A stretch of DNA of 64,000 bases, taken from Shigella phage Sf19. The translations under genes were made by a program, and so were the position numbers. The DNA is taken from sequence record MF327005; one strand, 5' to 3'. Shown here piece after piece: positions 1-64,000 of the stretch; the first letter of the stretch is position 1; the number at the start of each line of letters is the position of its first letter. The notes under the pieces are model-generated. The model made no database searches and was not told the origin of the DNA. It worked only from the letters and a program-made list of their open reading frames with translations.

Positions 1-164
1 GCCTCCCTTATGCGGGTGGTATTAACCAGTGTGATATTGACATGCGTCGTCAAAATCCTTGCTCTGTCAAGAAATATACTGAATATGGCGATGCTGTTAG
101 ATACTACGGTAGAGATTACTGTGAACGTGTCAATGGTGTATTTATTATCGAGCGAGATGAATAA
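1..164 (+). CDS. partial CDS, 3' end only (5' end outside window); unknown product
   Basis: Frame 3 is open from the window edge to TAA at 162-164; stop overlaps next ATG (TAATG). Confidence 0.4.
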   Translation, partial: LPYAGGINQCDIDMRRQNPCSVKKYTEYGDAVRYYGRDYCERVNGVFIIERDE

Positions 165-646
165 TGGTTAAAAGGGTTATTCACCCCGCTAGAGCTAAAT
201 TAGTCGGGGCTATGAAGAACTTGCATACGGCTAATGCTCAAGTTGGGTATTTTCAGGAACAAGGTCAACATAGCTCTGGTTTTTCTTACTCTGCTTTAAT
301 GTACTTGCATGAAGTTATTGGTGTACCAGCAGCTTCAGGTAAAGTATATCGTAGGTTGTTTGAAATTACTATGATGTTACACAGACAGACCTTGTTAGAG
401 CAGACTAAGAAGAATCTCTATAAGCAATTAAACAGTCTTAATACTGACCCCTCAGATACTTTAGAAGCATTTGCAAAGAGTGCTCAGAAAGCAATTAAAA
501 GAGGTTTTGGTAATACGGCTATATTGCCTCCTAACGCTCCATCTACAGTTAAAAAGAAAGGCTTCAATGCCCCTCTTGTAGAAACTGGAGATTTACGAGA
601 TAACCTTGCTTATAAAATTTCTACTAAGAAAGGTATTAAAAAATGA
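164..646 (+). CDS. hypothetical virion protein (neck/tail module)
   Basis: 160-aa ORF, first of a tightly coupled co-directional structural gene string. Confidence 0.5.
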   Translation: MVKRVIHPARAKLVGAMKNLHTANAQVGYFQEQGQHSSGFSYSALMYLHEVIGVPAASGKVYRRLFEITMMLHRQTLLEQTKKNLYKQLNSLNTDPSDTLEAFAKSAQKAIKRGFGNTAILPPNAPSTVKKKGFNAPLVETGDLRDNLAYKISTKKGIKK

Positions 647-1044
647 GACTCTTAAATAGACACAGCTTTGTAGTTAAAAGGAAGGTATCTGAAGATGGTC
701 ATTACAATGAAGATGGTGATTGGGTAGCTTCACAGGATATTGTATCAATTAACTGCAAAGGTAATATTCAACCTTATATTAAGGGTTCTGTAAAGAATGG
801 TACACAGATTGTTTTACCTGAAGGTATCAGACTGACAGATACAAGAATCCTTTTCACTGTAGCTGAGTTAAGAACGTCTGATGATGTTGATTGGACTGAA
901 GCTGATATTGTCATGATTAAGGGACACGAATACGAAGTCTTTATGACAATGGATTGGTCTGAACAATTAGCTCACACATCCCATTATGAGTATATCATTA
1001 TTAGAAGGGATAAGATGAATGCAGTTAGAAACAGCAGAACTTGA
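643..1044 (+). CDS. hypothetical virion protein
   Basis: 133-aa ORF, ATGA overlap with upstream gene. Confidence 0.5.
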   Translation: MRLLNRHSFVVKRKVSEDGHYNEDGDWVASQDIVSINCKGNIQPYIKGSVKNGTQIVLPEGIRLTDTRILFTVAELRTSDDVDWTEADIVMIKGHEYEVFMTMDWSEQLAHTSHYEYIIIRRDKMNAVRNSRT

Positions 1045-1618
1045 GAAAGGTATTGTCCGAGTTTTGGTTGATGTTATTGGTCACCGTTTAGCGAGAGACA
1101 AGAATAACAGACCAAATGTTATTAGGGCTTACCCTTCAGATAATTCCAATGATAAAGGTCTGAAACCAGACCAACCTTTTATTACAGTATACTGTCAAGA
1201 TGCTACCACACCTTATGGTTGGGTTCTTGATAAGTTCGTGGAAGATGATGTAGTTTGTTATAGAATTGCTTTTCAGATTCCTGTACTGATTACTGTAAAT
1301 GGTAAAGGTGCTCACAGTATTATGCTTGAGCTAAAACAAAGATTAGAGATGAGTACTACAAGAGATTATCTAGCTGACATGACAGGTGCTTCAGTACTTG
1401 ATACAGGGGCTATCCCGAATGATTATACTTATCTCAACACAGATTTTGAAAATTCTGCACCTCTTGTTGTAACCCTTGTAAAAAATTCAGTATTAAAAGA
1501 TGAACGTGGCAGTATTATTGAACGTGTCATTGTGGATGGTGAATTGGTTTACGAGGAAGGACAGGAGCCACCAGAATATACTATCCATCTAGATGTAGAC
1601 TCCAAAGGGGTAAAATAA
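1019..1618 (+). CDS. hypothetical virion protein
   Basis: 199-aa ORF; start uncertain (26-nt overlap with upstream ORF). Confidence 0.45.
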   Translation: MQLETAELEKGIVRVLVDVIGHRLARDKNNRPNVIRAYPSDNSNDKGLKPDQPFITVYCQDATTPYGWVLDKFVEDDVVCYRIAFQIPVLITVNGKGAHSIMLELKQRLEMSTTRDYLADMTGASVLDTGAIPNDYTYLNTDFENSAPLVVTLVKNSVLKDERGSIIERVIVDGELVYEEGQEPPEYTIHLDVDSKGVK

Positions 1619-2971
1619 ATGTGGAATCCAATTGTTAATGTAGATATTACATTGAACACAGCAGGAACTACAAGAGAAGGTTTTGGTTTACCATTATTCC
1701 TTGCTTCAACAGATAACTTTGAAGAAAGAATCCGTGGTTATACTTCATTAACAGAAGTAGCTGAAGACTTTGATGAAAGTACTGCTGCGTATAAAGCTGC
1801 AAAACAGCTATGGAGCCAAACTCCAAAAGTAACTCAACTGTATATTGGTAGAAGAACTATGCAATATACTGTTTCTATTCCTGACACAGTGGCTGAAGGA
1901 AGTGAATATTCATTGACAGTTGCTATCGGTGGTGGTGTTTCTCAGCCATTCCAATACACTGCAAAAGAAAACGACACAGCACTTATTGTCTTGAATGAGT
2001 TTAAATCACAGATTGAAGCAAGCCCAACAATTAAAGATGGTGTTAATGCTAGTGTAACAGGTACTGGTGCTTCTGCGACGATGATTATTACTAAAGCTGG
2101 TGATAATGACTTCGTAAAAGTAACATCTATTACACCTACAACGTCTATTGCAGCAACAACTGCTGACACGGCTTCCGCTGCTCTGGCATCCATTGAGACA
2201 TATTCAACAGATTGGTACTTCATCTCAGCAGAAGACAGAACTCAACAGTTTGTCTTAGCAATGGCTTCAGAGATTCAGGCTCGTAAGAAGATTTTCTTCA
2301 CAGCTAATGCTGACGTTAAGGCTCTGCAAGGCACTGATTTGACCTCTGCAACAGATGTTCCGGCACAGTTAGCTAAGAGCAAGTACACTCGTACAGTTTG
2401 CTTGTGGCATCACACAGCCGAGTTTGACTACCCAGAAATGGCTTACATTGCATATGGTGCTCCATACGATGCAGGTTCAATTGCTTGGGGTAACGCTCAA
2501 TTAACTGGTGTTGCAGCATCTCTACAACCCGCTAACCAGAGACCACTGACAAGCATTCAGAAGTCAGCTTTAGACACTCGTAGCTGTAACTTCATTGACC
2601 TCGATGGTGGGGTTCCTGTAGTGCGTAGAGGTATCACTTCTGGTGGTGAATGGATTGATATTGTACGTGGTGTTGATTGGCTTGAATCTGATTTGAAAAC
2701 ATCTCTGAGAGACTTGCTAATTAATCAGAAGGGTGGTAAGATTACTTATGATGATACTGGTATTACCCGTATTCGTCAGGTCATTGAAACATCTCTTCAG
2801 CGAGCAGTTAACAGAAACTTTTTGTCAACTTACACCGTTACTGTTCCTAAAGCCTCACAAGTTGCATTGGCAGATAAGAAAGCACGTATCCTGAAAGACG
2901 TTACCTTCCACGGTATTCTTGCAGGGGCTATCTTGGATGTTGACTTGAAAGGCACAGTGGCTTACGAATAA
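1619..2971 (+). CDS. putative tail sheath protein
   Basis: 450-aa ORF immediately upstream of a ~150-aa tube-like ORF, chaperone pair and tape measure (contractile-tail gene order); no motif-level proof. Confidence 0.5.
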   Translation: MWNPIVNVDITLNTAGTTREGFGLPLFLASTDNFEERIRGYTSLTEVAEDFDESTAAYKAAKQLWSQTPKVTQLYIGRRTMQYTVSIPDTVAEGSEYSLTVAIGGGVSQPFQYTAKENDTALIVLNEFKSQIEASPTIKDGVNASVTGTGASATMIITKAGDNDFVKVTSITPTTSIAATTADTASAALASIETYSTDWYFISAEDRTQQFVLAMASEIQARKKIFFTANADVKALQGTDLTSATDVPAQLAKSKYTRTVCLWHHTAEFDYPEMAYIAYGAPYDAGSIAWGNAQLTGVAASLQPANQRPLTSIQKSALDTRSCNFIDLDGGVPVVRRGITSGGEWIDIVRGVDWLESDLKTSLRDLLINQKGGKITYDDTGITRIRQVIETSLQRAVNRNFLSTYTVTVPKASQVALADKKARILKDVTFHGILAGAILDVDLKGTVAYE

Positions 2972-2984
2972 GGAGTAATTAGGA

Positions 2985-3431
2985 ATGGCTATGTATCAGC
3001 AATATTCCCCTAAAGATGTAGTTTGTAGCTGGAATGGCATTGCCATTGAAGGTTTTGCACCAGACTCATTCTTGCGTCTTCAGAGAAACTCTCCACTTGT
3101 TACGCAAGTTGTAGGTGCAGGTGGTCAAGTAGCTCTGACAAGAAATGCAGACAAGACAGGTACGATTGAGATTGAGCTAATGCAGACTTCTCTATCAAAC
3201 CAGATGCTTTCTGCAATTCAAGCTAAACAAGATGACATGGAACTTGAAGAAGATATCTCATCTAACTTTGTAATTTACGACCCATCTGGTTCAGTTCTGG
3301 CAACAGGTATTAATGCTTGGTTGCAAGAGCTTCCACAGATTGAGTTAGGTCGTGACCAGAACTCGAAAACTTGGATTTTCGGTTGTGAGAAGTTAGACTA
3401 CACTTCAACAATCCCTGCGTCAAGCGTTTAA
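2985..3431 (+). CDS. putative tail tube protein
   Basis: 148-aa ORF between putative sheath and chaperones; followed by strong terminator. Confidence 0.5.
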   Translation: MAMYQQYSPKDVVCSWNGIAIEGFAPDSFLRLQRNSPLVTQVVGAGGQVALTRNADKTGTIEIELMQTSLSNQMLSAIQAKQDDMELEEDISSNFVIYDPSGSVLATGINAWLQELPQIELGRDQNSKTWIFGCEKLDYTSTIPASSV

Positions 3432-3444
3432 CAAATCCTAATAA

Positions 3445-3482
3445 GGGGGAGACTGTAAAAGGTCTTCCCCTTTTGTGTTTTT
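3445..3482 (+). terminator. rho-independent terminator after tube gene
   Basis: GGGGGAGAC-loop TGTAAAAG-GTCTTCCCC stem (one G-U) followed by TTTTGTGTTTTT. Confidence 0.65.
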
Positions 3483-3507
3483 ATAGCATAACTTTTAAGG
3501 AATCACA

Positions 3508-3909
3508 ATGAAGACTGAAACTAAAATGATTAACGGCAAGAAGGTAACTATTATTCTTCTTGGAGCAAGAGATGGTATCCGTATCTCTATGAAACTTGGT
3601 AAAGCAGTTGTACCAGCATTTGCACAGATGTTCTCTGGTTTAACCTCTAAAGATGGGGAAGCTAAAATCCCATTTAAAGAACTCGTTGAAGCTTGCTTTG
3701 AAAAGGTTGACGAACTAGATATTGATGCAATGGCAGAGACACTATTTCAGGGGGCAACAGTTAATGACTTCCCACTGAAAATTGATAGTTACTTCCAAGC
3801 GAACTACGGTGAATTTATTGACTTCTTAGCTTTTGCTTTGGAGGCAAACTTCGGAAGTTTTTTCGAGGCAAGCATTTTCAAAAGCCTAACTTCTCAGCAG
3901 GAAGCTTAA
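3508..3909 (+). CDS. putative tail assembly chaperone
   Basis: 133-aa ORF directly upstream of tape measure, typical position. Confidence 0.45.
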   Translation: MKTETKMINGKKVTIILLGARDGIRISMKLGKAVVPAFAQMFSGLTSKDGEAKIPFKELVEACFEKVDELDIDAMAETLFQGATVNDFPLKIDSYFQANYGEFIDFLAFALEANFGSFFEASIFKSLTSQQEA

Positions 3910-3917
3910 GTTATTCT

Positions 3918-4145
3918 ATGCAGACCCCGCTGACTGACGGGGCTGTAAAGGCAACTTATGATGAAGCAGATGAGATGAAATTTGTGCTTGCTATTTATGG
4001 TATGGATGGGTGTAAAGAAACACTCAACCAACTTTTTGATATGACCTTCGTTGATTTATTATCTCTACGTCAATATTTAGAAATCCAGAAGTCATATAAA
4101 GAAGAAATGGCTTACAACGAACTCAGAAAAGCAGGTAAAATTTAA
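3918..4145 (+). CDS. hypothetical small protein (tail assembly region)
   Basis: 75-aa ORF; stop overlaps tape-measure start. Confidence 0.4.
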   Translation: MQTPLTDGAVKATYDEADEMKFVLAIYGMDGCKETLNQLFDMTFVDLLSLRQYLEIQKSYKEEMAYNELRKAGKI

Positions 4146-6381
4146 TGGCACAATATACAGTTGATAGTTTTATTGTTGAACTTGGATTCAGTGAAAAGGT
4201 TGTTAAGGGTTTGCAAAGAGTTGAGAAAATGGCTATGCAGTCTGCTCAACGTATCGAACGCAATATCAATAAAGCCTTTGATGTGAAGCCTAATAGAAGT
4301 TCACAAGACGCTCTAAACAGACTTGTAAAAAACGCTCAGACTGCTTCAGGCAGAATCAATAAATCCCTAAACAATGCTATGAATTTAGATTCACAAGGTG
4401 TAAAATCACTTCGTAGATTAGAAACACAGGGTAAGAAAACAGCCAAAGAAATTAATAAGGCTCTAAGACAAGCTATGAATGTTGAAGGTAAAGTCAATGT
4501 TCGTGGTGGAGTTGGTAGAGGCCGTGGTAACACTATCCCTCCGGTTGGAGGTGGTGGTTCACCTAGAGTTAGACCTGATATTGCTCAAAGACAGATGGAA
4601 AGAATGTTTAATAACAACTTCTACTCTGGTTTGACTCGTCGTCTTGAAACAATTGGTGGACAAGGTAACCAAATGGCTACTTCCTTCAGAGGAAGCTTAC
4701 AAGGAATCTATAATAAGTACAAAGGTAGTGGTAAAGTTGGTGAGTATGAGATGGAAGTCAAGAAACTCATTGACACTACCAAACGTTGGGTTATTGCAGA
4801 AAATGCTAGACTTAAGGCAGTCAGAGAGTCAGCTTGGTTACAAGACAGAGCAAACTCTTCACTAAGACAGCTTGTAGGTGGTTTTGTTTCAGCGTATGCT
4901 ATGCTGGAATTAGCTCAGAAGACTATTGATGCAGGTGTAAAGAGACAGTCTGCACAGTTAGCCTCAACAGCTATCTTTGGAGGGGATACACAGCAAGCTA
5001 GAATGTTCGCTGCTACGTTCTCTCACCAGATTGGTCAGAACTACACAGACACTATGAAGCAGTACTCAAACTTCGCTGCTGGTGCTCAACCAGAGTTAGG
5101 TTTTAAAGGGACTCAAGAGTTCTATAAGAACGCTGCTATGTTCTCACGTATTCGTGGTGCTTCTGATGAAGACTTGAAAGGTATCATGATTGCTTTCCAG
5201 CAAATGGCATCTAAAGGTAAGATTCAGGCTGAAGAACTTCGTGGACAGTTAGGTGACCGTTTAGCAGGTGCTGTTCAGTTATTCTCTGATGCTATTGGTA
5301 AAACTCCACAAGAACTTGACAAGATGATGAAAGATGGTCAGCTTCTTGCAAAAGACGTTCTACCAAAAGTCTCAGAAAAAATGAGAGAGCTTGTTGAAGC
5401 AGCAGGTGGTATGAATGCAGTTTCTAAGCAGACAGCTACCTCTATGGGCCAAGCAAAGGCAATGTGGGATAACACCCTTGTAGCTTTGTTTAACAACTCT
5501 AGCGAAGGTATTTCACAACTCTCTAACTCAGTTGCAATGTTCTTGCAAGGTTCCCTTGGTACATCTGAAGCACTTGGTACAGGTATTGGTTACCTTTTAA
5601 AAGGTGCTAGTAACCTCCTAGACTTCGTGACAGATATCATGTACCGCATTTCTTCATTGTACTACACCTCAATGGGTTATTTCAAGGAATTAGATGCTAG
5701 TCAACAGAAACTAATCAAGGATTCTGCTGAGTTGGTTGCTACGTTCACCGCTATTGGTGTTTCAATTGCAGCTATTACAAAAGTCGCTAAAATCTTCGGT
5801 GGCACTGTAGCATTTGTCAAGAGTATCTTTGAAGAAGGTATCTTAGCTAAGATTGCACAGAAGTTTGGATTAACTACAGCAGCAGAAACAGCAGCTACAA
5901 CGGCTGGTGTATCAGCAACCAGAATGGCTCTTGGTGTAGGTGGTTCTGCATTAATGTTATCTGGTTCAGTTGACAAGAATGCTGGAAAGAGATTTAACGA
6001 GGTTAACACACCTAATCCTTTCAATGAAGCTATCTCAGGAATCACTAATCCAAAACGTCCAATGTTCTTTGACCAGAATGGACAACTTCAGTTTGCACAA
6101 TATACCACAGACACTTCTGGAAATATTCAGAGAGTTGATAATGGTTTGTCAAATTGGGATATTATCATGAACAATCTGTCTGAGTCTCTAAATAACTTTG
6201 CAAACAAGTTTAACCAGACACCTATGATGATGACTCCTTCTGGACTACCATTGCAAACTAAGCAGACGCTTAACGTTTCCTTTAATCTGGATGGTAAGCA
6301 GATTGCTACTAAGATGGTGGATATCACTGATAAGAGTCAGGAAGATATTCTGTTAAACTCTAGCTACCCAGAGGATGAATA

Positions 6382-6382
<1 letters not shown>
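4145..6382 (+). CDS. tail tape measure protein
   Basis: 745 aa, long predicted helical N-terminal half, Gly-rich segment ([19 protein letters not shown]), hydrophobic central stretch; position between chaperones and baseplate genes. Confidence 0.8.
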
Positions 6383-9143
<2,761 letters not shown>

Positions 9144-9144
<1 letters not shown>

Positions 9145-9560
9145 TGAAAACAGATTTTGCAATCAATCTTGGTGGTGACTACGTAGCTAAATTAGGAAAT
9201 GATTCTGTATACGTTGCTCACGGAGATTTAAAAATTACGGGTAATCAGATTAGAATTATCCCAGAAGACGATAAAGCTACTCAGGTAGCTCAAAGATTAC
9301 ATATTAGGTGTCTTCTAAGGGCTGGAGAGGTATTCTTTAATACATCTGCTGGATTCCCTTATTTACAGCTTGCTAAGTTCAAGCAGAAGACCTCTATTTT
9401 TGATAATTATATGAAAGGTTACCTTGTTGAAACGAGAGATGTAACAAACATCTACAACTACTCTTCAACAATGGATAATGCAATGAGAAAAGTGTCAGTA
9501 AGATTTAATGCAACGACAACTGCTGACGATGTTGAAATTAATACAGAGGTAAACATTTAA
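9144..9560 (+). CDS. baseplate protein (possible gp25/W-like wedge)
   Basis: 138-aa ORF immediately before a J-like ORF; size and position only. Confidence 0.4.
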
Positions 9561-11029
9561 TGGCTGGATTAACAACTACAGGTTTACAAACAAAAAGATA
9601 TCAAGAAATCTTGGATGATGTTAAAGCAAGTCTGTATAGAGATATCTCACCAAACCTTGATGTTTCTGAAGATAGCGAACTTGGGTTATTCTTAGCTTCT
9701 GTTTGCCGAGGTCTTGCAGACGTTCATGAAATCTTGTCAGAAATCTATGATGGTGGTACTATTGACAAAGCTGAAGGATTCAGTTTAGATGATGTAACAG
9801 CTTTGAATGCTGTATACAGATATGTGGCACAGGCTACAAGAGGCCAAGCTGAGTTCACTGGTAATTCTGGTGCTCCTGTACCAGCCACTACAAGATTAAG
9901 AAGCACAGCAGGTAATATCTTTTACCCTGTGTCAACTTTCACACTGACTCCATCTTACTGTGTAGAGGCAAACTTAGAAGTTAACTCTTTACGAACAGAT
10001 GCAAACTATGTTATTATCATTGACAACATTGAGTATTCATATCAGCCGACTAGTTCTGATACCATTACAACATTGCTACAGAAACTTGCAGATGCTATTA
10101 ATGGTGGTATTATTGCAAAGGCTGAAGTTACTAATGATGGTTCAGTTCTGAGAATCTATAAAGACACTGGAGATATCATTGCCAGAACTAACCCTATGGT
10201 TGTTACCGCAACGACATTCTTAACATTTACAAAGATTACTTCAATTAGTGACGTTGTAGCAGATGAAACTGGAGCCATCCAGACTCTGGCAGGAACCTTG
10301 ATTGAGATTGAAACAACTGTAGATGGTCTCGATAGTGTTTTCAACAGATATGACTTGACAACAGGTCGTGATGAGGAAACTGACACAGAACTGAGACAGC
10401 GTTACTTAGAATCTCTGGCTGTTACTGGTGTAGGTACTCTAGATGCTATTGTAGCTGCTGTCAAGAGAGTTCAAGGTGTGTCTGATGCTTCTGGTGTAGA
10501 AAATGATACTGAGACAACAAACTCTGATGGTCTTCCTCCGAAGTCTTTTAAGATTGTTGTAGTTGGTGGTCAGAATGATAATATTGCACAGGCAATCTGG
10601 GACACGAAACCTGCTGGTATTCGCCCATATGGTTCAATCTTTGGGACTGCATATGACTTAGGTTCTCTCCCTCACGACGTTTACTTTAGTAGACCAATGC
10701 CTAAATACGTTTTTGTCAAGGTTACTTACTCTCTTTACGATGAAGAGACTCTTAACATCCCTGAACAGGATATTCATGACAGAATTGTTCAAGGTATTAA
10801 TGCCTACGGTAGAACTTTGAAAGTTGGTAACGATGTAATCCCTAACAGAATCTATGGACATATCTATGATGTGATTCAAGGTATCGAGATTAATGAGATT
10901 AAGGTTGCACTTTCAAATAACCAAGCAATTCCACCTGCTGAGGGGCAGTACACAACCTCAAGAATCACTATTGATGGTGACCAGTACACTGTTTGGGAAA
11001 GCTCACAGTATACAATTACCAAGGAGTAA
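9560..11029 (+). CDS. baseplate wedge protein (J-like)
   Basis: 489-aa ORF, size and position typical of J/gp6-like wedge subunit; no motif proof. Confidence 0.45.
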
Positions 11030-11031
11030 CA

Positions 11032-11889
11032 ATGTTTAAAAAGATTGAAAACTTTTATGAGAAAACATTGGACGAAAGAACTGTAACTCAATTCAAAGAT
11101 AAGTTTATTTACACAAGTCTATTGAAATCTATCACAGATGAGTTACAATTATTAGAGGATATCAGTAATCAGTTATATACTGAAAGAAATATTCGTGTAG
11201 GTGTTGGCACACAACTTGATAACATCGGGGCTTTGATTAAAGTCCCTAGACCTATTGGTGCTGATGATGACACTTACAGAGCTATCCTCTACATTCAAAT
11301 TTTCTTAAGACGTTCTGACACCACACCAAGCTTCTTACAAAGAGCTGTTATGACTCTTTACAACGCATCATTCAGCCAGATTTTTGAGCACATTACGCCA
11401 ATGACTGGTGGAATTGTTATCCGTGTAAACACTCGTAATAACGTGTTAGATACAGCATACACACTTTCTAAGATTGCTGCAACAACTATTGGTTCAGCAG
11501 TTATCCTTAGAGATGTTACCTTAAATGGTACTGCTTGGACTCCTGTAGAGGTTGCTGATTCATCTCTGGCAATTACTGATGAGAACAATAACTGGTTTGT
11601 AACAAACACTAACAAGGGTCTTATTACGAACAACACAGGTGGCTCTCTAGAAGCAAATAAATTAGGTAGTTTTGCAGATGCAGGTGTAAGGGATGGTTAT
11701 GTAAGAGTGGATAAAACTGGTGGAAGTACCAGTAAAGATTATTTAAAAGTCAGCAAAACAAACAATAGCAACGACTATTTCATTGCTGGTAAAGAAACAG
11801 TAGCAGGTGGTGATTATGGGATTATGGCAGAAGTCGCCCAAATCGTCAAAGGCAGAAAAGATAAATCTCAACAAGAAGGAAGTTCATAA
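11032..11889 (+). CDS. baseplate/tail fibre attachment protein
   Basis: ATG at 11032 preceded by AAGGAG; track ORF starts at 10993 inside upstream gene. Confidence 0.5.
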
Positions 11890-12188
11890 TGTCTCTTTCA
11901 TGGTCTACAGATACAGTTGATGCTGACGGTAACCAGCTTAAAGTTTTACCACCTCCAGAAATTCAAGCCACTGGCCTATTAAGGGGTGAACCTATGGGTC
12001 GTCAGTGGTTTAACTATATTATCAACTATTTGCTTAACAAAGTAAATGGTACGGTTGGAGAGGTTCGTTCATTTGCTACGGAGCAACCTGATTTAGTTTC
12101 CAATGGTTGGGAATTAATTGACACAGTAACAGGAACTGCACCCACTAGCACGACTAACCTTTACACATACGAATATAAAGGGAGCTAA
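11889..12188 (+). CDS. hypothetical tail protein
   Basis: 99-aa ORF coupled between baseplate and fibre genes. Confidence 0.45.
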
Positions 12189-12190
12189 TA

Positions 12191-13366
12191 ATGCCAGTAG
12201 GTGAAATTCAAATTAGTGCATTGCCTCAAGCCTCGTTGCCTATTGATTTAAGTGATATCTTTCACCTTAAGCAAGGTATTGAGGATAAACGATGCACACT
12301 TGAGCAATTACTTGCTCCACACGCATCTTTAAGAAATAACCCACACGGCGTTACAAAGGTTCACGTAGAACTCGGTAATGTTGTTAACGCACTCCAATTA
12401 GTGGCTGCTAATAACTTGTCAGACGTGGTTAGTGTTGAAGAGGCTAGGCAGAACCTTAATATTCTATCAAGTGATGAAGTTAATGCTCTTATCCAGAATC
12501 ACATTAATGACAAGAATAACCCTCACAACACTAACAAGATTCAAGTAGGTTTGTCTAATATTCAAAACTGGACATATTCAAACTCTTACTCTGAAGACGC
12601 TGATAAGTATGCTACTGCAAAAGCTGTGAATGCTTTATACAGGGCTATCCAGAATAGCTATCCAATTGGTACTATTCATTTGTCAGTTAACCCTGCAAAC
12701 CCATCTACATATTTACTTTGTGGTGGTACTTGGGAGTTAGTTTCTAAAGGAAGGTCTCTTGTCGGTTATGACACAGATACAAGACCTGTAGAATCAGTAT
12801 TTGGTTCTGCTACTGTAACACTTACACAAAATAACATTCCAAGTCACACACACTCTGTATTGTTAACTGGTGGTGGACACTCCCATAATGCAACAGTAGT
12901 AATTTCTAGCTTTGACTATGGGACTAAGAGCACATCAAGTTTTGATTACGGTTCTAAGGCCACAAACGACTCTGGAAGCCACGCTCATAACGTTAATGGT
13001 TCTGTAAGCAGTGCTGGTAGTCACAGCCACAGGATTCCATTGAGGGGTTCTGACAGGGGTGGTGTGAATGCTATTACGGCAACGGCTGATGCAGGGGTTG
13101 GTAATGCGTCATATACAGACTTTGATGGGGTTCACACACATACCTTCAACGTTAATTCTTCAGTTGGTGGTAACCACTCTCACAGTGTGTATATCGGAGC
13201 ACATGGACACAGTGTTGCAATTGGTTCACATGGACACTCAGGTACTGTGACAGTCCAATCTTCTGAGCACACTCACTCAGGTACAACTGGTGCATTTGGT
13301 GCTGGACAAGCATTTAATATTGAGCAACCTTCTTATGTTGTATATGTTTGGAAGAGAACTGCGTAA
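12191..13366 (+). CDS. tail fibre protein with His-rich C-terminal tip
   Basis: C-terminal third contains repeated HxH motifs (HTHS, GHSHN, SHAHN, SHSHR, HTHT, NHSHS, AHGHS, SHGHS, EHTHS); C-terminus ...YVVYVWKRTA resembles next ORF. Confidence 0.7.
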   Translation: MPVGEIQISALPQASLPIDLSDIFHLKQGIEDKRCTLEQLLAPHASLRNNPHGVTKVHVELGNVVNALQLVAANNLSDVVSVEEARQNLNILSSDEVNALIQNHINDKNNPHNTNKIQVGLSNIQNWTYSNSYSEDADKYATAKAVNALYRAIQNSYPIGTIHLSVNPANPSTYLLCGGTWELVSKGRSLVGYDTDTRPVESVFGSATVTLTQNNIPSHTHSVLLTGGGHSHNATVVISSFDYGTKSTSSFDYGSKATNDSGSHAHNVNGSVSSAGSHSHRIPLRGSDRGGVNAITATADAGVGNASYTDFDGVHTHTFNVNSSVGGNHSHSVYIGAHGHSVAIGSHGHSGTVTVQSSEHTHSGTTGAFGAGQAFNIEQPSYVVYVWKRTA

Positions 13367-13376
13367 TTATTTTATA

Positions 13377-13393
13377 AGGGGCTGTGTAGCCCC
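13377..13393 (+). promoter_or_regulatory. GC hairpin GGGGCT-GTGT-AGCCCC between the two fibre genes (possible promoter spacer or processing site)
   Basis: Perfect 6-bp stem with tetraloop, flanked by TTTATA (13371-13376) and TAGAAA (13394-13399) at 17-bp spacing; no T-run. Confidence 0.3.
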
Positions 13394-13411
13394 TAGAAAG
13401 AGGATTTATAA

Positions 13412-15790
13412 ATGGCTGAATATAAGCTAAGTGAGCTAAACAGTATTGATACAGTTCGCTCAGAAGATTTACTTCACCTAAGAATTATCAAAAGGTCTGA
13501 TATGCTAGGTGATGAAGACCGTAAAATGACCTATGCAAATTTCCTTGCCTCTTTCAAACTAGAAAGATTCTTACAACTAACTGGTGGGGATATGACAGGG
13601 AATCTTGGCATCGTTAAATTAAGATACGGTGGAAAAGACTTATTAGACCCAACAGGTTCTTCTGAGGTTATTCTCGGTGACACTGCCAAGACCTTTAGAA
13701 TTAATGCAAGTGCTTTAAGATTAACTGTAAATGATGCCACAAGGTCTGCAACAGTTTATCACACACTTAATAAACCATCTCCTAATGAATTAGGTATGAG
13801 AACTAATACTGAAAATGATGCAAGATACGCTATGAAGGAAACTGAAAATACCTTCTTGGCAAGACAAATCATTAATATCAACGGTGTTGGTTTGACACTT
13901 AAAAGTATCTTACCAGATGGTGGAGCATATATTGAAGCAAGAGACTCAAATAATGCTTTGAGATTCACAGTTGGTAACTTGACTTCTGGGACTGATGTTA
14001 CATTAGTTAACAGCAAAGGTGCTACGTTGACTCTTGGTACAAACTCTGTTAGTGTTGACAAGAACTTTGAAATCAATGGTCAGGTTCAGCCTAATAACTG
14101 GAACAACCTTGATGCAAGATTCTTTACACAGACTGCTGCTGACCAGAGATTTGCAAGACTTAATGCAAGTAATAACTTTGTTGGGGTTAACAACTTCAAC
14201 GGGAAGACTTATGTTATTGCAGATAGTAATGCACTTAACTTAAGAGCGGCTACAGAGAATGCTGCATTATTTATGCGTGGTTACAACAGTGCTGGGACAG
14301 GTGCTTGGTATGTGGGTCAACCAGATGGTACGCAGTCTGAGATTGTTTTAGCAAACCAGATGACAAATGTTAACTTGAAAATTGCTACAGAGTTTTCATT
14401 TAACAAAGCTATTAATGTATCTGGTCAGGTAAAACCAAGTGACTTCGCAAACTTTGATACAAGATATGTTCCAAGCTCTTTAACGAACGTGCTTGCAAGA
14501 ACTAATGCTGCAAACGTTTTTACTAACCCACAAACTATTGTTACTACAGATGCGGCTTTCACATTGCAAAGTGGGACAGCTAATTCATCACTGTATATTG
14601 TTGGCGCTAATGCAGACGGCAACAGACGTTGGTATATTGGTAACGGTGAAGGCAGTAGGCCAAATTCTCTGTTCCTGTACAACTATTCAAGTGGTGGTGT
14701 ACAGTTAGAAATTGCTGACACTTTCATGTTCAACAGAAGCGTATCAGTAACTGGTCAGGTTCAGCCTACAGATTGGACAAACTTCGACTCAAGATACTAC
14801 ACACAGTCTGCTGCAAACTCTAGATATATGTTATCTGGTGTATCTGGAACTGGAACAGAAGTAGGTGATGCAACAGGTATTGCTTGGAATTCAAAAACAG
14901 GTTTGTACAGTGTTACAAATTCAACTGGTGGGTCTACTCACTTAGTTTACCAAATGCACCTTGGAGTTGGTACATCTACACCGACTGCACAGTTTAAATT
15001 TAACTACAAGAATACTGGAATCTATTATAGAACAGCAAGGGATGGATTTGGTTTTGAAGAGGTTTGGGCTAAAATCTACACAGACCAAGACAAACCTACA
15101 CCTTCTGAACTTGGTGCTTACACCAAGGCTGAAGTAGACCAACGTATTGCTTCTGCTGTAACTGATTCTACAGACCTCAAGAAAGTGTATCCAGTTGGTA
15201 TTGTGACGTTCTTTGCTTCTAATGTCAACCCAAATACAGCTTTCCCAGGCACTACTTGGACTTACTTGACAGAGGGTGCAAACAGAACTATTAGAATTGG
15301 TTCTGCAAATGGTTCCGATGTGAAAGGTCTTGGTGGTTCTGATACGGTGGCTCTAAGTGTTGGTCATATTCCTGCGCACACTCATAGCTTCTCTGGAACA
15401 ACAAGTACATTTGATTATGGTACTAAGTACACAGACGCTCAAGGTGCTCACGACCATGACAGAGGTAACATGGAAATCTCTGGTGACTTTGGTTTCTTCA
15501 GAAGTGATGCAAACAGCTTCTATACAGCAAGTGGGGCATTCGCTATCTCAGGTTCACAAGCCTCTAGGGGTTATACTGGTTCACAATTCACTTATGGTAC
15601 ACCTGTCAACTTCTACGCATCAAGAACTTGGACAGGGAGAACAAGTTGGGTAGGTGCTCACGGTCACGGTGTAGGTATTGGTGCTCACAACCACACATTT
15701 AGTGGTAACACTGGTGCAACTGGTTCTGGTGCAGCATTCAGTGTTCTGAACACTTACATTAAATTAATGGCTTGGGTAAGAACTGCATAA
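13412..15790 (+). CDS. long tail fibre protein
   Basis: 792 aa; three internal copies of a GQV(Q/K)P-x-(N/D)(W/F)-x-N(L/F)D-x-R(F/Y) motif; C-terminal His-rich region (HTHSFSG, AHDHD, AHGHGVGIGAHNH) and ...LMAWVRTA end paralogous to upstream fibre. Confidence 0.75.
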   Translation: MAEYKLSELNSIDTVRSEDLLHLRIIKRSDMLGDEDRKMTYANFLASFKLERFLQLTGGDMTGNLGIVKLRYGGKDLLDPTGSSEVILGDTAKTFRINASALRLTVNDATRSATVYHTLNKPSPNELGMRTNTENDARYAMKETENTFLARQIININGVGLTLKSILPDGGAYIEARDSNNALRFTVGNLTSGTDVTLVNSKGATLTLGTNSVSVDKNFEINGQVQPNNWNNLDARFFTQTAADQRFARLNASNNFVGVNNFNGKTYVIADSNALNLRAATENAALFMRGYNSAGTGAWYVGQPDGTQSEIVLANQMTNVNLKIATEFSFNKAINVSGQVKPSDFANFDTRYVPSSLTNVLARTNAANVFTNPQTIVTTDAAFTLQSGTANSSLYIVGANADGNRRWYIGNGEGSRPNSLFLYNYSSGGVQLEIADTFMFNRSVSVTGQVQPTDWTNFDSRYYTQSAANSRYMLSGVSGTGTEVGDATGIAWNSKTGLYSVTNSTGGSTHLVYQMHLGVGTSTPTAQFKFNYKNTGIYYRTARDGFGFEEVWAKIYTDQDKPTPSELGAYTKAEVDQRIASAVTDSTDLKKVYPVGIVTFFASNVNPNTAFPGTTWTYLTEGANRTIRIGSANGSDVKGLGGSDTVALSVGHIPAHTHSFSGTTSTFDYGTKYTDAQGAHDHDRGNMEISGDFGFFRSDANSFYTASGAFAISGSQASRGYTGSQFTYGTPVNFYASRTWTGRTSWVGAHGHGVGIGAHNHTFSGNTGATGSGAAFSVLNTYIKLMAWVRTA

Positions 15791-15798
15791 TTACCTTG

Positions 15799-15827
15799 TT
15801 GACTAACTGTCAAGATGGTGTTAATAT
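15799..15827 (+). promoter_or_regulatory. sigma70-like promoter TTGACT-17-TAATAT
   Basis: Hexamers at 15799-15804 and 15822-15827; 10-bp inverted repeat CAAGATGGTG/CACCATCTTG (15811-15820, 15845-15854) overlaps it. Confidence 0.5.
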
Positions 15828-15876
15828 TTCTTAGTAGGTATTCTCACCATCTTGGCTCAAGAAGTAAGGTGATTAA

Positions 15877-16071
15877 ATGCCAACCATTCTAGCAATCCTC
15901 ATGAAAAACCTTGGGGCATTCTTTTGGAAGCTTCTTTTTTCTCTTCTCAGTGAATACATGATTGAAAAAGTGTTCTTTAAGCTTGCAAGATACCTTGCGA
16001 GCAAAACAGATACACCTATTGATGATGAATTTGTAGATACCTTGGAAAAGGCTTTTAAAGGTGAGAAATAA
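15877..16071 (+). CDS. small membrane protein (holin-like candidate)
   Basis: 64 aa with one hydrophobic segment (ILAILMKNLGAFFWKLLFSLL); own promoter; function inferred only. Confidence 0.4.
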   Translation: MPTILAILMKNLGAFFWKLLFSLLSEYMIEKVFFKLARYLASKTDTPIDDEFVDTLEKAFKGEK

Positions 16072-16445
16072 TGAAGTGGCTTGAAGATGCTTTTAAGAAT
16101 AATATTGGTGCAATCGTTGTAGGTATTTTCAGTGTAATTGGTATGTACACTACAATGCAGGTCTCTGATGGTAAACAGGAAGTGTCTATCACAAATAAGT
16201 TACAGCAGTTGGATGGTTACTCAAAAGGTAACTATTCAGCTATTCGTGACTTACAATCTGATATGAAGCTCCTACAATTAGGGATGGAGAACCAGAAAGT
16301 TCAGCTAGAGAATGTTAAGGGAGAAAACGCTAAGTTGACTAAGACCCTTGATAAGTTCTCTGACAGTGTTAACAACTTAGCACAATCTGTATCAGCTTTG
16401 CAAGCAATTACAGAACAAAATACCCAAAGCACTAAAAAGAAATAA
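16071..16445 (+). CDS. membrane-anchored coiled-coil protein
   Basis: 124 aa, N-terminal TM segment (IGAIVVGIFSVIGMY) then predicted coiled coil; TAATG coupling. Confidence 0.45.
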   Translation: MKWLEDAFKNNIGAIVVGIFSVIGMYTTMQVSDGKQEVSITNKLQQLDGYSKGNYSAIRDLQSDMKLLQLGMENQKVQLENVKGENAKLTKTLDKFSDSVNNLAQSVSALQAITEQNTQSTKKK

Positions 16446-16449
16446 TTCT

Positions 16450-16477
16450 AAGGCTCCTTTTTACGGGAGCCTTTTTT
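16450..16477 (+). terminator. rho-independent terminator at convergent junction
   Basis: AAGGCTCC-loop-GGAGCCTT followed by TTTTT; lies between plus block end and thyA stop. Confidence 0.6.
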
Positions 16478-16481
16478 GTTT

Positions 16482-17381
16482 CTACTTACCTACTGATAAA
16501 GGTGCTTCAATCTTACCAGCATGTTTATACCCTTTCAACCCACCTAGGAAGTCATCTGCTGTCATATGTCTCAAGTCTTCAAGAGACTTCAAATCTTGAT
16601 GAATTTCAAACTTAGGTGCTGGGAACTCTTCATTACCAAGAAGCTGAAAAACCTGTGACATATGGTTCTGGTAGATTTGAGTATCACCATAAGTCCCTAC
16701 CAGATATCGCGGTGTATATCCCGTCAGTTTACACAACACTTCCAAGATAAAGGCATAGGAAGCAATGTTAAATGGTAACCCTAAGAAGGTATCACAAGAG
16801 CGCTGATACCATTTCAAATCCACCTCATTAGTGTTCGAGATATAAATCTGAAAAAGTACATGACAAGGTGCTAATGCCATAGAGTTACTTGAGATATCTG
16901 CTGCATTCCATGCGTTAACGAGCATGTAACGGTCTGTAGGAGACTTTCTCATCTTCTCTACAAGATTACTCAACTGGTCTACAACAACGCCACCATGACC
17001 TTCGTAGGCTCTCCATTGGACTCCATAGATTCTTCCTCCAGCGTCCTCCAGCCAATCATTCTCTGTAGCATAGGTTGTTTTCAACCAACGTTTAAAATCA
17101 TCTGTCCAGATAGTCCAACGCTCTCCGTCGTTCTCTCCCCAAGTTCTGTAACGCAAATGGCCTAGTTGGTTTTCACCGTTCATAAACCATAATGCTTCAC
17201 CGAGGACTTGACGCATAAATGTTTGTTTTGAGGTGATTAAAGGAAATCCACTACGCATATCAAAACGGAACTCAGGTGGAGCAAAGGTAGAAATCACTGA
17301 GCCAGTTCGGGTTTTACGCAACTCACCAACTGATAAAACATGGTTTAAAATAGCTTTGTAGCTTACATCTGCTTGTGACAT
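16482..17381 (-). CDS. thyA: thymidylate synthase
   Basis: ThyA signature blocks: RTGxxxxSxF, WN...ALAPCH (active-site Cys), YQRSCDxFLGLPFNIASYA. Confidence 0.85.
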   Translation of the reverse strand: MSQADVSYKAILNHVLSVGELRKTRTGSVISTFAPPEFRFDMRSGFPLITSKQTFMRQVLGEALWFMNGENQLGHLRYRTWGENDGERWTIWTDDFKRWLKTTYATENDWLEDAGGRIYGVQWRAYEGHGGVVVDQLSNLVEKMRKSPTDRYMLVNAWNAADISSNSMALAPCHVLFQIYISNTNEVDLKWYQRSCDTFLGLPFNIASYAFILEVLCKLTGYTPRYLVGTYGDTQIYQNHMSQVFQLLGNEEFPAPKFEIHQDLKSLEDLRHMTADDFLGGLKGYKHAGKIEAPLSVGK

Positions 17382-17382
17382 A

Positions 17383-17928
17383 TTAGAAACGTCCTCTTAC
17401 TTGTGGAACATAGGTATCAAACACCACAGACTTATCTTCTGAAGGTTTGGACTGTACTTTAGCAAATAAATCTGTGTCATACAAGTACTGGAAGAAACCC
17501 TCATAAGGTAGCTTGACAGTAGCCTCTTCAGTAACTTCCTTAATAACACTGTGGAAAACTACGTCAGCATACGGTAAAGCTGAGATTAAGATGTTGGCTC
17601 CACCGATTACTAAAACATCTTCCTCAATAGAGCTATCAATATACTTCAGGAAAGCCCCAAAAGCTTCAGGCTTAACTCTTGCTTTACAATGAGAGTCATC
17701 TTTAAAGTCCAGACCGTAAAAGTCAAGAGAGTTTGTCAAGATAAGGTTCTCACGGTTTGGCAACGGCTTGCTCCCAAGAGTCTTCCAAGTTTCGCTACCC
17801 ATCAAGACTAACTGGTTAACAGTCTGCTTCTTAAACTCTGCCATATCTTGTTTATTACGAGGCCAAGGCATTCCAGTAGCTGTGCCAAACTCCCCGTTAA
17901 TACCACTTGCAAAAATTAACTTAATCAT
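17383..17928 (-). CDS. folA: dihydrofolate reductase
   Basis: N-terminal IGxxxxMPW and GxxTW DHFR motifs; immediately upstream of thyA. Confidence 0.8.
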   Translation of the reverse strand: MIKLIFASGINGEFGTATGMPWPRNKQDMAEFKKQTVNQLVLMGSETWKTLGSKPLPNRENLILTNSLDFYGLDFKDDSHCKARVKPEAFGAFLKYIDSSIEEDVLVIGGANILISALPYADVVFHSVIKEVTEEATVKLPYEGFFQYLYDTDLFAKVQSKPSEDKSVVFDTYVPQVRGRF

Positions 17929-18197
17929 TTTGTAAATCCTTTGATAATGAACCAGTTCAGAACACGCTTCACAATCCTGTTTGGATGGTAAATAAGGTGA
18001 GGTTGTGGTTCATAACTTCCGTAAGCCCAAAAAGATAAAATCTTTCCACATCCACAGCAACGGGTGTACTCTTCAGCGATATTGCCAGAGACAATCTCTG
18101 AAACTTCACCTTGGAAGTTCTCACCTCCACAATGGCAGCATTTAACTGGCTCACCATCATTCATGTAGCACTGTGATACTCCGCTTAAGATTTTCAT
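17925..18197 (-). CDS. zinc-ribbon protein
   Basis: 90 aa with CCHCGG...CCGCG cysteine clusters. Confidence 0.5.
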   Translation of the reverse strand: MKILSGVSQCYMNDGEPVKCCHCGGENFQGEVSEIVSGNIAEEYTRCCGCGKILSFWAYGSYEPQPHLIYHPNRIVKRVLNWFIIKGFTK

Positions 18198-18709
18198 TTT
18201 TTGTTTACCTTAAAAGTACGTTCAAATTTTAGTATGAAATCAAGGTCATCAACTTCACTTGACAAAAAATCTTCAAAGTGTTTTGGAACAAAGTCTAAGA
18301 AACTCATAGAACCAAAGTCACCTGTCAGTTTGATAGTGCCTTGTTCATACTCAGCAGTTACTACATGACCACCTTCAGTCTGCTTAACAATCTCTACAAT
18401 ATCAGCTATGAAGATGTTTAGCAATGCTTTAAAACTTCTTGGATACTGTGTATCTGAGTACAGTTCAATACTTGGCTCCAGATTAACTTCAATAGAACGG
18501 CTATCCCGTAGCTCTGGAGTAAATAAGTGAGCAGGAAGAACACACAGAGAGTCAGCAGTGTCTTCATCAATGAACTCAATAGTTCCTGCATCATAGTTAG
18601 TGTCAATCAAGAATGTCTTCTCAGTATGATTTGTGGACTTCATATGCTCAGACAACATTGATTTCAAGAACTCTGCTTCAGGCTGGCAAAGGGTAATTCC
18701 AATTTTCAT
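18194..18709 (-). CDS. hypothetical protein
   Basis: 171-aa ORF, coupled in minus-strand string. Confidence 0.5.
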   Translation of the reverse strand: MKIGITLCQPEAEFLKSMLSEHMKSTNHTEKTFLIDTNYDAGTIEFIDEDTADSLCVLPAHLFTPELRDSRSIEVNLEPSIELYSDTQYPRSFKALLNIFIADIVEIVKQTEGGHVVTAEYEQGTIKLTGDFGSMSFLDFVPKHFEDFLSSEVDDLDFILKFERTFKVNKK

Positions 18710-18710
18710 G

Positions 18711-19214
18711 TTAAACCTCTACAAAAGTATCTTTGTCATTATCGTACTTGAAGAATTTTATACACTTTTGTGTATTCCAGTCAACCTTTTCATCATAAGC
18801 AATACCTTTTGCTACACGCTTTCCAATGGTCTGTATAATGATTTCACGGAGCTTTCCATACTCCTTCCAAGGTCTTGAGCCAATAGTTATATTATATTTG
18901 TTATAGCTATCAATTGCTTGTTCGTTATAGCGTATCTCCATAGGACTTGCAGGTTTGTACAGATGGGGTAGTAAATTCCAACCCATATGACCTTCTTCTT
19001 TGGCTAGTTCTAGTTGGTGAAGATATTCATTCAACCGTCCATCTTCCTCAAGCCACCTGTGAAGTGTCTGCAAGCCTAAGATGTTGTTGTTAAAGTGTGA
19101 TGCACGTTTCACAGAACCTAAATCACAACGATAATCTGACTTTGGTAGTGACAGTATGCTGCCTTGCAATACACTGTACCCAAAGTATAAATCGAGTTTT
19201 AAGGGAAGAGACAT
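18711..19214 (-). CDS. hypothetical protein
   Basis: 167-aa ORF. Confidence 0.5.
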   Translation of the reverse strand: MSLPLKLDLYFGYSVLQGSILSLPKSDYRCDLGSVKRASHFNNNILGLQTLHRWLEEDGRLNEYLHQLELAKEEGHMGWNLLPHLYKPASPMEIRYNEQAIDSYNKYNITIGSRPWKEYGKLREIIIQTIGKRVAKGIAYDEKVDWNTQKCIKFFKYDNDKDTFVEV

Positions 19215-19558
19215 TTGATATCCTCATTTTTAAACACAAAAGTTGTGTAGTTGTGACCATCAACATCTAACCAGACAGCCTTAACATCAACACCATCTAG
19301 GTTCTCTGACAACTCTTTGATGAAGTGGTCTCGCACCTTTTTAGCACTTGTAGTTTCAAGTTTGATGTTAGAGATTGCAGAGCCAATTGCCATATAACCT
19401 CTTACACGATTTGCTTCAGTATGCTTCATACCACCAGTTGTGTAAACCTCTTTCAAGGTCTCCAGAATTGCATTACCATAAAGCTTCTCTGCTGGAGTTG
19501 GTTTACCATAGAAGCCAATTGCAAAGTTATCGTTAAAGATTGCATTTTCACGTTTCAT
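19199..19558 (-). CDS. hypothetical protein
   Basis: 119-aa ORF. Confidence 0.5.
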   Translation of the reverse strand: MKRENAIFNDNFAIGFYGKPTPAEKLYGNAILETLKEVYTTGGMKHTEANRVRGYMAIGSAISNIKLETTSAKKVRDHFIKELSENLDGVDVKAVWLDVDGHNYTTFVFKNEDIKCLFP

Positions 19559-19559
19559 A

Positions 19560-19859
19560 TTAATCTGCCAGCCTTAAGTTAAAGTTTACACCAAGTTTTG
19601 TACAAGCATTAAGCATGTACTCTAAAGAAATCTTTTGAGGGTCGTTAATGATATTTGACACACGACTCTGTGAGATTTCACAAACAGTTGCTACTTGAGC
19701 CTGAGAAAGTTTTAGCTTCTCAATCTCTTTAGAGAATCTGAAAGATACAAAGTCTTTCATCTCTTCTATATCCATTGGACAGACATAACTCTCCATTTCA
19801 GCCTCTCTATCAGCCTCCCAAGAATCTTGAGGTGCATATGGGTCAAAGACTTCATTCAT
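19560..19859 (-). CDS. helix-turn-helix DNA-binding protein
   Basis: C-terminal XRE-like HTH (QAQVATVCEISQSRVSNIIND). Confidence 0.5.
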   Translation of the reverse strand: MNEVFDPYAPQDSWEADREAEMESYVCPMDIEEMKDFVSFRFSKEIEKLKLSQAQVATVCEISQSRVSNIINDPQKISLEYMLNACTKLGVNFNLRLAD

Positions 19860-20055
19860 CTTTCTTTCTCCGTTTTCGAGAAGTGTCTATTAACGAATCA
19901 AGATTAGTTGCTCTGACGTTTTCACGAGTCCCATTGATGTAGTTATCTAAAGACTCTACAACGGTTGAATAATCACTTGCCCAAACTCTGTAAATAACTA
20001 CTCCGTCATCATCGACTACTTCACCGTAGTCTACTCTACAGATGTTCTTCTTCAT
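19852..20055 (-). CDS. hypothetical small protein
   Basis: 67-aa ORF, coupled. Confidence 0.4.
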   Translation of the reverse strand: MKKNICRVDYGEVVDDDGVVIYRVWASDYSTVVESLDNYINGTRENVRATNLDSLIDTSRKRRKKDE

Positions 20056-20057
20056 GA

Positions 20058-20438
20058 TTATAAACCCATGCAGTGACGATTTTCAATAAAGTATTGAACA
20101 CCTTTGAAAGACTCACGCATAAAATTATCTTTCACATCTTCTACAGTCTCAATACCTTTGCTATCAAGAATGTCAACGTTCTGAGTAACCATCTCATCTG
20201 CTAATCTGTCATAGTAATCTCCCATAAAATGGTAGTTGTAGTCAACCATCTTATCAGTCATTTCTTGAACAGTCTGAGCAGACAACGGTTTAGTCAACTC
20301 TCCAGCATTTGAAGCGATTTTCTGTACAATCTTACAAGATTCTAAAGCGACACCATTAAAGTTTGCTTCAGGCATCTTCATAGCTGCTGCACTAAAACTC
20401 ATACCAATAGCAATGACACCAACAAGTAACTTTTTCAT
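20058..20438 (-). CDS. secreted/periplasmic protein
   Basis: N-terminal signal peptide-like MKKLLVGVIAIGMSFSAAA; CCTCC (GGAGG on minus) upstream. Confidence 0.5.
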   Translation of the reverse strand: MKKLLVGVIAIGMSFSAAAMKMPEANFNGVALESCKIVQKIASNAGELTKPLSAQTVQEMTDKMVDYNYHFMGDYYDRLADEMVTQNVDILDSKGIETVEDVKDNFMRESFKGVQYFIENRHCMGL

Positions 20439-20530
20439 AACTACCTCCTATATAAAATTTTGTATACATTTGAGTATAAAAATAAGCTATAACACCTGAC
20501 TTGTCAACAGATTTTATAGCTTATTTGGCA

Positions 20531-20790
20531 GATTTTTTATAAGGCTACTGCCATCCTTCCGCACCCGACCTGACCTCGCCCAACCTTACCTGACTGAACC
20601 ACACCCGACCAAACATCACTTAAAAACCCTTTTCAAAGACTCTTAAGTGATGTAATCGAATTTTTATGTAGCTCCGATTAACTACCCATACCTAACCCCA
20701 CCTTGCCACACCGAACCAGACCAAACCCAGCCTCATTAAAAGACCCTTTTAAAGACCTTTTAAAAAGGAGCCTCCGAAGAGGCTACCTAG
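20531..20790. repeat. composite structured non-coding element, copy A
   Basis: No ORF >=60 aa; two C+A-rich tracts with 10-bp phased ACC units (20551-20610, 20683-20732), 11-bp-stem inverted repeat (20613-20653), hairpin (20653-20680), AT-rich quasi-palindrome; homologous to 21906-22190. Confidence 0.7.
20761..20787 (-). terminator. rho-independent terminator (minus-strand sense)
   Basis: On minus strand AGCCTC-TTCG-GAGGCT followed by CCTTTTT; directly after stop of 20796-21236. Confidence 0.55.
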
Positions 20791-20795
20791 TCAAC

Positions 20796-21236
20796 TTAGA
20801 AAGGTTTTCTACGTTGCTTGTTAATGTTAGCTTTCATGGCAGCTAAATGGTTTTGCTGTTCAATCAGTCGTGAACGTTCTTGATGACTAAGTGCCATAGT
20901 GTTCACATTCTCAATCGCTTGAGTGGCTTGTTTTAAAGCACGACCAATCTTACTAGACATTTTACGTTTTGCAATAGTTGCTTGATGTTTAGGTTCCACC
21001 ACACGATAACCAACACCCATTGAAGTGACCAGATAAATCTTCTCTTCTTTAAGAAGCTTCTCAATAAACTTCTCAAGTCGATTTAGGCGTGTAAGTGCGT
21101 AAGCTTTCATTTCATCTTCGTACTTAACAATGTCACCTTGATAAGTCGGCTTCACAATACCTAAGAAGGTGTCCATCTCAGAGTGTGATACAGTATCACC
21201 GTAACTGAACTTTGCTGCTAATGCTTTTGTATTCAT
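20796..21236 (-). CDS. hypothetical protein
   Basis: 146-aa ORF bracketed by the two composite elements. Confidence 0.5.
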   Translation of the reverse strand: MNTKALAAKFSYGDTVSHSEMDTFLGIVKPTYQGDIVKYEDEMKAYALTRLNRLEKFIEKLLKEEKIYLVTSMGVGYRVVEPKHQATIAKRKMSSKIGRALKQATQAIENVNTMALSHQERSRLIEQQNHLAAMKANINKQRRKPF

Positions 21237-21238
21237 AA

Positions 21239-21844
<606 letters not shown>

Positions 21845-21905
21845 TTAGTTGATTGTTAAGTTGTTTGTAAAGAACCCTCAACAGAAGACTCTTTAGAAAC
21901 TTGGT

Positions 21906-22190
21906 AGATTTTTAACGTGGCTACTACCATCCACCCTTACCTCACTTTACCTAACCTGACCTTACCAGACCCAACCGGACACTACCCTACCTAGCGAAAC
22001 CTCATTAAAAGACCCTCTTTAAAGACCTTTTAAAAAGGTGAGTCTCATTTTAATGTAGCTGAGACTAACTACCCTCACCAAACCGGACCAGACCCAACCC
22101 AGCCATACCAGACCATACCACACCCAACCGAACCGAACCTTACCGAGCATCACTTAAAACCCTTTTCAAAGACTCTTAAGTGATGCTGGT
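21906..22190. repeat. composite structured non-coding element, copy B
   Basis: Same modules as copy A in different order: phased tracts 21932-22001 and 22070-22139, quasi-palindrome 22000-22038, hairpin 22041-22066, inverted repeat 22147-22186. Confidence 0.7.
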
Positions 22191-22406
22191 GAGTACCCGT
22201 TGGTTTATGCTGCTCAGTATACTCACCAAATTTTCTATGTCAACAACTTTATATTAAAAATTCTCTGACTACTGCATTTACTACAAATGATAACAGAGTA
22301 AGGGCTAAGGCTGATTTGTATGTTATGCTTAACAGTTTACTTATGAAGTAAGATAATGATAAAACAACAAAAACAAACAGGATAATTGCGCTAAACATGC
22401 TAACCT

Positions 22407-23507
22407 CTATTCATAATCTCGTATAACAAGCCCAACAGGGAACTGTAAAGAACCCTTACGAGTCATCTTCTGGAACTGAACCGTTAAAGGCTTCCCGATA
22501 AACTCTTCAGGATGTTCAGCAAGATACTTTTTCTTCTCGTGTGTAGTTTTCCATGAAACATCTACAAAGACGTTAGGAAGAGTCTCTACAACGAACTTAC
22601 CATGACCACGTTTATCAGTCTTTACACCAGTTACTATGAACTCCTGCGTGTGCATCTTCTTGTGTTTAATCAAGAAGTACGAACGGTGACCACACTCATA
22701 GAACGAATCTGGTGAGATTGACCGATACATTGCCCCTTCAAACTTGAGTTTAACCCAATTGTCATGAGCATTATCAAATTCTTCCCAAGAGTTAACACGG
22801 ATTGTCTGAACAGGTACAACCCTGCAAGCATCACCGAGTTCAACGATTGGTGAATTATCAATAACTTCACGACGCTCAGGCCAAGATTTAGTCTTGTCAC
22901 AGATATCATACCAGTAGAATTTAAGAAGGTGACGGTCTGGATTGTCAGCATTCTTAATCATAGACACAATATCTTCCAAGTCCCAACCATGAGCATAAAT
23001 CTCACCGTCGAAATCTTCAACATCTTTATGAAGCTTCAGCATAAGAAGAACATCAGGAATCAACTCTACAGGAATGTTGTATACCGTGTTCTCACGAGAA
23101 TATGCCGTAAAACTTTCTGAGTCAGCATCTCTTGAAATCCTGCAACGAACCCCGTCAAGTTTAGGTTGAGCATCGGCAGGGAATACCAGATACTTCTTGT
23201 GACTTATCTTGGAAGCATCCTGAGCAAGCTGTACACCAACCTTTTCAACATTCTCTGCTTCAGATTTTGTGTAAGCATACCCTTTACGGTCAACCTGCTT
23301 CTTGTACTTAGCAGCAACTTCAAAGAGAGCTTGCTGTTCAGCATTACGCTCATTCTTTTTACCGATGTTCTTAGGTTCTGCTGTGTACTCTTCGAACATC
23401 ATCTTGCCATTTTCTTTACCATAAGTCGTGACTACTTTATCACCTACAGCAACACATGACCAGACGTTGAAAGAACCATCTTTATTTTGTTTGTACAGAA
23501 TTGTCAT
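22407..23507 (-). CDS. ATP-dependent DNA ligase
   Basis: Nucleotidyltransferase motif I KLDGVR, motif III FDGEIY, motif IV EGAMYRS, motif V LIKHK. Confidence 0.85.
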   Translation of the reverse strand: MTILYKQNKDGSFNVWSCVAVGDKVVTTYGKENGKMMFEEYTAEPKNIGKKNERNAEQQALFEVAAKYKKQVDRKGYAYTKSEAENVEKVGVQLAQDASKISHKKYLVFPADAQPKLDGVRCRISRDADSESFTAYSRENTVYNIPVELIPDVLLMLKLHKDVEDFDGEIYAHGWDLEDIVSMIKNADNPDRHLLKFYWYDICDKTKSWPERREVIDNSPIVELGDACRVVPVQTIRVNSWEEFDNAHDNWVKLKFEGAMYRSISPDSFYECGHRSYFLIKHKKMHTQEFIVTGVKTDKRGHGKFVVETLPNVFVDVSWKTTHEKKKYLAEHPEEFIGKPLTVQFQKMTRKGSLQFPVGLVIRDYE

Positions 23508-23710
23508 TTACGTTTCCCACCAATTTCTACATCAATAACTTGTGTGTCTCCACAAACATCAAACTTATGAATGATATTCTCTACAGTGTAAGTCCAACCA
23601 TCAATCCTTACCCATTCACCTTCTCGTGGCACTATTGGGTTACGTTGTGCTACAGTTGTAGTTGAGTGAACAACGTCATACTTATAGATAAAATTTACCA
23701 GAACCTGCAT
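23504..23710 (-). CDS. hypothetical small protein
   Basis: Start moved to ATG at 23710 (GGAG 9 nt upstream); track start 23761 would overlap upstream gene by 50 nt. Confidence 0.4.
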   Translation of the reverse strand: MQVLVNFIYKYDVVHSTTTVAQRNPIVPREGEWVRIDGWTYTVENIIHKFDVCGDTQVIDVEIGGKRK

Positions 23711-23711
23711 A

Positions 23712-23957
23712 TCAATATTCTCCATCAAAAACTGTGGTGTGTGACTGACTATTCTTCCCATACTTGTAAGAAGTTGTAGTCTGAGAATTTGGGCAGCGAA
23801 CTACAATAACATCCCTGCTAATGGCATCACCATTAAGCTTATAAATCTTGCAGTCTTGCATTTCTGGAGGAAGTCTGTAAGAGGCATCCTTATTCTCATA
23901 AGAAGGGTTGCACCCCACCAGTAAGACTACTAAAGCTGGTATCAATAATTTTAACAT
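23712..23957 (-). CDS. putative lipoprotein
   Basis: N-terminus MLKLLIPALVVLLVGC has lipobox-like LVGC. Confidence 0.45.
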   Translation of the reverse strand: MLKLLIPALVVLLVGCNPSYENKDASYRLPPEMQDCKIYKLNGDAISRDVIVVRCPNSQTTTSYKYGKNSQSHTTVFDGEY

Positions 23958-23967
23958 TTTAAACCTC

Positions 23968-24234
23968 TCAATAAAATAAGTCTGAAGCTTTTGAATTTAC
24001 AGGATTCAAAGAACCTTCGTAATGTTCTTCATAACCCTCTTGGCAGATATTATACAGTTCTTTGAATCGGGTTTCATCAACTGGTTTAACATCTTTCTTA
24101 GCGCATAAGAAAAGATACCAATCATATCCCAAACCTCTGCACCAAGCCTCTGAGACAAAAGCTATTGATTTGTCTTCATTCTTGAAGATTGCTAAAGCTT
24201 CTTCTTCTCTACTGCTCATTTTTGGTGTCTCCAA
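23968..24234 (-). CDS. hypothetical protein
   Basis: 88-aa ORF. Confidence 0.45.
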   Translation of the reverse strand: METPKMSSREEEALAIFKNEDKSIAFVSEAWCRGLGYDWYLFLCAKKDVKPVDETRFKELYNICQEGYEEHYEGSLNPVNSKASDLFY

Positions 24235-24425
24235 AATTCAATGTCAATAAGTTCCTGTGCAATACTTTTCAGATTCCCTTTCAAGAAAACCTTCTCACTA
24301 CCAGAAAGAGAAGTGTTATCAATGAGTCTGTTCATTCTCTCAAACAACTTCTGCTTACGGTTCTTAATAGTCTCCTTTGAAGCATCTTTCATCATTGCCA
24401 GATGTGTTCTTCCACGGTGGCTCAT
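24216..24425 (-). CDS. hypothetical small protein
   Basis: 69-aa basic ORF. Confidence 0.4.
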   Translation of the reverse strand: MSHRGRTHLAMMKDASKETIKNRKQKLFERMNRLIDNTSLSGSEKVFLKGNLKSIAQELIDIEFWRHQK

Positions 24426-24640
24426 AGTAAACTCTCAATATCTACGTGCTCACCTTTTAAGTAGCCTGTCTTATCTTTTGCAATTTTCCCACCAGCAATA
24501 AAGATATCTACTTTACGCAGAACTTCAGGGTTTACCTTCAAATTTCTAGAACCACTGCAAAGAGCAATAAACATACCTTCAATCTCTTTTTGAGAATAAC
24601 CTGCACACTGCAATTGTACTTCAATCTCTGAAAGTGTCAT
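24422..24640 (-). CDS. hypothetical small protein
   Basis: 72-aa ORF, ATGA coupling. Confidence 0.4.
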   Translation of the reverse strand: MTLSEIEVQLQCAGYSQKEIEGMFIALCSGSRNLKVNPEVLRKVDIFIAGGKIAKDKTGYLKGEHVDIESLL

Positions 24641-24700
24641 ATGACCTCCTATACAAGATATAGTATAAGGTACTCTTCCATGAGCACCTTGTCAACACTA

Positions 24701-27400
24701 TTAGTGAACTTCCAGCCAGCTTTTACCAACCTTACCAGCACCAGTTACAAGGGTATCTTTTTTAAGACCTAAGTTCTTAGAAGCTTGCCCGTAGTACCAG
24801 TCAGTTACTGCTTTGACTTCTGCTGTCATGCTCTCTGGACATTCCCAGCTTGTTTCATCGTGGTAAGCACAGAGTAGGCGAGCACCAATAGCTGGTTTAC
24901 GACCATTCAGTTTCATTAACCCTTCATCAATCATACGACGACAAGCAAGGTTGATTGCTTCATTCTGTACTTGTGCTTCTGAACCCATCAACAGATAGTT
25001 CAAAAGTTTATGTGGAGATTTACACCACAACCAAGCACCAGCAACCTTAACAAAACCACCTTTAGCGATAGCAGCAGTTTTACCAAACACCTCTTCCAGT
25101 GCTTTCTTAGTAGCTTTAAAGTCGGCTTCTAAGTTGTCTAACAGTTTCTTAATCTTCGGCAAACGCACAAAGTAAGTCTGTTTAGTTAATGCACCTTCCT
25201 GAGTGGTAGCTGCTTTAATGGTCTTAGCAAACTTTTCATCACCTGCACCGAACAACAGTGCATAGATACCATTCTTAGCTTTCTTACGACCCTTACTAAT
25301 TTCGTGAAGAAGATTTTCATCCTGAGTCATACGACAAGTCAAGATATCCTGCTCATCATTCAAACTAAAGTAGATACTGTTCAGTGTATGAGCATCAGTA
25401 CCTGAGTAAACTACATACAGGTCATTTTCATGGTCATAACGAAGATACTTGTCAACTTCAGGGTTCAAGTATTCATCAAAGTGTTTGCAATAGTAACGAC
25501 CATCTTCTTGACGAACAAACTCAATCTCTTCTTTACCTTCAGTTACAGCCTTTGTGAAATCCTTATCACCCATAAAGTTACAAAGAAGAACAAGCTGTGC
25601 AGAGTTCATATCTACAGAGACTACGTTTGTCCCTTCTTCACAAATCCAAACTGCCCTCATTGGTTCCCCATAAACGGCAGCACCAGAAGGTACGTTTACA
25701 ATACCATACTGCGTCATACGTCCAGTAGATGTACCAAACACCATTGCACCAGCACTCAAACGACCATCTGGACGAATCTGGTTCAACCAGCCCTTTTCAT
25801 CATCTTTTGAGTTCTCAATAGTTCTACGTCGGTGCATCAAAGTATAGTACTTCGCAATCTTCTGTCCAAGCTCACCTTCGATTGTATCATAAGAAGATTC
25901 TGTAAGCTTTGGTGAAGTCCTAATCAAGCAAGGCTCAAGCACATCTGTGTACTTCTTAACAGACCAGTTATGCTCGATGTAATAGACACCTTCATGCTCA
26001 ATATAGTTCAACCCACAACGTTCAACCATCTCATCCCACTTAGGATGTTTGCGAATCATCTTTTTGTTATCTTTGAATCTGCAAACCTTAATAGGACGAC
26101 CATCAGAATCTTTTTTATAGTTCCAATCATCAGGAATCCAGCCAACGGATTTTAAGTAATCCTTCACCACAGCTACCTGAGTCATTCGTGAAACTTCAAA
26201 CTCAATTGGTGTGAATGGTGCATCAATCAAACCAGTGTAGCGACTAGACTCTAACTCAAAGTGGTTAACAACGTGAACATTGTAGTACTTCACAGTTTTC
26301 ACAGTCTTAACTGGCTTCCAATCTTTACACTTCTTGCCAATCTTCTCATTCAGTTCATTACAAACTGCACGAGCATCTTTCATTGCTACAAAACCTTCAG
26401 GGTACTCTTCTTTTGTGACCGTGTTAGTTGGAGTGTAGCAGTTGCGTTTCTCAACATTAAAAATCTTTGTAGTTGGCTTACCATACGGCTTGATAGGGTA
26501 CTGCTTCAACTCGCCTTCACGCATCTGTTCACGATACTTTGTCTTAGGGTACTTGGTAATCCTTTTTAAACCGTCAACGTGACCAAATGTATCTACATAC
26601 TCATTCCAAGACTTGGCAAATTCTTCACCTGTGACTTTACCTTTTGTCTTAATAGTTGGTGGAAGGTGTGGTTCAACCTCAGCAGCCAACTCATTAGTTA
26701 ACTTGTCAAGCTCTTTAACGTGGAACTGCATAAGCTCTACATCAGCTTTCCAACCGTTGATAGCTTGCTGACTCATCCAGAAAGATGTTTCTTTAGCTCG
26801 CATGTAGGTTTCATAAGTGTCAACACCACACTTCTTAAGCTTGAGGTACTCATTATCAAGAGCACGTTTAGTTTTGGCGTTAATCTTAATATCTTCTACA
26901 ACACGAGTAAGAATCTCTGCATTCCAGACACCCCACTCTTCAATCTCTGGTTTACGGACACCTACACGAGCACCCCATGCAGCCAAACCATGAGCACCTT
27001 TGTAACCTTTTGGTGTAGGTCTATCCATCCACTGTACGCGAGATTGGATAAGTGAATCCTGAAAGAAGTCACCCCAAGGCTTACACTTAGGATTCTCAAA
27101 GTTCCACAGGTCAGGTGCAATGTGATTAAACACCCACCAGTCATAACCAAGACCATTATGGATACAAAGACGTTTAGCTTTCAGTGCAAACTCAACCCCT
27201 TCACGCAGACCACCTTTGATGTACTTCGTGTACTTGTGACCAAGGATAGGCTCATCAGTGAACACCCACACAGCAGGTTCGTCACTGTCATCTTTATAGT
27301 CTGCGAAAGCCATTACGTGTGCTTTTGTAAACTCAAGGAGCAACCCATCAGTTTCTGTATCACCAACCAAATGTAATTTTTCGAAATCTACATTGTCCAT
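24701..27400 (-). CDS. DNA polymerase, family A, with 3'-5' exonuclease domain
   Basis: Exo I motif DTETDG near N-terminus; palm motifs VVSVDMNSAQL (A-like), KNGIYALLFGAG (B-like), YHDETSWE (motif C HDE). Confidence 0.9.
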   Translation of the reverse strand: MDNVDFEKLHLVGDTETDGLLLEFTKAHVMAFADYKDDSDEPAVWVFTDEPILGHKYTKYIKGGLREGVEFALKAKRLCIHNGLGYDWWVFNHIAPDLWNFENPKCKPWGDFFQDSLIQSRVQWMDRPTPKGYKGAHGLAAWGARVGVRKPEIEEWGVWNAEILTRVVEDIKINAKTKRALDNEYLKLKKCGVDTYETYMRAKETSFWMSQQAINGWKADVELMQFHVKELDKLTNELAAEVEPHLPPTIKTKGKVTGEEFAKSWNEYVDTFGHVDGLKRITKYPKTKYREQMREGELKQYPIKPYGKPTTKIFNVEKRNCYTPTNTVTKEEYPEGFVAMKDARAVCNELNEKIGKKCKDWKPVKTVKTVKYYNVHVVNHFELESSRYTGLIDAPFTPIEFEVSRMTQVAVVKDYLKSVGWIPDDWNYKKDSDGRPIKVCRFKDNKKMIRKHPKWDEMVERCGLNYIEHEGVYYIEHNWSVKKYTDVLEPCLIRTSPKLTESSYDTIEGELGQKIAKYYTLMHRRRTIENSKDDEKGWLNQIRPDGRLSAGAMVFGTSTGRMTQYGIVNVPSGAAVYGEPMRAVWICEEGTNVVSVDMNSAQLVLLCNFMGDKDFTKAVTEGKEEIEFVRQEDGRYYCKHFDEYLNPEVDKYLRYDHENDLYVVYSGTDAHTLNSIYFSLNDEQDILTCRMTQDENLLHEISKGRKKAKNGIYALLFGAGDEKFAKTIKAATTQEGALTKQTYFVRLPKIKKLLDNLEADFKATKKALEEVFGKTAAIAKGGFVKVAGAWLWCKSPHKLLNYLLMGSEAQVQNEAINLACRRMIDEGLMKLNGRKPAIGARLLCAYHDETSWECPESMTAEVKAVTDWYYGQASKNLGLKKDTLVTGAGKVGKSWLEVH

Positions 27401-27659
27401 TTTTACTCCCTCTCAAATCATTCTGGGTAATACCCTACAGCAATTTTCTGCAAAAAGCAAGTTGACAAACTGCTTGACAAGGTGTTAGTCTTTTCGAAGT
27501 GGGTTTTATCTTAATAGACTCCCTTTATAGATTAACTATACAGTTTCTTTAAAAGTCTTAAAAGATTTTTAATAGCTTTTAAAAAGCTTTAAAGTTATAT
27601 GTATAACATACATAAAGATAAGAGATTAAAATCTTTATAGATACTTAACAGAGGCAATC

Positions 27660-28100
27660 ATGCAGAGGATGTACGTTCACCCAGATATCAATAACCTTGT
27701 CCAAGCTTTAGAAAGAGTTGAAGCACTTTACATCGAGGCTCAGAAGGAGTATGCTTATCAACATCGTCGAATGGTTGATGTTCAGCATGAGATAGAACTA
27801 TCAAGTGGATACGACGAAGGTTTAAAGTGCTCGGTATTTGAGCACATGAAAGAGATATCTTCAGAAAGACGTAAAGCGAAAGACACAATCTTTTTGATAG
27901 ATACCTTAAAAAATAAGTTGCAAAATGGAACGGACTTAGATAGTCTATCCCAACTGCTTCAGGATGCAGAGAATACATGGGACAGAAATTACTTCCCACG
28001 GTCTGAAAAAGGACTTGACTTCTCTTCACAAGAAAGCTTAAGATTGTCACGACTTACTATTAACAAAATGAGAGAGATTAAAGATGAAAACTGTAAATGA
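27660..28100 (+). CDS. hypothetical protein
   Basis: 146-aa ORF, first gene of plus-strand replication block. Confidence 0.45.
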   Translation: MQRMYVHPDINNLVQALERVEALYIEAQKEYAYQHRRMVDVQHEIELSSGYDEGLKCSVFEHMKEISSERRKAKDTIFLIDTLKNKLQNGTDLDSLSQLLQDAENTWDRNYFPRSEKGLDFSSQESLRLSRLTINKMREIKDENCK

Positions 28101-28878
28101 GATTCTTGAAGAAAAAGGTATTGACGAAGCATTCATGCTGAACACTGTTGAGACTCTTGCTATCATTATGCGTAGCAACTCACTGTCAGGAAAATTTATC
28201 CCTGAATCTCTGCGTGTTGTAGAAAACGCTGTAGAGAATGACGAAGATTTCCGTAAAGAGGTTGAATACCTGCTGGCTAATAAGACTGATGCTCTGAAAA
28301 CCATCCTCATTGGTGTTGATGCCTTTGCAACATACATCTTTGATGAAATGTATTCAGGTGGATACATCCAGATTACTGAGAAGGGTATTAAAGAGCTTGA
28401 TAACATGAGTGATGAAGACCTTCTGAAAGCTATTTGTACGCCAGTTGCTGCTGTAATGGCATCACTAGAGAAGCGTATGAATGATAAGTCACCACGTTAT
28501 GCAAAACTGGATTGGGGCTTTGATGAAGTATCTGACAAGGCAATTCAGTATGCTGATGAGACAATGAATAAGCTGTCAGAGATTACTAATGGTCTCTCTT
28601 TAGACCCTATTCAGGTTAAGGTAACTTCACTGTTAAATGCTATCTTTAGCATCATGGGTATCCATGCTTTACTTGAAGTGTCAAAAATGTTAGAGTCTGA
28701 CCCAAGCTTTGTAGAGAGCATTTCACAAGGTGCTCATACAGCAGCACTCGGGGATGTATTTAGCCAAACTGGTGCAGCAGTTCTTAGCACCAAGATTGCA
28801 ATCAACTTCGGTGAAGAGTTTGTTCAGCAGTTAGAAGCAATGTCTGAGCGTGAACTCACTGGTTCTAAACTACAATAA
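28084..28878 (+). CDS. hypothetical protein
   Basis: 264-aa ORF. Confidence 0.5.
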   Translation: MKTVNEILEEKGIDEAFMLNTVETLAIIMRSNSLSGKFIPESLRVVENAVENDEDFRKEVEYLLANKTDALKTILIGVDAFATYIFDEMYSGGYIQITEKGIKELDNMSDEDLLKAICTPVAAVMASLEKRMNDKSPRYAKLDWGFDEVSDKAIQYADETMNKLSEITNGLSLDPIQVKVTSLLNAIFSIMGIHALLEVSKMLESDPSFVESISQGAHTAALGDVFSQTGAAVLSTKIAINFGEEFVQQLEAMSERELTGSKLQ

Positions 28879-28894
28879 TTGTGGCATACCCTTA

Positions 28895-28918
28895 AGCCTC
28901 CTTAATTGGGGGCTTTTT
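28895..28918 (+). terminator. rho-independent terminator
   Basis: AAGCCTCC-TTAATT-GGGGGCTT stem (one G-U) followed by TTTTT. Confidence 0.55.
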
Positions 28919-28935
28919 ATTATGGAGTGAACGAT

Positions 28936-29676
28936 ATGAAAAGTGTTATTGCATTTACTGGAAAAGCTCGTTCTGGAAAGGATACATCTTGCAGCATTGT
29001 AAAAAATCTATTGAATGAGGCTGGATACACTGTTAAAGTGTTTGCGTTTGCCGATAACTTAAAAGCAACTGCTGGATTTATCTTTGACTTGAACTGGCAA
29101 GACCTGTATGGTGATACGAAAGAAACACCTAAAAAGTTTAGCTTAGATTTTGACAATCTTAACTCCCGTGTGGCATGGGCTTTCCAGCTAAACATGAAAA
29201 GTAAGGGCATCCATGAAGATGCAAAACTTTGTGGGGAAATCACAGACAGGCTTATCAAAGAGTTAAAGAAAGTTGGTAAACCTACATTGCTTACAAAGCT
29301 TGGTTTGAAAAATGAATATATGATTTCCTCAAGACAAATACAGCAAGTCTGGGGTAGTGAGGTTATCCGTAAAATTCTTGGAGAGCGTTTCTGGATTACA
29401 GACTTGGCAGAACGTATTGAAAAATTCTATGGTGATTGTGTTAAGAAAAGTCACATAGGTATTGCACTGATATGTGATTTAAGGTTTGATATTGAAGCTG
29501 AGTTCCTTCAAAGCTATGATAGCCAGATAATTGAGATTACAAGAAAAGATGCTATTCAGGTGGCTTCCCATAGCTCTGAACGTGGTATTTCCACTAACTT
29601 CTCTCGTGATATTATCCAGAATAATGGAACGATGGAAGAATTAGAGAGTAAACTTAAAACCATTATCAATCTATAA
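28936..29676 (+). CDS. deoxynucleoside monophosphate kinase-like P-loop protein
   Basis: Start set at MKSVIAFTGKARSGKDT (P-loop GxxxSGKD); GGAG upstream; track start 28906 lies in terminator. Confidence 0.6.
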   Translation: MKSVIAFTGKARSGKDTSCSIVKNLLNEAGYTVKVFAFADNLKATAGFIFDLNWQDLYGDTKETPKKFSLDFDNLNSRVAWAFQLNMKSKGIHEDAKLCGEITDRLIKELKKVGKPTLLTKLGLKNEYMISSRQIQQVWGSEVIRKILGERFWITDLAERIEKFYGDCVKKSHIGIALICDLRFDIEAEFLQSYDSQIIEITRKDAIQVASHSSERGISTNFSRDIIQNNGTMEELESKLKTIINL

Positions 29677-29679
29677 AAG

Positions 29680-29880
29680 GTGTTGAAGATGAGAGAGAAT
29701 AACTTTAAAGTAATTGACCACCGTACAGTGGAACTCTCATCTCTTTCCAAAGAAGTTATGATGGAGCGACTTGAAAGGGTCGCTTCAAGAAGGAAAGAGA
29801 TTGCAGAAGAAATCCATGAGCTTGATAAGATTGAAAACGGTCTTAAGGCAGAACTACAACGAAGAGGTGTGAATGGCTAA
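29680..29880 (+). CDS. hypothetical small protein
   Basis: 66-aa charged, predicted helical ORF. Confidence 0.4.
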   Translation: MLKMRENNFKVIDHRTVELSSLSKEVMMERLERVASRRKEIAEEIHELDKIENGLKAELQRRGVNG

Positions 29881-31864
29881 ACAGAGAAAACTGAAAGATG
29901 CTGGAACATTTGTAGGTCACTGTGCATGTCCACGCCATCAATGTTTATCTTCAGATGCAGGTTCTATATATCGTCATGATGACGGTTCATATTCAATGAC
30001 ATGTTTCAGTTGTGGAAAAGGTTTTCCAGAGTGGGATTTTGATAAAGGGCAGATTGTGAGTACTCATACTTCAGGTTCAGAGAATAAAAACCGTACATTT
30101 CGTGGTATGGATTTAGATGATGTGAAAGAAAACCTAGAAGCAATGGATTTAAAAGACAGGAAGATTCCTGCAAAAGTCCTTGAGCGTCTTGGTATTAAAG
30201 TTGATATTGATGATAACGGTGATATTGATGCACATTTCTATCCAACATACAAAAAGGATGAAGATGGGAAGTTGCAACATGTAGGTTATCGTGTTCGTCA
30301 CAAATATCCAGATGACTATCATAAAGAGCACTTACGTGGGAAGTTGAAAGATTTTTCTGGTGGTGTCGGAGATATTAAAGGTGAACTGGCTATGTTCGGT
30401 TCATGGATTGCTCCAGAAGGTGGTAACCGTCTTTTCATCTGGGAAGGTGAGATGGAATGTGCTACAGCAATCTACATGACTTCTTTAGCAATTAAAGATA
30501 AGTCTAGACGTAAGAATTACTGCCACGTTTCTGTACCATCTGGTGCTAATGTTAAGTCTATCAAAGAGAACTATCAGTATATTACTTCCTTTGATGAAAT
30601 CTACCTGTGCTTTGATAATGATGAAGCAGGGGCTAAAGCAACTAAGGAAGCTGCTGGTATCTTACCTATTGAGAAAGTAAGACTGTTCCAGTATCCTGAA
30701 GGTATTAAAGACCTTAGTGAGTGGTGGACTAAGTTCTTCAAAGACAAAGATACAGTCTTAGAAGGATTTAAACAACGAATCTACAATGCACCTCGTTACT
30801 GTCCTGCTGGTATCAAGAACTTTGCAGACGGTTTCGATGCTATGAAGAATCGTGGTCAGATTCCTTTAATTCCTTTCCCAGATTCTTTCGGGGATTTGAA
30901 TAAGCTGACTTATGGCGGGTATGGTTTAGGTGAAATTACAACCCTTGCTGCACCTTCATCTGTAGGTAAATCTGCATATACTCGTGAGATGATTTACAAA
31001 GCATGGAAAGATACCGAGTACAACATTGGTGTGATTCCTGTAGAAGATACTTACGAAGAACTCATGGAAATGCTCTGTGCAATCCATCTTAGTAAGCAGA
31101 TTTCAGAGATTCCTTACGATGAGCGTAATTGGGATGAGATTAAGGTTGCACATGCTGAGTTATCAAAAGGTCGTCGTATTCACATCGTAGACCACCAAGG
31201 GGCAATTGACCAAGATAACCTGCTGGAGTTTGTTGACTATCTGGTTAACAGTCTCGATTGTAAGATTATCATCCTTGACCCTATTACATTGGCACTGTCA
31301 CGCTCTGATACAGATGAAGAAGAAGTTCTGTCTGAGTTACTTCGTCGCTGTAAGCGTTATCAGTATGCTCAGGTAAACGTATGTCACGTTCGTAAGAGTG
31401 CAGGTGGTCAAAAGGCCAACTCTGAAGGTGGTGATATTTCTGAAGAAGATATCAAGGGTTCTGGTGCATACTTCCAGATTTCCATGAACAACATTTTGCT
31501 TATGCGTAACAAGGTTGACCCAGACCCTGTTAAAAAGAACTTGACAAAAATCAAGCTAACGAAGTGTCGTCGTCATGGTAAATCAACTGGTATTGCTGGT
31601 CACACTTGGTACAATCCAGATACAGGCCGTCTTGTAAAGGCTGCTGGATGCGGTGTTGATATTGATGGTGCAGCAGAGAATATTCGTCAGCAGTTTGGTA
31701 TTGGTGAGGCTGAAGACCATTACGATGACTCTATGCCACACTATGAAGATGTTGATTTTGACCGTGAATCTGGAGAGATTTACACACAAGAGCAACGTGA
31801 AAGCTCCACCATTCCACCTGTGATTAACGAGGATAATGATGACTGTCCGTTCGAAACTGATTGA
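29873..31864 (+). CDS. DNA primase-helicase (bifunctional, T7 gp4-like architecture)
   Basis: N-terminal Zn motif CACPRHQC...CFSCGKG; Toprim FDNDEAG; helicase Walker A APSSVGKSAYT and Walker B IIILDP. Confidence 0.85.
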   Translation: MAKQRKLKDAGTFVGHCACPRHQCLSSDAGSIYRHDDGSYSMTCFSCGKGFPEWDFDKGQIVSTHTSGSENKNRTFRGMDLDDVKENLEAMDLKDRKIPAKVLERLGIKVDIDDNGDIDAHFYPTYKKDEDGKLQHVGYRVRHKYPDDYHKEHLRGKLKDFSGGVGDIKGELAMFGSWIAPEGGNRLFIWEGEMECATAIYMTSLAIKDKSRRKNYCHVSVPSGANVKSIKENYQYITSFDEIYLCFDNDEAGAKATKEAAGILPIEKVRLFQYPEGIKDLSEWWTKFFKDKDTVLEGFKQRIYNAPRYCPAGIKNFADGFDAMKNRGQIPLIPFPDSFGDLNKLTYGGYGLGEITTLAAPSSVGKSAYTREMIYKAWKDTEYNIGVIPVEDTYEELMEMLCAIHLSKQISEIPYDERNWDEIKVAHAELSKGRRIHIVDHQGAIDQDNLLEFVDYLVNSLDCKIIILDPITLALSRSDTDEEEVLSELLRRCKRYQYAQVNVCHVRKSAGGQKANSEGGDISEEDIKGSGAYFQISMNNILLMRNKVDPDPVKKNLTKIKLTKCRRHGKSTGIAGHTWYNPDTGRLVKAAGCGVDIDGAAENIRQQFGIGEAEDHYDDSMPHYEDVDFDRESGEIYTQEQRESSTIPPVINEDNDDCPFETD

Positions 31865-32117
31865 TAGTTATCTGAAGGAGGGTTTTGAACCCTTCTATTC
31901 AGAAGAAAGCAGAGAAAAATTTGTAAAAGAGTGCTTGACTAAGATAGAGCAGTTCGGTAAAGTACTCATCAACAAGGGACATGAAGTAAAGTTTGAACAC
32001 TTATCAAAAGATAATGTTGAGCAGTTTGCATTAGCGATTGATGGTTTATCTACAGTTTACATCTTTACCTTGACTAATAAACATTTTGAATATGAAATAT
32101 ATCGGAGAGATTCATGA
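31836..32117 (+). CDS. hypothetical protein
   Basis: 93-aa ORF. Confidence 0.45.
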   Translation: MMTVRSKLIDSYLKEGFEPFYSEESREKFVKECLTKIEQFGKVLINKGHEVKFEHLSKDNVEQFALAIDGLSTVYIFTLTNKHFEYEIYRRDS

Positions 32118-32251
32118 AACATTCTAAAGCATTCGAGAAAGTATTTGGCGATTCCATGAAAGCAACTGCTGGTAAATCTGCTGAACACTATGTACAGAAG
32201 CGAGTTCGTACAGGTAAGACGGCTCGTAAAGCAGCTAAGAAATCTGCTTAA
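32114..32251 (+). CDS. small basic protein (below 60-aa track threshold)
   Basis: 45-aa ORF MKHSKAFEKVF...KAAKKSA; ATG overlaps upstream stop (ATGA). Confidence 0.35.
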   Translation: MKHSKAFEKVFGDSMKATAGKSAEHYVQKRVRTGKTARKAAKKSA

Positions 32252-32256
32252 AGTGT

Positions 32257-32285
32257 TTGACAAGGGAGTACGAAGTCTGTAAGAT
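32257..32285 (+). promoter_or_regulatory. sigma70-like promoter TTGACA-17-TAAGAT
   Basis: Consensus -35 at 32257-32262 and -10 at 32280-32285; spacer and downstream form inverted repeat GGAGTAC/GTACTCC (32265-32271, 32287-32293). Confidence 0.5.
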
Positions 32286-32336
32286 TGTACTCCTTGATAG
32301 TTGAGTTGGAAGTTAATTTGAGAAAGAGGTATTAAA

Positions 32337-33200
32337 ATGTCTAAAGTTGTTAAAATGAAAGCTCCGGTAGAGAAGTACAATGGTCAAGAACGTGAGACTC
32401 TGCGTTACCTGCTGAAAGATGTTTGGTTCTATTACCTGAACACTATTCCACGCCCTCAAAAGGGTAAATCTGTGGATAAGCATTTTCCGGGCAAAGATTG
32501 TAACTACAGCGTTTCAATTCTGGCAAAAGATGGTAACAAGCTCTTTAAAGAGTTCACCAAGTCTAAAAAGAGTCCTGAAGGTTGGGATAAAGTTACTACA
32601 GAGGCTGTTGATGCAGATGACTTCGAAGAGAAGTTTGGTTGTGAGCCTCCGTTTGAAGCTGACACCTATCACATCCTGAAGGTTAGCCGTTCAGCAGCAT
32701 ATAAAGATGGTGCTGTGTGGTCAGCAAAACAGAGTTTCCCTGTAATGCTGGTTGAAGAAATCAACGGTAAGCGTGTTGCAGTTAAGCAGCCTATGAAGAA
32801 AATCAAGGCAGCAAAATCTGATAAGCACGATGATGATAAGACTTACGATGTAATTCATCCAGATATTGCAGTTGGTAACGGTTCATTTGGTAGTGTGATT
32901 CTGGCGACTCACTTCTACACATTTGAAGGTAACGTTCTGACCAAGCCAATTCAGGAACAATTTATCATTGATACTCTGGTTCCTTACACTGGTGGTACTG
33001 GTGGTGCTACTGAGACTGAACTGGATGAAGATGAACTGGCAATGCTTGGTCTTGCAGGTGTTGAAGACAACGGTGAAATCACTGAAGAAGATGCAAAAGA
33101 TTCTGGTGATGAAGGTAAAGGTGGTGATGACGACGATGACGACGACCTGCCAAACCCAGATGATGACGACGAAGATGATTTCGAAACTGACGACGAGTAA
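32337..33200 (+). CDS. putative single-stranded DNA-binding protein
   Basis: Strongly acidic C-terminal tail (DDDDDDDLPNPDDDDEDDFETDDE) as in phage SSBs; position within replication module. Confidence 0.45.
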   Translation: MSKVVKMKAPVEKYNGQERETLRYLLKDVWFYYLNTIPRPQKGKSVDKHFPGKDCNYSVSILAKDGNKLFKEFTKSKKSPEGWDKVTTEAVDADDFEEKFGCEPPFEADTYHILKVSRSAAYKDGAVWSAKQSFPVMLVEEINGKRVAVKQPMKKIKAAKSDKHDDDKTYDVIHPDIAVGNGSFGSVILATHFYTFEGNVLTKPIQEQFIIDTLVPYTGGTGGATETELDEDELAMLGLAGVEDNGEITEEDAKDSGDEGKGGDDDDDDDLPNPDDDDEDDFETDDE

Positions 33201-33217
33201 TAGTCAGTAACTACTAC

Positions 33218-33247
33218 AAAGCCCTGTACAGACGTATGGGGCTTTTT
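33218..33247 (+). terminator. possible terminator after SSB-like gene
   Basis: AGCCC-13-nt loop-GGGCT stem followed by TTTTT; weaker than others. Confidence 0.35.
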
Positions 33248-33262
33248 CGTATGGAGAGTACA

Positions 33263-34303
33263 ATGGAACAATACACCTTAACAAAGCTCCCAGAGAGCGT
33301 TACACACGTCTTTATTGACTCTGATAGCATTGCTTACAAAGGTGCTTGTGTAGTTGAAAAAGCAAAGTACAAGTATGTGAATAAAATCACTGCTGAAGAA
33401 TCCGACGCTTTTGATAGTGCAAAACTGGCAGCACAATGGCTGTCTGACCAAAGAGTTTTAACTGAAGAGTTAGGACTTGACTTTGATGAAGATGAATGGG
33501 AAAGACAGACTTGGAAGGAGGCTAAGAGTGAAGCTGAAGCAATTATGGCTACACAGCAAGTTCTTCAGGAGTGGTTGAAAGTCGTTGGTAAAGAACGCAA
33601 ATGGATGGGTTACCTTACTGAGAAAGGTGTTCACAAACACAAGGATATCAAAGGTCTTGAACACCAATACCAAGGTAACAGAAAAGAAGCTGTAACACCT
33701 ACACACCTAGTTGCTTGTCGTGAGTATCTTCTGTCACGACCAGAGTTTAAGCTCCTAAAGGGGGGCTTCGAAGCAGACTCTATCGTTATTGCAAAAGCTG
33801 AGAAGATGGGTAAAAAAGCTGCTCTGATGAGTATTGATAAAGACCTTCGTCAAGCTGAAGGAACTTACTGTATTGATATGACTTACGAGAAAGCTCCATT
33901 AATTTTCATTGCAGATAATAACGTTGGTGAGATTTGGGATTGCCCTATCAAATCTAAACCGAAAGCTAAGAAGACAGTCGGAGTAGGTTTTAAATTCCTC
34001 TGCTATCAAGCTGTAGCAGGTGATAATGCAGATAACTACTTCGGTTTAAAAGGTGCTGGTAAGGTTGCAGTGATGAATGCACTGGAAGGTAAAACTACCT
34101 ACAAAGAGTGCTTAGACGCAATCTATGAGCTTTATGCTAAGAAAGAGTCATACACCTATGAATCATGGGATGGTCAGATTGTGACAAGAACTCCACTAGA
34201 ATTAATGGAGCAACACTTCTGGATTGCTTATCAAGAACGAAATCCTAAAGATGATTTTACGTTTAAAAAATACAATTGGGAGCCAGTTATGAATGAAGAT
34301 TAA
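33263..34303 (+). CDS. 5'-3' exonuclease / flap endonuclease (RNase H-like, FEN family)
   Basis: FEN-like acidic blocks VFIDSDSIAY, MSIDKDLRQ, AVAGDNADNY; start set at ATG 33263 (GGAGAG upstream). Confidence 0.6.
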   Translation: MEQYTLTKLPESVTHVFIDSDSIAYKGACVVEKAKYKYVNKITAEESDAFDSAKLAAQWLSDQRVLTEELGLDFDEDEWERQTWKEAKSEAEAIMATQQVLQEWLKVVGKERKWMGYLTEKGVHKHKDIKGLEHQYQGNRKEAVTPTHLVACREYLLSRPEFKLLKGGFEADSIVIAKAEKMGKKAALMSIDKDLRQAEGTYCIDMTYEKAPLIFIADNNVGEIWDCPIKSKPKAKKTVGVGFKFLCYQAVAGDNADNYFGLKGAGKVAVMNALEGKTTYKECLDAIYELYAKKESYTYESWDGQIVTRTPLELMEQHFWIAYQERNPKDDFTFKKYNWEPVMNED

Positions 34304-34793
34304 AGGATTTGGAAATTGCCCTGTTTATGGACATTGGGTTTCACTGTGCGGGGAAATTGACCCCGCTAACTATTTTGGTTTTGTCTATTTAGTATACTGT
34401 AAGAAAACTGGACAATATTATATTGGAAAGAAACAATTTAATAACGTCACTAAGAAAAAGGTTGCTGGAAAGACCAGACGTAAAGTCGTGACAAAAGAAA
34501 GTGATTGGATGACTTATCAAACATCTTCTGAATACATTAAGAAAGATATTGAATCTTTTGGTGAAAAAGAGTTTGACTTCTACATCATCCAGACTTACTA
34601 TACGCGAGGTGGCTTAGTTTATGGCGAAGCTAACCTACAACATAAGTTTGACGTCATGACAAAAAGGATTGACTCTAAGCTTCGACTCTTCTACAATGCA
34701 AACATTGCAGCAATCAAGTTTCTTACAAAAGAGACTTATGATGAAGCTGAGAAGAGAATCACTAAAATCATGAAACTTAATGAGAGAGTTTAA
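34293..34793 (+). CDS. GIY-YIG-like endonuclease (possible homing endonuclease)
   Basis: N-terminal FVYLVYCKKTGQYYIGKK resembles GIY-x(10)-YIG; ~166 aa. Confidence 0.45.
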   Translation: MKIKGFGNCPVYGHWVSLCGEIDPANYFGFVYLVYCKKTGQYYIGKKQFNNVTKKKVAGKTRRKVVTKESDWMTYQTSSEYIKKDIESFGEKEFDFYIIQTYYTRGGLVYGEANLQHKFDVMTKRIDSKLRLFYNANIAAIKFLTKETYDEAEKRITKIMKLNERV

Positions 34794-34794
34794 A

Positions 34795-35010
34795 ATGTTT
34801 AATAAAATCAAAAATGACCATGTTTCTAAAATCCAGAGTGGTGTAGCAGCACTGAAGGAAACTATCAGTAAAGCTAAGTCAGCTACAGAAGCTGAGATGG
34901 ATGCTCTGGAATCACAAATTCAACATCTGTTAAGCAAACGTGTTGAACTCAAAGAACGAATGGACTATATTGAGTCTCAACAAAAGTTGTTTGAAGATAA
35001 GGAGGCTTAA
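34795..35010 (+). CDS. hypothetical small coiled-coil protein
   Basis: Start moved to ATG 34795 (GAGAG upstream). Confidence 0.4.
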   Translation: MFNKIKNDHVSKIQSGVAALKETISKAKSATEAEMDALESQIQHLLSKRVELKERMDYIESQQKLFEDKEA

Positions 35011-35765
35011 TGTTTAATTCCAGAGAATCCGTAAGAAATTGGAATCTACGTTGTGGCAATAATCCAAAAGAACCATACAGCACAGAGTATTGGGAATCAC
35101 TGAAAAGCCAATCTCTGTGTATGCTTGAAGAAGCTAGAGAGTTAGTCGCAGCAGTAGAAGCCAAAGACCCTGTTGAGACCCTTGATGCTCAAGCTGATTT
35201 GCAGTATGTACTTGATGGTTTAATTTTCCTGACACAACATGACCATGATGGTGCTATCAAGGCTGTTTGTGAAAACAACAACCTCAAATACACAGACGAC
35301 TATCAAGAAGCTCTACAGCGAATGTTTGATATTGAGAAACGTACTGGTGATGAATGTTACCTGCGTCAATCAATCATCGAAGGTAAAGAGTGGTTTGCGA
35401 TTATTCGCAAGTCTGATGGTAAGATTATGAAACAGTCTAATCTTCCAAAAGTTCAACTTGAAAGTTTTATTGCAGAAGTTGACGCAAAAGAATTATTTGT
35501 GGTAACATCTGACACATGCGTTATCTGCCAAGGACTGATTGGAAGTCTTGGTAGTCTTGGCATTAAAAACTTTTCTAAAGTTGAACCAATCTCTTCAAAA
35601 GCAGATAAAGATTTCTGCCGTGAGAATGGATTATGGCTTGCGGATATTGTGTACTATGATGGTGAGAAGTTCCATGTAACCTCATATCCGAAATTGAATT
35701 ATGATGCAATCAACCTCAAGCAGTGGTTGAAAGGAGTCGGTTATAATGGATTCACAGAACATTAA
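35010..35765 (+). CDS. MazG-like nucleotide pyrophosphohydrolase domain protein
   Basis: N-terminal EEARELVAAVEAKDPVETLDAQADLQYVL matches all-alpha NTP-PPase (E..E...E..D) pattern. Confidence 0.45.
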   Translation: MFNSRESVRNWNLRCGNNPKEPYSTEYWESLKSQSLCMLEEARELVAAVEAKDPVETLDAQADLQYVLDGLIFLTQHDHDGAIKAVCENNNLKYTDDYQEALQRMFDIEKRTGDECYLRQSIIEGKEWFAIIRKSDGKIMKQSNLPKVQLESFIAEVDAKELFVVTSDTCVICQGLIGSLGSLGIKNFSKVEPISSKADKDFCRENGLWLADIVYYDGEKFHVTSYPKLNYDAINLKQWLKGVGYNGFTEH

Positions 35766-36072
35766 TAAAGGTGAAGAAGTGGTGGCAAAAAGCCACTTCT
35801 CCAACTACAACCTCTCTATGACAGTGTTTATGAATGATTCACTGTTAGACAAGTACGGAGAGAAGCCAGAAACGATTCTGGATAATGAACAAGTATTAGC
35901 AGCAGTGTTGTATAAGTATGGCTTAAATATTGATAAACCGTACTCTTACGAGATTTGCCAGCACAGAAATACTTTTGGTAAAGTTGTTGTAGCCCCCCTG
36001 TTCATGGGTGTAGAGCGCACAGATGACCAGTGGATTTACTTGAAACGAAACTTGGATAGATATCATGTCTAA
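35746..36072 (+). CDS. hypothetical protein
   Basis: 108-aa ORF. Confidence 0.4.
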   Translation: MDSQNINKGEEVVAKSHFSNYNLSMTVFMNDSLLDKYGEKPETILDNEQVLAAVLYKYGLNIDKPYSYEICQHRNTFGKVVVAPLFMGVERTDDQWIYLKRNLDRYHV

Positions 36073-36400
36073 AATTAAGAAGTTAACTAAAGAAGAAATC
36101 AAAGCTGGTGAAGAACTAGGCAATGATAAGTTTGGTGAGACATTACATCATGGTGACTTTGTAATGTACACTGAAGATTGCAAAGGTCGCAGCGATATCA
36201 AATTTGGACGAGTTGTCTGCAAAGTACGTGGTAACTTTTCAATTGCAAGACTTGAAGAAGATATTAGTGAGAAACTTGACATGGCATTCGATGAAGGTAA
36301 ACGTTACTGGTACATGAATACAATGTCTAAAGGTTCACTAACAAAAGTGTCACAGAAGTTCATTGAACTCTGGGAAAGTAAAAAGATTTTTAGCATTTAA
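36065..36400 (+). CDS. hypothetical protein
   Basis: 111-aa ORF. Confidence 0.45.
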   Translation: MSKIKKLTKEEIKAGEELGNDKFGETLHHGDFVMYTEDCKGRSDIKFGRVVCKVRGNFSIARLEEDISEKLDMAFDEGKRYWYMNTMSKGSLTKVSQKFIELWESKKIFSI

Positions 36401-36408
36401 TCTCTAAG

Positions 36409-36431
36409 GGGTCTCTTCGGAGACCCTTTTT
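36409..36431 (+). terminator. rho-independent terminator
   Basis: GGGTCTC-TTCG-GAGACCC followed by TTTTT. Confidence 0.65.
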
Positions 36432-36451
36432 CACCTGTAGGATTTAATATA

Positions 36452-38686
36452 ATGATTACTACTATTCGCAAATCAGACGGTACAATCGTACCATTCGAAC
36501 CAGAACGTTTAAATAAGTGGGCTTCATGGGCTGACAAGAGAGGAATTATCTGGTCAGAAGTTGTAATGGAAGCTATGAAGCGTGTCTATGAAGGTTGCAC
36601 AACAAAAGAAATGCACCAAGCTATGATTGACGTTTGTATTGATAAGCAAACTCAAGAGTACTCTGATATGGCTGGGAGACTACTTCTTGGCATTATCTAC
36701 AAAGAAGCTTTTGGTGGATTTACAAAGGTTCCTCAATTACTTCCATTTGTGATGAAGATGGAGCAGATGGGGCTTTGGGAGCATATGGATTACACACCTG
36801 AAGAGATTGACTATTTACAAGGTCACATTGTACATTCAAAAGATATCTCTTATGGGTATGCAGTACTGAAGCAGTTCCGTGATAAGTATGGAATCCGTGA
36901 CATTAAAAGTGGTAAGCTGTTTGAGTCTCCACAGTTTATGTTCATGGGTATGGCTATGAAATCCTTTGAAAGACAGCCTAAACAGCGCCGTTTAGATGAT
37001 GTTATTAAGCTCTACACATATCTATCTGACCTGAAGATTAATGCCCCTACACCGTATCTGAATGGTCTGAGAGCTACAAAATCTGGCTATGCTTCATGCT
37101 GCCTAATTAAAGCAAACGATACTGCTGAATCTCTTGGCATTGCTACAAAAGTAGCTTATGACATGACCACTAAGCAAGCAGGTATTGGTATGCTGATGGA
37201 GACCAGAACAATTGGTGATGGAATCCGACAAAATACTATTGAGCATATGGGAAAACTCCCTTATTATAAGCTTGTACGTGCTGCTGTAGAAGCTAATAAG
37301 CAGAAGAGTCGTGGTGGTTCAGCTAATAACTTCTTCACTGCATTAGACCCACAGATTGAGGATTTGCTACGCTTGAAGCACCCTACAACGGTTCCTGCAA
37401 AGCGTATTAATGAAATGGATTACTCATTTGGTGCAAATGATTACTTCTGGCAATGTGTACAGTACGATACAGATTGGTTGCTATTCTCTTACAAAGACGC
37501 ACCAAGACTGTATGATATGTTCTACACAGCAAGTGCTGATGAATTTGCTATGGCAGTAGGTCACGCAGTTCATACAGGTGTTAAACATAAACGTGTAAAG
37601 GCTCGTGAGGTTGCCAAGTTGTTTATTCAGCAACGTTATGCTACAGGACGTGTTTACCCGTTCTTTACTAACAACGCAAACTATCATACACCTTTCAAAG
37701 AGCCTTTGAAAATGTCAAACCTGTGTATGGAGATTGTCTTACCAGTTCATGGTTTTGAGGATGAAAGAGACCTGTATAGCTACACAGCCAAGAAAGAAGA
37801 TGGTGAAGTTGCTCTTTGCTTCCTAGCTAGTTTGGTTGCAGGGAGAATCACAGAAGATGAATACGCTGACGTTGCTTATTATGCTCTTGCAATGGTTGAC
37901 TCCGTTATTGACCTTATGGATTATCCGTATCCGTCAATGCGCAACCATGTTCAGAAGCGTCGTTCTGTTGGTATTGGCCTTACTAATGTGGCTCATTACC
38001 TTGCGAAGAACTATGTGAACTACTCATCAAGGGCTGGTAAAACTAAACTTCATGAGTTGGCTGAGATGCACTCTTACTTCTTGCATGAAGCATCTTTAAG
38101 ACTCGCAAAAGAGCGTGGTGTACCAGAGTACATGCAGTTTACTAAGTACCCTGACGGTTGGGTTCCACCAAAGACTGCTAACAAGAAAATTGATGAAAAG
38201 CACGATGCAAAACTTCGTTATGATTGGGATGACCTGTCACATCGAATTAAAGAAAATGGTGGTATTCGTAACTCTGTGTTAGAGGCTTATATGCCTAATG
38301 AGAGTTCTTCTCTGGCAACTAACACGACAAACGGCCTGTACCCTATTCGTGACTTCATCTTAACTAAGAAGTCTGCAACTGGTAACGTTCTGTTTATTGT
38401 ACCTGATTATGAAGAGTTGAAGTATGTATATGAAATTGCTTGGGATATTGACACATTTGATATGATTGATTGCTATGCAATTGTTCAAAAATTCACTGGT
38501 CAAGCTATCTCTTCAGATTTCTATGTTGACTACTCGAAGTCTAAGAAGGTATCATTAGAGCAAGCTTTGAAGTACATGATTTATGCAAACCTTGTTGGTT
38601 TGAAGACTATGTACTATCTTAACAGTCGTATCGGTGTTGGTAAATCAGCACTACAAGATGCCTACTGTGAAGGTTGTGGAGTTTAG
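36452..38686 (+). CDS. nrdA: ribonucleotide reductase class Ia, alpha subunit
   Basis: N-terminal ATP-cone; active-site SNLCMEIVLP; C-terminal CEGCG tail; 744 aa. Confidence 0.9.
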   Translation: MITTIRKSDGTIVPFEPERLNKWASWADKRGIIWSEVVMEAMKRVYEGCTTKEMHQAMIDVCIDKQTQEYSDMAGRLLLGIIYKEAFGGFTKVPQLLPFVMKMEQMGLWEHMDYTPEEIDYLQGHIVHSKDISYGYAVLKQFRDKYGIRDIKSGKLFESPQFMFMGMAMKSFERQPKQRRLDDVIKLYTYLSDLKINAPTPYLNGLRATKSGYASCCLIKANDTAESLGIATKVAYDMTTKQAGIGMLMETRTIGDGIRQNTIEHMGKLPYYKLVRAAVEANKQKSRGGSANNFFTALDPQIEDLLRLKHPTTVPAKRINEMDYSFGANDYFWQCVQYDTDWLLFSYKDAPRLYDMFYTASADEFAMAVGHAVHTGVKHKRVKAREVAKLFIQQRYATGRVYPFFTNNANYHTPFKEPLKMSNLCMEIVLPVHGFEDERDLYSYTAKKEDGEVALCFLASLVAGRITEDEYADVAYYALAMVDSVIDLMDYPYPSMRNHVQKRRSVGIGLTNVAHYLAKNYVNYSSRAGKTKLHELAEMHSYFLHEASLRLAKERGVPEYMQFTKYPDGWVPPKTANKKIDEKHDAKLRYDWDDLSHRIKENGGIRNSVLEAYMPNESSSLATNTTNGLYPIRDFILTKKSATGNVLFIVPDYEELKYVYEIAWDIDTFDMIDCYAIVQKFTGQAISSDFYVDYSKSKKVSLEQALKYMIYANLVGLKTMYYLNSRIGVGKSALQDAYCEGCGV

Positions 38687-38741
38687 TTTGAATAACTATG
38701 AGGGTCGTAAAAGACCCTCTAAAATTAACTTGGAGAAAAGT

Positions 38742-39017
38742 ATGCTAGATTTAATTCGCAATGCGAGAATACGTAGCAAAGATAACTCACTATATTTATT
38801 TTATATTCCAAGACGGTCTTTGTATTATATTGCAGACTTAGACTTAAAAGTTAAGATGCCAGATGGTTCTTGGAAAGAACATATACGATATGTTGATTGT
38901 TTTAATCCAAAGCAAACATATGCAAGGCCACTTGATATGTTCAACAAGGACAAATGGGTTGTTATGACAACAACTGAAGCCAGAAACTTTCTAGATACAG
39001 GAATCTTACCAGAATGA
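38742..39017 (+). CDS. hypothetical protein inserted between nrdA and nrdB
   Basis: Start set at ATG 38742 (GGAGAAAAG upstream); hairpin AGGGTC-GTAAAA-GACCCT at 38701-38718. Confidence 0.35.
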   Translation: MLDLIRNARIRSKDNSLYLFYIPRRSLYYIADLDLKVKMPDGSWKEHIRYVDCFNPKQTYARPLDMFNKDKWVVMTTTEARNFLDTGILPE

Positions 39018-40087
39018 TTAATCCACATCCAATTTTCTTAGGCGGTGAACGAAAAACTTTCGATTCACTGAATAAACACTATCCAAAAATCTTTGAACTG
39101 TATAAGCAGCAGAAAGCACAAGACTGGTCTGAAGATGAGTTCCCATTTGAACAGTCACGGTTAGACTTTGAGAGTGTCCCTCAGTCAATGTCTGGTGTAA
39201 TGCTTGAGATTCTGAAATGGCAATGGGAAGCAGATACACAGGTTGCTAAGAGTTTAGCTTTTGCATTTGCACCGTTCATCTCTGATGATATCTATGCAAC
39301 TGCTATCATGAAGCAATCAGAAATTGAGAACCTTCATGCACTAACTTATTCAGAGATTGTTCGTCAGTGTATCAAGAACCCTGAAACAATCCTTGATGAG
39401 ATTAACCAGAACGCTGCTGTACAGGACAGATTGAAGACTGTGAACAGAGCACTGGCAGAATTACTTGACGAAGGTATTAACTATCGTTTAAGCTATGTTC
39501 GTCAAGAGCTAATGGAGAAAGACCCTTTACACTTCCACAAAGTAATCTTAAAAGGTCTCTTTGCAGTAACAGCACTTGAGGGTATTTCCTTCATGGCATC
39601 CTTTGCATGTACCTTTGCACTTGATGCACAAGATAAATTCCAAGGGATTGCACAAGCAGTACAGAAAATTATGCTTGACGAAATCATTCACACAAAGATT
39701 GATATCGAAGCATTAAAAGAAACTTTGAAAGATGAAGAGTGGCAAGAAGCTTTCCGTCAAGTACTCCCAGAGATTAAAGTAATTCTGGATGAAGTAGTTG
39801 AAAGTGAAGAGAAATGGTCTTACTATATTTTCTCTGAAGGACGTGCTGTTGTAGGTTTGAATACAAAACTTCTTCATGAATGGGTTTACTACAACGCTGC
39901 TCCATTGTATGATATGTTTGGTATTCCAAGAGACTTCGTAGCTCCTAAAGAACCACCTTTGAAATACATGATTAAGAAGATGGAAATTGATAAAGAGCAA
40001 AACGCTAACCAAGAACAACAAAATGGTGCGTATCTTTTGAATACTGTTGTTGATGATTTAAATTCAGGATTTTTAGAGGTTCCTTAA
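39014..40087 (+). CDS. nrdB: ribonucleotide reductase class Ia, beta subunit
   Basis: 357 aa, ATGA-coupled; position and size consistent with NrdB. Confidence 0.8.
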   Translation: MINPHPIFLGGERKTFDSLNKHYPKIFELYKQQKAQDWSEDEFPFEQSRLDFESVPQSMSGVMLEILKWQWEADTQVAKSLAFAFAPFISDDIYATAIMKQSEIENLHALTYSEIVRQCIKNPETILDEINQNAAVQDRLKTVNRALAELLDEGINYRLSYVRQELMEKDPLHFHKVILKGLFAVTALEGISFMASFACTFALDAQDKFQGIAQAVQKIMLDEIIHTKIDIEALKETLKDEEWQEAFRQVLPEIKVILDEVVESEEKWSYYIFSEGRAVVGLNTKLLHEWVYYNAAPLYDMFGIPRDFVAPKEPPLKYMIKKMEIDKEQNANQEQQNGAYLLNTVVDDLNSGFLEVP

Positions 40088-40329
40088 TGACTTATGTAAT
40101 TTACTCAAAAGATGGCTGCCCACAGTGTGTGACTGCTAAGAACTTTGCTCAGGCTCGTGGATTAGACCATGTTGTAAGAATGCTTGGGAAAGATTATGAG
40201 CTAAGTGACCTGATGGATATTGCAAAGATACCTGTTCGTCAGATGCCTTTTATTATGAAGGTTGAAGACAATGAAATGAAACCTGTTGGAACACTACAGA
40301 ACTTTATGGCAGAGGTGAATAATGCTTAA
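40087..40329 (+). CDS. glutaredoxin-like redoxin
   Basis: 80 aa with CPQC active-site motif near N-terminus; adjacent to nrd genes. Confidence 0.7.
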   Translation: MTYVIYSKDGCPQCVTAKNFAQARGLDHVVRMLGKDYELSDLMDIAKIPVRQMPFIMKVEDNEMKPVGTLQNFMAEVNNA

Positions 40330-40522
40330 ACGTTTATGGGATGGTTTTGTTGAAGATGCTCCGATGATTGCTCTGGCATTCATGGTTACTAGCCTGTTTA
40401 CTGATTTAAAACAAGGTGCTCTCTTTGGAGCTATGCTAGTATGGGTTATCTTTGAGATATTAGATATCAAACATGATTTGAGTGGAAAGCTTAAAAAGCT
40501 TATTGAAAAGTTTTCTAAGTAG
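40322..40522 (+). CDS. small membrane protein
   Basis: 66 aa with hydrophobic segments. Confidence 0.35.
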   Translation: MLKRLWDGFVEDAPMIALAFMVTSLFTDLKQGALFGAMLVWVIFEILDIKHDLSGKLKKLIEKFSK

Positions 40523-40533
40523 AATTAATATAA

Positions 40534-40556
40534 GGGTCTCTTCGGAGACCTTTTTT
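40534..40556 (+). terminator. rho-independent terminator
   Basis: GGGTCTC-TTCG-GAGACC followed by TTTTTT; same hairpin as 36409. Confidence 0.65.
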
Positions 40557-40571
40557 GCATTAGGAGTCAGA

Positions 40572-42716
40572 ATGGTTAAAGTACAAATTATTAAGAAAGA
40601 CGGTTCACTGGAAAACCCAAATGTAAATAAAATCGTCGAAGCAGTTACCAAGTCAGCTAATAGAGTTGGCTACAAAGAGTTACCACTAGAAGTTACCCAT
40701 GCTCTTGAATCAGCCTTTATGAGACTGCTTGTCAGAGCAACTAATCAGAATGCTATGCTCATCTCTGTAGATGATGTTCACAGTATTGTGGAAGGAACTC
40801 TGGCAGAGGTAAACCATGAAATCTATGAGTCATATTCAACCTACAGAAACTATCGTAAAGAGGTTGCACAGAATTGGGATGAACTTTACCAGAAAACTAA
40901 AGACACACTCTTCTTAGGTGACCGTGAGAATGCTAACTTTGATAGTAGCTTAATCTCTACAAAAGGTTCAATCATCCGTGGGTATCTGACAAAAGAAATC
41001 TTTAAGCAGTATCACTTGACACCAGAAGAAGCAAGTGCTATTGAAGATGGATTCATTTATATCCATGACTTAAGAGATTTAATCTTCGGTGGTATTAACT
41101 GTTGCTTGTTTGACATTGGAAGCGTCTTGAAAGGTGGTTTTGAAATGTCTGGCATTGAATACTGTGAACCAAAGTCTGTACTTTCAGCTTTACAGGTGAT
41201 TGGTGACGTTGTATTGTCAGCAACTGCACAGCAATTTGGTGGGTTTACTATCCCAGAGATTGACAAGGTTCTTGTGCCATATGCTAAGAAGTCTTTTGAG
41301 TATCATCTGGAGAAAGCAAAGCAGTATAATATCACAGGAAGAGGTGGTGCATACCATTATGCTAAAGAACAACTTCAGATTGAGCTAACCCAAGGCTTCC
41401 AATCTCTGGAAATGAAACTGAATACAGTTCCTTGCAGCCGTGGTGACTTTGCATTCACAACCTTAACATTTGGTTTACTTGAACCAGATATGGCTAGTGA
41501 AGATAACCGCTTGCAATTTATGATTGCGAAGACTATTCTTGATGTGAGAATGAATGGTCAAGGTAAGTCTAAAAAGCCTGTGGTATTCCCTAAACTGGTT
41601 TACATCTATGATGAAACAAGACACATGCTAGACCCTTGGCAGGGAACTCTTTATGACAAAGCTATTGAGTGCTGTTCTAAAGCTATGTACCCAGACTTCT
41701 TAAGTGTTTCTGGTCATGGTTCTGTTGCAGAAGCTTTTGAGCGTTCAGGTGCAGTCATCTCTCCAATGGGTTGTAGGGCTTTCTTATCACCATATTACGA
41801 TGAAGATGGTAAAGAGTTCTACACAGGGCGAGCAAACATTGGTGCAGTATCTCTTAATCTGCCAATGATTTACAAGTATTCTGAAGAGAATGGTTTAGAC
41901 TTCTGGACAGAACTTGACAAGTATCTTGAGATGATTAGAAGCTTTCATAAAAAGCGTTATGAGATGATTGCTAATATGCCAGCAAGTTCTAACCCTCTGG
42001 CATTCACACAAGGTGGTTTGTATAAAGGTCATAAGAAGCCAACTGACAAGATTGGTTGGGATACTGTGAAGTCTTTTACAGCCTCTTTCGGTGTCACTGC
42101 ATTGGATGAGTTGACAGTCCTTGCACAAGGTAAGAGATTACATGAGTCAGACGGTGGTATTGCAAGTAAGGTTTTAAACTACCTGAATGGCAAACTGGAG
42201 CAGTTTAAACAGGAAGATGGTTTCTTGTATGCCCTCTATGGTACACCTGCTGAGAGCCTTTGTGGTACGCAATTGAAGCAGTTTAGAAACATGTTTGGAG
42301 TTGTTAAAGGTGTATCTGATAAAGAATACTTTACAAACAGCTTCCACATGAATGTTGGTGCAGATATTACACCATTTGAAAAGCAAGACTTAGAAGAACC
42401 TTTCTTCCATGCTTGTAATGGTGGTCATATCCAGTACGTTCGTATTGCTAATCCAGAGAATCATAAAGCTATTAGGGCTTGTGTGACAAGAGGTATGGGT
42501 AAAGGTTTCTATCAAGGTGTTAACTTTGACTTGGCAATCTGTGAGAATTGTGGTCACCGTCCAAGTGCAGATGTTGAATTGTGTCCTAAGTGCAACTCAC
42601 ACGATATCTCTGTGATTAACCGTGTTTGTGGTTATCTTGGCTGGACTAAGATTAAAGGTACTTCCAGAATGAACGATGCAAAAATTGCTGAAATTCAGGA
42701 TAGAAAATCTATGTAA
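40572..42716 (+). CDS. nrdD: anaerobic ribonucleoside-triphosphate reductase (class III)
   Basis: C-terminal glycyl-radical motif NRVCGYLG and Zn cluster CENCGH...CPKC; start set at ATG 40572 after AGGAG. Confidence 0.9.
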   Translation: MVKVQIIKKDGSLENPNVNKIVEAVTKSANRVGYKELPLEVTHALESAFMRLLVRATNQNAMLISVDDVHSIVEGTLAEVNHEIYESYSTYRNYRKEVAQNWDELYQKTKDTLFLGDRENANFDSSLISTKGSIIRGYLTKEIFKQYHLTPEEASAIEDGFIYIHDLRDLIFGGINCCLFDIGSVLKGGFEMSGIEYCEPKSVLSALQVIGDVVLSATAQQFGGFTIPEIDKVLVPYAKKSFEYHLEKAKQYNITGRGGAYHYAKEQLQIELTQGFQSLEMKLNTVPCSRGDFAFTTLTFGLLEPDMASEDNRLQFMIAKTILDVRMNGQGKSKKPVVFPKLVYIYDETRHMLDPWQGTLYDKAIECCSKAMYPDFLSVSGHGSVAEAFERSGAVISPMGCRAFLSPYYDEDGKEFYTGRANIGAVSLNLPMIYKYSEENGLDFWTELDKYLEMIRSFHKKRYEMIANMPASSNPLAFTQGGLYKGHKKPTDKIGWDTVKSFTASFGVTALDELTVLAQGKRLHESDGGIASKVLNYLNGKLEQFKQEDGFLYALYGTPAESLCGTQLKQFRNMFGVVKGVSDKEYFTNSFHMNVGADITPFEKQDLEEPFFHACNGGHIQYVRIANPENHKAIRACVTRGMGKGFYQGVNFDLAICENCGHRPSADVELCPKCNSHDISVINRVCGYLGWTKIKGTSRMNDAKIAEIQDRKSM

Positions 42717-42785
42717 GTAGTTGACAAGGTGGTGTAGGTCTTGATAGGCTTACATCACCTTTTTTATTGAGTATGGAATTAACGT

Positions 42786-43043
42786 ATGAGCTATGATTTT
42801 TGGCCTAAATTTTGGTTATGGTTTCTTGGGATTGCATTAGTAATTCTGATAGGTTTTGCTGTGTATGACAGTTACCACACTAAGCTTTGGATGACTGCAA
42901 ACCATTGTCAGCAAACGTCACAGAGTAGAAATTACCTATACTATATGACAGTCATATCAGGCAACACTACAATCATCGTCCCACAAATCGGGACAGAGTA
43001 CCTGTATGTTTGTGATAACAACCAAACAATATGGTGGTATTGA
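42786..43043 (+). CDS. small membrane protein
   Basis: 85 aa, hydrophobic N-terminus FWPKFWLWFLGIALVILIGFAVY. Confidence 0.4.
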   Translation: MSYDFWPKFWLWFLGIALVILIGFAVYDSYHTKLWMTANHCQQTSQSRNYLYYMTVISGNTTIIVPQIGTEYLYVCDNNQTIWWY

Positions 43044-43139
43044 TGATGATTAAGACATTCTTGTTAGTCACCTTAGTAGGCTCTGTCTTACTAGGTTTCT
43101 TGTTAGGGCTTTTATACAACACATTGAAAGGAAAGAGAA

Positions 43140-43532
43140 ATGACTAAATTAAATAAAAATCAAATGGACTGGCTTAAAGACTATGCTTTAGAGTGTGGCT
43201 CTTGTGAGAAAACTCACAGAAAATACTCAGAGTTTTACATAGCATGTACTCTTTTAATAACTGACTCTGTTATTGATGACGCAAAGGATGATGACATTGA
43301 ACTCCCTACGGAGTTGAGTGATAAAGTCTTAGTAGTAACTGGAACATGGTCAGATTCATATGGTACAGAAATTGGTGACATGTCTTTCTACAGTATTCAG
43401 CAAACAATGAATCCAAAGTATGTTGCTTTGATGACTCGTGCTCAGGAAGATGAACTGCTTCAGGAATTTATTAAAGAGCATTGTGAAGAGTACGTCACAA
43501 AACATGTAAGTTTTGAAGTTGAGGTGTGCTAA
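43140..43532 (+). CDS. hypothetical protein
   Basis: 130-aa ORF between nrdD and nrdG. Confidence 0.45.
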   Translation: MTKLNKNQMDWLKDYALECGSCEKTHRKYSEFYIACTLLITDSVIDDAKDDDIELPTELSDKVLVVTGTWSDSYGTEIGDMSFYSIQQTMNPKYVALMTRAQEDELLQEFIKEHCEEYVTKHVSFEVEVC

Positions 43533-44017
43533 TGAACTACATGGAAATACGAAAATTCGATACAGCGAACGGTGAAGGTGCTCGTGTCAGTCTTTTTGTA
43601 GCTGGCTGCAAACATCACTGTGAAGGTTGTTTTAACAAGGAATCTTGGAAGTTTAATGCTGGTAAAGAGTTTACTTATGCAAACCTTTATGGCATTATGC
43701 AGATAATGAATGATGATGGAATCAGTGGTCTATCTATCCTTGGTGGAGAGCCACTTGATGATAGGAATGTTCAGACAGTAACAAATATCTGTAAGCGGAT
43801 TAAAACCGTATACCCAGACAAATCTATATGGTTATGGACAGGTTACCAGCTACATGAAAAAATCAACTTAGAAGTGATGAAATATGTTGACGTGGTAATA
43901 GATGGTAAGTATGATGCTTCTAAACCGACACACAAACCGTATCGTGGGTCTGACAATCAAATACTTTGGAGAAAAGAATATGGCTGGCAAGGCGACTGTC
44001 AATGGAGAGCAGAATAG
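43526..44017 (+). CDS. nrdG: anaerobic ribonucleotide reductase activating protein (radical SAM)
   Basis: CKHHCEGC (CxxxCxxC) radical-SAM cluster motif; ~160 aa; downstream of nrdD. Confidence 0.85.
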   Translation: MLMNYMEIRKFDTANGEGARVSLFVAGCKHHCEGCFNKESWKFNAGKEFTYANLYGIMQIMNDDGISGLSILGGEPLDDRNVQTVTNICKRIKTVYPDKSIWLWTGYQLHEKINLEVMKYVDVVIDGKYDASKPTHKPYRGSDNQILWRKEYGWQGDCQWRAE

Positions 44018-44042
44018 AGCGGGTTTTCGAAGAGGTGAGATT

Positions 44043-44300
44043 ATGACCATCTCTTGCAATAGCTCACTGTTTGGAGAGTATAAGGTTAACCCTAACACTC
44101 TTGAAGATTGGCAGAAGTACACAAAGAGTCTTTTTGATACAACTGGATTAGACGCTTTAAAAAAGCTTGCAGAAGTTGAAGTTTTCAGAGTAAAATATAA
44201 GTCACACATGTCAAACTTCTACGCAACAAATATTGTTGAAGATGACAAAGTGGTTTCCGTAACAGAAGAAGAACTGAAACAGTTCTGTATTAAACTTTAA
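44043..44300 (+). CDS. hypothetical protein
   Basis: Start set at ATG 44043 (GAGGTGAG upstream); track start 43902 overlaps nrdG. Confidence 0.4.
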   Translation: MTISCNSSLFGEYKVNPNTLEDWQKYTKSLFDTTGLDALKKLAEVEVFRVKYKSHMSNFYATNIVEDDKVVSVTEEELKQFCIKL

Positions 44301-44315
44301 TAGAGAGATATTAAA

Positions 44316-44573
44316 ATGGGAATTTTTTCAAACATGAAAGCAGGTTTCTTAGCAGCTCTGGCAAAAGCAGCAGCTATCGTTTCAATGACTGGTAAGCAGG
44401 TTGGAGTAGACGCTTCAGCAGTTGCACAGGTTCTTGCAAGCCAGATTGAACAGCAACCTTACATCCATGTTGGACGTGGTAAAGGTGGCAAGAAGCAAGC
44501 TCATCGCCAAACTGGTGCAGCAGCAATTAAACGTGCAGCTAAAAAAGCTCGCAACCGCAAACGTAGCAAGTAA
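44316..44573 (+). CDS. hypothetical basic protein
   Basis: 85 aa, Ala-rich N-terminus, Lys/Arg-rich C-terminus. Confidence 0.45.
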   Translation: MGIFSNMKAGFLAALAKAAAIVSMTGKQVGVDASAVAQVLASQIEQQPYIHVGRGKGGKKQAHRQTGAAAIKRAAKKARNRKRSK

Positions 44574-44584
44574 GGATTATTAAA

Positions 44585-44896
44585 ATGGAAAAGATTTATA
44601 ACACTCGTAAAATTCAGATTTCTATCCTGTGCCAGTTTATGGCTGATAAACACAAATCCCACTATTGTGGTACAGGTTTCCTTACTTTAGGTGGTGGCTA
44701 CATTAGCTTTAAAGAAGCTGTGAAGATGTACAACGAGCACCCTGAAGATGACAAAGAGTTGAAACAACTGAAGCTTACTTATGACAAGAAGCATAAGAAA
44801 ATTGTATGCTTGAACAACCTTATCAAGCCAACTGAAAACGTTTATGATGCAATTGGTGAGGAAGGTTTCTTAAAAGTCTTGAAAATAGCTCAGTAA
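44585..44896 (+). CDS. hypothetical protein
   Basis: 103-aa ORF. Confidence 0.45.
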   Translation: MEKIYNTRKIQISILCQFMADKHKSHYCGTGFLTLGGGYISFKEAVKMYNEHPEDDKELKQLKLTYDKKHKKIVCLNNLIKPTENVYDAIGEEGFLKVLKIAQ

Positions 44897-44909
44897 ACGT
44901 ATATGATTA

Positions 44910-44934
44910 GGGAACTGTAAAAGGTTCCCTTTTT
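44910..44934 (+). terminator. rho-independent terminator
   Basis: GGGAAC-TGTAAAAG-GTTCCC followed by TTTTT. Confidence 0.6.
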
Positions 44935-44948
44935 ATTTTGGAGAAATC

Positions 44949-45464
44949 ATGTACCATTCAAATCTGAAACGTGCTGCTGCAATGTCTGTTCTTCGTCTTG
45001 ATTTTGATGAGCGTCAAGAGTTCATCGAGTCACATCAGTATGACCCTTCAAATTCTAATCACATGGTGCTTTGGAATCGTGGTAAGTTCCGTGATAGTGC
45101 CTTGTTCCAGTACTACCCTCATTACACTATTGACAACCTCTATGAATACTGCGTTGTCAAGAACACTATTGCAACCCTTAATAAGCTTTGTAGATATTCT
45201 GGAAAGAAAGCTTTCACATTAGGCCACCATAAGCCCGTGACAAAAGGTGGAGAGCACCATTGCTCGAACTGGTTTATCCAGACTCAAGAAGATAACCAGA
45301 AGCAGGGAGAGAAGCTTCCAGAAGCCCCTAAGATGACTTGGGAGGAACAGAAAGCATATCTCAAAAATAATATGCCACCAATGCTTGACAGGGAATATGC
45401 AGTTCTGGCAATATCACTCTTGTTGAAGCTTGAGACAGTTTATGAGGCAACTTATCATGGCTAG
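44949..45464 (+). CDS. HNH endonuclease-like protein
   Basis: HHKPVTKGGEHHCSNWFIQTQEDNQKQG resembles the HNH His/Asn core. Confidence 0.45.
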   Translation: MYHSNLKRAAAMSVLRLDFDERQEFIESHQYDPSNSNHMVLWNRGKFRDSALFQYYPHYTIDNLYEYCVVKNTIATLNKLCRYSGKKAFTLGHHKPVTKGGEHHCSNWFIQTQEDNQKQGEKLPEAPKMTWEEQKAYLKNNMPPMLDREYAVLAISLLLKLETVYEATYHG

Positions 45465-45735
45465 AGAACAATGGGATATCAAAGAGCTTATTAGCGAAGC
45501 TGGAAATGGTAGTGAGATGTATATGATACGTGGTCACGTCCCAGATGCACTTGCTATTGAGATGATAGACCACTACTCCAACGGATTCTATAAAGAGTTT
45601 GGAGAGCCAAATATTGAACGTACTTGGACAAAACCAGTACCAGACGGAACAGGAAACTGTTCAGTTATCTACCACATTGTAGACCCAAAGAAATGTAAAT
45701 CAGCTATGGCTGTAACATTTGTAACTTTTGACTGA
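45457..45735 (+). CDS. hypothetical protein
   Basis: Start set at ATG 45457 overlapping upstream stop. Confidence 0.4.
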   Translation: MAREQWDIKELISEAGNGSEMYMIRGHVPDALAIEMIDHYSNGFYKEFGEPNIERTWTKPVPDGTGNCSVIYHIVDPKKCKSAMAVTFVTFD

Positions 45736-45745
45736 GAGATATATT

Positions 45746-46627
45746 ATGAAAACTACTATTCGAGTTCTACTTAATTCAAATTCCAAAGGTTCTCATCAAG
45801 AGACCTTCAACATTATCCAGTTCCCTTCTGGGGAGATTGGTGGTAACTTCTCAGAAGACTTAGTAGGCTTTGTTGAACATGCTGCTGGTAAGATTGAAAA
45901 TGTTATCTTCACTGTACAAGGTTATGACAAAGACACACTCTTTGCATTGGCTATGGCTAAAGAGGCTATTGACCGCTTGATTCCTCAGAAAGCAACCATG
46001 AAAACTGTTCTTTTTGGATTCTTACCAAATGCTCGCTATGACCGTCACATGTTTAAAGGTGATGCAGCAGCACTTAAAGTCTTTGCAAATCTTGTAAATG
46101 CTATGGAGTTCGATGCAGTATGTGCTCTGGATACTCACAGTAATGTTGCAGAGAATTTGTTTAAGAGCTTCTACAACCTCCCTCAAAAAGAGGCAGCAGT
46201 CCACTTTGCAAGTGACCCACGCATTGATTACTTAGTGGCTCCAGATGCAGGTGCAGCTAAGAAGACTGAAGAGGCTGCTAAAGAGGTTGAGAAACCTTAT
46301 ATTACAATGGCGAAGGTACGAAACCTGAAAACTGGTGAAATCACTGGTATGCGCATCCTTGATGATGTAGACTTAACAGGTAAGACTGTTATGATTCTGG
46401 ATGATATCTGTGATGGTGGTCGAACCTTTATCGAGGCTGCAAAGTATCTTCGTGAAGCTGGAGCAGAACGTGTAGAGCTTTATGTTACTCATGGGATTTT
46501 CTCTAAAGGTGTTGAAAATCTCCTTGACAATGGTATCGACCATATCTACACTACAAACTCACTAGGGGATGAAAAAGACCGTGGTCTTTCCCACTTCTCA
46601 CAAGTGACCGTAGCAAATATTGAATAA
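45746..46627 (+). CDS. ribose-phosphate pyrophosphokinase-like protein (PRPP synthetase family)
   Basis: PRTase loop VMILDDICDGGRT, FPSGE (cf. Prs RFSDGE), DTHS (cf. DLHA); start set at ATG 45746. Confidence 0.6.
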   Translation: MKTTIRVLLNSNSKGSHQETFNIIQFPSGEIGGNFSEDLVGFVEHAAGKIENVIFTVQGYDKDTLFALAMAKEAIDRLIPQKATMKTVLFGFLPNARYDRHMFKGDAAALKVFANLVNAMEFDAVCALDTHSNVAENLFKSFYNLPQKEAAVHFASDPRIDYLVAPDAGAAKKTEEAAKEVEKPYITMAKVRNLKTGEITGMRILDDVDLTGKTVMILDDICDGGRTFIEAAKYLREAGAERVELYVTHGIFSKGVENLLDNGIDHIYTTNSLGDEKDRGLSHFSQVTVANIE

Positions 46628-46635
46628 CAACTTTA

Positions 46636-46651
46636 GGGGCTGAAAAGCCCC
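46636..46651 (+). other. GC hairpin GGGGCT-GAAA-AGCCCC between the two NAD-pathway genes
   Basis: Perfect 6-bp stem with GNRA-type loop; no T-run, so function unclear. Confidence 0.35.
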
Positions 46652-46671
46652 ACTTTGAGAGAGATAAAAAG

Positions 46672-48489
46672 ATGACTAAATCAATCTATGCAGTACCAGC
46701 AGGTCTTAATGCAGATGCTTATAAAGCGGGTCATATCTATCAGTATCCAGATGCTACACAGTATCTTATGTTGAACTTAACACCTCGTGGAGATAAATGG
46801 TTTAACTCTCCGTTAGAGATTGATGGTGTTGTAGCTTTTGGTATTCAGCGTTTTGTAAAAGACTATCTGGTAGACCACTGGAATGCAACGTTCTTTGAAC
46901 GTGATAAGAAAGAAGCCATTGACGAAATCTTGGAAATCATGAATGGTGTCCTTGGTGCAGATGCTATTGGTCGTCAACATTGGGAAGAACTTCATGACTT
47001 GGGTTACCTGCCTGTTGAAGTCTACTCTGTAGAGGAAGGTACAATTGTCCCTATGCGTGTCCCGATGATTGTCTTCAAAAACACTGTAGAAGGATTCCAT
47101 TGGGTAGCTGGTTATCTTGAAGATGCTTTCTCTGCTGAAATCTGGAAGGCTTGTACGATTGCAACTATTGCACTGCATTACAAACGTATCTGTAAGCAAT
47201 GGGCTGATAAGACCTGTGACAATGACTTCCATTTACCTTGGCAGTGTCATGACTTTGCAATGCGTGGTATGTCTGGCTTCACAGATGATGCGTTTAACGC
47301 AGTAGGTCACCTGACAAGTTTTAAAGGTACTGACAGCTTCCCTGCTGTATATACAGCTAAACGTGCATATGGTCAGTTTATGAATGTAGGTGAGATTGGT
47401 AACTCTGTCCCGGCTACTGAGCACTCTGTGATGTGTGCAAACATCTCATGGAACAGTCTTAACAAAGAGGTAAGTGATTGGCATCTATCGCATTCTGACA
47501 ACTTACTTGATGCAATGCGTTGGCGTGGTGAGGTAGAAACTTTCCATCGCCTTCTGACAGAAGTTTACCCAACTGGTATTGCAAGTGCCGTATCAGATAC
47601 TTACAACTTCTGGCGTACTGTTACACAGATTCTGCCAGAGCTACGTAATGTAATCCTGAATCGTGATGGTAAGTTGGTAATCCGTCCAGACTCTGGAGAC
47701 CCTGTTCACATTGTCACAGGTTACAAAGCCATTGAATGGGAAACTGCTAAGTCAATGTTCTATAAGCACATGAAAGAGCTTGCACCGAACAATACACATC
47801 TGCATGACACAATCTTGAATTGTGAAATGTCTGATATTGGCTTTGGGTTCTCTGCTTGGCTAATCTCTGAAGGTTATGAGATGGTTGTTGATAAAGAAGA
47901 TTTTGAATCTGCTGATACAATCAACCTTATTACTGCTCAGAAGACTGGACAGTTTACTGTGAAGCGTATGCTGACAGCAGAAATTGACGGAGCTATCCAC
48001 ACGCTGTATAACATCTTTGGTGGCACTGTTAACTCCAAAGGGTACAAAGTACTGGATGAGCACATTGGGCTAATCTACGGTGATTCTATCACTCTGGAAA
48101 GGGCTAATGAGATTCTGTCACGTCTTGCTGATAAAGGTTTTGCAAGTTCTAACGTAGTGTTTGGTGTAGGCTCATACACCTATCAGTACCTGACTCGTGA
48201 CACCTTTGCATTTGCTGTTAAAGCAACTCTTGCACAGATGGATGGTCAAGAAATTATGCTGGCTAAAGACCCTAAAACTGACAGTGGTCTTAAGAAGTCT
48301 GCTTTTGGTGGAGTTGTCCCTATGTGGGATGGTGACAAGCTGGTAGCTGTAGATGGTTTTGGCTTTGCAGAGTTTGAAGGTGCAATTGACAACTGTCATA
48401 GTGCTTTGAAACTGGTATTTAGCAACTCGCAACCTTATGGTTACATTAACCTGCGCGATGTTCGAAATACTATTGACAAGCAACTTTAA
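46672..48489 (+). CDS. nadV: nicotinamide phosphoribosyltransferase-like protein (NAMPT/NadV family)
   Basis: Blocks matching NAMPT as recalled: HDFAMRGMSG, FKGTDS, VPATEHSV, VSDTYN, VIRPDSGDP, YGDSI, FGVGSYTYQYLTRD. Confidence 0.85.
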   Translation: MTKSIYAVPAGLNADAYKAGHIYQYPDATQYLMLNLTPRGDKWFNSPLEIDGVVAFGIQRFVKDYLVDHWNATFFERDKKEAIDEILEIMNGVLGADAIGRQHWEELHDLGYLPVEVYSVEEGTIVPMRVPMIVFKNTVEGFHWVAGYLEDAFSAEIWKACTIATIALHYKRICKQWADKTCDNDFHLPWQCHDFAMRGMSGFTDDAFNAVGHLTSFKGTDSFPAVYTAKRAYGQFMNVGEIGNSVPATEHSVMCANISWNSLNKEVSDWHLSHSDNLLDAMRWRGEVETFHRLLTEVYPTGIASAVSDTYNFWRTVTQILPELRNVILNRDGKLVIRPDSGDPVHIVTGYKAIEWETAKSMFYKHMKELAPNNTHLHDTILNCEMSDIGFGFSAWLISEGYEMVVDKEDFESADTINLITAQKTGQFTVKRMLTAEIDGAIHTLYNIFGGTVNSKGYKVLDEHIGLIYGDSITLERANEILSRLADKGFASSNVVFGVGSYTYQYLTRDTFAFAVKATLAQMDGQEIMLAKDPKTDSGLKKSAFGGVVPMWDGDKLVAVDGFGFAEFEGAIDNCHSALKLVFSNSQPYGYINLRDVRNTIDKQL

Positions 48490-48503
48490 AACAGTATGAT
48501 AAG

Positions 48504-48525
48504 AGGCTCCTACGGGAGCCTTTTT
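48504..48525 (+). terminator. rho-independent terminator
   Basis: AGGCTCC-TACG-GGAGCCT followed by TTTTT. Confidence 0.65.
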
Positions 48526-48542
48526 AATTTGTGGAGATTACT

Positions 48543-48878
48543 ATGAAAATTAAACAGATGAATGTTAATTTAATCATTGAAGAACGTTGGGAAAACATTA
48601 AGCGTCCTGAAGATGGTCATAAGTTTATCAATGAACTGTTTCAAGCAGCACAATCAGAGTTAGCTTCTGAGATTTATACAACGGTTACTTTGAAGGTCTA
48701 TATCAAAGGTCTTCCACAGAACCATCAAGAAGCTCTTGATTTGTTTCAAGAAAGGTTTTACAATCCAAACAAAAAGATACTTGAGAATAGTTTTGCAGTA
48801 TCTTCGAGTATTGTTCATGACAGGAGTTTTGTCCTATTCAGAACCATAGGAGATAAGGTATGCAAGGTTATTGGTTAG
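48543..48878 (+). CDS. hypothetical protein
   Basis: Start set at ATG 48543 (GGAG upstream). Confidence 0.45.
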   Translation: MKIKQMNVNLIIEERWENIKRPEDGHKFINELFQAAQSELASEIYTTVTLKVYIKGLPQNHQEALDLFQERFYNPNKKILENSFAVSSSIVHDRSFVLFRTIGDKVCKVIG

Positions 48879-49039
48879 AGATTGTTCTTTCACTCGGTTG
48901 TATTGTTGCTTTTGCAGTGTTACTATGCAAGTACTTCTCAGAGACCGAACCTTGTGATGAGTGTGAAGGTTCTGGGGTAGTTGGTATAGGGCATTGTTGC
49001 CCTTACTGTAATGGAACTGGAAAGAAATTTAAAAAGTAA
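48860..49039 (+). CDS. small membrane zinc-ribbon peptide (below track threshold)
   Basis: 59-aa ORF with TM segment and CDEC...CPYC; AGGAG upstream. Confidence 0.3.
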   Translation: MQGYWLEIVLSLGCIVAFAVLLCKYFSETEPCDECEGSGVVGIGHCCPYCNGTGKKFKK

Positions 49040-49101
49040 CTTGACAGTGGCATCTATAAAATTATATAGTTTGCCACATCGACAACTAAGGAGATATTCT
49101 T

Positions 49102-50607
49102 ATGCGCATGGTAAATGACCACGCAACGGTAATTAAAAGCTCAAGTACACTGGAAACCTCTCAGGCTCAGATTAAGATGACACCTGAAATGTTCAGTCTT
49201 CTAAGCTCAGGTGTTTACACATATAAAGAACGTGCTGTAATTCGTGAATTGTCATGTAACGCAGTAGATGCTCACATTGATTCTGGTAACGTTGATAAAC
49301 CTTTCTTGGTTCACTTACCAACTCGTTTCGAGCCATTCTTTGAAGTTCGTGACTTTGGTACAGGACTGACTCATGATAAAGTTATGAAACTTTACATGAC
49401 CTATGGAGAATCTACAAAGAACGATTCAAACGACTACATTGGTGCTATGGGTATCGGTTCAAAGTCCCCATTTGCAATTGCTCAGTCATTCACTGTATCA
49501 AGCTATGTTGATGGTGTAGTTAACAAATACTCAGTTTACCTTGAGAATGGTATCCCTCAAGTAACTAAGTTGACTACTAACCCAACTACAGAGCCAAATG
49601 GTTTAGCTGTTCGAGTAGCGGTATCCGATAACCGTATCAACAAGTTTCATGAAGAAGCGAGCAATGTATACTCGTACTTTAAAGTTAAGCCAGAGTGTAA
49701 TGTTGAGTACTATGACATTCTTGAAGCAATGACTTCCATTTCTCGTGAAGATGGTGTCTATGATGCAATGAAGTACAAAGAGAACTGGCGTTCAAATAGT
49801 AACAGTGTCCATTTCAATGTAATCATGGGTAATATTGCTTATCCTGTTGAAATGGGTGAGTTGCTTGGTTCAGAGTTTACAAGCATTCTGCCTCAGTTCT
49901 TCCGTAGTGCTGTAGACCTTGTTAACATCTACATGCCAATTGGTTCAGTGGCTATTGCTGCATCTCGTGAAGCATTGCAGATGAATGAGACCACTAAGAC
50001 CAAGATTGTTGAAGCTGTGAAGAAAATCACTAAGACAATCGTAGAAGATGTGGTAAAAGAGATTGCTAACAAGCCAACTCTGATTGATGCTGCTCAAGCC
50101 TATGATACCATGAGGAAGGAGGCTCGTGAAATCTTTATTCACGTCCAAGATTCTCTGGAATGGCAAGGCCAGAACTTGAAAAAACTTGAACAAAAACTGT
50201 TAGGTATCCGTCGTGGTCAGTTAACTGAAGCAGATGGTTCTCCGTCATTCTTGAAAGATGATGCAGGTAACTTGAGGCTTGACAAAGATGGTAATCCAGT
50301 TCCTAATATTGGTAATCTGTATGAACCTGTAGCATACTACAAGTACAGCAGTCTGGAGAACCGTATTCGAGCAACTTCAGCAACTTATTCACAAGATGCA
50401 GCAATGTTTAGTATCTTTGGTGCAATGAGTAAAGATAAGTTGAGCAACTATTTGTTCCTTATCAATGACCGTCGAAACAAGAACGGGTCTGAGAAGACAA
50501 CTGGTAAAAACCAGATTATCCGTGGAGCTTGCCGTGACCGTGAACAGGAAGACTCTAACTTCCGTCGCTACAACGGTATTGCTTTCTTGTTCAGCAGTCA
50601 GCAGTAA
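49102..50607 (+). CDS. GHKL-ATPase domain protein, rIIA-like
   Basis: Bergerat-fold motifs: N-box ELSCNAVDA, G1 RDFGTGL, G2 GAMGIGSKS; rIIA assignment from memory. Confidence 0.5.
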   Translation: MRMVNDHATVIKSSSTLETSQAQIKMTPEMFSLLSSGVYTYKERAVIRELSCNAVDAHIDSGNVDKPFLVHLPTRFEPFFEVRDFGTGLTHDKVMKLYMTYGESTKNDSNDYIGAMGIGSKSPFAIAQSFTVSSYVDGVVNKYSVYLENGIPQVTKLTTNPTTEPNGLAVRVAVSDNRINKFHEEASNVYSYFKVKPECNVEYYDILEAMTSISREDGVYDAMKYKENWRSNSNSVHFNVIMGNIAYPVEMGELLGSEFTSILPQFFRSAVDLVNIYMPIGSVAIAASREALQMNETTKTKIVEAVKKITKTIVEDVVKEIANKPTLIDAAQAYDTMRKEAREIFIHVQDSLEWQGQNLKKLEQKLLGIRRGQLTEADGSPSFLKDDAGNLRLDKDGNPVPNIGNLYEPVAYYKYSSLENRIRATSATYSQDAAMFSIFGAMSKDKLSNYLFLINDRRNKNGSEKTTGKNQIIRGACRDREQEDSNFRRYNGIAFLFSSQQ

Positions 50608-50631
50608 TTCGATGAGTTTGTAGATTTGCAT

Positions 50632-51474
50632 ATGCTTGACAAGAGTCTGTTAAGTGTGCATACAATGTCATCTAAAGAGCACCACTATGAGAAACGTACT
50701 ATTGTACGTGGTGTTGTAAAACTGTATAAAGCATTTATATGTCCAAATACTGACATGATTCGCTATACAGAGGTTAAAGAGAACTTTGATGAGATTGAAG
50801 AACCACAACTGTATATCAAAGCACAGAGTGATGAAGTGATTGGTGGAATCTTCTCATGTTCACCAGAACGTGCTGCAACGTTGATGACAGAGTTAACTGG
50901 ACAGTCAGTTTATGTCTTCCGTAAAGCCAACTGGAAAAAGATTCCTGAAGACTGGACAGAAGTCAATGAACAAGTGATGAAAGATTTTATTGATAATACT
51001 CATTGGATTGAGTATCACCGTTACTTGACTCACCAATATATGACTAATAATCATGATATCACTGATTGTAATGTGATTTCTCGAAACTTTATGTTTGCTG
51101 ATAAGCGTAAGTCCAGAGGCCACATTTACAGTAAAGACTTTAAGAAGACTATTTTCTTAGAGGGGAATGAAGAGGCTATAGAAGCAATGTTTGGACGCTT
51201 GGCATATACTGCTGCACCAGTTGCTTACAAAGATATTACCAGCACTCTTGATACCATTCGTAGGAATATGAGAGGTTCTTGTAAGCCAAGAAAGGTTCTG
51301 GATAATGCTAAGAAGCGTCTTGAAAGCAAGTTCAAAGATTACTTTGAGAAACGCCGTAAAGAAAACTTCTTGCTTTCTAATCTGGATTGGAATAAAGTAT
51401 CACCAGTCGAAGTTGGTAAGTTTTTAGGTTTTGACACTAAGAGCATTCCAGAAGATACTGTATGCTGGGATTAA
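50632..51474 (+). CDS. hypothetical protein (possible rIIB-like partner)
   Basis: 282-aa ORF directly downstream of rIIA-like gene; start uncertain (ATG 50632 or 50665). Confidence 0.35.
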   Translation: MLDKSLLSVHTMSSKEHHYEKRTIVRGVVKLYKAFICPNTDMIRYTEVKENFDEIEEPQLYIKAQSDEVIGGIFSCSPERAATLMTELTGQSVYVFRKANWKKIPEDWTEVNEQVMKDFIDNTHWIEYHRYLTHQYMTNNHDITDCNVISRNFMFADKRKSRGHIYSKDFKKTIFLEGNEEAIEAMFGRLAYTAAPVAYKDITSTLDTIRRNMRGSCKPRKVLDNAKKRLESKFKDYFEKRRKENFLLSNLDWNKVSPVEVGKFLGFDTKSIPEDTVCWD

Positions 51475-51481
51475 AAATAGT

Positions 51482-51510
51482 TTGACAGGGGCTGAAAAGC
51501 CCCTTAGAAT
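51482..51510 (+). promoter_or_regulatory. sigma70-like promoter TTGACA-17-TAGAAT with hairpin in spacer
   Basis: Hexamers at 51482-51487 and 51505-51510; spacer is GGGGCT-GAAA-AGCCCC hairpin (51488-51503). Confidence 0.5.
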
Positions 51511-51553
51511 ACGAACCACTAAGTAATTTTAAACAACAAAGAGAGATATTGAA

Positions 51554-52684
51554 ATGACTACTAAGACTAAAGCACAAATCGACGCAGAAATCTATGCACT
51601 GGTTAAAGAAGGTAAACTGACCAAAACTGCAATCGCTCTGAAGTATAACACTTCAACCCGTTCGGTAGGTCGTGCTGTAGAGCGTCATGAAGCAACGCTG
51701 CTGTCAGGGAAAACCAAAGCAAAACCTGCAAAGACTCTGAAAGATATTGCAAAGAGTGCAAAGAGTGCTAAGAAAGCTAAAGCGACCAAGAAAGTATCTA
51801 AGCAGAAACCTGTTACAAAAGCTGTTAAAGAAGCAGTCAAAGCAGAACCTGTAAATGCTCTGCATGAAGCAATGCAGAATAACAGCCAGATTGAATACAT
51901 GATTACTGGTGATTCTGTTATCATGACTTTCGGTGCAGAGTCTGAGATTGTTGAGTCAACTCATCCTAACTACACTGATATTGTAATGGCTGTTGTTTCA
52001 GGTGAGTACAAGAAAGCTTTTGAACTGATGAACATTCGCAAGTCTATTGAGAACTTCACTCAAGGTGCTGTAACCATCAAAGGTGACAACCTGTATTACG
52101 GTGCTGTTCAGATGCGCTCAACTCTGGTAGACCGTATTCTGGATATGATGAAGAAAGGTGATAATGGTTTTGTTCGACTGATTGCATTCTTCGAAAAACT
52201 GATGGAAAACCCATCAAAAGATTCTGTAGAACAACTTTGGGGCTTCGTATCACACCTTGATGTTGAAATTGATGAAGAAGGTTATATCATCGGCTGGAAG
52301 AAAGTCACAACTCGTGGTGGTAAACTGTTTGACTCTCGTACCTGCAAAGTTCCAAATGATTTGGGTAACATTGTAGAGATGCCACGTTGGATGGTTGATA
52401 ATAACCGTCATGTAACCTGCTCTCAGGGTCTGCACGTTGGTGCTTGGGATTATGTAACTAGCTTCTCTGGTGACACTATCCTAAAAGTTCGTGTTCATCC
52501 TCGTGATGTTGTTTCAGTACCAACTGACTACAACGACATGAAAATGCGAGCTTCCCGCTATGAAGTTGCAGCGATTGTAAATAGTCGCCGTGAAGTCATC
52601 AAAGAGTGGGATGGTTCAGAAGCACTCCACGTAGTTGTAGGTACTGCTGGTGAACTAATTTCTCAGCGTAAACGTGAAGTTTAA
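51554..52684 (+). CDS. hypothetical protein with N-terminal HTH-like region and Lys/Ala-rich linker
   Basis: 376 aa; residues ~50-100 are K/A-rich (KTKAKPAKTLKDIAKSAKSAKKAKATKKVSKQKP). Confidence 0.5.
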   Translation: MTTKTKAQIDAEIYALVKEGKLTKTAIALKYNTSTRSVGRAVERHEATLLSGKTKAKPAKTLKDIAKSAKSAKKAKATKKVSKQKPVTKAVKEAVKAEPVNALHEAMQNNSQIEYMITGDSVIMTFGAESEIVESTHPNYTDIVMAVVSGEYKKAFELMNIRKSIENFTQGAVTIKGDNLYYGAVQMRSTLVDRILDMMKKGDNGFVRLIAFFEKLMENPSKDSVEQLWGFVSHLDVEIDEEGYIIGWKKVTTRGGKLFDSRTCKVPNDLGNIVEMPRWMVDNNRHVTCSQGLHVGAWDYVTSFSGDTILKVRVHPRDVVSVPTDYNDMKMRASRYEVAAIVNSRREVIKEWDGSEALHVVVGTAGELISQRKREV

Positions 52685-52702
52685 TAAGTAAATTCCTAAA
52701 GG

Positions 52703-52724
52703 GGCTGCTTCGGCAGCCTTTTTT
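52703..52724 (+). terminator. rho-independent terminator
   Basis: GGCTGC-TTCG-GCAGCC followed by TTTTTT. Confidence 0.65.
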
Positions 52725-52726
52725 AT

Positions 52727-52754
52727 TTGAAAAATGTGCAGGTTAGTGTATAAT
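52727..52754 (+). promoter_or_regulatory. sigma70-like promoter TTGAAA-16-TATAAT
   Basis: Perfect -10 TATAAT at 52749-52754 preceded by TG; spacer contains TGTGCAGG motif also found in 56902-57125 repeats. Confidence 0.5.
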
Positions 52755-52785
52755 TGTCTGCATGTTTAACAAAATAGGAGTGCAA

Positions 52786-53334
52786 ATGAAGAAATTTGTT
52801 TTAGGTTTGTGCTTATTCTTTACAGCACATTTAGCTACAGCATCTGACTGTCCAGAGCTTACAATCAGCCAGAAAGTTAATATGTTAAAAGCATATAACT
52901 ATGGCGAAGGGCAGATGGGAAAAGGTTGGGGAATCCCTTTAGCAGCTATAGCCTTACAAGAGTCACAATTAGGTGTCATGTTAGAAAATAAAAAGACTCA
53001 TGATTATGGTGTTTTCCAGAATCACTTGAAGACTGTTGTAAAGCGTAACAAGGTATCTCCAAAGGTTGCTAAGAAGAAGCTAGTAAGTGACTTCCATTAC
53101 TCAGCGAAAGAGGCTCATAAGGAGCTATTATTCTGGACTAAGGTTCATGGTAACCCAGATGGAAAGTACTCTATGAAGCGTGTCCTAGCTTCTTATAATG
53201 CTGGTTACAAATACAAGATTCCAAAGGCTAGACAATACTCTCAAGATGTGTACAATAACATGAAACTGCTGGCTCAATGTGAGTTTGCAACAAACATTAA
53301 AAAGGTAAAATATGAGCGAATCAAAACAATTTGA
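52786..53334 (+). CDS. secreted lytic transglycosylase (endolysin candidate)
   Basis: Signal peptide MKKFVLGLCLFFTAHLATAS; SLT motifs ES (QESQLG), GVFQ and SYNAG; start set at ATG 52786 after AGGAG. Confidence 0.65.
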   Translation: MKKFVLGLCLFFTAHLATASDCPELTISQKVNMLKAYNYGEGQMGKGWGIPLAAIALQESQLGVMLENKKTHDYGVFQNHLKTVVKRNKVSPKVAKKKLVSDFHYSAKEAHKELLFWTKVHGNPDGKYSMKRVLASYNAGYKYKIPKARQYSQDVYNNMKLLAQCEFATNIKKVKYERIKTI

Positions 53335-54007
53335 TATGGTTCTGTGTCATGCTTATGATATTAAGCCACTTGATTTAGATATCAGTTCTGCAAGTTGGTC
53401 AGATATTGCTAAAGCTGACTTTGCAGATACAGCAAGAGATGTTGTGTGTAGCTTTGAAGACTTCCACTCAACAAAGACACAGATTCCTTGTCAGGATTTG
53501 CTAACAGGTAAAACTGTATATGTTGGTCGTAACAGCCTTATCTTGGTTGCAAAGAACTTGGAAGAAAAACGTAAAATGGTCTTAGCAGACATTGATGGTG
53601 TTCTTACAAGCTTTGACAAGAAACTTAATGCAACTCTGTTAGATGATGGTACTTACTCACAGTATACTAACTTGGTAGACTCTCGCAGAGCTAAACCAAC
53701 ATATGTTTTTAACATTCTGTGTGGTATATCAAGAAATGCTGATATAGGATTCTTAACCGCTCGTGGTGAATCACAAAGAGTTGTCACACATCTTTTCCTG
53801 AATGAGAATGTAGACAGTGATTTCCTACTGTTTATGCGTGGATTTGGTGACAATGAGATTAGTGCAGAAAGTTTGAAAGTTCGTATGCTTCAGTCTTGCA
53901 TTCTACCTTACTATGATGTAGTATGCTTTATAGAAGATACAGTGAAGAACGTGGAGAAGGTTGAAAGAATCTTACCACACATCAAAACAATGCTTGTTAA
54001 AAACTGA
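53312..54007 (+). CDS. HAD-like hydrolase domain protein
   Basis: LADIDGVLT resembles HAD motif I (DxDGxL/T). Confidence 0.4.
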   Translation: MSESKQFDMVLCHAYDIKPLDLDISSASWSDIAKADFADTARDVVCSFEDFHSTKTQIPCQDLLTGKTVYVGRNSLILVAKNLEEKRKMVLADIDGVLTSFDKKLNATLLDDGTYSQYTNLVDSRRAKPTYVFNILCGISRNADIGFLTARGESQRVVTHLFLNENVDSDFLLFMRGFGDNEISAESLKVRMLQSCILPYYDVVCFIEDTVKNVEKVERILPHIKTMLVKN

Positions 54008-54018
54008 GAGAGTAAACC

Positions 54019-54483
54019 ATGCAAAACATTATTACAGTAGCTATCGATGCTTCCGGTAACAAATCACAGGTAGTTCGTGAGATTATCAAAAGTAATTTCG
54101 ATGGTAAAATCTTTCGTGCAGTAAACGTGAAAGCTGATGGTAACATTCGTGAGTATCGTGCAATGTTGAATGTCACAAAACACGTTAAGGGTGTTGGTTC
54201 AACTACTGCTCATAAAGAAAATCTGATGACTATCTATGATATGGGTATGGCTTCAGAGTTAGGTGCAAAAGGGATTGTACAATCCGGTGCTCCTTACCGT
54301 TCTTTCAATCTGGAAACTGCTCTTATGCTTTCCTTTACAAGTGGTTCTCAGACTACCACTTACCTCTTCACAGATACTGCAACGGTTTCTGCGATTAAGG
54401 ACAATACCATTAAGGCTGGCGTAGCTGCTGCTTCAAAAGCCTCAACAATGGCAGCAAATGTCCTTGCGAAAGTTCTTGGTTAA
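54019..54483 (+). CDS. hypothetical protein
   Basis: 154-aa ORF. Confidence 0.45.
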   Translation: MQNIITVAIDASGNKSQVVREIIKSNFDGKIFRAVNVKADGNIREYRAMLNVTKHVKGVGSTTAHKENLMTIYDMGMASELGAKGIVQSGAPYRSFNLETALMLSFTSGSQTTTYLFTDTATVSAIKDNTIKAGVAAASKASTMAANVLAKVLG

Positions 54484-54494
54484 AGTTATTATAG

Positions 54495-54516
54495 AGGCTC
54501 CTTCGGGAGCCTTTTT
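54495..54516 (+). terminator. rho-independent terminator
   Basis: AGGCTCC-TTCG-GGAGCCT followed by TTTTT. Confidence 0.65.
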
Positions 54517-54535
54517 CATTTCTAGGAGAAGTTAA

Positions 54536-54883
54536 ATGACGTTTAAAGAATTTTGTCAAGCAGCTTTTGTAATCATCTTCTTAACAGGTGTTGGTGCTTG
54601 GGGAGGTTACACTTACAAGACCAGCCAAGTTAATGAAAAGGAGCTAACTAACCAGAGACTGGTAAGTGTTGCTAAAGATGCTTATCAAGAAGGTTTATCA
54701 AATCTTAGCTCCAATTACAAAAATGATTTGAAAGATGTGCTTGCTAAAAACAAACACACCAAAGAGGTATTGAACTATGAAAAAACTAAGACAGTCTTTA
54801 TTAATGATTGTGCTACTGAGCCTTATGTCAGGGTGTTCAACGAACAAAGTGAGCAGTACCTTCAAAAACTCCCAAGTAAGTGA
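54536..54883 (+). CDS. i-spanin candidate (Rz-like)
   Basis: N-terminal TM (AAFVIIFLTGVGAWGGY) then charged helical periplasmic domain; overlaps lipoprotein ORF in another frame. Confidence 0.5.
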   Translation: MTFKEFCQAAFVIIFLTGVGAWGGYTYKTSQVNEKELTNQRLVSVAKDAYQEGLSNLSSNYKNDLKDVLAKNKHTKEVLNYEKTKTVFINDCATEPYVRVFNEQSEQYLQKLPSK

Positions 54884-55046
54884 GAGTGACAAGTACACTC
54901 AAGAAGAAGCACGATATGAGGTTAAAGGCACTAAAGGTGCAGACCTTGCAAGTGCTCTTGAGTTTTATCGTGATGGTTACTATGAATGTACTATTAAGGC
55001 AAACAATTTGATTGATATGATTTTGTTAGGGAATAAGCAGCAATGA
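54777..55046 (+). CDS. o-spanin candidate (Rz1-like lipoprotein)
   Basis: Signal peptide with lipobox-like LMSGC; start embedded in 3' end of i-spanin candidate. Confidence 0.5.
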   Translation: MKKLRQSLLMIVLLSLMSGCSTNKVSSTFKNSQVSESDKYTQEEARYEVKGTKGADLASALEFYRDGYYECTIKANNLIDMILLGNKQQ

Positions 55047-55312
55047 CAGAGAAGAATGAAACATTTTTTGTGGAAGGTTATCTTCTGTTACCAAGACCAA
55101 GTAACACTTACATGAGATTTGACATTATGCCAACGGTTATGGATGATGTAACTTGTCACATCTTTATGCAGGGTGTTTCTGCACAACTTAAACATGTTGG
55201 AAGAGATTGCAAAATACGTGTTGACAACCATCCTGAAATCAACGAGAATCACTACACATGGTTCGGAGAAGATTCTAAAGAAATCTATGCAGTCCTTAAA
55301 ACGAGGAAGTGA
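55043..55312 (+). CDS. hypothetical protein
   Basis: 89-aa ORF, ATGA coupling. Confidence 0.4.
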   Translation: MTEKNETFFVEGYLLLPRPSNTYMRFDIMPTVMDDVTCHIFMQGVSAQLKHVGRDCKIRVDNHPEINENHYTWFGEDSKEIYAVLKTRK

Positions 55313-55318
55313 GGTTTA

Positions 55319-55648
55319 GTGATGCAACTAGATGGTAAGAATTATGTAGCCGTCTTTTCAGACGGTGAGAAAGAAATTGGTACAGCACAAGTCTGTCACA
55401 GTGGTAAAGAGTTTCTCTATGGGGTTGTTGCATTCATTGGTACTCGTGGAGATATGAAGTCTTTTAAAGATTGTGTTGACAAGCTTGAAGAATCCATAGA
55501 GAATCATTGGTGTCTGATATGGCTTAATGCAGAGAATGTTAAAGAACGCTATGCAAAAGTTGGTATCCATATTGAAAGCATCGAACATGTTGACCTGTTT
55601 GAGCTAACTGAAAAGGTGATGTATGAAAGCAATTCTGGTAAGAAGTAA
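55319..55648 (+). CDS. hypothetical protein
   Basis: 109-aa ORF. Confidence 0.4.
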   Translation: MMQLDGKNYVAVFSDGEKEIGTAQVCHSGKEFLYGVVAFIGTRGDMKSFKDCVDKLEESIENHWCLIWLNAENVKERYAKVGIHIESIEHVDLFELTEKVMYESNSGKK

Positions 55649-55883
55649 AGTTACACGTCAAGTATTAGCAGGGGCTATATTTGTTGGAAGGGATGAGGTG
55701 ATGCCATTTGGTTCACGAATCTATAAAGGTTCTGTACTATCACATAGCCACTTTAAGGCTGGTGATTTTTGTCACTATATTAACAGGGGCTATCTAAGAG
55801 AGGAACTTGGATATTGGAAGACCCGCATTAAGGAAAGATACGGTGACAGAGTATTCTTACAAGAGGTAATTTCAAATGGCTGA
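55623..55883 (+). CDS. hypothetical protein
   Basis: 86-aa ORF overlapping neighbours; start uncertain. Confidence 0.35.
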   Translation: MKAILVRSKVTRQVLAGAIFVGRDEVMPFGSRIYKGSVLSHSHFKAGDFCHYINRGYLREELGYWKTRIKERYGDRVFLQEVISNG

Positions 55884-56076
55884 TTTCTGCACTAAGTGTT
55901 CTGTTGAGATGTTTGGAAAAGATACAGGAGACTTAAAAGGTCTCTTTACAAAAGCAGAGTTTGAAGCTGGTTCAGCAATGCCAGTAATCTGTGAAGGCTG
56001 TGGTGCTTTATGGGTAGACCATGAAGGTAACCGAGTTAAACCCTCTGAAGATAACGAACGTTGGGAGCATTACTAA
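55876..56076 (+). CDS. small zinc-ribbon protein
   Basis: 66 aa with CTKCS...CEGCG. Confidence 0.4.
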   Translation: MADFCTKCSVEMFGKDTGDLKGLFTKAEFEAGSAMPVICEGCGALWVDHEGNRVKPSEDNERWEHY

Positions 56077-56077
56077 T

Positions 56078-56872
56078 ATGGGTATCGTAAAAATTATTAA
56101 AGGTGATATCTTTAAAGACTTTGATGGTAAGAAGTTTGATATCATTGGTCACGGTTGTAACTGCATGAACTTGATGGGTTCAGGTATCGCAGCAACAATT
56201 GCTAAACGCTACCCAAAAGCTTATGAAACTGACGCTGAGGTTTATGCTACAGTAGGTGGTGAAAATCATAACCCTAAGCACCTAATGCTTGGTAACATCT
56301 CTGTAGCACGTTTTAAGCAGGGTCGGATTGCTAACCTTTATACTCAGGTTATCACTGGCAAAGATGCACGGTACAATGCTTTAGAAGCAGCTTTGCAGCG
56401 TCTGAATAATTACTGCAAAGTCAACCAACTTAAGAAAGTTGGGCTTCCTATGATTTGTGCAGGGATTGGTGGTCTTGATAGTATGGCTGTGCTGTCCATT
56501 ATTAATCAGACTATGAAAGATGTTGACGTATATATGTATGTCTATGAAGATAAGATGTACAGTCAGTTGACTAGTCCTGTTACTGGTTGGGAGAACTTCA
56601 GTGAGCCTCAATATTTTGATGGTGTTGCTGTGGTAGGCAAGGATAAAGTTACCCTCAAGGTGAAGCGTAATGGCAAGGTACACACCAGTTACCCTCCGGT
56701 TGAGAAGTACAATCGAAGTAACGCTCAAGTTACCCACCCGTTACAAGGTCACCACCACAGAGCGGTAACGTTTGGTGATGATGCAAGTGTGTATATCAAT
56801 GCGACTACAGAAGAGTTTGCAGAAGATTATATCACACATGAAAACGTAAACTATGTTGAAGCACGTAACTAA
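56078..56872 (+). CDS. macro-domain-like protein with C-terminal extension
   Basis: IIKGDIF...FDIIGHGCNCMNLMGSGIAATIAKRYP matches macro pattern (GDIT...NAAN...GGGVA.AI) loosely; start set at ATG 56078. Confidence 0.45.
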   Translation: MGIVKIIKGDIFKDFDGKKFDIIGHGCNCMNLMGSGIAATIAKRYPKAYETDAEVYATVGGENHNPKHLMLGNISVARFKQGRIANLYTQVITGKDARYNALEAALQRLNNYCKVNQLKKVGLPMICAGIGGLDSMAVLSIINQTMKDVDVYMYVYEDKMYSQLTSPVTGWENFSEPQYFDGVAVVGKDKVTLKVKRNGKVHTSYPPVEKYNRSNAQVTHPLQGHHHRAVTFGDDASVYINATTEEFAEDYITHENVNYVEARN

Positions 56873-56901
56873 TAAGTTACCCAGATAAACATAGACAAGC
56901 C

Positions 56902-57125
56902 CTCCAAAGTTTGAGTTTAAAATCTCAGGTAAGGGGGGCTTTTTCATTTTAAATTTGTGCAGGTATAGTTGCATAGAACTCTGGACAGATTTCTTTAGCT
57001 GAACTCCAAAGGGAAAATTCATTTCAAATTTGTGCAGGTTTAGACTCCAAAGAGCTTTTTCATTTTCAATCTGTGCAGATGCAGTTGGACTCCAAAGGGA
57101 AAATTCATTTTCAAATTGTGCAGGT
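56902..57125. repeat. four tandem direct repeats, iteron-like
   Basis: Units at ~56902-56964, 57004-57039, 57045-57080, 57090-57125, each CTCCAAAG...TTTCATTT(T)CAA(A)TTTGTGCAGGT; followed by C-rich tract 57142-57178. Confidence 0.7.
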
Positions 57126-57298
57126 AGGTAGCTGTAGGAAACCAGCCCCACCATCCCCTCTTACTCCCCTTCCTCCCAAAAGTCAAGAGAAAAATTTGTA
57201 GAGAACTCAAAAATAATTTTTGACTAGGTTTCTGTTTTAGTGTACCCGCATACGTGCGTTCTATTCACGAAACATCAAAAATATTTTAAAAATTTTTG

Positions 57299-57327
57299 TT
57301 GACTTCATAAATCCAGTCTTATAGTAT
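57299..57327 (+). promoter_or_regulatory. early promoter class I (TTGACT-17-TAGTAT)
   Basis: Followed by ..CATCAACGGGAAACATCCC hairpin and conserved leader AACAATCCTAAACTGGAGAATCTAAAAATG. Confidence 0.55.
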
Positions 57328-57376
57328 TTGCATCAACGGGAAACATCCCAACAATCCTAAACTGGAGAATCTAAAA

Positions 57377-57583
57377 ATGTTATATCAACGTGAGTTAATG
57401 ATTGTTGACAACAACAAAACAAATAAACGTCGTTTCTATATGCTAATTTGTGATGTTTGGCAACGTATCTCAGAAAAGGATTTTGATGAATATGTTGATA
57501 CGTCAATCAGGTCTGATTGTTATTTGACAACTCATACAAGACAGTTTACAAGGCATACAGCAATTTATTATTACAACGTTTAA
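57377..57583 (+). CDS. early small protein
   Basis: 68-aa ORF after class I promoter-leader, GGAG RBS. Confidence 0.5.
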   Translation: MLYQRELMIVDNNKTNKRRFYMLICDVWQRISEKDFDEYVDTSIRSDCYLTTHTRQFTRHTAIYYYNV

Positions 57584-57595
57584 AAAGGCTTGACA

Positions 57596-57757
57596 ATGAT
57601 TAAAGAAAACGATTTAATACAATACAAAGATTTAGACGGATACCCAAAAATTGGTAAAGTCTTCTATCTCTATAAGTCTGCTATGGGTAATGACTGTATA
57701 GCCCTTACAAATAGCGACAAAATAACCATGAAAGATTTTATAAAAATTATTGCATAA
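57596..57757 (+). CDS. small ORF (below track threshold)
   Basis: 53-aa ORF MIKENDLIQYKD...; no own promoter cassette. Confidence 0.3.
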   Translation: MIKENDLIQYKDLDGYPKIGKVFYLYKSAMGNDCIALTNSDKITMKDFIKIIA

Positions 57758-57762
57758 AGTGC

Positions 57763-57791
57763 TTTACATGGGGTTTAAAAGCTAGTATCTT
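57763..57791 (+). promoter_or_regulatory. early promoter class II (TTTACA-17-TATCTT)
   Basis: Part of conserved cassette AGTGCTTTACATGGGGTTT...AAGCCCCAGATAAAGAGCTTTACCAACAATCCTAAACTGGAGAATCTAAAATG. Confidence 0.55.
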
Positions 57792-57841
57792 AAGCCCCAG
57801 ATAAAGAGCTTTACCAACAATCCTAAACTGGAGAATCTAAA

Positions 57842-58222
57842 ATGAAATATCGTGCGCCTAAATTTATCAACAAAGAAAACTTTCGTAGTATCTTAGAGGA
57901 AACTATGAAAGAAAACTTCAAAGGAAAAATAATTGTTGTTCACGCTTACAATTTTAAGTATGATGTTAATGGTAACCGTATTAACCACTACAAAGCTACT
58001 ATGCTTGATGGTACATTATCCGGTGAAAAAGCTATCATAAATGCTATTGCAGGACGTGGTAAAACTGTGATACGATGCGAAAAAAGACGCTATCAAGGCG
58101 GTAAATATGGGTATGAAGATGCAATGTACCATCTTGATAAAATGGGGTATGATATAGAGAAAGCTGGAGTATCTCAAACTATTGGTAGTGATGGCTACGT
58201 TACAGTTTTCAAAATTAACTAA
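57842..58222 (+). CDS. early protein
   Basis: 126-aa ORF after class II cassette. Confidence 0.55.
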   Translation: MKYRAPKFINKENFRSILEETMKENFKGKIIVVHAYNFKYDVNGNRINHYKATMLDGTLSGEKAIINAIAGRGKTVIRCEKRRYQGGKYGYEDAMYHLDKMGYDIEKAGVSQTIGSDGYVTVFKIN

Positions 58223-58231
58223 ATAAAGTCC

Positions 58232-58260
58232 TTTACATGGGGTTTATAGTTAGATAAGAT
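58232..58260 (+). promoter_or_regulatory. early promoter class II (TTTACA-17-TAAGAT)
   Basis: Conserved cassette copy. Confidence 0.55.
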
Positions 58261-58313
58261 AAGCCCCAGATAAAGAGCTTTACCAAACAATAACCTAAAC
58301 TGGAGTATCAAAA

Positions 58314-58571
58314 ATGGCTACTATCAAAAACATCATTGTATCTGCAAAATCTCGTGATGACGCTCGCGCAACTGCTAAAAAATTAAATGGTAAAGTGGTT
58401 GACAACGGAAAAGAATCTGCTGTAAGATGGGGCGTGAAATGTGATAAGGAAATTACTTTAAAACGTAGTTCCTATGACCTTTTCAAAGGTGTAAAAGCAA
58501 TCGGTAGAACTAACGTCTACACGAAGAAAGGTTATAAAATGCACTTATCATTAACTGACAATTTAATCTGA
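58314..58571 (+). CDS. early small protein
   Basis: 85-aa ORF after class II cassette. Confidence 0.55.
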   Translation: MATIKNIIVSAKSRDDARATAKKLNGKVVDNGKESAVRWGVKCDKEITLKRSSYDLFKGVKAIGRTNVYTKKGYKMHLSLTDNLI

Positions 58572-58579
58572 TAAAGTGC

Positions 58580-58608
58580 TTTACATGGGGTTTATAGTTA
58601 GATAATAT
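58580..58608 (+). promoter_or_regulatory. early promoter class II (TTTACA-17-TAATAT)
   Basis: Conserved cassette copy. Confidence 0.55.
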
Positions 58609-58662
58609 AAGCCCCAGATAAAGAGCTTTACTAACCAATAGTCCTAAACTGGAGAATCTAAA

Positions 58663-59175
58663 ATGAATTTTGTTGAAGCTACCTTTGAAGTCCAAAAAGA
58701 AAAATTCACTATCATCTATGAAGCTGTTAATATTTGTGAAGCATCCCATTGTGTGGAGAATTGGAAGTTTACCGATGAGCACAAAGGCGGGGTTACAATC
58801 AAACTTAAAAATCCAGAGCGTAACGGGTACAAATATGCAACTCCACAGCATTACAGCCTTTCACAATTGATGAGTGATTATGCTAAACAAGGCCGCGAAA
58901 ATCCATCTATAGAGGCTTACAAGAGCTTACAAGATGAATTACAAAGAGATTTAGAAGCTAACAGCTATGTGCTATTTGCAAAGGTAGAAGATAAAGAAGG
59001 TAATACGGTATTAAATAGCTTTTCACTTGCTTATGGTTTCGATTGGTGTTATCTTGACGGGGAAGATTTAGATTCACGATTAGAAGAGGAAGTGTCGAAC
59101 TCCGATGGAGAATCTGAAGTAATGGAACGTTTAGAAGCCTTGAAAGATTCTGTTATGAATATCTTTAATATCTAA
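58663..59175 (+). CDS. early protein
   Basis: 170-aa acidic ORF after class II cassette. Confidence 0.55.
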   Translation: MNFVEATFEVQKEKFTIIYEAVNICEASHCVENWKFTDEHKGGVTIKLKNPERNGYKYATPQHYSLSQLMSDYAKQGRENPSIEAYKSLQDELQRDLEANSYVLFAKVEDKEGNTVLNSFSLAYGFDWCYLDGEDLDSRLEEEVSNSDGESEVMERLEALKDSVMNIFNI

Positions 59176-59181
59176 AAGTGC

Positions 59182-59210
59182 TTTACATGGGGTTATCAAG
59201 TTGATAAGAT
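59182..59210 (+). promoter_or_regulatory. early promoter class II (TTTACA-17-TAAGAT)
   Basis: Conserved cassette copy. Confidence 0.55.
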
Positions 59211-59259
59211 AGCCCCAGATAAAGAGCTTTACAAACAATCCTAAACTGGAGAACCTAAA

Positions 59260-59556
59260 ATGTTTATTGCCGCAAACGTTAGAACTAAATTAAGCCAGCT
59301 ATTAAGCAATATTCAATTCATTGAATCCATGCGCCGTACTTCTGAAGCCGTAGAGTGGTATCATGGAAAGATTAACAAAAAAGAAGTAATAATTTGTGTA
59401 TGGAACTTTTGCAAAGAATACAAAAAACCATTGCTTCAGGTTGATATATATGATAACACTAATAAGTCATCGATTAAGACTACTAGAGATATGGTTGATT
59501 CATATGAAATTAGTCACACTGGTAAAGTATTCCACAAAGGTAAAAACAAATGTTAA
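59260..59556 (+). CDS. early small protein
   Basis: 98-aa ORF after class II cassette. Confidence 0.55.
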   Translation: MFIAANVRTKLSQLLSNIQFIESMRRTSEAVEWYHGKINKKEVIICVWNFCKEYKKPLLQVDIYDNTNKSSIKTTRDMVDSYEISHTGKVFHKGKNKC

Positions 59557-59897
59557 TCACATACACTGCAATTTTTATCTCTATTGTGGCGCTCTATAAA
59601 GCTTTGCAAGCGCACAGTATAGCTAATAAGGCACTTACAAGGGATTTAAAAATAAACCTTGTACGGGGCTTTTTAGAGCGTTTGAGCTTAGAACAATTGA
59701 AACGTTTAGAGATGAGCTTTCGATTTAAAGCAGAAACATACCGGATTGATAACATTCTAGATGGTGATTTTAAATTAATCAGTGATTATGACATACTTCT
59801 TGAGTCAATTCAAGACATAAACCTGAAAGATTATTATATTGTAATAGCGCAAGAAATTAATAAAAAAGAGCTTGCAATGCAGAATCAAAACAAGTAA
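59550..59897 (+). CDS. early protein
   Basis: 115-aa ORF, 7-nt overlap with upstream gene; 3' end contains next promoter. Confidence 0.45.
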   Translation: MLITYTAIFISIVALYKALQAHSIANKALTRDLKINLVRGFLERLSLEQLKRLEMSFRFKAETYRIDNILDGDFKLISDYDILLESIQDINLKDYYIVIAQEINKKELAMQNQNK

Positions 59898-59900
59898 AGT
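59872..59900 (+). promoter_or_regulatory. early promoter class I (TTGCAA-17-TAAAGT)
   Basis: Embedded in last codons of upstream gene; identical 44-bp block recurs at 63322-63365. Confidence 0.55.
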
Positions 59901-59955
59901 ATTCATCAACGGGGCAAGTTATAAGCCCCAACAATCCTAAACTGGAGAATCTAAA

Positions 59956-60228
59956 ATGTATACTACTAATGACGGTCGAACTTTGAACGTAACTTTAAAA
60001 CACTATGTAGACGGTGTATTAAACTTTGAAGAGTTAAGAGCAGAACAGCACCTATTAGATTGGCAGGTAGCAGGTCTACAAAAAACCGCCACAGGATATG
60101 GAAAGAAAATTCCTACATCTTGGAAAGTTCGATACCTTGGAAAGTTACGCAGAATTTATCAAGATGTTTACAGTAATAGCGGTGTAAGTTACATTATTGT
60201 TAGTGGTAAAAAATTGTATTTAGTCTAA
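59956..60228 (+). CDS. early small protein
   Basis: 90-aa ORF after class I cassette. Confidence 0.55.
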   Translation: MYTTNDGRTLNVTLKHYVDGVLNFEELRAEQHLLDWQVAGLQKTATGYGKKIPTSWKVRYLGKLRRIYQDVYSNSGVSYIIVSGKKLYLV

Positions 60229-60236
60229 TAAATTGC

Positions 60237-60265
60237 TTTACATGGGGTTATCAAGTTGCTAAGAT
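60237..60265 (+). promoter_or_regulatory. early promoter class II (TTTACA-17-TAAGAT)
   Basis: Conserved cassette copy. Confidence 0.55.
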
Positions 60266-60317
60266 AGCCCCAGATAAAGAGATTTATCTAAAACTAACCT
60301 AAACTGGAGACTAGAAA

Positions 60318-60725
60318 ATGACTAATGTTAATCACAAAGAAGTTGCAATTTTGAAAGCACGTTTGACCATTAACCGCATCAACATTGTAACATCAGCAGC
60401 ACCAGACGAAACACTACATAATATCATCGGTAAAATTCAGGGCGCAGTAGTAGACACAAAACAGCTTAAAGAATCCTTGCAAGATGTAGCAGCAGGAGCT
60501 ATAATTGACGGTGCTCAGTATGAGATGAAAGAAATGCTGTCAAAGTCAAAAGTAATGAATAAAGAACTTGACTTGAAAATGTTTAGATTTGCTGTTAAAG
60601 TGTGGCTATGTGTTGATTTTGATGCAAACTTTGCAATTGCTGATTTCTTTGCAACATGGTTACAGCGTAACTTACCGGTTGAAGTTTTCCGTGAAATCTG
60701 CGATGCAATTTATTCAGAGATTTGA
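60318..60725 (+). CDS. early protein
   Basis: 135-aa ORF after class II cassette. Confidence 0.55.
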   Translation: MTNVNHKEVAILKARLTINRINIVTSAAPDETLHNIIGKIQGAVVDTKQLKESLQDVAAGAIIDGAQYEMKEMLSKSKVMNKELDLKMFRFAVKVWLCVDFDANFAIADFFATWLQRNLPVEVFREICDAIYSEI

Positions 60726-60754
60726 TTGACATTGCAAAAGCATAGTAGTAGAGT
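60726..60754 (+). promoter_or_regulatory. early promoter class I (TTGACA-17-TAGAGT)
   Basis: Followed by CATCAACGGGGCAAGTTAGAAGCCCC hairpin and conserved leader. Confidence 0.5.
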
Positions 60755-60810
60755 ACTCATCAACGGGGCAAGTTAGAAGCCCCAACAATCCTAAACTGGA
60801 GAATCTGAAA

Positions 60811-61059
60811 ATGTTTAATATGTTGAATATCCCTGATACATGCCGACTCTTAACACAACTTGATAACCTTGGCAAGCCGTTTTTATATCATATGCCAGAT
60901 AACACTGCAAAAACTTACAGTTACATTGTAAACCGTTTTACGGCTTATGGTTCAAAGTATGGCTATAATGTCAAGACTCAAAAAGTGACTTTGTTCACAA
61001 GTATTGAAGAGTTACCAACTGTTGCCGTTAAACTAATCTTTACAAAGAAAACTAAATAA
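60811..61059 (+). CDS. early small protein
   Basis: 82-aa ORF after class I cassette. Confidence 0.55.
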   Translation: MFNMLNIPDTCRLLTQLDNLGKPFLYHMPDNTAKTYSYIVNRFTAYGSKYGYNVKTQKVTLFTSIEELPTVAVKLIFTKKTK

Positions 61060-61064
61060 AGTGC

Positions 61065-61093
61065 TTTACATGGGGTTTATAGTTAGATAAGAT
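61065..61093 (+). promoter_or_regulatory. early promoter class II (TTTACA-17-TAAGAT)
   Basis: Conserved cassette copy. Confidence 0.55.
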
Positions 61094-61143
61094 AAGCCCC
61101 AGATAAAGAGCTTTACCAACAATCCTAAACTGGAGAATCTAAA

Positions 61144-61701
61144 ATGAAATGCTTTCATGGTACTACACAAGAAAACTTTGTAAACCTTATCAATGGCGGT
61201 GATAAACCATCAGGAGCTTGGAATTGCTCTGATATGGATGGATGTTTTTACGTCTACCCTGTTAACAAGTTCTATGATGTAGAGAATCTGGATGACGAAC
61301 AAATCACAGATGAAGGTATTAGAAACGCGCTTGATAGCGCAAGCATTACAGCAGCCTATCAAATGAAGTCACAAAAGCTTGTTATCTTGGAACTGGATAT
61401 TCCAGAAGATGATTTACAAGATGACTGGAGCTGTGAGAACATGAGCGACGTAGCAAGCTTTACAGAATATTTCGATAAAGAATGGATTAAAAAGGTTTAC
61501 ACAACTGAATTTAATGCTATGTATGCACCTTTCTTTGTCCCTAACCTAAACAATAGAAATTTAGGATATGTACCAGACGAACTACGCAACATTGCAGAAA
61601 TAGTCCAACGTAGTGATGGGATGAGCAATGTATATTGTGATATCTTTGACACCATGCAATGCAACGTAACAGAAACGGTTATAAACGACTTAACAGCATA
61701 A
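61144..61701 (+). CDS. early protein
   Basis: 185-aa ORF after class II cassette. Confidence 0.55.
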   Translation: MKCFHGTTQENFVNLINGGDKPSGAWNCSDMDGCFYVYPVNKFYDVENLDDEQITDEGIRNALDSASITAAYQMKSQKLVILELDIPEDDLQDDWSCENMSDVASFTEYFDKEWIKKVYTTEFNAMYAPFFVPNLNNRNLGYVPDELRNIAEIVQRSDGMSNVYCDIFDTMQCNVTETVINDLTA

Positions 61702-61764
61702 ACCATAGAATCACACCAGTTCACTAGAAAAGCCCCGCACAGGGGCTTACAAGAGGCTTAAAAG

Positions 61765-61995
61765 ATGCTTACAACAATCTATCTTATCTTATCTATCTGT
61801 AATGGTTCACAATGTGACTTTAAAGGTTTAGAAGAGTTTACAGGTAGCGAAAATAATGCTATTGTTGCCTGTCAGATAGCAAGGCAAGACTACCCAACAT
61901 CGGATGATATCCAATGTTACTATAAGTCAGAAGATGATGAAGGTATTTACTTTGATAGTGTGAATGGTGAATATGAGATTCTTATAGAAAAGTAG
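61765..61995 (+). CDS. early small protein
   Basis: 76-aa ORF with hydrophobic N-terminus; own leader with hairpin AGCCCC-GCACA-GGGGCT and AAGAGG RBS. Confidence 0.45.
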   Translation: MLTTIYLILSICNGSQCDFKGLEEFTGSENNAIVACQIARQDYPTSDDIQCYYKSEDDEGIYFDSVNGEYEILIEK

Positions 61996-62024
61996 TTGAC
62001 ACTGAAAACGCAAGAAAGTAAAGT
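61996..62024 (+). promoter_or_regulatory. early promoter class I (TTGACA-17-TAAAGT)
   Basis: Followed by CATCAACGGGAAACATCCC hairpin and conserved leader. Confidence 0.55.
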
Positions 62025-62073
62025 ATTCATCAACGGGAAACATCCCAACAATCCTAAACTGGAGATTCAAAAA

Positions 62074-62295
62074 ATGTTGCAAGTTCTTAACGTAAAAACC
62101 ATTGATTTTAAATTCTCAAATGTTCGTCGTACCTATTTACAGCCGTTTAGTAAACCTGTTAGGATTCCCAACGATGACGCTAAAAAGTTGATTGATGAAA
62201 TTCTAGCTAATGGCGGTTATCTGGCTAGTCATAAGCAGTATAATGATGAGGATGGAAGCCTGATAAATGAGTTTACATATTATTACTACAAATAA
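62074..62295 (+). CDS. early small protein
   Basis: Start set at ATG 62074 after the conserved leader; track ORF begins upstream within the promoter. Confidence 0.5.
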   Translation: MLQVLNVKTIDFKFSNVRRTYLQPFSKPVRIPNDDAKKLIDEILANGGYLASHKQYNDEDGSLINEFTYYYYK

Positions 62296-62307
62296 CTAAT
62301 AAAGTGC

Positions 62308-62336
62308 TTTACATGGGGTTTATAGTTAGCTAAGAT
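62308..62336 (+). promoter_or_regulatory. early promoter class II (TTTACA-17-TAAGAT)
   Basis: Conserved cassette copy. Confidence 0.55.
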
Positions 62337-62386
62337 AAGCCCCAGATAAAGAGCTTTACCAACAATCCTAAACTGGAGAATCTAGA

Positions 62387-62584
62387 ATGTTATCACTGAT
62401 GCAAAAACTTTCTACCTTGTGGTGTTTAAAAGGTGTAGAGTGTAACCTTAACATGGAAGGTTCAAAGATAGACCTAAAAATAGTATACAATGGAGAAATA
62501 CTATTCTCACAGAATAGCAGTCATCCACACTTCAAAGATAATGCAATTATGGCCGTGAATAATCTGATGGATAGAATTTATTAA
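62387..62584 (+). CDS. early small protein
   Basis: 65-aa ORF after class II cassette. Confidence 0.5.
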   Translation: MLSLMQKLSTLWCLKGVECNLNMEGSKIDLKIVYNGEILFSQNSSHPHFKDNAIMAVNNLMDRIY

Positions 62585-62589
62585 AGTGC

Positions 62590-62618
62590 TTTACATGGGG
62601 TTTAAAAGCTAGTATCTT
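62590..62618 (+). promoter_or_regulatory. early promoter class II (TTTACA-17-TATCTT)
   Basis: Conserved cassette copy. Confidence 0.55.
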
Positions 62619-62669
62619 AAGCCCCAGATAAAGAGCTTTACCAACAATCCTAAACTGGAGAATCTGAAA

Positions 62670-63011
62670 ATGGCCTATGTAACAATTATCACCGATAAAG
62701 AAAATTCGTCATGGTCTACCCAAGTTAACGACAAAATGAAACCTATGCAGTGTCTCAAGTACTTTGAGCAATGGAACAGGGGAGAAGATGTAAGCCCGTT
62801 TCAAGTGATGCAGATTGTACATGTTGACAATGAAGGGAATAAAACTACCCTTAACACTGAATACTATGCTACACGTTTCGAAACTCGCAAATCAGCTATG
62901 CAGGAGTTAAGAGAAAAGGGATATAGTCACATTGCCGCGCTCATTTGGTCTGATTTGCTTAAAAAACAGTCATTAACCTATGTTAAGCCAGAAAAAATCT
63001 TTATAAGCTAA
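62670..63011 (+). CDS. early protein
   Basis: 113-aa ORF after class II cassette. Confidence 0.55.
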   Translation: MAYVTIITDKENSSWSTQVNDKMKPMQCLKYFEQWNRGEDVSPFQVMQIVHVDNEGNKTTLNTEYYATRFETRKSAMQELREKGYSHIAALIWSDLLKKQSLTYVKPEKIFIS

Positions 63012-63139
63012 TCAACAACTTATAAAAATCTTTTGAAAAACTATTGACAATGCCCCTTGACAAGTGTAACTTTGTTCGAGGGGGTTTATCTAAAAGGGAT
63101 TAACTTAATAGATTCTTTATAGATAAGCGTAAAAAGTAC

Positions 63140-63168
63140 TTGCAAAGGTCTAATCATATCTATATAGT
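63140..63168 (+). promoter_or_regulatory. early promoter class I variant (TTGCAA-17-TATAGT)
   Basis: Followed by leader ...CCTAAACTGGAGAATCACTAAATG. Confidence 0.5.
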
Positions 63169-63207
63169 GTCTTCAAAAGGCAACTTCCTAAACTGGAGAA
63201 TCACTAA

Positions 63208-63348
63208 ATGTTAGATATCATTAAAAGCCCTATCCTTTGCGGTATGATTGTTTCTGTTGTGTTGCCATTAGCAATGCTCATCATTGGTGAAATCTCAGAT
63301 AAACTTTTTGATAAAAAACTACTTGCAATGCAGAATCAAAACAAGTAA
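63208..63348 (+). CDS. small membrane peptide (below track threshold)
   Basis: 46-aa hydrophobic ORF; C-terminal MQNQNK codons identical to end of 59550-59897. Confidence 0.35.
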   Translation: MLDIIKSPILCGMIVSVVLPLAMLIIGEISDKLFDKKLLAMQNQNK

Positions 63349-63351
63349 AGT
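63323..63351 (+). promoter_or_regulatory. early promoter class I (TTGCAA-17-TAAAGT)
   Basis: Exact duplicate of block at 59872-59900. Confidence 0.55.
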
Positions 63352-63412
63352 ATTCATCAACGGGGAGGGAGACCTCCCCACTAAACAAAATTCCTAAACT
63401 GGAGAATCTAGA

Positions 63413-63940
63413 ATGAATAAGTTTAATGCTGTTAATGCAATCCGTAGCCGTGAAGTGATGAGCAAGCCTTGTAAAGATACTTGGGAATTTACCTTAAAGA
63501 GCAAAGTTTTTGCAGTTATCACAAAAGGGGAAGATAAGCAGTTTTATGTACACCGACCAAATGTAAAAGCGGTAACAGCCAACAACTTTATGGGGGCTAT
63601 TTCTCTTATTCTGAATGATTATATGGCTATAGTCGCAGAAATTCACGAAATGGCTATTAAGGCAACTAAAAACGAGTTAAACCGCTTTAAAATGGCTTAT
63701 GAGCGCTCTATTAAGTCCCATAATCTTTTTATTGCAATCCACTATACAGGCATGTATGCTATGGGAACGGGTAACCAACAATACCCACTCTATGAAGTGG
63801 AAAACATCTTTACAAGTGACTACCCAACAACTAATTTTAAAATTACGTTAGGGGAAGCATTAAATAGGGGAATTAGGCTTTACGAACAATCTTTAAAAAA
63901 CTTAGAAAATTCCCTTGACGAAATCATCACAAATCTATAA
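63413..63940 (+). CDS. early protein
   Basis: 175-aa ORF after class I cassette. Confidence 0.55.
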   Translation: MNKFNAVNAIRSREVMSKPCKDTWEFTLKSKVFAVITKGEDKQFYVHRPNVKAVTANNFMGAISLILNDYMAIVAEIHEMAIKATKNELNRFKMAYERSIKSHNLFIAIHYTGMYAMGTGNQQYPLYEVENIFTSDYPTTNFKITLGEALNRGIRLYEQSLKNLENSLDEIITNL

Positions 63941-63943
63941 AGT
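63915..63943 (+). promoter_or_regulatory. early promoter class I (TTGACG-17-TAAAGT)
   Basis: -10 overlaps upstream stop codon; conserved leader runs to window end, so the array continues. Confidence 0.5.
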
Positions 63944-64000
63944 ACTTATCAACGGGGAGGGAATGACCTTCCCCAACAATCCTAAACTGGAGACTAGAAA

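Follow-up and report, generated by a model that had tools for sequence, protein, structure and literature searches.

In the early region of phage T7 and at the sib site of phage λ, an intercistronic helix is present in only one transcript isoform and decides the fate of that isoform. Composite elements named PeSLs (promoter-early stem-loops), described in T4-type phages, carry a strong early promoter of the sigma-70-like type that is preceded by AT-rich DNA (Arbiol et al., 2010, PMC2839356; Comeau et al., 2014, PMC4122927). Their stem-loops often pair a G-tract with a downstream C-tract, including some G-T pairs, and are found mostly between the -35 and -10 hexamers or over the -10, but also over the -35, upstream of it or just past the -10; the one stem-loop that was tested matched rrnB T1 as a terminator (Arbiol et al., 2010, PMC2839356). 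PeSLs are repeated in hyperplastic regions and mediate ORF shuffling (Arbiol et al., 2010, PMC2839356; Comeau et al., 2014, PMC4122927). Promoter-coupled terminators of bacteria, in which the DNA of a stem-loop doubles as promoter DNA between tandem genes, were reported in a study that did not consider phages (Fletcher et al., bioRxiv 10.64898/2026.08.19.745784). There, the stem-loop lies at the -35, the T-tract abuts the -10 and the transcript ends about 10 bp upstream of the start; the 3′ and 5′ ends are spaced within 35 bp, with a mode of about 10 bp. Weak terminators gain efficiency from the coupled promoter, and the palindrome can at the same time be a LexA site (bioRxiv 10.64898/2026.08.19.745784).

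The DNA analyzed here is a 64,000-nucleotide stretch (the window) of Shigella phage Sf19 (sequence record MF327005), which megablast places in Mooglevirus of the Ounavirinae, among the Felix O1-like phages. The promoter/stem-loop cassettes that it contains are a known kind of element and are new for Ounavirinae only; in the literature on Felix O1-like phages, no report of such cassettes was found. The Felix O1 paper presents the elements named class II and class I below only as unexplained direct repeats of 57 bp and 39 bp, respectively, and leaves unanswered how transcription gets past the many terminators and how its timing is controlled (Whichard et al., 2010, PMC3185647). Transcript mapping for Felix O1 or other Ounavirinae was not found in the literature either. 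Similar to PeSLs, the cassettes of the window combine a sigma-70-like promoter and an AT-rich upstream region, recognized by sequence match only (e.g., TTGACA-17-TAGAAT), with a stem-loop located in the spacer (51482), around the -10 (class II, 49041, 32257, 15799, 22243) or after the -10 (40503, 44879, 48473, 54464, and the class I 5′-UTR hairpins). The cassettes follow the stop codon of one gene and precede the Shine-Dalgarno sequence of the next, the repeated ones are found amid small ORFs of unknown function, and ORF indels are bounded by them. The differences concern the phage group, Ounavirinae and not T4-like; the additional presence of lone copies, conserved between orthologous loci, at core genes that include rIIA and rIIB (the flagged rIIB copy and four more each occur once, among conserved genes); and the class II helix, which has three parts, measures about 20 bp, and encloses the whole promoter. 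The covariation and strand asymmetry presented below go beyond the work on PeSLs, whereas terminator and promoter activities are here predictions. With the bacterial coupled terminators, the cassettes share the use of the same bases by a terminator-type stem-loop and by promoter elements between tandem genes; however, in the window, the stem occupies the spacer, surrounds the -10 or closely follows it, most copies are devoid of a T-tract, and the class II release point would fall downstream of the start site.

All intergenic regions of the window were listed, and promoter-like and terminator-like sites were searched. A hairpin was counted when its stem was at least 6 long, included at least 4 GC pairs, and started between the -35 and -10+3. 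Such hairpins were present at 17 of the 134 promoter-like sites of the + strand, compared with 1.15 ± 1.0 expected (maximum 4) from 100 dinucleotide shuffles; when the 8 paralogous class II copies are counted once, about 9 independent hairpin/promoter cases are obtained. Intergenic DNA, which constitutes 7.2% of the window, holds 12 of the 26 perfect strong hairpins. A first-pass annotation of the window, made from the sequence, had proposed that hairpins in or around promoter spacers are a shared regulatory device. This idea is supported, considering that the arrangement recurs, is conserved in relatives, and has covarying arms. The promoter and hairpin sequences quoted there are all present at their positions, but the list was incomplete, since the sites at 49041, 40503, 44879, 48473, 54464, 42721, and, on the - strand, 22243 belong to it as well.

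The site from which this proposal came lies in the 79-bp gap between the end of rIIA (51474) and the start of rIIB (51554). The rIIB promoter (51482..51510, + strand; 11/12 match) has an entire hairpin inside its 17-bp spacer: TTGACA (51482-51487) is followed by GGGGCTGAAAAGCCCC (51488-51503), a single T (51504), and TAGAAT (51505-51510). The hairpin (A)GGGGCT-GAAA-AGCCCC(T), at 51487-51504, has a folding energy of -13.5 kcal/mol (z -3.4). In 29 of 30 related Ounavirinae loci, taken from IMG/VR with rIIB as the entry, the arrangement TTGACA-(A)GGGGCT-loop-AGCCCC-T-TA(G/A)AAT is kept, with a spacer of 17 or 18 bp. The loop varies (GAAA, GCAA, TTGA, TCAA), as do the flanks, and a single arm mismatch occurs in two loci. 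The stem sequence shows no change among the 29 relatives, and thus no covariation comes from this site itself. Across these 30 loci, the stems of ordinary terminators vary just as little; therefore, invariance of a stem is not diagnostic of a protein-binding site. The remaining locus (L030), the most distant of the 30 (rIIB identity 57%), has TTGACA followed by another stem, AAGTGGTC...GGCCACTT, with the -10 region inside the loop of this replacement stem. At the rIIA-rIIB junction of Erwinia phage Coenus (59% identity), GGGCTG-GAAA-CAGCCC is followed by TTCTT and no hexamers are present, and the -35 of the Coenus rIIA promoter lies within TTGACAG-TCAC-CTGTCAA. The comparison of L030 and Coenus indicates that the hairpin is the constant element of the junction, while the promoter was added around it or lost. 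The 16-nt hairpin would serve the end of the rIIA message, and the hexamers would serve rIIB. One T separates the stem from the -10, and the 8 nt that follow the stem include 2 T; the predicted release point, 7-9 nt past the stem, would precede the predicted rIIB start site by about 4-6 bp.

A genome-wide motif search, which had been proposed along with the first-pass annotation, found three exact copies of the palindrome GGGGCT-N4-AGCCCC in the window (shuffle mean 0.35), all of them on the + strand and intergenic. The copy between the prs-like and nadV-like genes (46636..46651, + strand; GGGGCT-GAAA-AGCCCC, again GGGGCTGAAAAGCCCC) was correctly annotated as having no hexamers and is not accompanied by a promoter. 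The third copy, AGGGGCT-GTGT-AGCCCCT (13377..13394, + strand; core GGGGCTGTGTAGCCCC at 13378-13393), is located between two tail-fibre-region genes. The promoter that had been assigned to it (13371-13399) is not credible because its TAGAAA lacks the invariant final T and no -10 is found there in relatives, which leaves the hairpin only. Relatives of this hairpin, gathered via neighbouring conserved proteins (a query with the 792-aa tail-fibre protein gave too few), include copies with a TTTTAAG tail (TTTTAAGAGG), a flipped loop (GTGT/ACAC), and a G.U-containing variant. Among relatives of the 46636 hairpin, there are copies with a ATTTTGAG tail, a register-shifted ATGGG..CCCAT, and loci with an ORF inserted instead. 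In the L051 and 46636 variants, pairing is kept by G.U pairs or by the register shift, and the sequence is not. A GC-rich hairpin followed by a U-tract is thus seen in relatives at the homologues of both sites, and the Felix O1 homologue of the 13378 hairpin is listed as the rho-independent terminator t76 (Whichard et al., 2010, PMC3185647, Table 2). AGCCCC itself is a generic 3′ arm, found in intergenic DNA in 14 of its 18 copies and across several hairpin classes.

At other promoters, the stems are different. The rIIA promoter TTGACA-18-TATAGT (49041..49077, + strand) lies inside the hairpin GTGGCA...TGCCAC (49047-49077, z -3.3), within which an inner stem CTATA/TATAG covers the -10. In one relative, GTGGCA/TGCCAC is changed to GAGGTA/TACCTC, i.e., by two compensatory changes, and in another CTATACAG-TTTT-CTGTATAG stands in its place. 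The promoter TTGACA-17-TAAGAT (32257-32285) is nested in the hairpin AAGGGAGTAC...GTACTCCTT (the whole element at 32257..32295, + strand); its stem GGAGTAC/GTACTCC reads AGAGTAT/GTACTCT in Felix-type relatives, with TTGACA and TAnnAT kept. The promoter TTGACT-17-TAATAT (15799-15827) is contained in a hairpin of about 31 bp (15791..15876, + strand; -30.5 kcal/mol, z -5.5) with the core stem CAAGATGGTG/CACCATCTTG at 15809-15856. The outer stem of this element pairs the Shine-Dalgarno sequence AAGGTGA of gene 15877, and does so in most, not all, relatives. On the - strand, the best promoter of the window, TTGACA-16-TATACT (11/12), is overlapped at its -10 by an 11-bp hairpin (22229-22186; the element spans 22186..22243). 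Altogether, five unrelated stems were found at promoters: GGGGCT/AGCCCC, GTGGCA/TGCCAC, GGAGTAC/GTACTCC, CAAGATGGTG/CACCATCTTG, and GGGGTTTAT/ATAAGCCCC. The hairpins also appear to have led to deletions, or to gaps in the assembly, in one publicly deposited genome.

Another group of sites, all on the + strand, joins promoter-like sequences to true terminators. The -10 abuts a terminator hairpin in TTGAAA-17-TAATAT (40503..40553; hairpin 40532-40553), TTGAAA-17-TATGAT (44879..44930; hairpin 44909-44930), TTGACA-16-TATGAT (48473..48524; hairpin 48501-48524), and TTGCGA-17-TATTAT (54464..54514; hairpin 54493-54514). At 42721..42761, TTGACA is directly continued by a terminator hairpin (42726-42761); its loop contains TGATAGGCT, and its stem has a compensatory change in one relative. 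The abutting -10 hexamers are conserved as TAnnAT amid variable neighbouring bases, and at 44879 both hexamers are conserved while the adjoining bases vary in relatives. At 52703/52727, the T-tract overlaps the -35 and is not directly upstream of the -10; the 52727 promoter has no embedded hairpin. The hairpins at 52703, 54493, and 44909 are homologues of the Felix O1 terminators t2, t5, and t124, respectively (Whichard et al., 2010, PMC3185647, Table 2).

The most numerous hairpin promoters are the class II early cassettes, eight of which are located on the + strand at 57755..62640, with the -35 hexamers at 57763, 58232, 58580, 59182, 60237, 61065, 62308, and 62590. Their promoters read TTTACA-17-TAAGAT, TATCTT or TAATAT, and GGGG after the -35 and CCCC after the -10 were seen in all eight copies, in agreement with the annotated GGGG...CCCC around the -10. 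The layout is TAAAGnGCTTTACA-n-GGGG..(-10)..CCCC-AGATAAAGAGCTTTAC, with AT-rich DNA upstream, e.g., ATAAAGTGC before TTTACA-17-TAAGAT. The sequence folds into a three-part hairpin of about 20 bp, which encloses the whole promoter (-23.9 kcal/mol), with a z-score of -4.2 on the + strand and -1.4 on the - strand. Covariation was assessed in 132 copies (105 unique) from 31 genomes, with the arms aligned in register. Among the 105 unique copies, 95% of cells are paired, compared with at most 56% when the 3′ partner is slid by 1-3 columns. The pair types are TA84/AT20, AT82/TA16, and AT36/TG27/TA19/CG18, with GC83/TA12 for the outer pair; G.T is present in 182 cells and A.C in 14. RNAalifold, applied to 45 diverse copies, recovered the three-part helix independently. 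As MAFFT puts a one-base gap wrongly in the 3′ arm of class II, with the result that RNAalifold misses the inner covarying pairs, these pairs were judged from the register-anchored alignment. The flanking TAAAGnGCTTTA motifs were also considered as direct repeats or as two local palindromic operators, which folding and covariation disfavour. The G-C to U-A covariation connects the left half of the first TAAAGnGCTTTA motif with the right half of the second, and since it breaks each local palindrome, one long helix is favoured. The 3′ arm ends at about +1, coinciding with the predicted start site of the embedded promoter.

Class II cassettes are accompanied by six class I early cassettes (57299..63974, + strand), composed of TTGACA, TTGACT or TTGCAA-17-TAnAGT, ATCAAC, a 5′-UTR hairpin, and a shared leader. 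The 5′-UTR hairpins (57338-57349, 59911-59929, 60765-60783, 62035-62046, 63362-63379, and 63954-63974, + strand) have many stem variants at one position among relatives. All 8 class II and 6 class I copies lie within 57.3-64 kb, among ORFs of 55-185 aa. The window has a module, comprising the ORF at 60811-61059 and a class II cassette, that one relative (L008) lacks, with the junction in the shared leader; this was the one junction looked at closely for a cassette-bounded indel. The order of cassettes is different in three relatives (L015, L024, and L028), and a 171-bp ORF indel adjoins a cassette.

Judged by these sequence comparisons, the hairpins are base-pairing elements of the sense strand and not the operator of one regulator. 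Wherever the stems vary (class II, class I, rIIA, 32257, 46636, and 13378), pairing is kept, which implies that pairing is what is selected. The tolerance of G.U over A.C, together with one-sided C-G to U.G changes at 15799, 52703, and 13378, points to sense-strand RNA and not to a symmetric DNA site or a cruciform. The hairpin and the promoter are also separable: at 13378, 46636, and the Coenus junction, a hairpin is found without a promoter, and in L030 a different stem lies over the -10. No match to Rfam was obtained at the gathering score for the whole window, and no tRNA or tmRNA was found. A lambdoid boxB/N-type antitermination hairpin was considered and rejected, as the loop is not conserved (GAAA, GCAA, TTGA, TCAA, TAAA, TTAT; flipped GTGT/ACAC).

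With moderate confidence, we interpret the elements as composite promoter/stem-loop cassettes of the PeSL type, which would finish or shield the message of the preceding gene and start transcription anew. The 5′ arm is always located before the start predicted for the interleaved promoter, and consequently the full hairpin can fold only in read-through RNA from the upstream gene. It is proposed that the inverted repeat would pair in the RNA of polymerases arriving from the upstream gene and would mark the 3′ end of its message. There, the hairpin could terminate or attenuate transcription, weakly when alone, and could also act as a barrier against 3′ exonucleases. RNA polymerase sitting on the overlapping promoter probably helps weak hairpins to stop incoming polymerases. 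Next, the interleaved sigma-70 promoter would restart transcription for the next gene, and its own transcripts, which should never hold the complete hairpin, would be immune to it. Enrichment, conservation, covariation, strand asymmetry, geometry, and the separability of hairpin and promoter are read directly from the sequences, whereas three steps of this scheme are inferred: initiation at the hexamers, arrest or protection of upstream RNA by the hairpins, and immunity through a start inside the hairpin. For the true terminators that abut a -10, a start 6-8 nt past the -10 leaves a stem of 0-5 bp, and the folding energy changes from -12 to -16 kcal/mol for the complete stems to 0 to -5 kcal/mol, with one case of -9. 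Similar to the Felix O1 rho-independent terminators, the nested hairpins of the window have G4/C4-based stems, but unlike them they are without a U-tract: T occupies 0-3 of the first 8 nt, compared with 5-7 for the clear terminators of the window. Although the nested GGGGCT-type hairpins have energies of -12.7 to -13.5 kcal/mol, they lack the U-tract of a canonical intrinsic terminator. Nested hairpins are thus poor intrinsic terminators by the usual rules and, alone, would be weak terminators at best. For class II, the 3′ arm ending at about +1 places any release point downstream of the embedded start site.

The first-pass annotation had suggested two functions for the hairpins, an operator for one regulator and an RNA processing site. 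Applied to the rIIB promoter, the first would mean that GGGGCT-N4-AGCCCC is bound by a dimeric phage or host regulator, which represses this promoter from its spacer. The perfect 6-N4-6 palindrome, with arms that are invariant and a 4-bp centre that is variable in the 29 relatives, identical arms at three sites, and a spacer position ideal for repression would suit such a protein, and a terminator palindrome doubling as a LexA site is on record (bioRxiv 10.64898/2026.08.19.745784). However, two of the three copies are outside promoters and have terminator-like tails in relatives, the stems differ from promoter to promoter and show compensatory changes, and other stems occupy the rIIA-rIIB junction in L030 and Coenus. 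Terminator stems are as invariant as the arms, the L051 and 46636 variants retain pairing and not sequence, and AGCCCC serves as a 3′ arm in several hairpin classes, intergenic in 14 of 18 copies. The strand-symmetric constraint expected for a DNA site is not seen in class II (182 G.T against 14 A.C), while the flagged rIIB stem, being invariant, is uninformative in this respect. The operator reading is not supported and is the least probable of those considered. Tuning of the promoter at the DNA level is also very unlikely; here, the strength of the promoter or its response to supercoiling or ppGpp would be set by a GC-rich spacer, a GC-rich discriminator or an extruded cruciform, and RNA pairing would play no role. 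GC-rich discriminators destabilise open complexes, and GCCCC after the class II -10 is such a discriminator; the arms sit exactly in the spacer and the discriminator. Yet this leaves unexplained the covariation of the arms, the hairpins that occur without promoters, and the asymmetry between G.T and A.C, given that a cruciform needs pairing on both strands; stems of 6-9 bp are, moreover, short for cruciform extrusion.

The processing function suggested in the first-pass annotation was right about the RNA level, but the flagged rIIB hairpin and the two other GGGGCT copies, with 6-7 bp, are too short for RNase III. It can be formulated for the long class II and 15799 helices, which would exist in read-through RNA only and be cut by RNase III or hide a ribosome-binding site, so that processed and promoter-initiated mRNAs have similar 5′ ends or only the promoter-initiated mRNA is translated. 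The lengths and internal loops of these helices (-23.9 and -30.5 kcal/mol) resemble the T7 early RNase III sites, and, for an interrupted helix of about two turns, class II (~20 bp) and 15799 (~31 bp) fit in size, whereas the 6-7 bp copies do not. In addition, the outer stem of 15799 pairs AAGGUGA, the outer stem of class II covaries (GC83/TA12), the 3′ side of the class II helix falls on the predicted start site of the embedded promoter, and the hairpins are without U-tracts. On the other hand, the 15799 outer stem is absent from some relatives. Processing is unlikely; it is compatible with the PeSL-type reading and could coexist with it, but not replace it. That the class II and 15799 elements in particular are 5′-end-dependent isoform switches, with the complete helix only in read-through RNA, is possible but doubtful. 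Their helices appear comparable in size to those of the T7 early RNase III sites and λ sib, while the short GGGGCT hairpins are far too small; and the specificity for one isoform would come here from the 5′ end, by a start inside the helix, and not from the 3′ end as in T7 and λ sib. It is quite unlikely that there is no joint function, i.e., that independent hairpins and promoters were squeezed into short gaps and that the cassettes are mainly recombination sites. Intergenic DNA makes up just 7.2% of the window, hairpins occur without promoters and promoters (e.g., 52727) without an embedded hairpin, and cassette-bounded indels exist. But the same overlap geometry is found at at least 9 independent sites, on both strands, and it persists where the stem sequence is replaced. 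Saving of genome space alone could explain some of the overlap; it is a weak force, since some 20 bp more would be enough to place the hairpin in front of the -35.

The PeSL-type reading extends such cassettes beyond T4-like phages. The covariation, together with the strand asymmetry, is comparative evidence that the stem-loops are selected as RNA structures. Promoter-terminator coupling would then reach phage genomes, in which the elements are small, numerous, and easily mutated. If the isoform switch proved true for the long helices, each gene would be expressed only through the promoter embedded before it, one leader would be common to processed and primary mRNAs, and the arrangement would be a 5′-end counterpart of λ sib retroregulation, reused along a phage early region. 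For the Ounavirinae, which are used in phage typing, biocontrol, and therapy, the cassette reading provides a testable transcription map, in which each transcription unit would finish at a hairpin and the following one would begin at the promoter interleaved with it.

The early region carries repeated class II cassettes, promoters with GGGG after the -35 and CCCC after the -10 hexamer inside a predicted hairpin of about 20 bp. Four segments of the window, at 59881-59909, 60773-60832, 62320-62368 and 63322-63365, are missing from the GenBank record of Sf17 (29, 60, 49 and 44 bp, respectively), and all four gaps start or end within a GGGG/CCCC stem; through one of them, the ATG of ORF 60811 is lost. 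The gaps reflect either assembly errors induced by the hairpins or genuine deletions that the hairpins mediated. A 55-aa ORF (57590-57757) is also present in the window and not in Sf17 (indel region 57585-57754), and its junction, marked by TAAA microhomology, lies immediately 5' of a class II cassette. One relative (L008, 19342-19365) lacks a module consisting of an 82-aa ORF and a class II cassette (window 60811-61143), the junction of this indel falling within the leader shared by the early genes. In three further relatives (L015, L024 and L028), the cassettes differ from those of the window in number and order.

Variation was also found at the GGGGCT-N4-AGCCCC hairpins. In four related loci, the copy at 46636, between the prs-like and nadV-like genes (window 46628-46671), is replaced by a gene of about 170 codons, which may encode a homing endonuclease. 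At the copy at 13378, the arms are the same in two near-identical relatives (L044 and L045), but the loop (window 13384-13387) is reverse-complemented, ACAC vs. GTGT in the window. This loop flip is what template switching or recombination inside a palindrome would be expected to produce.

The intergenic gap at 15791-15876, 3' of the 792-aa tail-fibre-region gene, is predicted to form a hairpin some 31 bp long (-30.5 kcal/mol, z -5.5), in whose outer stem the Shine-Dalgarno sequence of gene 15877 (64 aa) is paired. Any transcript started at the promoter nested in this hairpin would lack its 5' half. Two other intergenic hairpins, GAGGGTC-GTAAAA-GACCCTC (38700-38719, after nrdA) and AAGCCCC-GCACA-GGGGCTT (61730-61748, with reversed arms, C-tract first), have neither a T-tract nor a promoter.

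Two elements, 27441-27600 and 63031-63190, are about 55% identical to each other, and each opens a transcription unit; both share the block TTAATAGAyT..CTTTATAGAT and contain two TTGACA hexamers apiece, together with arms of the CCCC..GGGG type or related to it. The motif TGTGCAGG(T/A) is repeated directly 3' of terminators (52735-52745, ~56950 and ~57030) and is kept in relatives, as TTTGTGCAGAGTGCTGTATAAT, within the spacer of the 52727 promoter, which has no embedded hairpin; it could be the signature of a distinct class of promoters. Long intergenic stretches at 20530-20730 and 21920-22160 carry degenerate ACC-rich repeats (ACCTGACC, ACCCAACC and alike). A search of the whole window found no tRNA genes, whereas Felix O1 has 22 (PMC3185647).

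The leader AACAATCCTAAACTGGAGAATCTAAAATG, with GGAG as its Shine-Dalgarno sequence, is near-identical in 15 early genes (15 sites in window 57350-63995, e.g., 60784-60813). Because it is so tightly conserved, its sequence suggests that these genes could be under common translational or RNA-cleavage control.

Follow-up and report, generated by a model that had tools for sequence, protein, structure and literature searches.

A Vs.1-family lytic transglycosylase-like gene and an overlapped spanin pair in a phage closely related to Shigella phage Sf17

The window analysed here (the whole stretch of 64 kb) is a slice of a genome of about 90 kb and starts near the equivalent of position 25,444 of Shigella phage Sf17 (Ounavirinae, Mooglevirus), to which it is 99.9% identical. 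The three open reading frames singled out in a preliminary description of this DNA are all present, one for a protein resembling SLT-type lytic transglycosylases (52786-53334) and two that overlap each other (54536-54883 and 54777-55046). At matching positions, the Sf17 records name a putative lysin, both spanins (i- and o-) and a putative holin. All the features described below lie on the plus strand. The region opens with an intrinsic terminator after rIIB (52700-52725; GGGGCTGC-TTCG-GCAGCC and then a T-run), read from the sequence and annotated at the equivalent position in Michonne. Before it, rIIA is cut short by a premature stop at 50605.

Directly behind the terminator, a consensus scan and the sequence itself predict a sigma-70-type promoter (52727-52754, TTGAAA-16-TATAAT, 11/12) that would serve a unit beginning with the SLT-like gene (182 aa). 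This gene has been labeled 'putative lysin' in Sf17 (gp112) and 'lysozyme-like domain' in Michonne (gp142). We take the ATG at 52786 as its correct start, since an AGGAG precedes it by 6 nt and, with the -10 box at 52749-52754, transcription would start near the alternative ATG at 52762. The unit continues with a gene annotated as polynucleotide kinase/phosphatase-like (HAD) (53312-54007; phrog_3970, 1e-127), which is not a lysis gene, and with a conserved hypothetical gene (54019-54483; phrog_2267, gp114 in Sf17). It ends at a strong intrinsic terminator with a 9-bp stem and a T-run (54493-54514), located between gp114 and the i-spanin, where Michonne likewise has an annotated terminator. Hence, as predicted from the sequence, the SLT-like gene belongs to a unit bracketed by its own promoter and by terminators. 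Going by these signals, it does not form one unit with the spanin genes, given the separate promoter and the two unrelated genes and strong terminator that intervene.

Sequence searches of the PDB with the SLT-like protein, either as a single sequence or as an 11-member profile, returned only spurious matches (e.g., the PRP4 kinase and a designed repeat protein), so a fold comparison was needed, and this identified a goose-lysozyme-like SLT fold. The motifs E59-S60, G75-x-F77-Q78 and S136-Y-N-x-G140 show no variation across 11 homologues and Vs.1 of phage RB32, and Glu59-Ser60 are the predicted catalytic residues. Against the Pfam SLT family (PF01464) the window protein reaches 18.1-18.4 bits, under the gathering threshold of 21.3. 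Of 11 relatives, 10 match this family at E<=0.01 (the best at 2.6e-6) and RB32 Vs.1 is above the threshold with 25.1 bits. None of the six proteins searched gave a useful match in NCBIfam.

The N terminus carries the cleavable-type signal peptide that had been proposed for this enzyme. It comprises residues 1-19, with a hydrophobic core of 14 residues (FVLGLCLFFTAHLA) followed by A-x-A, a pattern kept in the homologues, and the predicted cleavage site (ATA|SD) was assigned by the -3/-1 rule, a heuristic. Distant homologues have a lipobox in place of the signal peptide and retain the position adjacent to rII. Judged from these export signals, a periplasmic location is a conserved feature of the family. 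Two cysteines, Cys22 and Cys165, are also conserved. We considered whether the N terminus of the window protein could be that of a lipoprotein (LGLC) and rejected this, as the lipobox rule is not satisfied. We also discarded a role in the virion, given that Gp3 of Felix O1 was absent from the structural proteins identified and that an export signal is present. Neither is the N terminus a SAR domain, because 14 hydrophobic residues are too short and the A-x-A site is conserved. The protein does resemble the SAR or signal-peptide endolysins (P1 Lyz, phage 21 R, N4 and Lys44 of the Oenococcus phage fOg44) in that an export signal at the N terminus precedes a muralytic domain. Unlike them, its gene is outside a lysis cassette, has no adjacent pinholin and belongs to a genome type with a separate soluble endolysin.

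A way to place the protein is provided by its relatives in other phages. Matches were found in 1,928 phage records, including vs.1 of T4, T2 and RB32, and the match in KVP40 is annotated as 'SLT domain protein similar to T4 vs.1'. By tblastn, the similarity to T4, T2 and RB32 is 31% identity over 85% of the query (E 5e-7 to 1e-12), and the alignment with RB32 Vs.1 runs from end to end, with the signal peptide and the motifs common to both. T4 Vs.1 and the window protein are alike in length (181 and 182 aa, respectively), in having an N-terminal signal peptide, and in early-region location and motifs (E-S, Y-G-x-F-Q-N, S-Y-N-x-G), with about 31-33% identity end to end. There are also differences. 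The Ounavirinae version has the conserved Cys22/Cys165 pair, absent from T4 Vs.1, and lacks an insertion of ~12 residues found in the latter, while its gene comes directly after rIIB instead of after regB. T4 vs.1 is a conserved ORF beside regB with orthologues across the Straboviridae, such as KVP40.0279.1 ('transglycosylase SLT domain protein'). Vs.1 was already given as the homologue of ORF3 in the Felix O1 paper. On the strength of these alignments, we regard the SLT-like protein as the orthologue of T4 Vs.1. The specialized small lytic transglycosylases of the EtgA/IagB/IpgF/VirB1 type and MltE of E. coli are similar in fold and motifs only, and the protein described here differs in being phage-encoded and in coming without an associated secretion apparatus.

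In Mushroom and several other records the same ORF appears as a T4 RegB-like endoribonuclease. These database labels are all that speaks for such an identity, to which we give practically no credence. There is no match to the Pfam family REGB_T4 (PF10715) at E<=0.1, compared with 230 bits for a genuine RegB; the fold is SLT, a signal peptide is present, and in T4-type genomes the counterpart is the gene adjoining regB. The family and fold tests have thus refuted it, and the adjacency to regB explains how the label spread. The proper name for the exported protein is Vs.1-family lytic transglycosylase, and both 'lysin' and 'RegB-like endoribonuclease' are wrong labels.

The SLT-like protein had been described as the only recognizable muralytic enzyme. 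This is true inside the window, where tblastn found no copy of a GH24 lysin, but not at the scale of the genome, since Sf17 carries the GH24 lysin gp17 (7861-8325 in its record), with 135 bits to Pfam Phage_lysozyme and 6e-57 to the endolysin family phrog_7. The window begins about 17 kb downstream of the gene for this soluble endolysin, so that the apparent absence is a window-edge artifact. The gene is known from near-identical relatives, the corresponding part of the source genome being outside the window. A 64-kb slice of a 90-kb genome had therefore made what is probably a normal holin-endolysin-spanin phage seem endolysin-less.

The candidate holin does lie far from the spanins, as the preliminary description had it. 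This ORF (16071-16445, 124 aa; gp55, 'putative holin', in Sf17) has a single N-terminal TMD around residues 12-28 followed, by hydropathy, by a hydrophilic and predicted periplasmic helical tail of ~95 aa. The label 'holin' that it bears in relatives is itself a prediction, and the ORF matches only phrog_4038, a family that carries no functional annotation, and no significant Pfam or NCBIfam family, so that topology is what makes it a putative class-III holin. Just upstream is a small hydrophobic/amphipathic protein by hydropathy (15877-16071, 64 aa; phrog_402, likewise a family with no functional annotation), and the pair is flanked by a terminator (16450-16473) and by the promoter-like site that had been noticed before (15799-15827). 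The Michonne genome paper is explicit about a soluble GH24 lysozyme and a putative class-III holin in the relatives, and these two speak against the proposal of a signal-peptide- or SAR-driven lysis without the canonical holin and endolysin. The dispersal of the lysis genes, which was correctly noted, is a known pattern in Felix O1 and T4; holin and lysin were reported in 2010 to be non-adjacent in Felix O1, 'as with coliphage T4'. We thus consider it quite probable that the stretch is an ordinary early-region gene block of a FelixO1-like myophage closely related to Sf17, with nothing unusual in its lysis system. GenBank records and papers published between 2006 and 2018 had already covered the spanins, the putative holin, the ORF called 'lysozyme-like' and the scattered arrangement of the genes.

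Could the Sec-exported SLT-like protein nonetheless be the effective endolysin, or a co-endolysin, waiting in the periplasm to be activated late, in a signal-peptide-driven lysis that needs no canonical holin? The intact catalytic motifs and the export-type signal would fit, GenBank curators chose the label 'putative lysin', and 'some role in cell lysis' was proposed early on (Nolan 2006). Expression in Felix O1 can be read in the same direction, for by RT-PCR the counterpart ORF3 peaks at 25 min together with ORF6 and the lysin ORF35, although this coarse timing groups SLT, i-spanin and lysin together and does not separate an accessory function from a lytic one. On the other hand, the relatives have a strong soluble GH24 endolysin and a putative holin, and the gene sits between rIIB and the polynucleotide kinase gene, in an early-type unit behind a sigma-70 promoter, without the holin or pinholin that would be expected beside an endolysin. 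Outside the Ounavirinae its homologues are found among DNA-metabolism genes and never linked to lysis genes. T4, where the orthologue Vs.1 is present, has its own endolysin (gene e), and T4 e mutants do not lyse in spite of vs.1. We therefore see an endolysin function as highly unlikely.

The two overlapping ORFs had been recognized as a spanin pair, and this holds. The first (54536-54883, 115 aa) matches the Rz-like spanins of phrog_1152 (6.8e-38), is annotated as i-spanin and has an N-terminal TMD around residues 6-24 (best 19-aa Kyte-Doolittle window 1.62) that is conserved in four genera by cross-genus alignment. All that bears on the coiled coil proposed for this protein is a single-sequence AF2 model of low confidence (pLDDT 52.7), which is all-helical with a helix at 3-21. 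The second (54777-55046, 89 aa), annotated as o-spanin in Michonne and Mushroom, begins 241 nt into the first in the +1 frame, has a GAGG ribosome-binding site upstream and overlaps it by 107 nt (54777-54883), a layout also seen in Hafnia, Erwinia and Salmonella relatives. Its lipobox (LMSG|C20) conforms to the PROSITE-type rule in 4/4 orthologues, with Cys20 invariant and Ser-Thr at +2/+3 (no Asp at +2). Cys92 of the i-spanin and Cys71 of the o-spanin are invariant across the four genera, periplasmic and available for intermolecular disulfides. All these features are held at 25-80% identity (76-80% for the Mushroom pair), and the o-spanin ORF is kept in 301 phage records. By sequence, the pair is an overlapped two-component spanin of the JH2 family, which was described with Felix01, Moogle, Mushroom, wV8 and FO1a as members (Kongari 2018) and which it resembles in overlapped architecture, TMD, lipobox and periplasmic cysteines with no notable difference; it is already annotated in GenBank, while no experimental study of the family turned up in the literature searched.

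Compared in architecture with Rz/Rz1 of lambda and PseT.3/PseT.2 of T4, the pair shares the type-II inner-membrane protein and outer-membrane lipoprotein, the adjacent genes and the periplasmic Cys. The genes are overlapped here, embedded in lambda and separated in T4. The mature o-spanin has 70 aa and no proline, whereas Rz1 is short and proline-rich. As in T4, the spanins are near a polynucleotide kinase gene and far from holin and endolysin; the T4 spanins are expressed early. The T4-type late promoter (TATAAATA) does not occur in the whole window, against 3.3 occurrences expected by chance. A weak promoter-like site (54464-54492) would, speculatively, start transcription inside the stem of the terminator at 54493-54514.

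The most likely course of lysis in this phage is the canonical one in three steps, its genes being scattered as in T4. First, the putative class-III holin (16071-16445) would permeabilize the inner membrane, which would then release the soluble GH24 lysozyme (gp17 in Sf17) encoded outside the window. Finally, once the murein had been degraded, the pre-made i-/o-spanin pair (54536-55046), until then restrained by the intact murein, would fuse the inner and outer membranes. The SLT-like gene would be transcribed before the late phase from its own sigma-70-type promoter, and its product exported by Sec, with cleavage of the signal peptide, and probably locked by a Cys22-Cys165 disulfide. The mature protein would carry out a limited and accessory cleavage of periplasmic murein and would not act as an endolysin. 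Our best guess is that it serves in local remodeling or loosening of the sacculus, aiding later steps at the envelope. Literature searches found nothing on the function of Vs.1 or of the Ounavirinae protein past a domain note from 2006, and no experiment on any member of the family (a cryo-EM paper on Bas63 mentions a transglycosylase only in an unrelated context, and looking for Felixounavirus transcriptomes yielded nothing relevant), so that we infer both enzymatic activity and role. The family is widespread and, in T4, actually expressed, which makes it a reasonable if modest target for knockout.

Two other roles deserve mention. The protein could act in phage-phage or phage-host conflict and not in lysis, for example in superinfection exclusion or by altering the sacculus or the muropeptide pool so as to block incoming phages or host defense, a logic like that of Imm and Sp, which T4 likewise makes early and exports. 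Its predicted early expression and export would agree with this, as would its conservation across large virulent myophages with rII and the proximity of its gene to the exclusion-related rIIA/rIIB, even in a distant relative. Yet this linkage is absent in T4, KVP40 and the Ackermannviridae, and the invariant catalytic Glu argues for a real cleavage of glycan, which is no obvious mechanism of exclusion; we consider such a role unlikely. A broader and also rather doubtful idea starts from the conservation of Vs.1-type proteins across T4-like, FelixO1-like and Ackermannviridae phages, with some 1,900 genomes in all. These periplasmic transglycosylases, which may be made before late gene expression, might be a fourth and so far unrecognized component with which large virulent myophages act on the envelope during infection, opening the murein mesh for the pre-made spanins to bridge the periplasm or tuning lysis timing or lysis inhibition with the neighboring rII genes. 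If so, the placement of the SLT-like gene beside rIIB and near the spanins in the Ounavirinae would be functional and not accidental.

A minor observation concerns the annotation of Sf17, whose GenBank record begins the o-spanin at an internal GTG (54849 of the window) and leaves out the lipobox. The correct start is the ATG at 54777, and the start codon in that record should be moved to take the lipobox in.

Over the 4-kb stretch around the spanin and transglycosylase locus, identity to Shigella phage Sf17 (Ounavirinae, Mooglevirus) reaches 99.9%, and the stretch has counterparts in 275 related records, FelixO1-like phages of Escherichia, Salmonella, Shigella, Citrobacter and Erwinia. Matching of ORFs to Sf17 genes, among them gp37 (window 643-1044) and gp137 (window 63413-63940), places window position 1 at about 25,444 of Sf17 and position 64,000 at about 89,770, so that some 25 kb of the 90-kb genome fall outside the window. 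The offset between the two is not constant, running from 25,443 (left end) through 26,123 (52 kb) to 25,772 (right end), which implies indels of several hundred bp; Sf17 is ~680 bp longer before 49 kb and the window ~350 bp longer after 57.6 kb. The window is distinct from Sf17 itself.

This boundary matters for the lysis genes. The preliminary description had taken an exported transglycosylase for the only recognisable muralytic enzyme, a claim that fails because Sf17 encodes a GH24 'lysin', gp17 (154 aa, Sf17 7861-8325), in the part of the genome outside the window. This protein matches Pfam Phage_lysozyme with 135 bits and an endolysin PHROG at 6e-57, and its N terminus has no hydrophobic segment; no counterpart was found in the window. 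The apparent oddity of the transglycosylase as sole lysin is a window-boundary effect. The product of 16071-16445 (+, 124 aa) corresponds to Sf17 gp55, 'putative holin', and is labeled holin in many relatives. The assignment is putative and is based on topology alone (one transmembrane domain and a hydrophilic tail), and the PHROG matched carries no assigned function. As proposed, this gene and the small hydrophobic ORF directly upstream (15877-16071) may have a promoter of their own, with a promoter-like site at 15799-15827 and a bidirectional terminator at 16450-16473. The dispersal of the lysis genes is also right and was already documented in the Felix O1 paper, in which holin and lysin are not adjacent, like in T4. 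The Michonne genome paper likewise gives a soluble GH24 lysozyme and a putative class-III holin. The further suggestion of holin-independent lysis driven by a signal peptide or SAR sequence is not supported, given the GH24 lysin of Sf17, the putative holin and an export signal too short for SAR.

The spanin pair reading is right, and already known. Both overlapping ORFs exist, the i-spanin at 54536-54883 (+) and the o-spanin at 54777-55046 (+), and family match, transmembrane domain, lipobox and layout all bear the pair out. The i-spanin has a single N-terminal hydrophobic segment and falls into PHROG 1152 ('Rz-like spanin', 6.8e-38); its AF2 model (single-sequence, low confidence) is helical throughout, and the coiled coil named in the preliminary description is a candidate feature only. 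The o-spanin, in the +1 frame, shares 107 nt with the i-spanin, is preceded by a GAGG ribosome-binding site and satisfies the PROSITE-type lipoprotein rule, Cys20 being followed by Ser-Thr, an outer-membrane sorting pattern. It differs from lambda Rz1 in that its mature form has 70 residues and not one proline. At the equivalent loci of Salmonella phage Mushroom, Hafnia phage SarahDanielle and Erwinia phage vEam_W_28 (25-80% identity across the loci compared), the transmembrane domain and periplasmic Cys92 of the i-spanin, the lipobox Cys, Ser-Thr and second Cys (Cys71) of the o-spanin and the overlapped layout are kept in all, and the o-spanin frame is intact in 301 phage records. In their spanin census, Kongari et al. 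(2018) place Felix01, Moogle, Mushroom, wV8 and FO1a in the 'JH2' i-spanin and o-spanin families. The Sf17 record names gp115 'i-spanin' and gp116 'o-spanin', and the same two names stand in the Center for Phage Technology annotation of phage Michonne, whose o-spanin coordinates are those of the preliminary description. The Sf17 GenBank o-spanin begins at an internal GTG (window 54849), with loss of signal peptide and lipobox; the start that gives a lipoprotein is ATG 54777, used for Michonne and Mushroom.

The transglycosylase ORF, 52786-53334 (+, 182 aa), also exists as described, with a family-level SLT match, the hallmark motifs and an export-type N terminus. Its true start is ATG 52786, because AGGAG lies 6 nt upstream and a predicted, near-consensus sigma-70-type promoter (TTGAAA-16-TATAAT, 52727-52754) would begin the transcript near the alternative ATG 52762. 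Sf17 gp112 and the Michonne homologue are called 'putative lysin, lysozyme-like domain'. By itself the protein falls just under the Pfam SLT threshold (18.1 versus 21.3 bits), and PDB sequence searches with it gave only noise. Evidence at the level of the family is solid: Pfam SLT is matched by 10 of 11 homologues (best E-value 2.6e-6), and all three motifs that characterise family-1 lytic transglycosylases (E59-S60, G75-x-F-Q78 and S136-Y-N-x-G140) are invariant. The N terminus (MKK, a hydrophobic core of 14 residues, then A-T-A|S-D) repeats its -3/-1 pattern in homologues and is built like a cleavable Sec signal (residues 1-19), too short for a SAR anchor. Cys22 and Cys165 flank the SLT domain and are invariant among Ounavirinae-type proteins, compatible with a periplasmic disulfide. 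Two distant homologues (P0015 and L010:6001-6507, the latter just downstream of rIIA-rIIB on a metagenomic 84-kb phage contig) carry a true lipobox, LSAC, in place of the signal peptide; periplasmic location is therefore the property that is conserved.

A translated search found homologues in 1,928 phage records. In T4, T2 and RB32 the homologue is vs.1, adjoining regB, and RB32 Vs.1, above the Pfam SLT threshold, aligns end to end with our protein and shares the signal peptide and all motifs. Others occur in KVP40 ('transglycosylase SLT domain protein, similar to T4 orf vs.1'), in T4-like phages of Klebsiella, Acinetobacter and Aeromonas, and in Ackermannviridae. In the Felix O1 genome paper, the entry for ORF3 (182 aa) already gives similarity to 'Vs.1' from a T4-like Aeromonas phage. 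A marginal match of vs.1 to SLT had been noted by Nolan et al. (2006), who proposed 'some role in cell lysis'. Literature searches found no experimental paper on the family. Homologues in Mushroom (L008:1290-1838), Dickeya phage Kamild (L011:3417-4031), Escherichia phage N2 and Klebsiella phage EI are labeled 'RegB-like endoribonuclease'. This label is wrong: REGB_T4 is not matched (true RegB scores 230 bits), the fold is SLT and an export signal is present. It probably came over from regB, the neighbour of vs.1 in T4.

The gene order is rIIB, a terminator, the promoter at 52727-52754, the SLT gene, a PNK-like gene (53312-54007), a conserved hypothetical gene (gp114 homologue, 54019-54483), a terminator at 54493-54514 and the i-spanin ribosome-binding site. 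Since that second terminator is strong and ends the preceding unit, the SLT gene and the spanins are neighbours in separate units. Outside this group of phages, Vs.1 homologues occur among genes of nucleotide metabolism or recombination, not near lysis genes. A weak promoter-like site (TTGCGA-17-TATTAT, 54464-54492) abuts its stem; speculatively, a transcript from this site would begin inside the 5' arm, could escape termination and express the spanins. The T4 late-promoter motif TATAAATA has no match in the whole window (3.3 expected), in agreement with the Felix O1 paper, according to which no T4-type late transcription factors are encoded. Semi-quantitative RT-PCR in Felix O1 placed ORF3 (SLT), ORF6 (i-spanin) and ORF35 (lysin) all at 25 min, and T4 vs.1 and both spanin genes (pseT.3, pseT.2) all fall into the early-RNA class, with proteins detected. 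The surroundings are T4-like in two respects: within 53312-55046 a gene of the polynucleotide kinase type is close to the spanins, as pseT is to pseT.3/pseT.2, and a macro-domain (A1pp) gene (56021-56872) lies near the Vs.1 homologue, as tk.4 does near vs.1. The resemblance suggests that these early-region modules of rII-carrying myophages share an ancestry. Early spanin production would be compatible with what is established for lambda and T4, whose spanins are restrained by intact murein until the endolysin acts.

Lysis most likely combines a holin, probably encoded at 16071-16445, with a soluble GH24 endolysin and JH2-type spanins. T4 e mutants reportedly fail to lyse despite carrying vs.1, which argues that the Vs.1 family cannot replace an endolysin. 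Starting in the pre-late phase, Sec would export the Vs.1-type enzyme, which would perform limited murein cleavage; the favoured role of this cleavage would be a local loosening of the sacculus that aids later envelope events. The main alternative is that the enzyme acts in conflict between phages or between phage and host. The sequence features described do exist, and the annotations are for the most part correct; everything structural in the finding is already public.

Two minor observations concern rIIA and the right arm. Within rIIA (49102-51474), position 50605 is T where Sf17 has C, and this single substitution turns codon 502 from CAA to TAA, leaving 501 residues of a 790-aa product. 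The stop is absent from all 31 related phage records (best match 99.5% over 201 nt), and S23N in the o-spanin is the one further non-silent difference from Sf17 over the 8.6 kb compared. The stop could stem from an r-type mutation, natural or acquired in the laboratory, or from a sequencing error. Between small right-arm genes, intergenic repeats of ~95 bp, 88-97% alike, are found at ~57584, 58223-58316, 61050-61150, 62275-62389 and 62581-62672, and may be repeated promoter/terminator modules.

Follow-up and report, generated by a model that had tools for sequence, protein, structure and literature searches.

An AdfM-like macrodomain protein with an orphan C-terminal domain predicted in Shigella phage Sf19

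A T4 transposon screen singled out tk.4 as the one gene that this phage needs on a host carrying DarTG2. After a clean knock-out of tk.4, T4 was sensitive to DarTG2, and the name adfM (anti-DarT factor macrodomain) was given to the gene (bioRxiv 10.1101/2025.11.20.689424). The AdfM of PhiKZ, gp104, strips DarT2-made ADP-ribose from DNA and protects chimalliviruses against DarTG2 (PMC13309987). Among bacterial proteins, SCO6735 efficiently cleaves thymidine-linked ADP-ribose (dT-ADPr) on DNA and protects cells from DarT (PMC9411070). Reversal of dT-ADPr is presented as an activity common to the tested enzymes of the class, SCO6735, TARG1 and DarG (PMC9411070). Gln85 of SCO6735 sits at the position of the TARG1 and DarG lysines; it is essential and is positioned by Asn27, and the Q85A and N27S mutants are inactive (PMC9411070). 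The equivalent Asn (DarG N22, SCO6735 N27) is the conserved Asn of active macrodomains (PMC9411070, PMC13309987).

The gene described here was analysed in a window (the whole stretch of DNA studied) of 64,000 nucleotides from Shigella phage Sf19 (MF327005), with a G+C content of about 39%. It is a complete coding sequence of 264 codons plus stop on the plus strand at 56078..56872 (ATG at 56078, TAA at 56870-56872), exactly where the initial annotation had placed it, and its product is a predicted two-domain, AdfM-like macro protein. This product is identical to YP_009618797.1 of Shigella phage Sf17 (Mooglevirus, Ounavirinae) and is matched over its full length by PHROG 335 (E = 2.4e-105), which also holds T4 Tk.4 and PhiKZ gp104. 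The surrounding DNA is 97-99.7% identical to that of Mooglevirus phages (Felix O1 subfamily Ounavirinae), Sf17 being the nearest. Several GenBank records already annotate the gene as encoding a macro domain; the labels found on related records are 'phosphatase', 'macro domain-containing protein' and 'contains macro domain (can bind ADP-ribose)'.

An alternative in-frame start further upstream, at 56021, was rejected. It overlaps the upstream ORF and is unused in the GenBank records, and every homologue, T4 Tk.4 among them, begins at MGIVKII/MIVKYI. A Shine-Dalgarno-like GGGAG, read directly from the sequence, is located 10 nt 5' of the ATG (56063..56067, plus strand), and a ribosome-binding site is annotated at the equivalent place in the Mordin record. 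The TAA of a small upstream ORF (56074-56076) ends 1 nt 5' of the ATG, so that the two genes are probably translationally coupled.

The N-terminal part had been described as a loose match to the macro fold, on the basis of the motifs IIKGDIF and FDIIGHGCNCMNLMGSGIAATIAKRYP, with profile search and structure prediction proposed as checks. Both motifs are present and both methods gave the macro fold; with a Pfam score above the cut-off and TM scores of 0.82-0.87 to TARG1 and DarG, the match is solid rather than loose. Pfam PF01661 (Macro) scored 30.7 bits against a gathering score of 22 (E = 3.3e-7), aligning residues 25-141 with profile positions 2-117 of 118. The best matches among the curated and defence-library models were those of DarG, in which the macro part alone was covered: NCBIfam NF048014 (4.6e-13; 49.2 bits against an equivalog cut-off of 250; profile positions 2-153 of 338) and the PADLOC model (1.6e-13; positions 5-147 of 329).

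For comparison with known structures, a family profile was built from 16 members and run against the PDB sequences. TARG1 (9e-15), Poa1p (1.4e-14), Mycobacterium tuberculosis DarG (2.4e-13), BT1257 (4e-13), SCO6735 (5.8e-12) and Thermus aquaticus DarG (2.6e-10) were retrieved; these proteins account for all of the best 14 distinct PDB sequences (9e-15 to 2.6e-10), and the MacroD-like and viral (coronavirus, alphavirus) macrodomains scored far lower (1e-5 or worse). A single-sequence PDB search gave yeast Poa1p as the best match (E = 5e-5), mainly over residues 4-60. The AF2 model (pLDDT 79.8) has a macro fold (three-layer alpha/beta/alpha) over residues 1-165. Foldseek ranked TARG1 (TM 0.83-0.87), DarG (0.82-0.83) and Poa1p (0.75-0.77) first, with a probability of 1.00 to these proteins and to viral macrodomains (target TM 0.75-0.87).

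From the Pfam, DarG, PDB-profile, AF2/Foldseek and T4 Tk.4 comparisons, residues 1-165 (56078..56572, plus strand) form a genuine macrodomain, the match lying far beyond chance. The same comparisons assign it to the ALC1-like class (TARG1, DarG, SCO6735, Poa1p), and it is of the Gln type. Purifying selection on the macro part is strong (omega about 0.08-0.21, pairwise, among Mooglevirus and Felixounavirus sequences); dN/dS climbs to 0.2-0.38 against Harbringer, where dS is saturated.

Across the 16 family members G9, H25-G26-C27-N28, G34, G36, A38, N86, T89-Q90, P124 and G129 are invariant, and the predicted ADP-ribose-binding motifs (HGCN, GSGIA and the Gly-rich loop) are conserved. Asn28, in HGCNC (codon 56159..56161, plus strand), aligns with DarG N22 and SCO6735 N27. 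Gln90, in NLYTQ (codon 56345..56347, plus strand), falls at the catalytic-Lys site (TARG1 K84, DarG K80), the profile alignment placing NlYTQ on TARG1 yLITK. Both residues are also present in T4 Tk.4. In the same alignment G131 falls on TARG1 D125, so that the TARG1 dyad Lys84/Asp125 is absent from the phage protein. The catalytic Lys of DarG (K80 in T. aquaticus DarG) is likewise absent, NLYTQ standing in place of NFPTK/FPTK. As aligned through TARG1 K84 rather than by direct structural superposition, Q90 and N28 are the candidate equivalents of SCO6735 Q85 and N27, and this putative Gln-type site matches that of an SCO6735-type dT-ADPr DNA hydrolase.

The predicted Gly-rich diphosphate-binding loop, P124-MICAGIGGL-D134, was located by profile alignment at 56447..56479 (plus strand). 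Its first Gly is replaced by Cys127 (PMICAGIGG) in this phage, in Sf17 and in ESh22, a second Mooglevirus in which the region is only about 81% identical in DNA; the other members have Gly. The idea that G127C is an inactivating change private to this phage is weakened by its presence in ESh22. C127 looks like a tolerated G/C polymorphism, since it occurs in two diverged Mooglevirus genomes.

T4 Tk.4 is 40% identical to the macro part over 136 residues (E = 1e-18). The two proteins share HGCNC, MGSGxA, NLYTQ (Gln type) and PxIGAGIG, and tk.4 is likewise a stand-alone phage gene with no toxin adjacent. Tk.4 (155 residues) consists of a macrodomain only, whereas in the Sf19 protein the macrodomain is followed by a linker and by an orphan domain of ~85 residues. 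PhiKZ gp104 is, as here, a phage-encoded orphan DarG2-like macrodomain, but the identity is only 19%; gp104 shares the Lys type (FPTK, K78) with DarG, undergoes import into the phage nucleus and lacks a C-terminal domain.

Streptomyces coelicolor SCO6735 (PDB entry 5E3B) resembles the phage protein in being ALC1-like, with Gln for the catalytic Lys and the conserved Asn; it differs in being a single-domain bacterial protein with a housekeeping or stress role, whereas the phage protein has two domains. The bacterial DarG2 proteins (T. aquaticus, 5M3E; M. tuberculosis, 5M3I) have the same class and fold (TM 0.82-0.83), and the Asn equivalent to their N22 is kept. The NCBIfam and PADLOC matches stop at the macro part, however, and the C-terminal DarT-binding domain of DarG2 is not matched; moreover, DarG2 genes adjoin darT and the phage macro gene does not. 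By sequence profile and by fold, the highest-ranking matches are human TARG1/OARD1 and yeast Poa1p; the catalytic dyad K84/D125 of TARG1 contrasts with Q90/G131 here, and the phosphatase activity of Poa1p is the source of the 'phosphatase' label on phage members, which is inherited annotation.

Of 50,697 phage records searched by tblastn, 2,755 contained a match to the macro part; many of these 2,755 are T4-like, the match being to gene tk.4. The query was covered to at least 80% in 255 of the 2,755 records, and the best-matching records listed at this coverage were from Ounavirinae, including Mooglevirus, Felixounavirus and Kolesnikvirus.

The remainder of the protein consists of a linker (residues 166-178; 56573..56611, plus strand), with low model confidence at residues 173-177, and an orphan C-terminal domain (residues about 179-264; 56612..56869, plus strand). 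An extension of about 100 residues with no recognisable family had been noted initially, and profile, Foldseek and Pfam searches bore this out. The domain is modelled as compact and beta-rich, with six short beta strands and one helix (pLDDT about 78-90, whether modelled within the full-length protein or on its own). It carries a basic hairpin (KDKVTLKVKRNGKVH) and an acidic tail, with a net charge of about zero; this charge pattern is not kept in the distant homologue. The HHH run, also pointed out in the initial annotation, is present in this phage, but relatives have GHCHR, GHSCR, DHCLR, GSMQR or SNHRI at this position, and a metal site at the run was rejected because it is not conserved.

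The C-terminal domain is conserved across Felixounavirus, Mooglevirus and related genera. Eight close homologues share 28 invariant positions in it, including SNPPVE, SNAxVT and TFG. Erwinia phage Harbringer (Kolesnikvirus) has a 255-residue protein at the same genomic position, the tail of which is barely alignable. Pairwise dN/dS values for the domain are 0.07-0.67, with dS near saturation for distant pairs. Compared with the values for the macro part (0.08-0.21), these indicate a coding, constrained domain that is evolving several times faster than the macrodomain.

A word-index search with the C-terminal 99 residues gave zero matches and missed even its own family, and an exhaustive profile search was used instead. 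Over 1.84 billion representatives, this search returned only the domain's own family, one fragment of a distant homologue and spurious TPR repeats. Among viral predicted structures, Foldseek retrieved the SUSP2 orthologue alone, and Pfam gave nothing significant (DUF4767, 0.071; DUF5997, 0.24). The TPR-type helical repeats are those of two large proteins (P0017, 4e-6; P0019, 3e-5; 7-8 matching stretches each), which were rejected as relatives because the repeats (…RSRAVTLGDIARIY…) match the short RAVTFGDDASVYI, repetition inflates the score and the helical fold clashes with the beta-rich model. A third match, P0018 (114 residues), was considered as a free-standing C-terminal domain. It begins with the end of a macrodomain (HNVDVYLYVYDKEM) and is therefore a fragment of a more distant full-length homologue; of SNPPVE and TFG, only S-P-V and FG survive in it. 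The C-terminal domain was thus found only in macro proteins of Ounavirinae and in one metagenomic fragment of a distant homologue. A frameshifted variant of 179 residues, without the C-terminal domain, is present in public data (P0008).

Taken together, we consider it probable, though well short of certain, that the gene product is an orphan, antitoxin-like DNA ADP-ribosyl glycohydrolase of the AdfM kind and that it protects the phage from DarT2. Homology to AdfM and the requirement for T4 AdfM against DarTG2 point to ADP-ribosyl-thymidine on single-stranded phage DNA as the likely substrate. On infection of a DarTG2 host, the DarT2 toxin would ADP-ribosylate thymidines in single-stranded phage DNA and replication would be blocked. 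The N-terminal macrodomain would hold the ADP-ribose through its HGCN and Gly-rich loops and would hydrolyse the thymine-ribose bond by a lysine-independent, Gln-dependent route like that of SCO6735, with Gln90 positioned by Asn28 and a water molecule doing the chemistry. Removal of the ADP-ribose would restore the DNA template. The Ounavirinae-specific C-terminal domain may be an accessory module; we would guess that it serves as a tether between the enzyme and DNA, DarT2 or another partner. Reversal of ADP-ribosylation, suggested at the outset for a generic macrodomain, is retained as the most likely activity, but it is narrowed to that of a Gln-type, ALC1-like homologue of T4 Tk.4/AdfM.

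The annotation of the Sf17 genome lists no ADP-ribosyltransferase, NADAR or sirtuin. A self-encoded ADP-ribosyltransferase partner, as in T4 (Alt/Mod), was rejected on this annotation, and a host enzyme is therefore the likelier opponent. No darT toxin gene is adjacent; the neighbours are phage genes, followed by the terminator. One macro-only metagenomic relative lies beside DNA polymerase A (a phage contig) and another beside SSB, YodL and DUF932 (a conjugative-element-like contig); no darT was found next to either. These settings are DNA-centred or anti-defence. The Felixounavirus homologue is not mentioned in the published Bas63 PhageMaP screen.

Some observations run against assignment as an AdfM. 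The identity to T4 AdfM is only 40%, and the biochemistry of T4 AdfM is itself inferred from a genetic phenotype in a preprint. The Lys of DarG and of PhiKZ AdfM is missing, so that the predicted activity depends on the analogy with SCO6735, and a Cys occupies the nearly invariant Gly position (G127) of the phosphate-binding loop. Members of the ALC1-like class are promiscuous, with proteins as the target of TARG1 and ADPr-1''-phosphate as that of Poa1p; the sequence cannot reveal the substrate. The C-terminal domain, which has no counterpart in T4 or PhiKZ AdfM, hints at a function beyond plain AdfM activity.

The C-terminal domain might be a second, non-enzymatic counter-defence module that directly binds and blocks DarT2 or another host ADP-ribosyltransferase, or that clamps the enzyme on single-stranded DNA or the replisome; we offer this as a speculative suggestion with a modest chance of being correct. 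A domain that blocked DarT2 would do the job of the DarG C-terminal domain by means of an unrelated, new fold. By convergence, the phage protein would have become a 'complete antitoxin mimic' and not a bare eraser, and the faster evolution of its C-terminal part would reflect an arms race at that interface.

Other activities were weighed against dT-ADPr hydrolysis. The enzyme might be a broader or different de-ADP-ribosylase acting on RNA or proteins that carry ADP-ribose added by other host ADP-ribosyltransferase defences, such as mRNA-modifying CmdT-like toxins, with the C-terminal domain recognising the target and DarT2 at most one opponent. PARP1 is a further substrate from which SCO6735 removes the modification, and proteins are targets of TARG1 (PMC9411070); the substrates of viral macrodomains are called unresolved in a survey of viral NAD/ADPr systems (PMC9503650), and the faster C-terminal domain (omega up to about 0.6) suggests a specificity that T4 AdfM does not need. 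We regard this as rather unlikely, given that DarTG2 is the only phenotype experimentally tied to a close homologue, that the DarG models are the best curated matches and that this analysis gave no sign of an RNA or protein target. Hydrolysis of a small ADPr derivative, either as a Poa1p-like ADP-ribose-1''-phosphate phosphatase or on O-acetyl-ADPr or a signal nucleotide, would clear RNA-repair by-products or degrade ADPR-derived immune signals, possibly feeding NAD+ salvage. Poa1p is the best single-sequence PDB match (E = 5e-5; family profile 1.4e-14), a polynucleotide-kinase-like gene lies 2 kb upstream with Prs and Nampt genes 8 kb upstream, and many viral macrodomains may prefer soluble ADPr derivatives (PMC9503650). 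The profile scores of TARG1, DarG and SCO6735 are, however, equal or nearly equal to that of Poa1p, and the name 'phosphatase' is inherited rather than the outcome of a test: T4 Tk.4 carries the same label ('contains A1pp phosphatase motif') and yet has the anti-DarTG2 phenotype. In addition, no KptA/Tpt1, 2H partner or NMNAT is annotated in Sf17, and we judge such an activity unlikely. Nothing specific came to light in favour of the degradation of ADPR-derived immune signals that the initial annotation had raised.

The macrodomain might also lack catalysis and serve as an ADP-ribose binder or decoy that binds ADPr-modified targets or sequesters DarT, leaving the real work to the C-terminal domain. 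This would accommodate the replacement of TARG1 K84 and D125 by Q90 and G131 and the presence of C127 at a nearly invariant Gly, and inhibition of DarT through interaction persists in catalytically dead versions of SCO6735, DarG and TARG1 (PMC9411070). It is nevertheless very improbable: Gln-type SCO6735 is highly active and needs its Gln (PMC9411070), N28, Q90 and the Gly-rich loop are invariant under strong purifying selection, and C127, being shared with ESh22, has the appearance of a tolerated polymorphism.

The AdfM-type assignment makes the phage gene a putative member of the recently established AdfM family, of the Tk.4/Gln type, with a lineage-specific extra domain; in our assessment, counter-defence genes of this kind are already known and the domain architecture is what is new. 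If the assignment holds, AdfM counter-defence is present not just in T4-like phages and nucleus-forming jumbo phages but throughout the Ounavirinae. Phages of this (Felix O1) group are widely used in biocontrol of Salmonella, E. coli and Shigella, and the assignment would help to predict which DarTG2-carrying strains they can still infect. It would also give more weight to the lysine-free, Gln-type chemistry of SCO6735 as the common form among phage AdfM proteins. The orphan C-terminal domain, a compact, conserved and apparently lineage-restricted fold on a predicted counter-defence enzyme, is a reasonable place to seek a new targeting or inhibitor module. The rest of the finding is largely ordinary, because the gene is already annotated in GenBank as a macro-domain protein.

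The initial annotation had also linked the gene to an 'NAD+ module', which corresponds to a ribose-phosphate pyrophosphokinase (Prs) and Nampt located 8-10 kb upstream. Nothing beyond a shared genome arm connects them, and the interval holds rIIA, rIIB, a lysozyme-like gene, a polynucleotide-kinase-like gene, spanins and small ORFs. These intervening genes form a co-directional block that the macro gene closes. An intrinsic-terminator-like hairpin (AAGCCCUCC...GGGGGGCUU) followed by UUUUUC is located at 56897..56947 on the plus strand (RNA fold -21.5 kcal/mol, z = -2.35) and would end the block; the record of phage AYO145A has an annotated terminator at this place. On the 3' side of the hairpin, a gap of 500 nt with four 43-nt repeats is followed by a sigma-70-like promoter ahead of the next block of small genes.

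The macro gene (56078..56872, + strand) encodes a protein of 264 residues, in which the macrodomain (residues 1-165) is followed by a C-terminal domain (residues ~179-264). A terminator-like hairpin with a U-run was located immediately 3' of the gene (56897-56947), and a promoter-like site, TTGACT-17-TAGTAT (57299-57327), precedes the next gene, at 57377. Because of these two elements, the macro gene is predicted from the sequence to close one transcription unit, with a new block of small genes probably beginning beyond the gap. The gap itself comprises 500 nt of non-coding DNA and contains four direct repeats with a unit of ~43 nt (56922-57125), reading …GACTCCAAAGGGAAAATTCATTTyAAATTTGTGCAGGT. 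The 21-nt core of the repeat did not occur elsewhere in the window (chance expectation 0) and is also kept in Citrobacter phage Mordin.

Within the macrodomain, codon 127 (56456-56458) was found to be polymorphic between Gly and Cys, at a position in the phosphate-binding loop where Gly is almost invariant. The residue is Cys in the window, in its closest relative Sf17 and in phage ESh22; it is Gly in Mordin, Felixounavirus, Harbringer and the T4 homologue Tk.4.

Two forms affecting the C-terminal domain were present among public metagenome proteins. P0008 (15 member sequences) is a 179-residue variant of the Felixounavirus homologue in which a frameshift stops the protein shortly past the macrodomain, and P0016 is a 54-residue ORF corresponding to the end part of the C-terminal domain. 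Either the extra domain has been lost naturally in these forms, or the sequences were misassembled. Macro-only relatives of the family, with 31-41% identity, were identified in two metagenomic contigs. The first (L009, 6001-6486) lies immediately upstream of a family-A DNA polymerase gene in a phage-like contig, and the second (L011, 3499-3939) adjoins SSB, YodL and DUF932 genes in what appears to be a conjugative element's leading region.

The gene pair ~8 kb upstream, termed the 'NAD+ module' in the initial annotation, consists of a ribose-phosphate pyrophosphokinase gene (45728-46627; Pribosyltran/Pribosyl_synth) and a gene for a 605-residue nicotinamide phosphoribosyltransferase (46672-48489). 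As no NMN adenylyltransferase was found among the Sf17 annotations, the pair resembles just part of the published NARP2 pathway.

Comparison with Sf17 revealed a single C-to-T difference at 50605 that converts a CAA codon to TAA in rIIA (49102..51474), a single 790-codon CDS in Sf17. The TAA separates two ORFs in the window (49102..50607 and 50626..51474). The sequence appears to come from an Sf17-like phage carrying an ochre nonsense mutation in rIIA.

Follow-up and report, generated by a model that had tools for sequence, protein, structure and literature searches.

A conserved array of direct repeats at the early-gene border of Felix O1-like phages, possibly a protein-bound control element

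Four direct repeats stand before the early genes of Shigella phage Sf19 (sequence record MF327005), of which we analysed one stretch of 64,000 nucleotides, hereafter the window. Repeats at this place had been claimed in a sequence-only reading of the same DNA, and Tandem Repeats Finder, a repeat-family search and motif searches confirmed their presence there. The explanation that we tentatively favour over the others considered is that the four repeats are binding sites on duplex DNA, through which a phage-encoded protein would control transcription at the boundary of the early block. The array is the most conserved non-coding sequence met in this analysis.

The DNA that carries the repeats belongs to a Mooglevirus, a Felix O1-like myovirus of the subfamily Ounavirinae. 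This assignment follows from the matches of positions 56000–58500, which are 99.4% identical to Shigella phage Sf17 and have lower identities to other Mooglevirus, Suspvirus and Felixounavirus records. Felix O1-like phages are classical Salmonella typing phages and common candidates for therapy and biocontrol. The Felix O1 genome paper left the temporal control of transcription unexplained, the phage encoding neither an RNA polymerase nor a known specificity factor, and its list of repeats comprises only exact repeats of at least 24 bp, located elsewhere in the genome (PMC3185647).

The repeats sit in a non-coding gap of 504 nt (56873–57376), which can be aligned at about 70% identity in some 255 phage records. 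On the left, the gap is bordered by a macro-domain gene (56021–56872; Pfam Macro), which closes a long rightward unit that includes rIIA, rIIB, polynucleotide kinase, the lysis genes and the spanins. On the right, a run of small genes extends from 57377 to beyond 64000 and constitutes a right-terminal early block of about 7 kb. The following features were located in the gap, together with one related site outside it.

56897..56943, plus strand: intrinsic terminator, an interrupted hairpin (AGCCCTCC...GGGGGGCT) plus a T-run, ending the rightward unit that closes with the macro gene.
56939..56964, plus strand: repeat copy 1, TTTTT-TCATTTTAAATTT-GTGCAG-GT.
56975..56990, no strand assigned: conserved block between copies 1 and 2, AGAACTCTGGACAGAT in the window, consensus AGAAATCTGTACAGA.
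57013..57039, plus strand: repeat copy 2, AAAATT-CATTTCAAATTT-GTGCAG-GT, missing from BPS17L1 and phiWec172.
57055..57080, plus strand: repeat copy 3, TTTTT-CATTTTCAATCT-GTGCAG-AT.
57099..57125, plus strand: repeat copy 4, GAAAATT-CATTTTCAAATT-GTGCAG-GT, with GTGCAGGTAG invariant in three E. coli-type genera.
57146..57177, no strand assigned: C-rich, G-poor tract, CCCCACCATCCCCTCTTACTCCCCTTCCTCCC, the minus strand of which is a G3+N1-7 x4 quadruplex motif.
57178..57203, no strand assigned: invariant 26-mer, AAAAGTCAAGAGAAAAATTTGTAGAG (alignment columns A319-A346).
57273..57327, plus strand: A/T-rich upstream element and sigma-70 promoter TTGACT-17-TAGTAT (57299–57327), the first of the early block.
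57347..57376, plus strand: leader and ribosome-binding element, CCAACAATCCTAAACTGGAGAATCTAAAA, preceding the first early gene (ATG 57377).
52723..52754, plus strand: fifth motif copy and promoter, TTATTTGAAAAATGTGCAG (52723–52741), directly 3' of the rIIB terminator.

The conserved unit of the array is about 25 bases long and reads W5-TCATTTY-N6-GTGCAG. Each site is asymmetric, running from an A/T tract through TCATTTY and six variable bases to GTGCAG, and the four copies, all in one orientation, end at 56964, 57039, 57080 and 57125. The repeat-family search delimited them as 56922–56964, 56997–57039, 57038–57080 and 57083–57125 (spacing 75, 41 and 45), and Tandem Repeats Finder reported 57003–57124 with a period of 45, 2.9 copies and a score of 131. 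In total the array covers about 190 bp of direct repeats, and the inverted repeats found there are short and imperfect only. When up to three mismatches are allowed, the 3' 22-mer TTCATTTTCAAATTGTGCAGGT has four matches in the window against 0.00 expected. TYATTT-N7-GTGCAG occurs there five times exactly against 0.03 expected, which is not a chance-like distribution. Four of these matches are the array, the fifth is the site at 52723–52741, and no further copy was found in the 26 kb of the near-identical Sf17 genome (about 90 kb as a whole) that lie beyond the window.

The repeats had been described as tandem units of about 40–46 bp. This holds for copies 2–4, which are arranged head to tail in units of 41–45 nt, but copy 1 shares only the 3' ~26 nt, and the 'CTCCAAAG' of this copy, at 56903, belongs to the paired stem of the terminator. 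Likewise, the 3' part of the proposed consensus is conserved, whereas the 5' half, CTCCAAAG(R)G, is not kept in other genera: in Felixounavirus, copy 4 has GGTCGGGCAAG in place of the 5' CTCCAAAG part, and copy 4 of Suspvirus is also replaced there. The terminator hairpin itself (56897–56941) is the dominant fold in both the minimum-energy structure and the centroid computed with RNAfold. Homologous hairpins were called as terminators by our scan in Felix O1 and an Erwinia phage and are annotated in ASO1B and AYO145A; the sequence of the stem varies across genera and its pairing is kept. The T-run of the terminator doubles as the A/T tract of repeat copy 1. The conserved block that follows this copy contains a TGTNCAG-like half motif, with the alignment-invariant columns A116, G117, T121, C122, T123, A126, A128 and G129.

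Conservation was analysed in an alignment of 14 sequences from three genera (Mooglevirus, Suspvirus and Felixounavirus). Across 13 phages of these genera the motif cores do not vary, and the linkers are mosaic, with indels of 2 and 4 nt; the sites are thus conserved amid diverging non-coding surroundings, as is expected of operators. Core-to-core spacing across the three genera is 73–77, 39–41 and 45, and two phages have three copies. The Erwinia Kolesnikviruses carry four copies at the equivalent place (TTTTTCATTTTCAATTTGTGCATAG and variants; spacing 37/37/39), although their macro protein is only 33.7% identical to that of the window. Their array starts about 20 nt past the terminator T-run and is followed by CGCCCACCCTCCCCTCTACC, an A/T-rich element and TTGACT-17-TATATT. 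In all copies, the 3' part of the motif is GTGCAT(A) in Kolesnikvirus and GTGCAG(G/A) in the other genera. Some copies have T5 as their A/T tract and others A4-5, in a pattern that varies by genus. As the array is kept in all four genera examined, the repeats are almost certainly functional docking sites for the putative protein.

Beyond these genera, Pakpunavirus, a more distant relative with a macro gene, has no such gap. A similar sequence is absent from 5,426 E. coli genomes and from a plasmid collection, and we therefore rejected a host repeat or plasmid iteron as the source of the array. Apart from Ounavirinae, a scan of IMG/VR for two adjacent motifs returned chance matches in coding repeats of tail fibres and one unexplained 2 x 50-bp repeat.

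The invariant asymmetric cores, variable linkers, single orientation and A5/T5 flips together suggest recognition of duplex DNA by a protein. In the sequence-only reading, the array had been taken for either a replication origin or an operator array. The premise that these two share, namely protein-bound DNA sites, is well supported by the conservation pattern and by the lack of RNA structure and of a consistent reading frame. The putative binder is probably encoded by the phage and conserved across Ounavirinae: a phage-encoded partner is favoured by the concerted G/T difference between genera and by the absence of the motif from host genomes. The concerted difference could, however, reflect gene conversion among the copies instead of co-evolution with the binder.

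Candidate binders were sought among host and phage proteins. Consensus sites of IHF, Fis, CRP, DnaA, OmpR, sigma-E, sigma-54, Fur, ArgR and the marbox, compared by eye, include none that fits all copies; a DnaA box fits the Erwinia variant only (7/8), and a sigma-E-like -35/-10 pair fits copy 2 only. On the phage side, sequence searches against Pfam, PHROGs and PDB gave no DNA-binding domain in the operon downstream of the fifth site, the first early genes or the small proteins shared across genera. The sole helix-turn-helix regulator found is encoded at 19560–19859 on the minus strand and has no homolog in the Erwinia phage. The 154-aa protein encoded at 54019–54483 has a weak match to PDB Ika8/Ika4, which we could not read as a sign of DNA binding.

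A role in transcriptional control is suggested by a motif site that lies over a core promoter and by the position of the array between a terminator and the first early promoter. The core had been noticed in the spacer of the promoter at 52727–52754, and here the full motif at 52723–52741 proved significant and conserved (Felix O1 and mistaenkt), whereas the 8-mer TGTGCAGG alone is not significant (6 matches against 2.5 expected, 3/6 of them inside the array). This fifth site covers the -35 hexamer (TTGAAA, 52727–52732) and the spacer of TTGAAA-16-TATAAT, the -10 of which is TATAAT at 52749–52754. Its TGTGCAG is invariant in three genera (Felix O1 and mistaenkt compared), though the -35 hexamer varies, and Ro111lw has the site at 75290. 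The operator reading therefore gains a full motif that overlaps the -35 and spacer after rIIB in three genera, but the fifth site is the only one to overlap a core promoter, and the four sites of the array coincide with no conserved promoter-like site in the promoter scan or the alignment. A sigma-70 promoter inside copy 1 (TTTTCA-17-TATAGT in the window) was rejected, as its -10 is not conserved.

About 175 bp separate the end of the array from the sigma-70 promoter that opens the early block (200 bp in the Erwinia phage), and a promoter is annotated at the corresponding position in ASO1B. By RT-PCR, Felix O1 ORFs 13, 16 and 20–22 are placed at 5 min (PMC3185647). Against transcriptional control, the array sites are about 210–390 bp upstream of the expected early transcription start, which is far for a classical operator, and at least 12 other early promoters carry no motif site. 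The promoter-overlapping fifth site was not found in the Erwinia Kolesnikvirus, which keeps the array without it; the primary role of the array thus need not be promoter control. The operators of P1 C1, the C and Cox boxes of P2 and the Apl sites of 186 are multi-site, asymmetric or direct-repeat elements that overlap or directly flank the promoters they regulate. The phage sites resemble them in being asymmetric, in one orientation, clustered, present at very few loci and, in one case, placed over a core promoter. They differ in that the clustered four are clear of any recognisable promoter, the nearest being more than 170 bp away.

If the repeats do control transcription, the protein, once made, would fill all four sites, and the resulting nucleoprotein block would insulate or regulate transcription across the border that separates the early block from the remainder of the genome. 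Bound to the -35/spacer site after rIIB as well, the protein would repress or retune that promoter in Felixounavirus, Suspvirus and Mooglevirus.

Downstream of the array, the C-rich tract noted earlier is real (57146–57177), but the tracts at 20.5 and 22 kb with which it had been compared differ from it in kind, being of ACC type and joined to repeated hairpins. On the minus strand it carries a canonical G-quadruplex motif that has no second instance in the window or the rest of Sf17. A C-rich core, CCCACC-N-TCCCCTCT-AC, is common to the window and Erwinia phages; in AYO145A, phiWec172 and Ro111lw a plus-strand G-rich sequence substitutes for the tract. Further on, 57178–57297 has an A+T content of 72.5%, which ranks it about ninth in the window, and the 13 least stable 100-bp windows lie elsewhere. 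By far the lowest duplex stability is found at 27548–27647, between the DNA polymerase gene and the rightward replication genes.

These surroundings bear on the second possibility, a replication origin, which we regard as rather unlikely and place below transcriptional control as the weaker of the two. At such an origin, the repeats would be iterons bound by an initiator, the A/T-rich DNA at 57178–57320 would melt, and transcription from the adjacent promoter would prime synthesis, possibly with an R-loop through the C-rich tract. The array has the composition of an iteron array, for which at least three direct repeats of about 17–25 bp in one orientation are expected: its four same-orientation repeats of about 20–25 bp stand beside the 72.5% A+T stretch and a strong promoter, and few non-coding gaps are as sizeable as theirs. 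The C-rich tract has no equal in the genome, and a leftward transcript across it would be rich in G and liable to form R-loops; the single extra site at a promoter resembles the autoregulation of iteron initiators. The iteron arrays of lambda ori, P1 oriR and F ori2 are alike in having 3–5 asymmetric repeats of about 20 bp in one orientation, in non-coding DNA near an A/T-rich stretch and a promoter, and a combination of iterons with small early proteins lacking known domains is reported for T4 oriE.

In contrast to those iteron origins, the phage repeats are spaced at 37–77 bp instead of forming contiguous units of 19–22 bp, the neighbouring DNA is not the most meltable, and neither DnaA nor IHF sites are present in the E. 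coli-type phages. A DnaA box is matched at 5/8 positions in these phages (ACCTGCACA), and a near-match occurs only in Erwinia (CTATGCACA, 7/8). The replisome annotated in Sf17 and the Erwinia phage is T7-like, with a family A polymerase and a gp4-like primase-helicase. No initiator gene was found, and searches against Pfam and PHROGs gave no initiator domain in 30 different neighbouring or conserved proteins; proteins without an assigned function remain, and the absence is thus provisional. The swap of the C-rich tract for a G-rich one in three phages also argues against an origin. Overall, the origin half of the earlier claim gained little, given an unremarkable A/T-rich stretch, a T7-like replisome and no annotated or detectable initiator.

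An element acting at the level of RNA is distinctly less likely again. It would be either a leftward non-coding RNA, with a G-rich 5' end and the four motifs, or a rightward read-through transcript with a Rho site. The leftward RNA may start from a promoter between the C-rich tract and the early promoter; in the rightward case the C-rich tract may be a Rho loading site behind the intrinsic terminator. A C-rich, G-poor composition is that of a classical Rho utilisation site, and it is this composition, together with a predicted leftward promoter, that keeps an RNA-level role among the explanations. On the minus strand, the invariant 26-mer contains TTGACT (57186–57181), itself invariant, 17 nt from TAAGAG (57163–57158), which is replaced by TAGCCT in AYO145A. 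The pair could be a weak leftward promoter; the -10 of the window lacks the conserved final T and fails the -10 rule of our scan. In the Erwinia phage the scan found a strong leftward TTGACG-18-TATACT, 60 bp nearer to the early promoter and more than 100 bp further from the C-rich tract than the candidate in the window. In Felix O1, an 'ORF14' that the current annotation lacks, and whose number places it between ORF13 and ORF15, was positive by RT-PCR with a peak at 25 min (PMC3185647).

Several observations speak against an RNA element. The A5/T5 swaps within the motif would not be equivalent in RNA, the fifth site precedes the transcription start of its own promoter, and the C-rich tract is not universal. 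Folding of the array was compared with shuffled controls and revealed no structure on either strand (z = 0.17 and 0.23), and an Rfam search gave no relevant match at E<=1. A structured non-coding RNA was rejected on these two grounds.

The minus strand also holds an open reading frame of 137 aa (56741–57154), and a protein gene there is highly improbable as the reason for the conservation. Hypothetical proteins are annotated at this place in Mordin, KMM2, ESh22, mistaenkt, BPS17L1 and Ro111lw, a stop-free stretch runs over three to four cores in every phage examined, and a G-rich, Shine-Dalgarno-like sequence precedes the ATG of the ORF in the window. Against a gene, the cores fall in differing frames, both within one ORF (spacing 41) and between lineages (39/41 and 73/75/77), and they are invariant at all three codon positions. 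The ORF varies in length from 62 to 173 aa, its start is not conserved, and in the window it overlaps the macro gene by 130 nt. That the frames stay open is due only to the composition of the motif, which keeps two of its three frames free of stops, and the hypothetical proteins annotated here are probably artefacts.

The position of the array relative to the genome ends raises two further alternatives. The first of them, that the array itself marks a physical end, a terminal repeat or a packaging site, is the least credible of all the explanations weighed here. Felix O1-like phages have short direct terminal repeats of 438–613 bp, similar in size to the gap; published values are 581 bp (PMC8303462) and 613 bp (PMC6454146). 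In addition, the EC106 and Andreotti records begin inside the region. However, a terminus at the array was rejected for two genera, in which the terminal repeat lies 6.4–7.7 kb further right. The record of Ro111lw begins and ends with a 613-bp repeat, and Erwinia PM21 has an exact one of 438 bp; from the end of the array to the right end of the genome the distance is 7,008 bp in the former and 7,719 bp in the latter. In Mooglevirus KMM2, the homolog of the Ro111lw repeat starts about 1 kb beyond the end of the window. About 190 bp are missing between the two ends of the EC106 record, which indicates an assembly break rather than a genome end, possibly caused by the G-quadruplex or the AT-rich stretch. 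We rejected the starts of both the EC106 and Andreotti records as termini and take them for assembly breaks.

The other alternative, a checkpoint of DNA entry like the injection stop of T5, appears very unlikely, though less so than a genome end. The right end with the early block would enter first, with a pause at the array and the rest following later. The right-terminal ~7–8 kb (8–9% of the genome), carrying host-takeover genes with promoters of their own, would enter and be expressed first, and the remainder would be held back, by a protein on the four repeats or by a structure that these adopt, until the early functions had acted. By this analogy, the array would be the cis-acting stop of a two-step delivery, and a second, independently evolved counterpart of the T5 signal. 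The array forms the inner edge of a terminal block of small genes with strong host-type promoters. In the two genera with records that define the genome ends, the distance from its start to the right end is 8.3% (Ro111lw) and 9.3% (Erwinia PM21) of the genome length. The stop of T5, at 7.9%, falls in a region of non-coding repeats whose conservation exceeds that of the neighbouring genes (bioRxiv 10.1101/866236). Like it, the array consists of conserved non-coding repeats at a fixed fraction, 8–9%, from one end and bounds early genes of host-takeover type that are expressed first. By RT-PCR, Felix O1 ORFs 16 and 20–22 peak at 5 min (PMC3185647), which fits early entry, but the macro gene just left of the array likewise peaks at 5 min (PMC3185647), which does not.

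The argument for an entry stop is one of position, and the two regions differ in architecture. The stop region of T5 lies inside a 10-kb terminal repeat, measures 1.2–1.7 kb and contains inverted repeats, palindromes and paired DnaA boxes (bioRxiv 10.1101/866236). The array is about 190 bp long, consists of direct repeats only and lies outside the terminal repeat, which is short (438–613 bp) and located elsewhere; neither paired DnaA boxes nor large inverted repeats or palindromes accompany it. Two-step transfer in Felix O1-like phages is not reported in the literature that we found with searches aimed at other questions.

The array offers a concrete handle on these explanations, with a ~190-bp bait for the binding protein and four 6-bp cores to mutate. 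Experiments on it could separate an early-to-later switch, the start of replication and DNA entry. An array of direct repeats bound by a protein is a familiar kind of element in phage control regions. A literature search gave no description of these repeats, and the array, its conservation across the family and its partner C-rich tract appear to be undescribed.

One further known system invites comparison with the array. The PeSL cassettes of T4-type phages consist of an early promoter plus a stem-loop. The array differs from them in that its four repeats have no -10 at a consistent distance and share no sequence with the early-gene cassettes. PeSL-like features are nonetheless present in this genome: copy 1 and the fifth site each come after a terminator hairpin, and the early-gene modules to the right of the array have a TTTACA-17-TAAGAT promoter, a stem-loop (AAGCCCCAGATAAAGAGCTT) and a 29-nt leader. 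This leader, CCAACAATCCTAAACTGGAGAATCTAAAA (29–30 nt), recurs before at least 10 early genes and is marked as a repeat_region in the annotation of Mordin.

Near-identical modules were found upstream of each small early gene of the window, from 57754 to 63993. Three are listed here by coordinates, and at least eight further ones follow up to 63993.

57754-57846, early-gene module
58217-58316, early-gene module
58573-58663, early-gene module

Each module consists of a promoter (TTTACA-17-TAAGAT/TAATAT), a stem-loop, AAGCCCCAGATAAAGAGCTT, with which the transcript is predicted to begin, and a leader of 29 nt, CCAACAATCCTAAACTGGAGAATCTAAAA, that runs up to the ATG. In T4-type phages, promoter-plus-stem-loop cassettes are thought to shuffle small genes, and the modules of the window resemble these cassettes. 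The 57-bp repeats listed in the Felix O1 genome paper (PMC3185647) are the same module as that preceding the small early genes here.

A minus-strand 'hypothetical protein' spanning the four repeats is annotated in several GenBank records. The example in the window has equivalents in Mordin, KMM2, ESh22, mistaenkt, BPS17L1 and Ro111lw.

56741-57154, minus strand, 'hypothetical protein' ORF across the repeats

Frame analysis indicates that these minus-strand 'hypothetical proteins' are probably by-products of motif composition. Just one recognisable transcription regulator is encoded in the window; it lies elsewhere, and no homolog of it was detectable in the Erwinia Kolesnikvirus genome.

19560-19859, minus strand, 99-aa HTH_3 (Cro/CI-type) protein

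The DNA with the highest A/T content (82.5%) and the lowest stability in the window was located at 27524-27647, in the gap from which the minus-strand DNA polymerase gene and the rightward replication genes diverge. It contains a tandem repeat.

27558-27590, three tandem copies of the 11-mer TTAAAAGCTTT

Judged by composition, 27524-27647 is a better replication-origin candidate than the four-repeat region.

The sequence-only reading had likened the C-rich tract beside the repeats to tracts at 20.5 and 22 kb; the latter are instead a distinct repeat family. They are rich in ACC/CCA (e.g. CCAAACCAGACCAGACCAAACCCAG), and every tract is joined to one of two recurrent hairpin-like units.

20550-20790 and 21920-22190, leftward-transcribed region, ACC/CCA-rich tracts with hairpin-like units
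~20613 and ~22150, hairpin-like unit CATCACTTAAAA(A)CCCTTTTCAAAGACTCTTAAGTGATG
~20734 and ~22003, hairpin-like unit CATTAAAAGACCC(TC)TTTAAAGACCTTTTAAAAAGG

The short terminal repeat lies inside a non-coding stretch of ~1.6 kb, 3' of the last early gene. In the near-identical phage Sf17, this stretch is dense in the short recurring words CTTGTTAG, GCTTATAAG and CTATATAG; the recurring words of the Erwinia phage terminal stretch are CTGTTAAGA and CTTCTAAG. An exact 438-bp repeat is present at both ends of the Erwinia phage PM21 record.

Sf17 record 943-2545, terminal non-coding stretch, beyond the window

The starts of two deposited 'complete genomes', ON210138 (EC106) and MN850610 (Andreotti), fall within the gap that holds the four repeats (56873-57376), in the equivalent of window 57129-57361. 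Between the two ends of the EC106 record ~190 bp are absent, immediately past the genome's sole G-quadruplex motif, which points to a dropout here during sequencing or assembly.

Across the whole window, CTCCAAAGRG decamers (up to one mismatch) were over-represented, with 23 observed and 7.6 expected (none of 100 shuffles reached 23). Several read CTCCGAAGAG or CTCTAAAGAG and resemble stem sequences from small hairpins or terminators. Two 50-bp direct repeats, both containing TCATTTTAACATAGTGCA, were observed at 6254-6321 of an unrelated-looking 10-kb metagenomic viral contig (IMGVR_UViG_3300018080_002802), in a non-coding stretch with a gene downstream; they may be a chance resemblance or a distant analogue.
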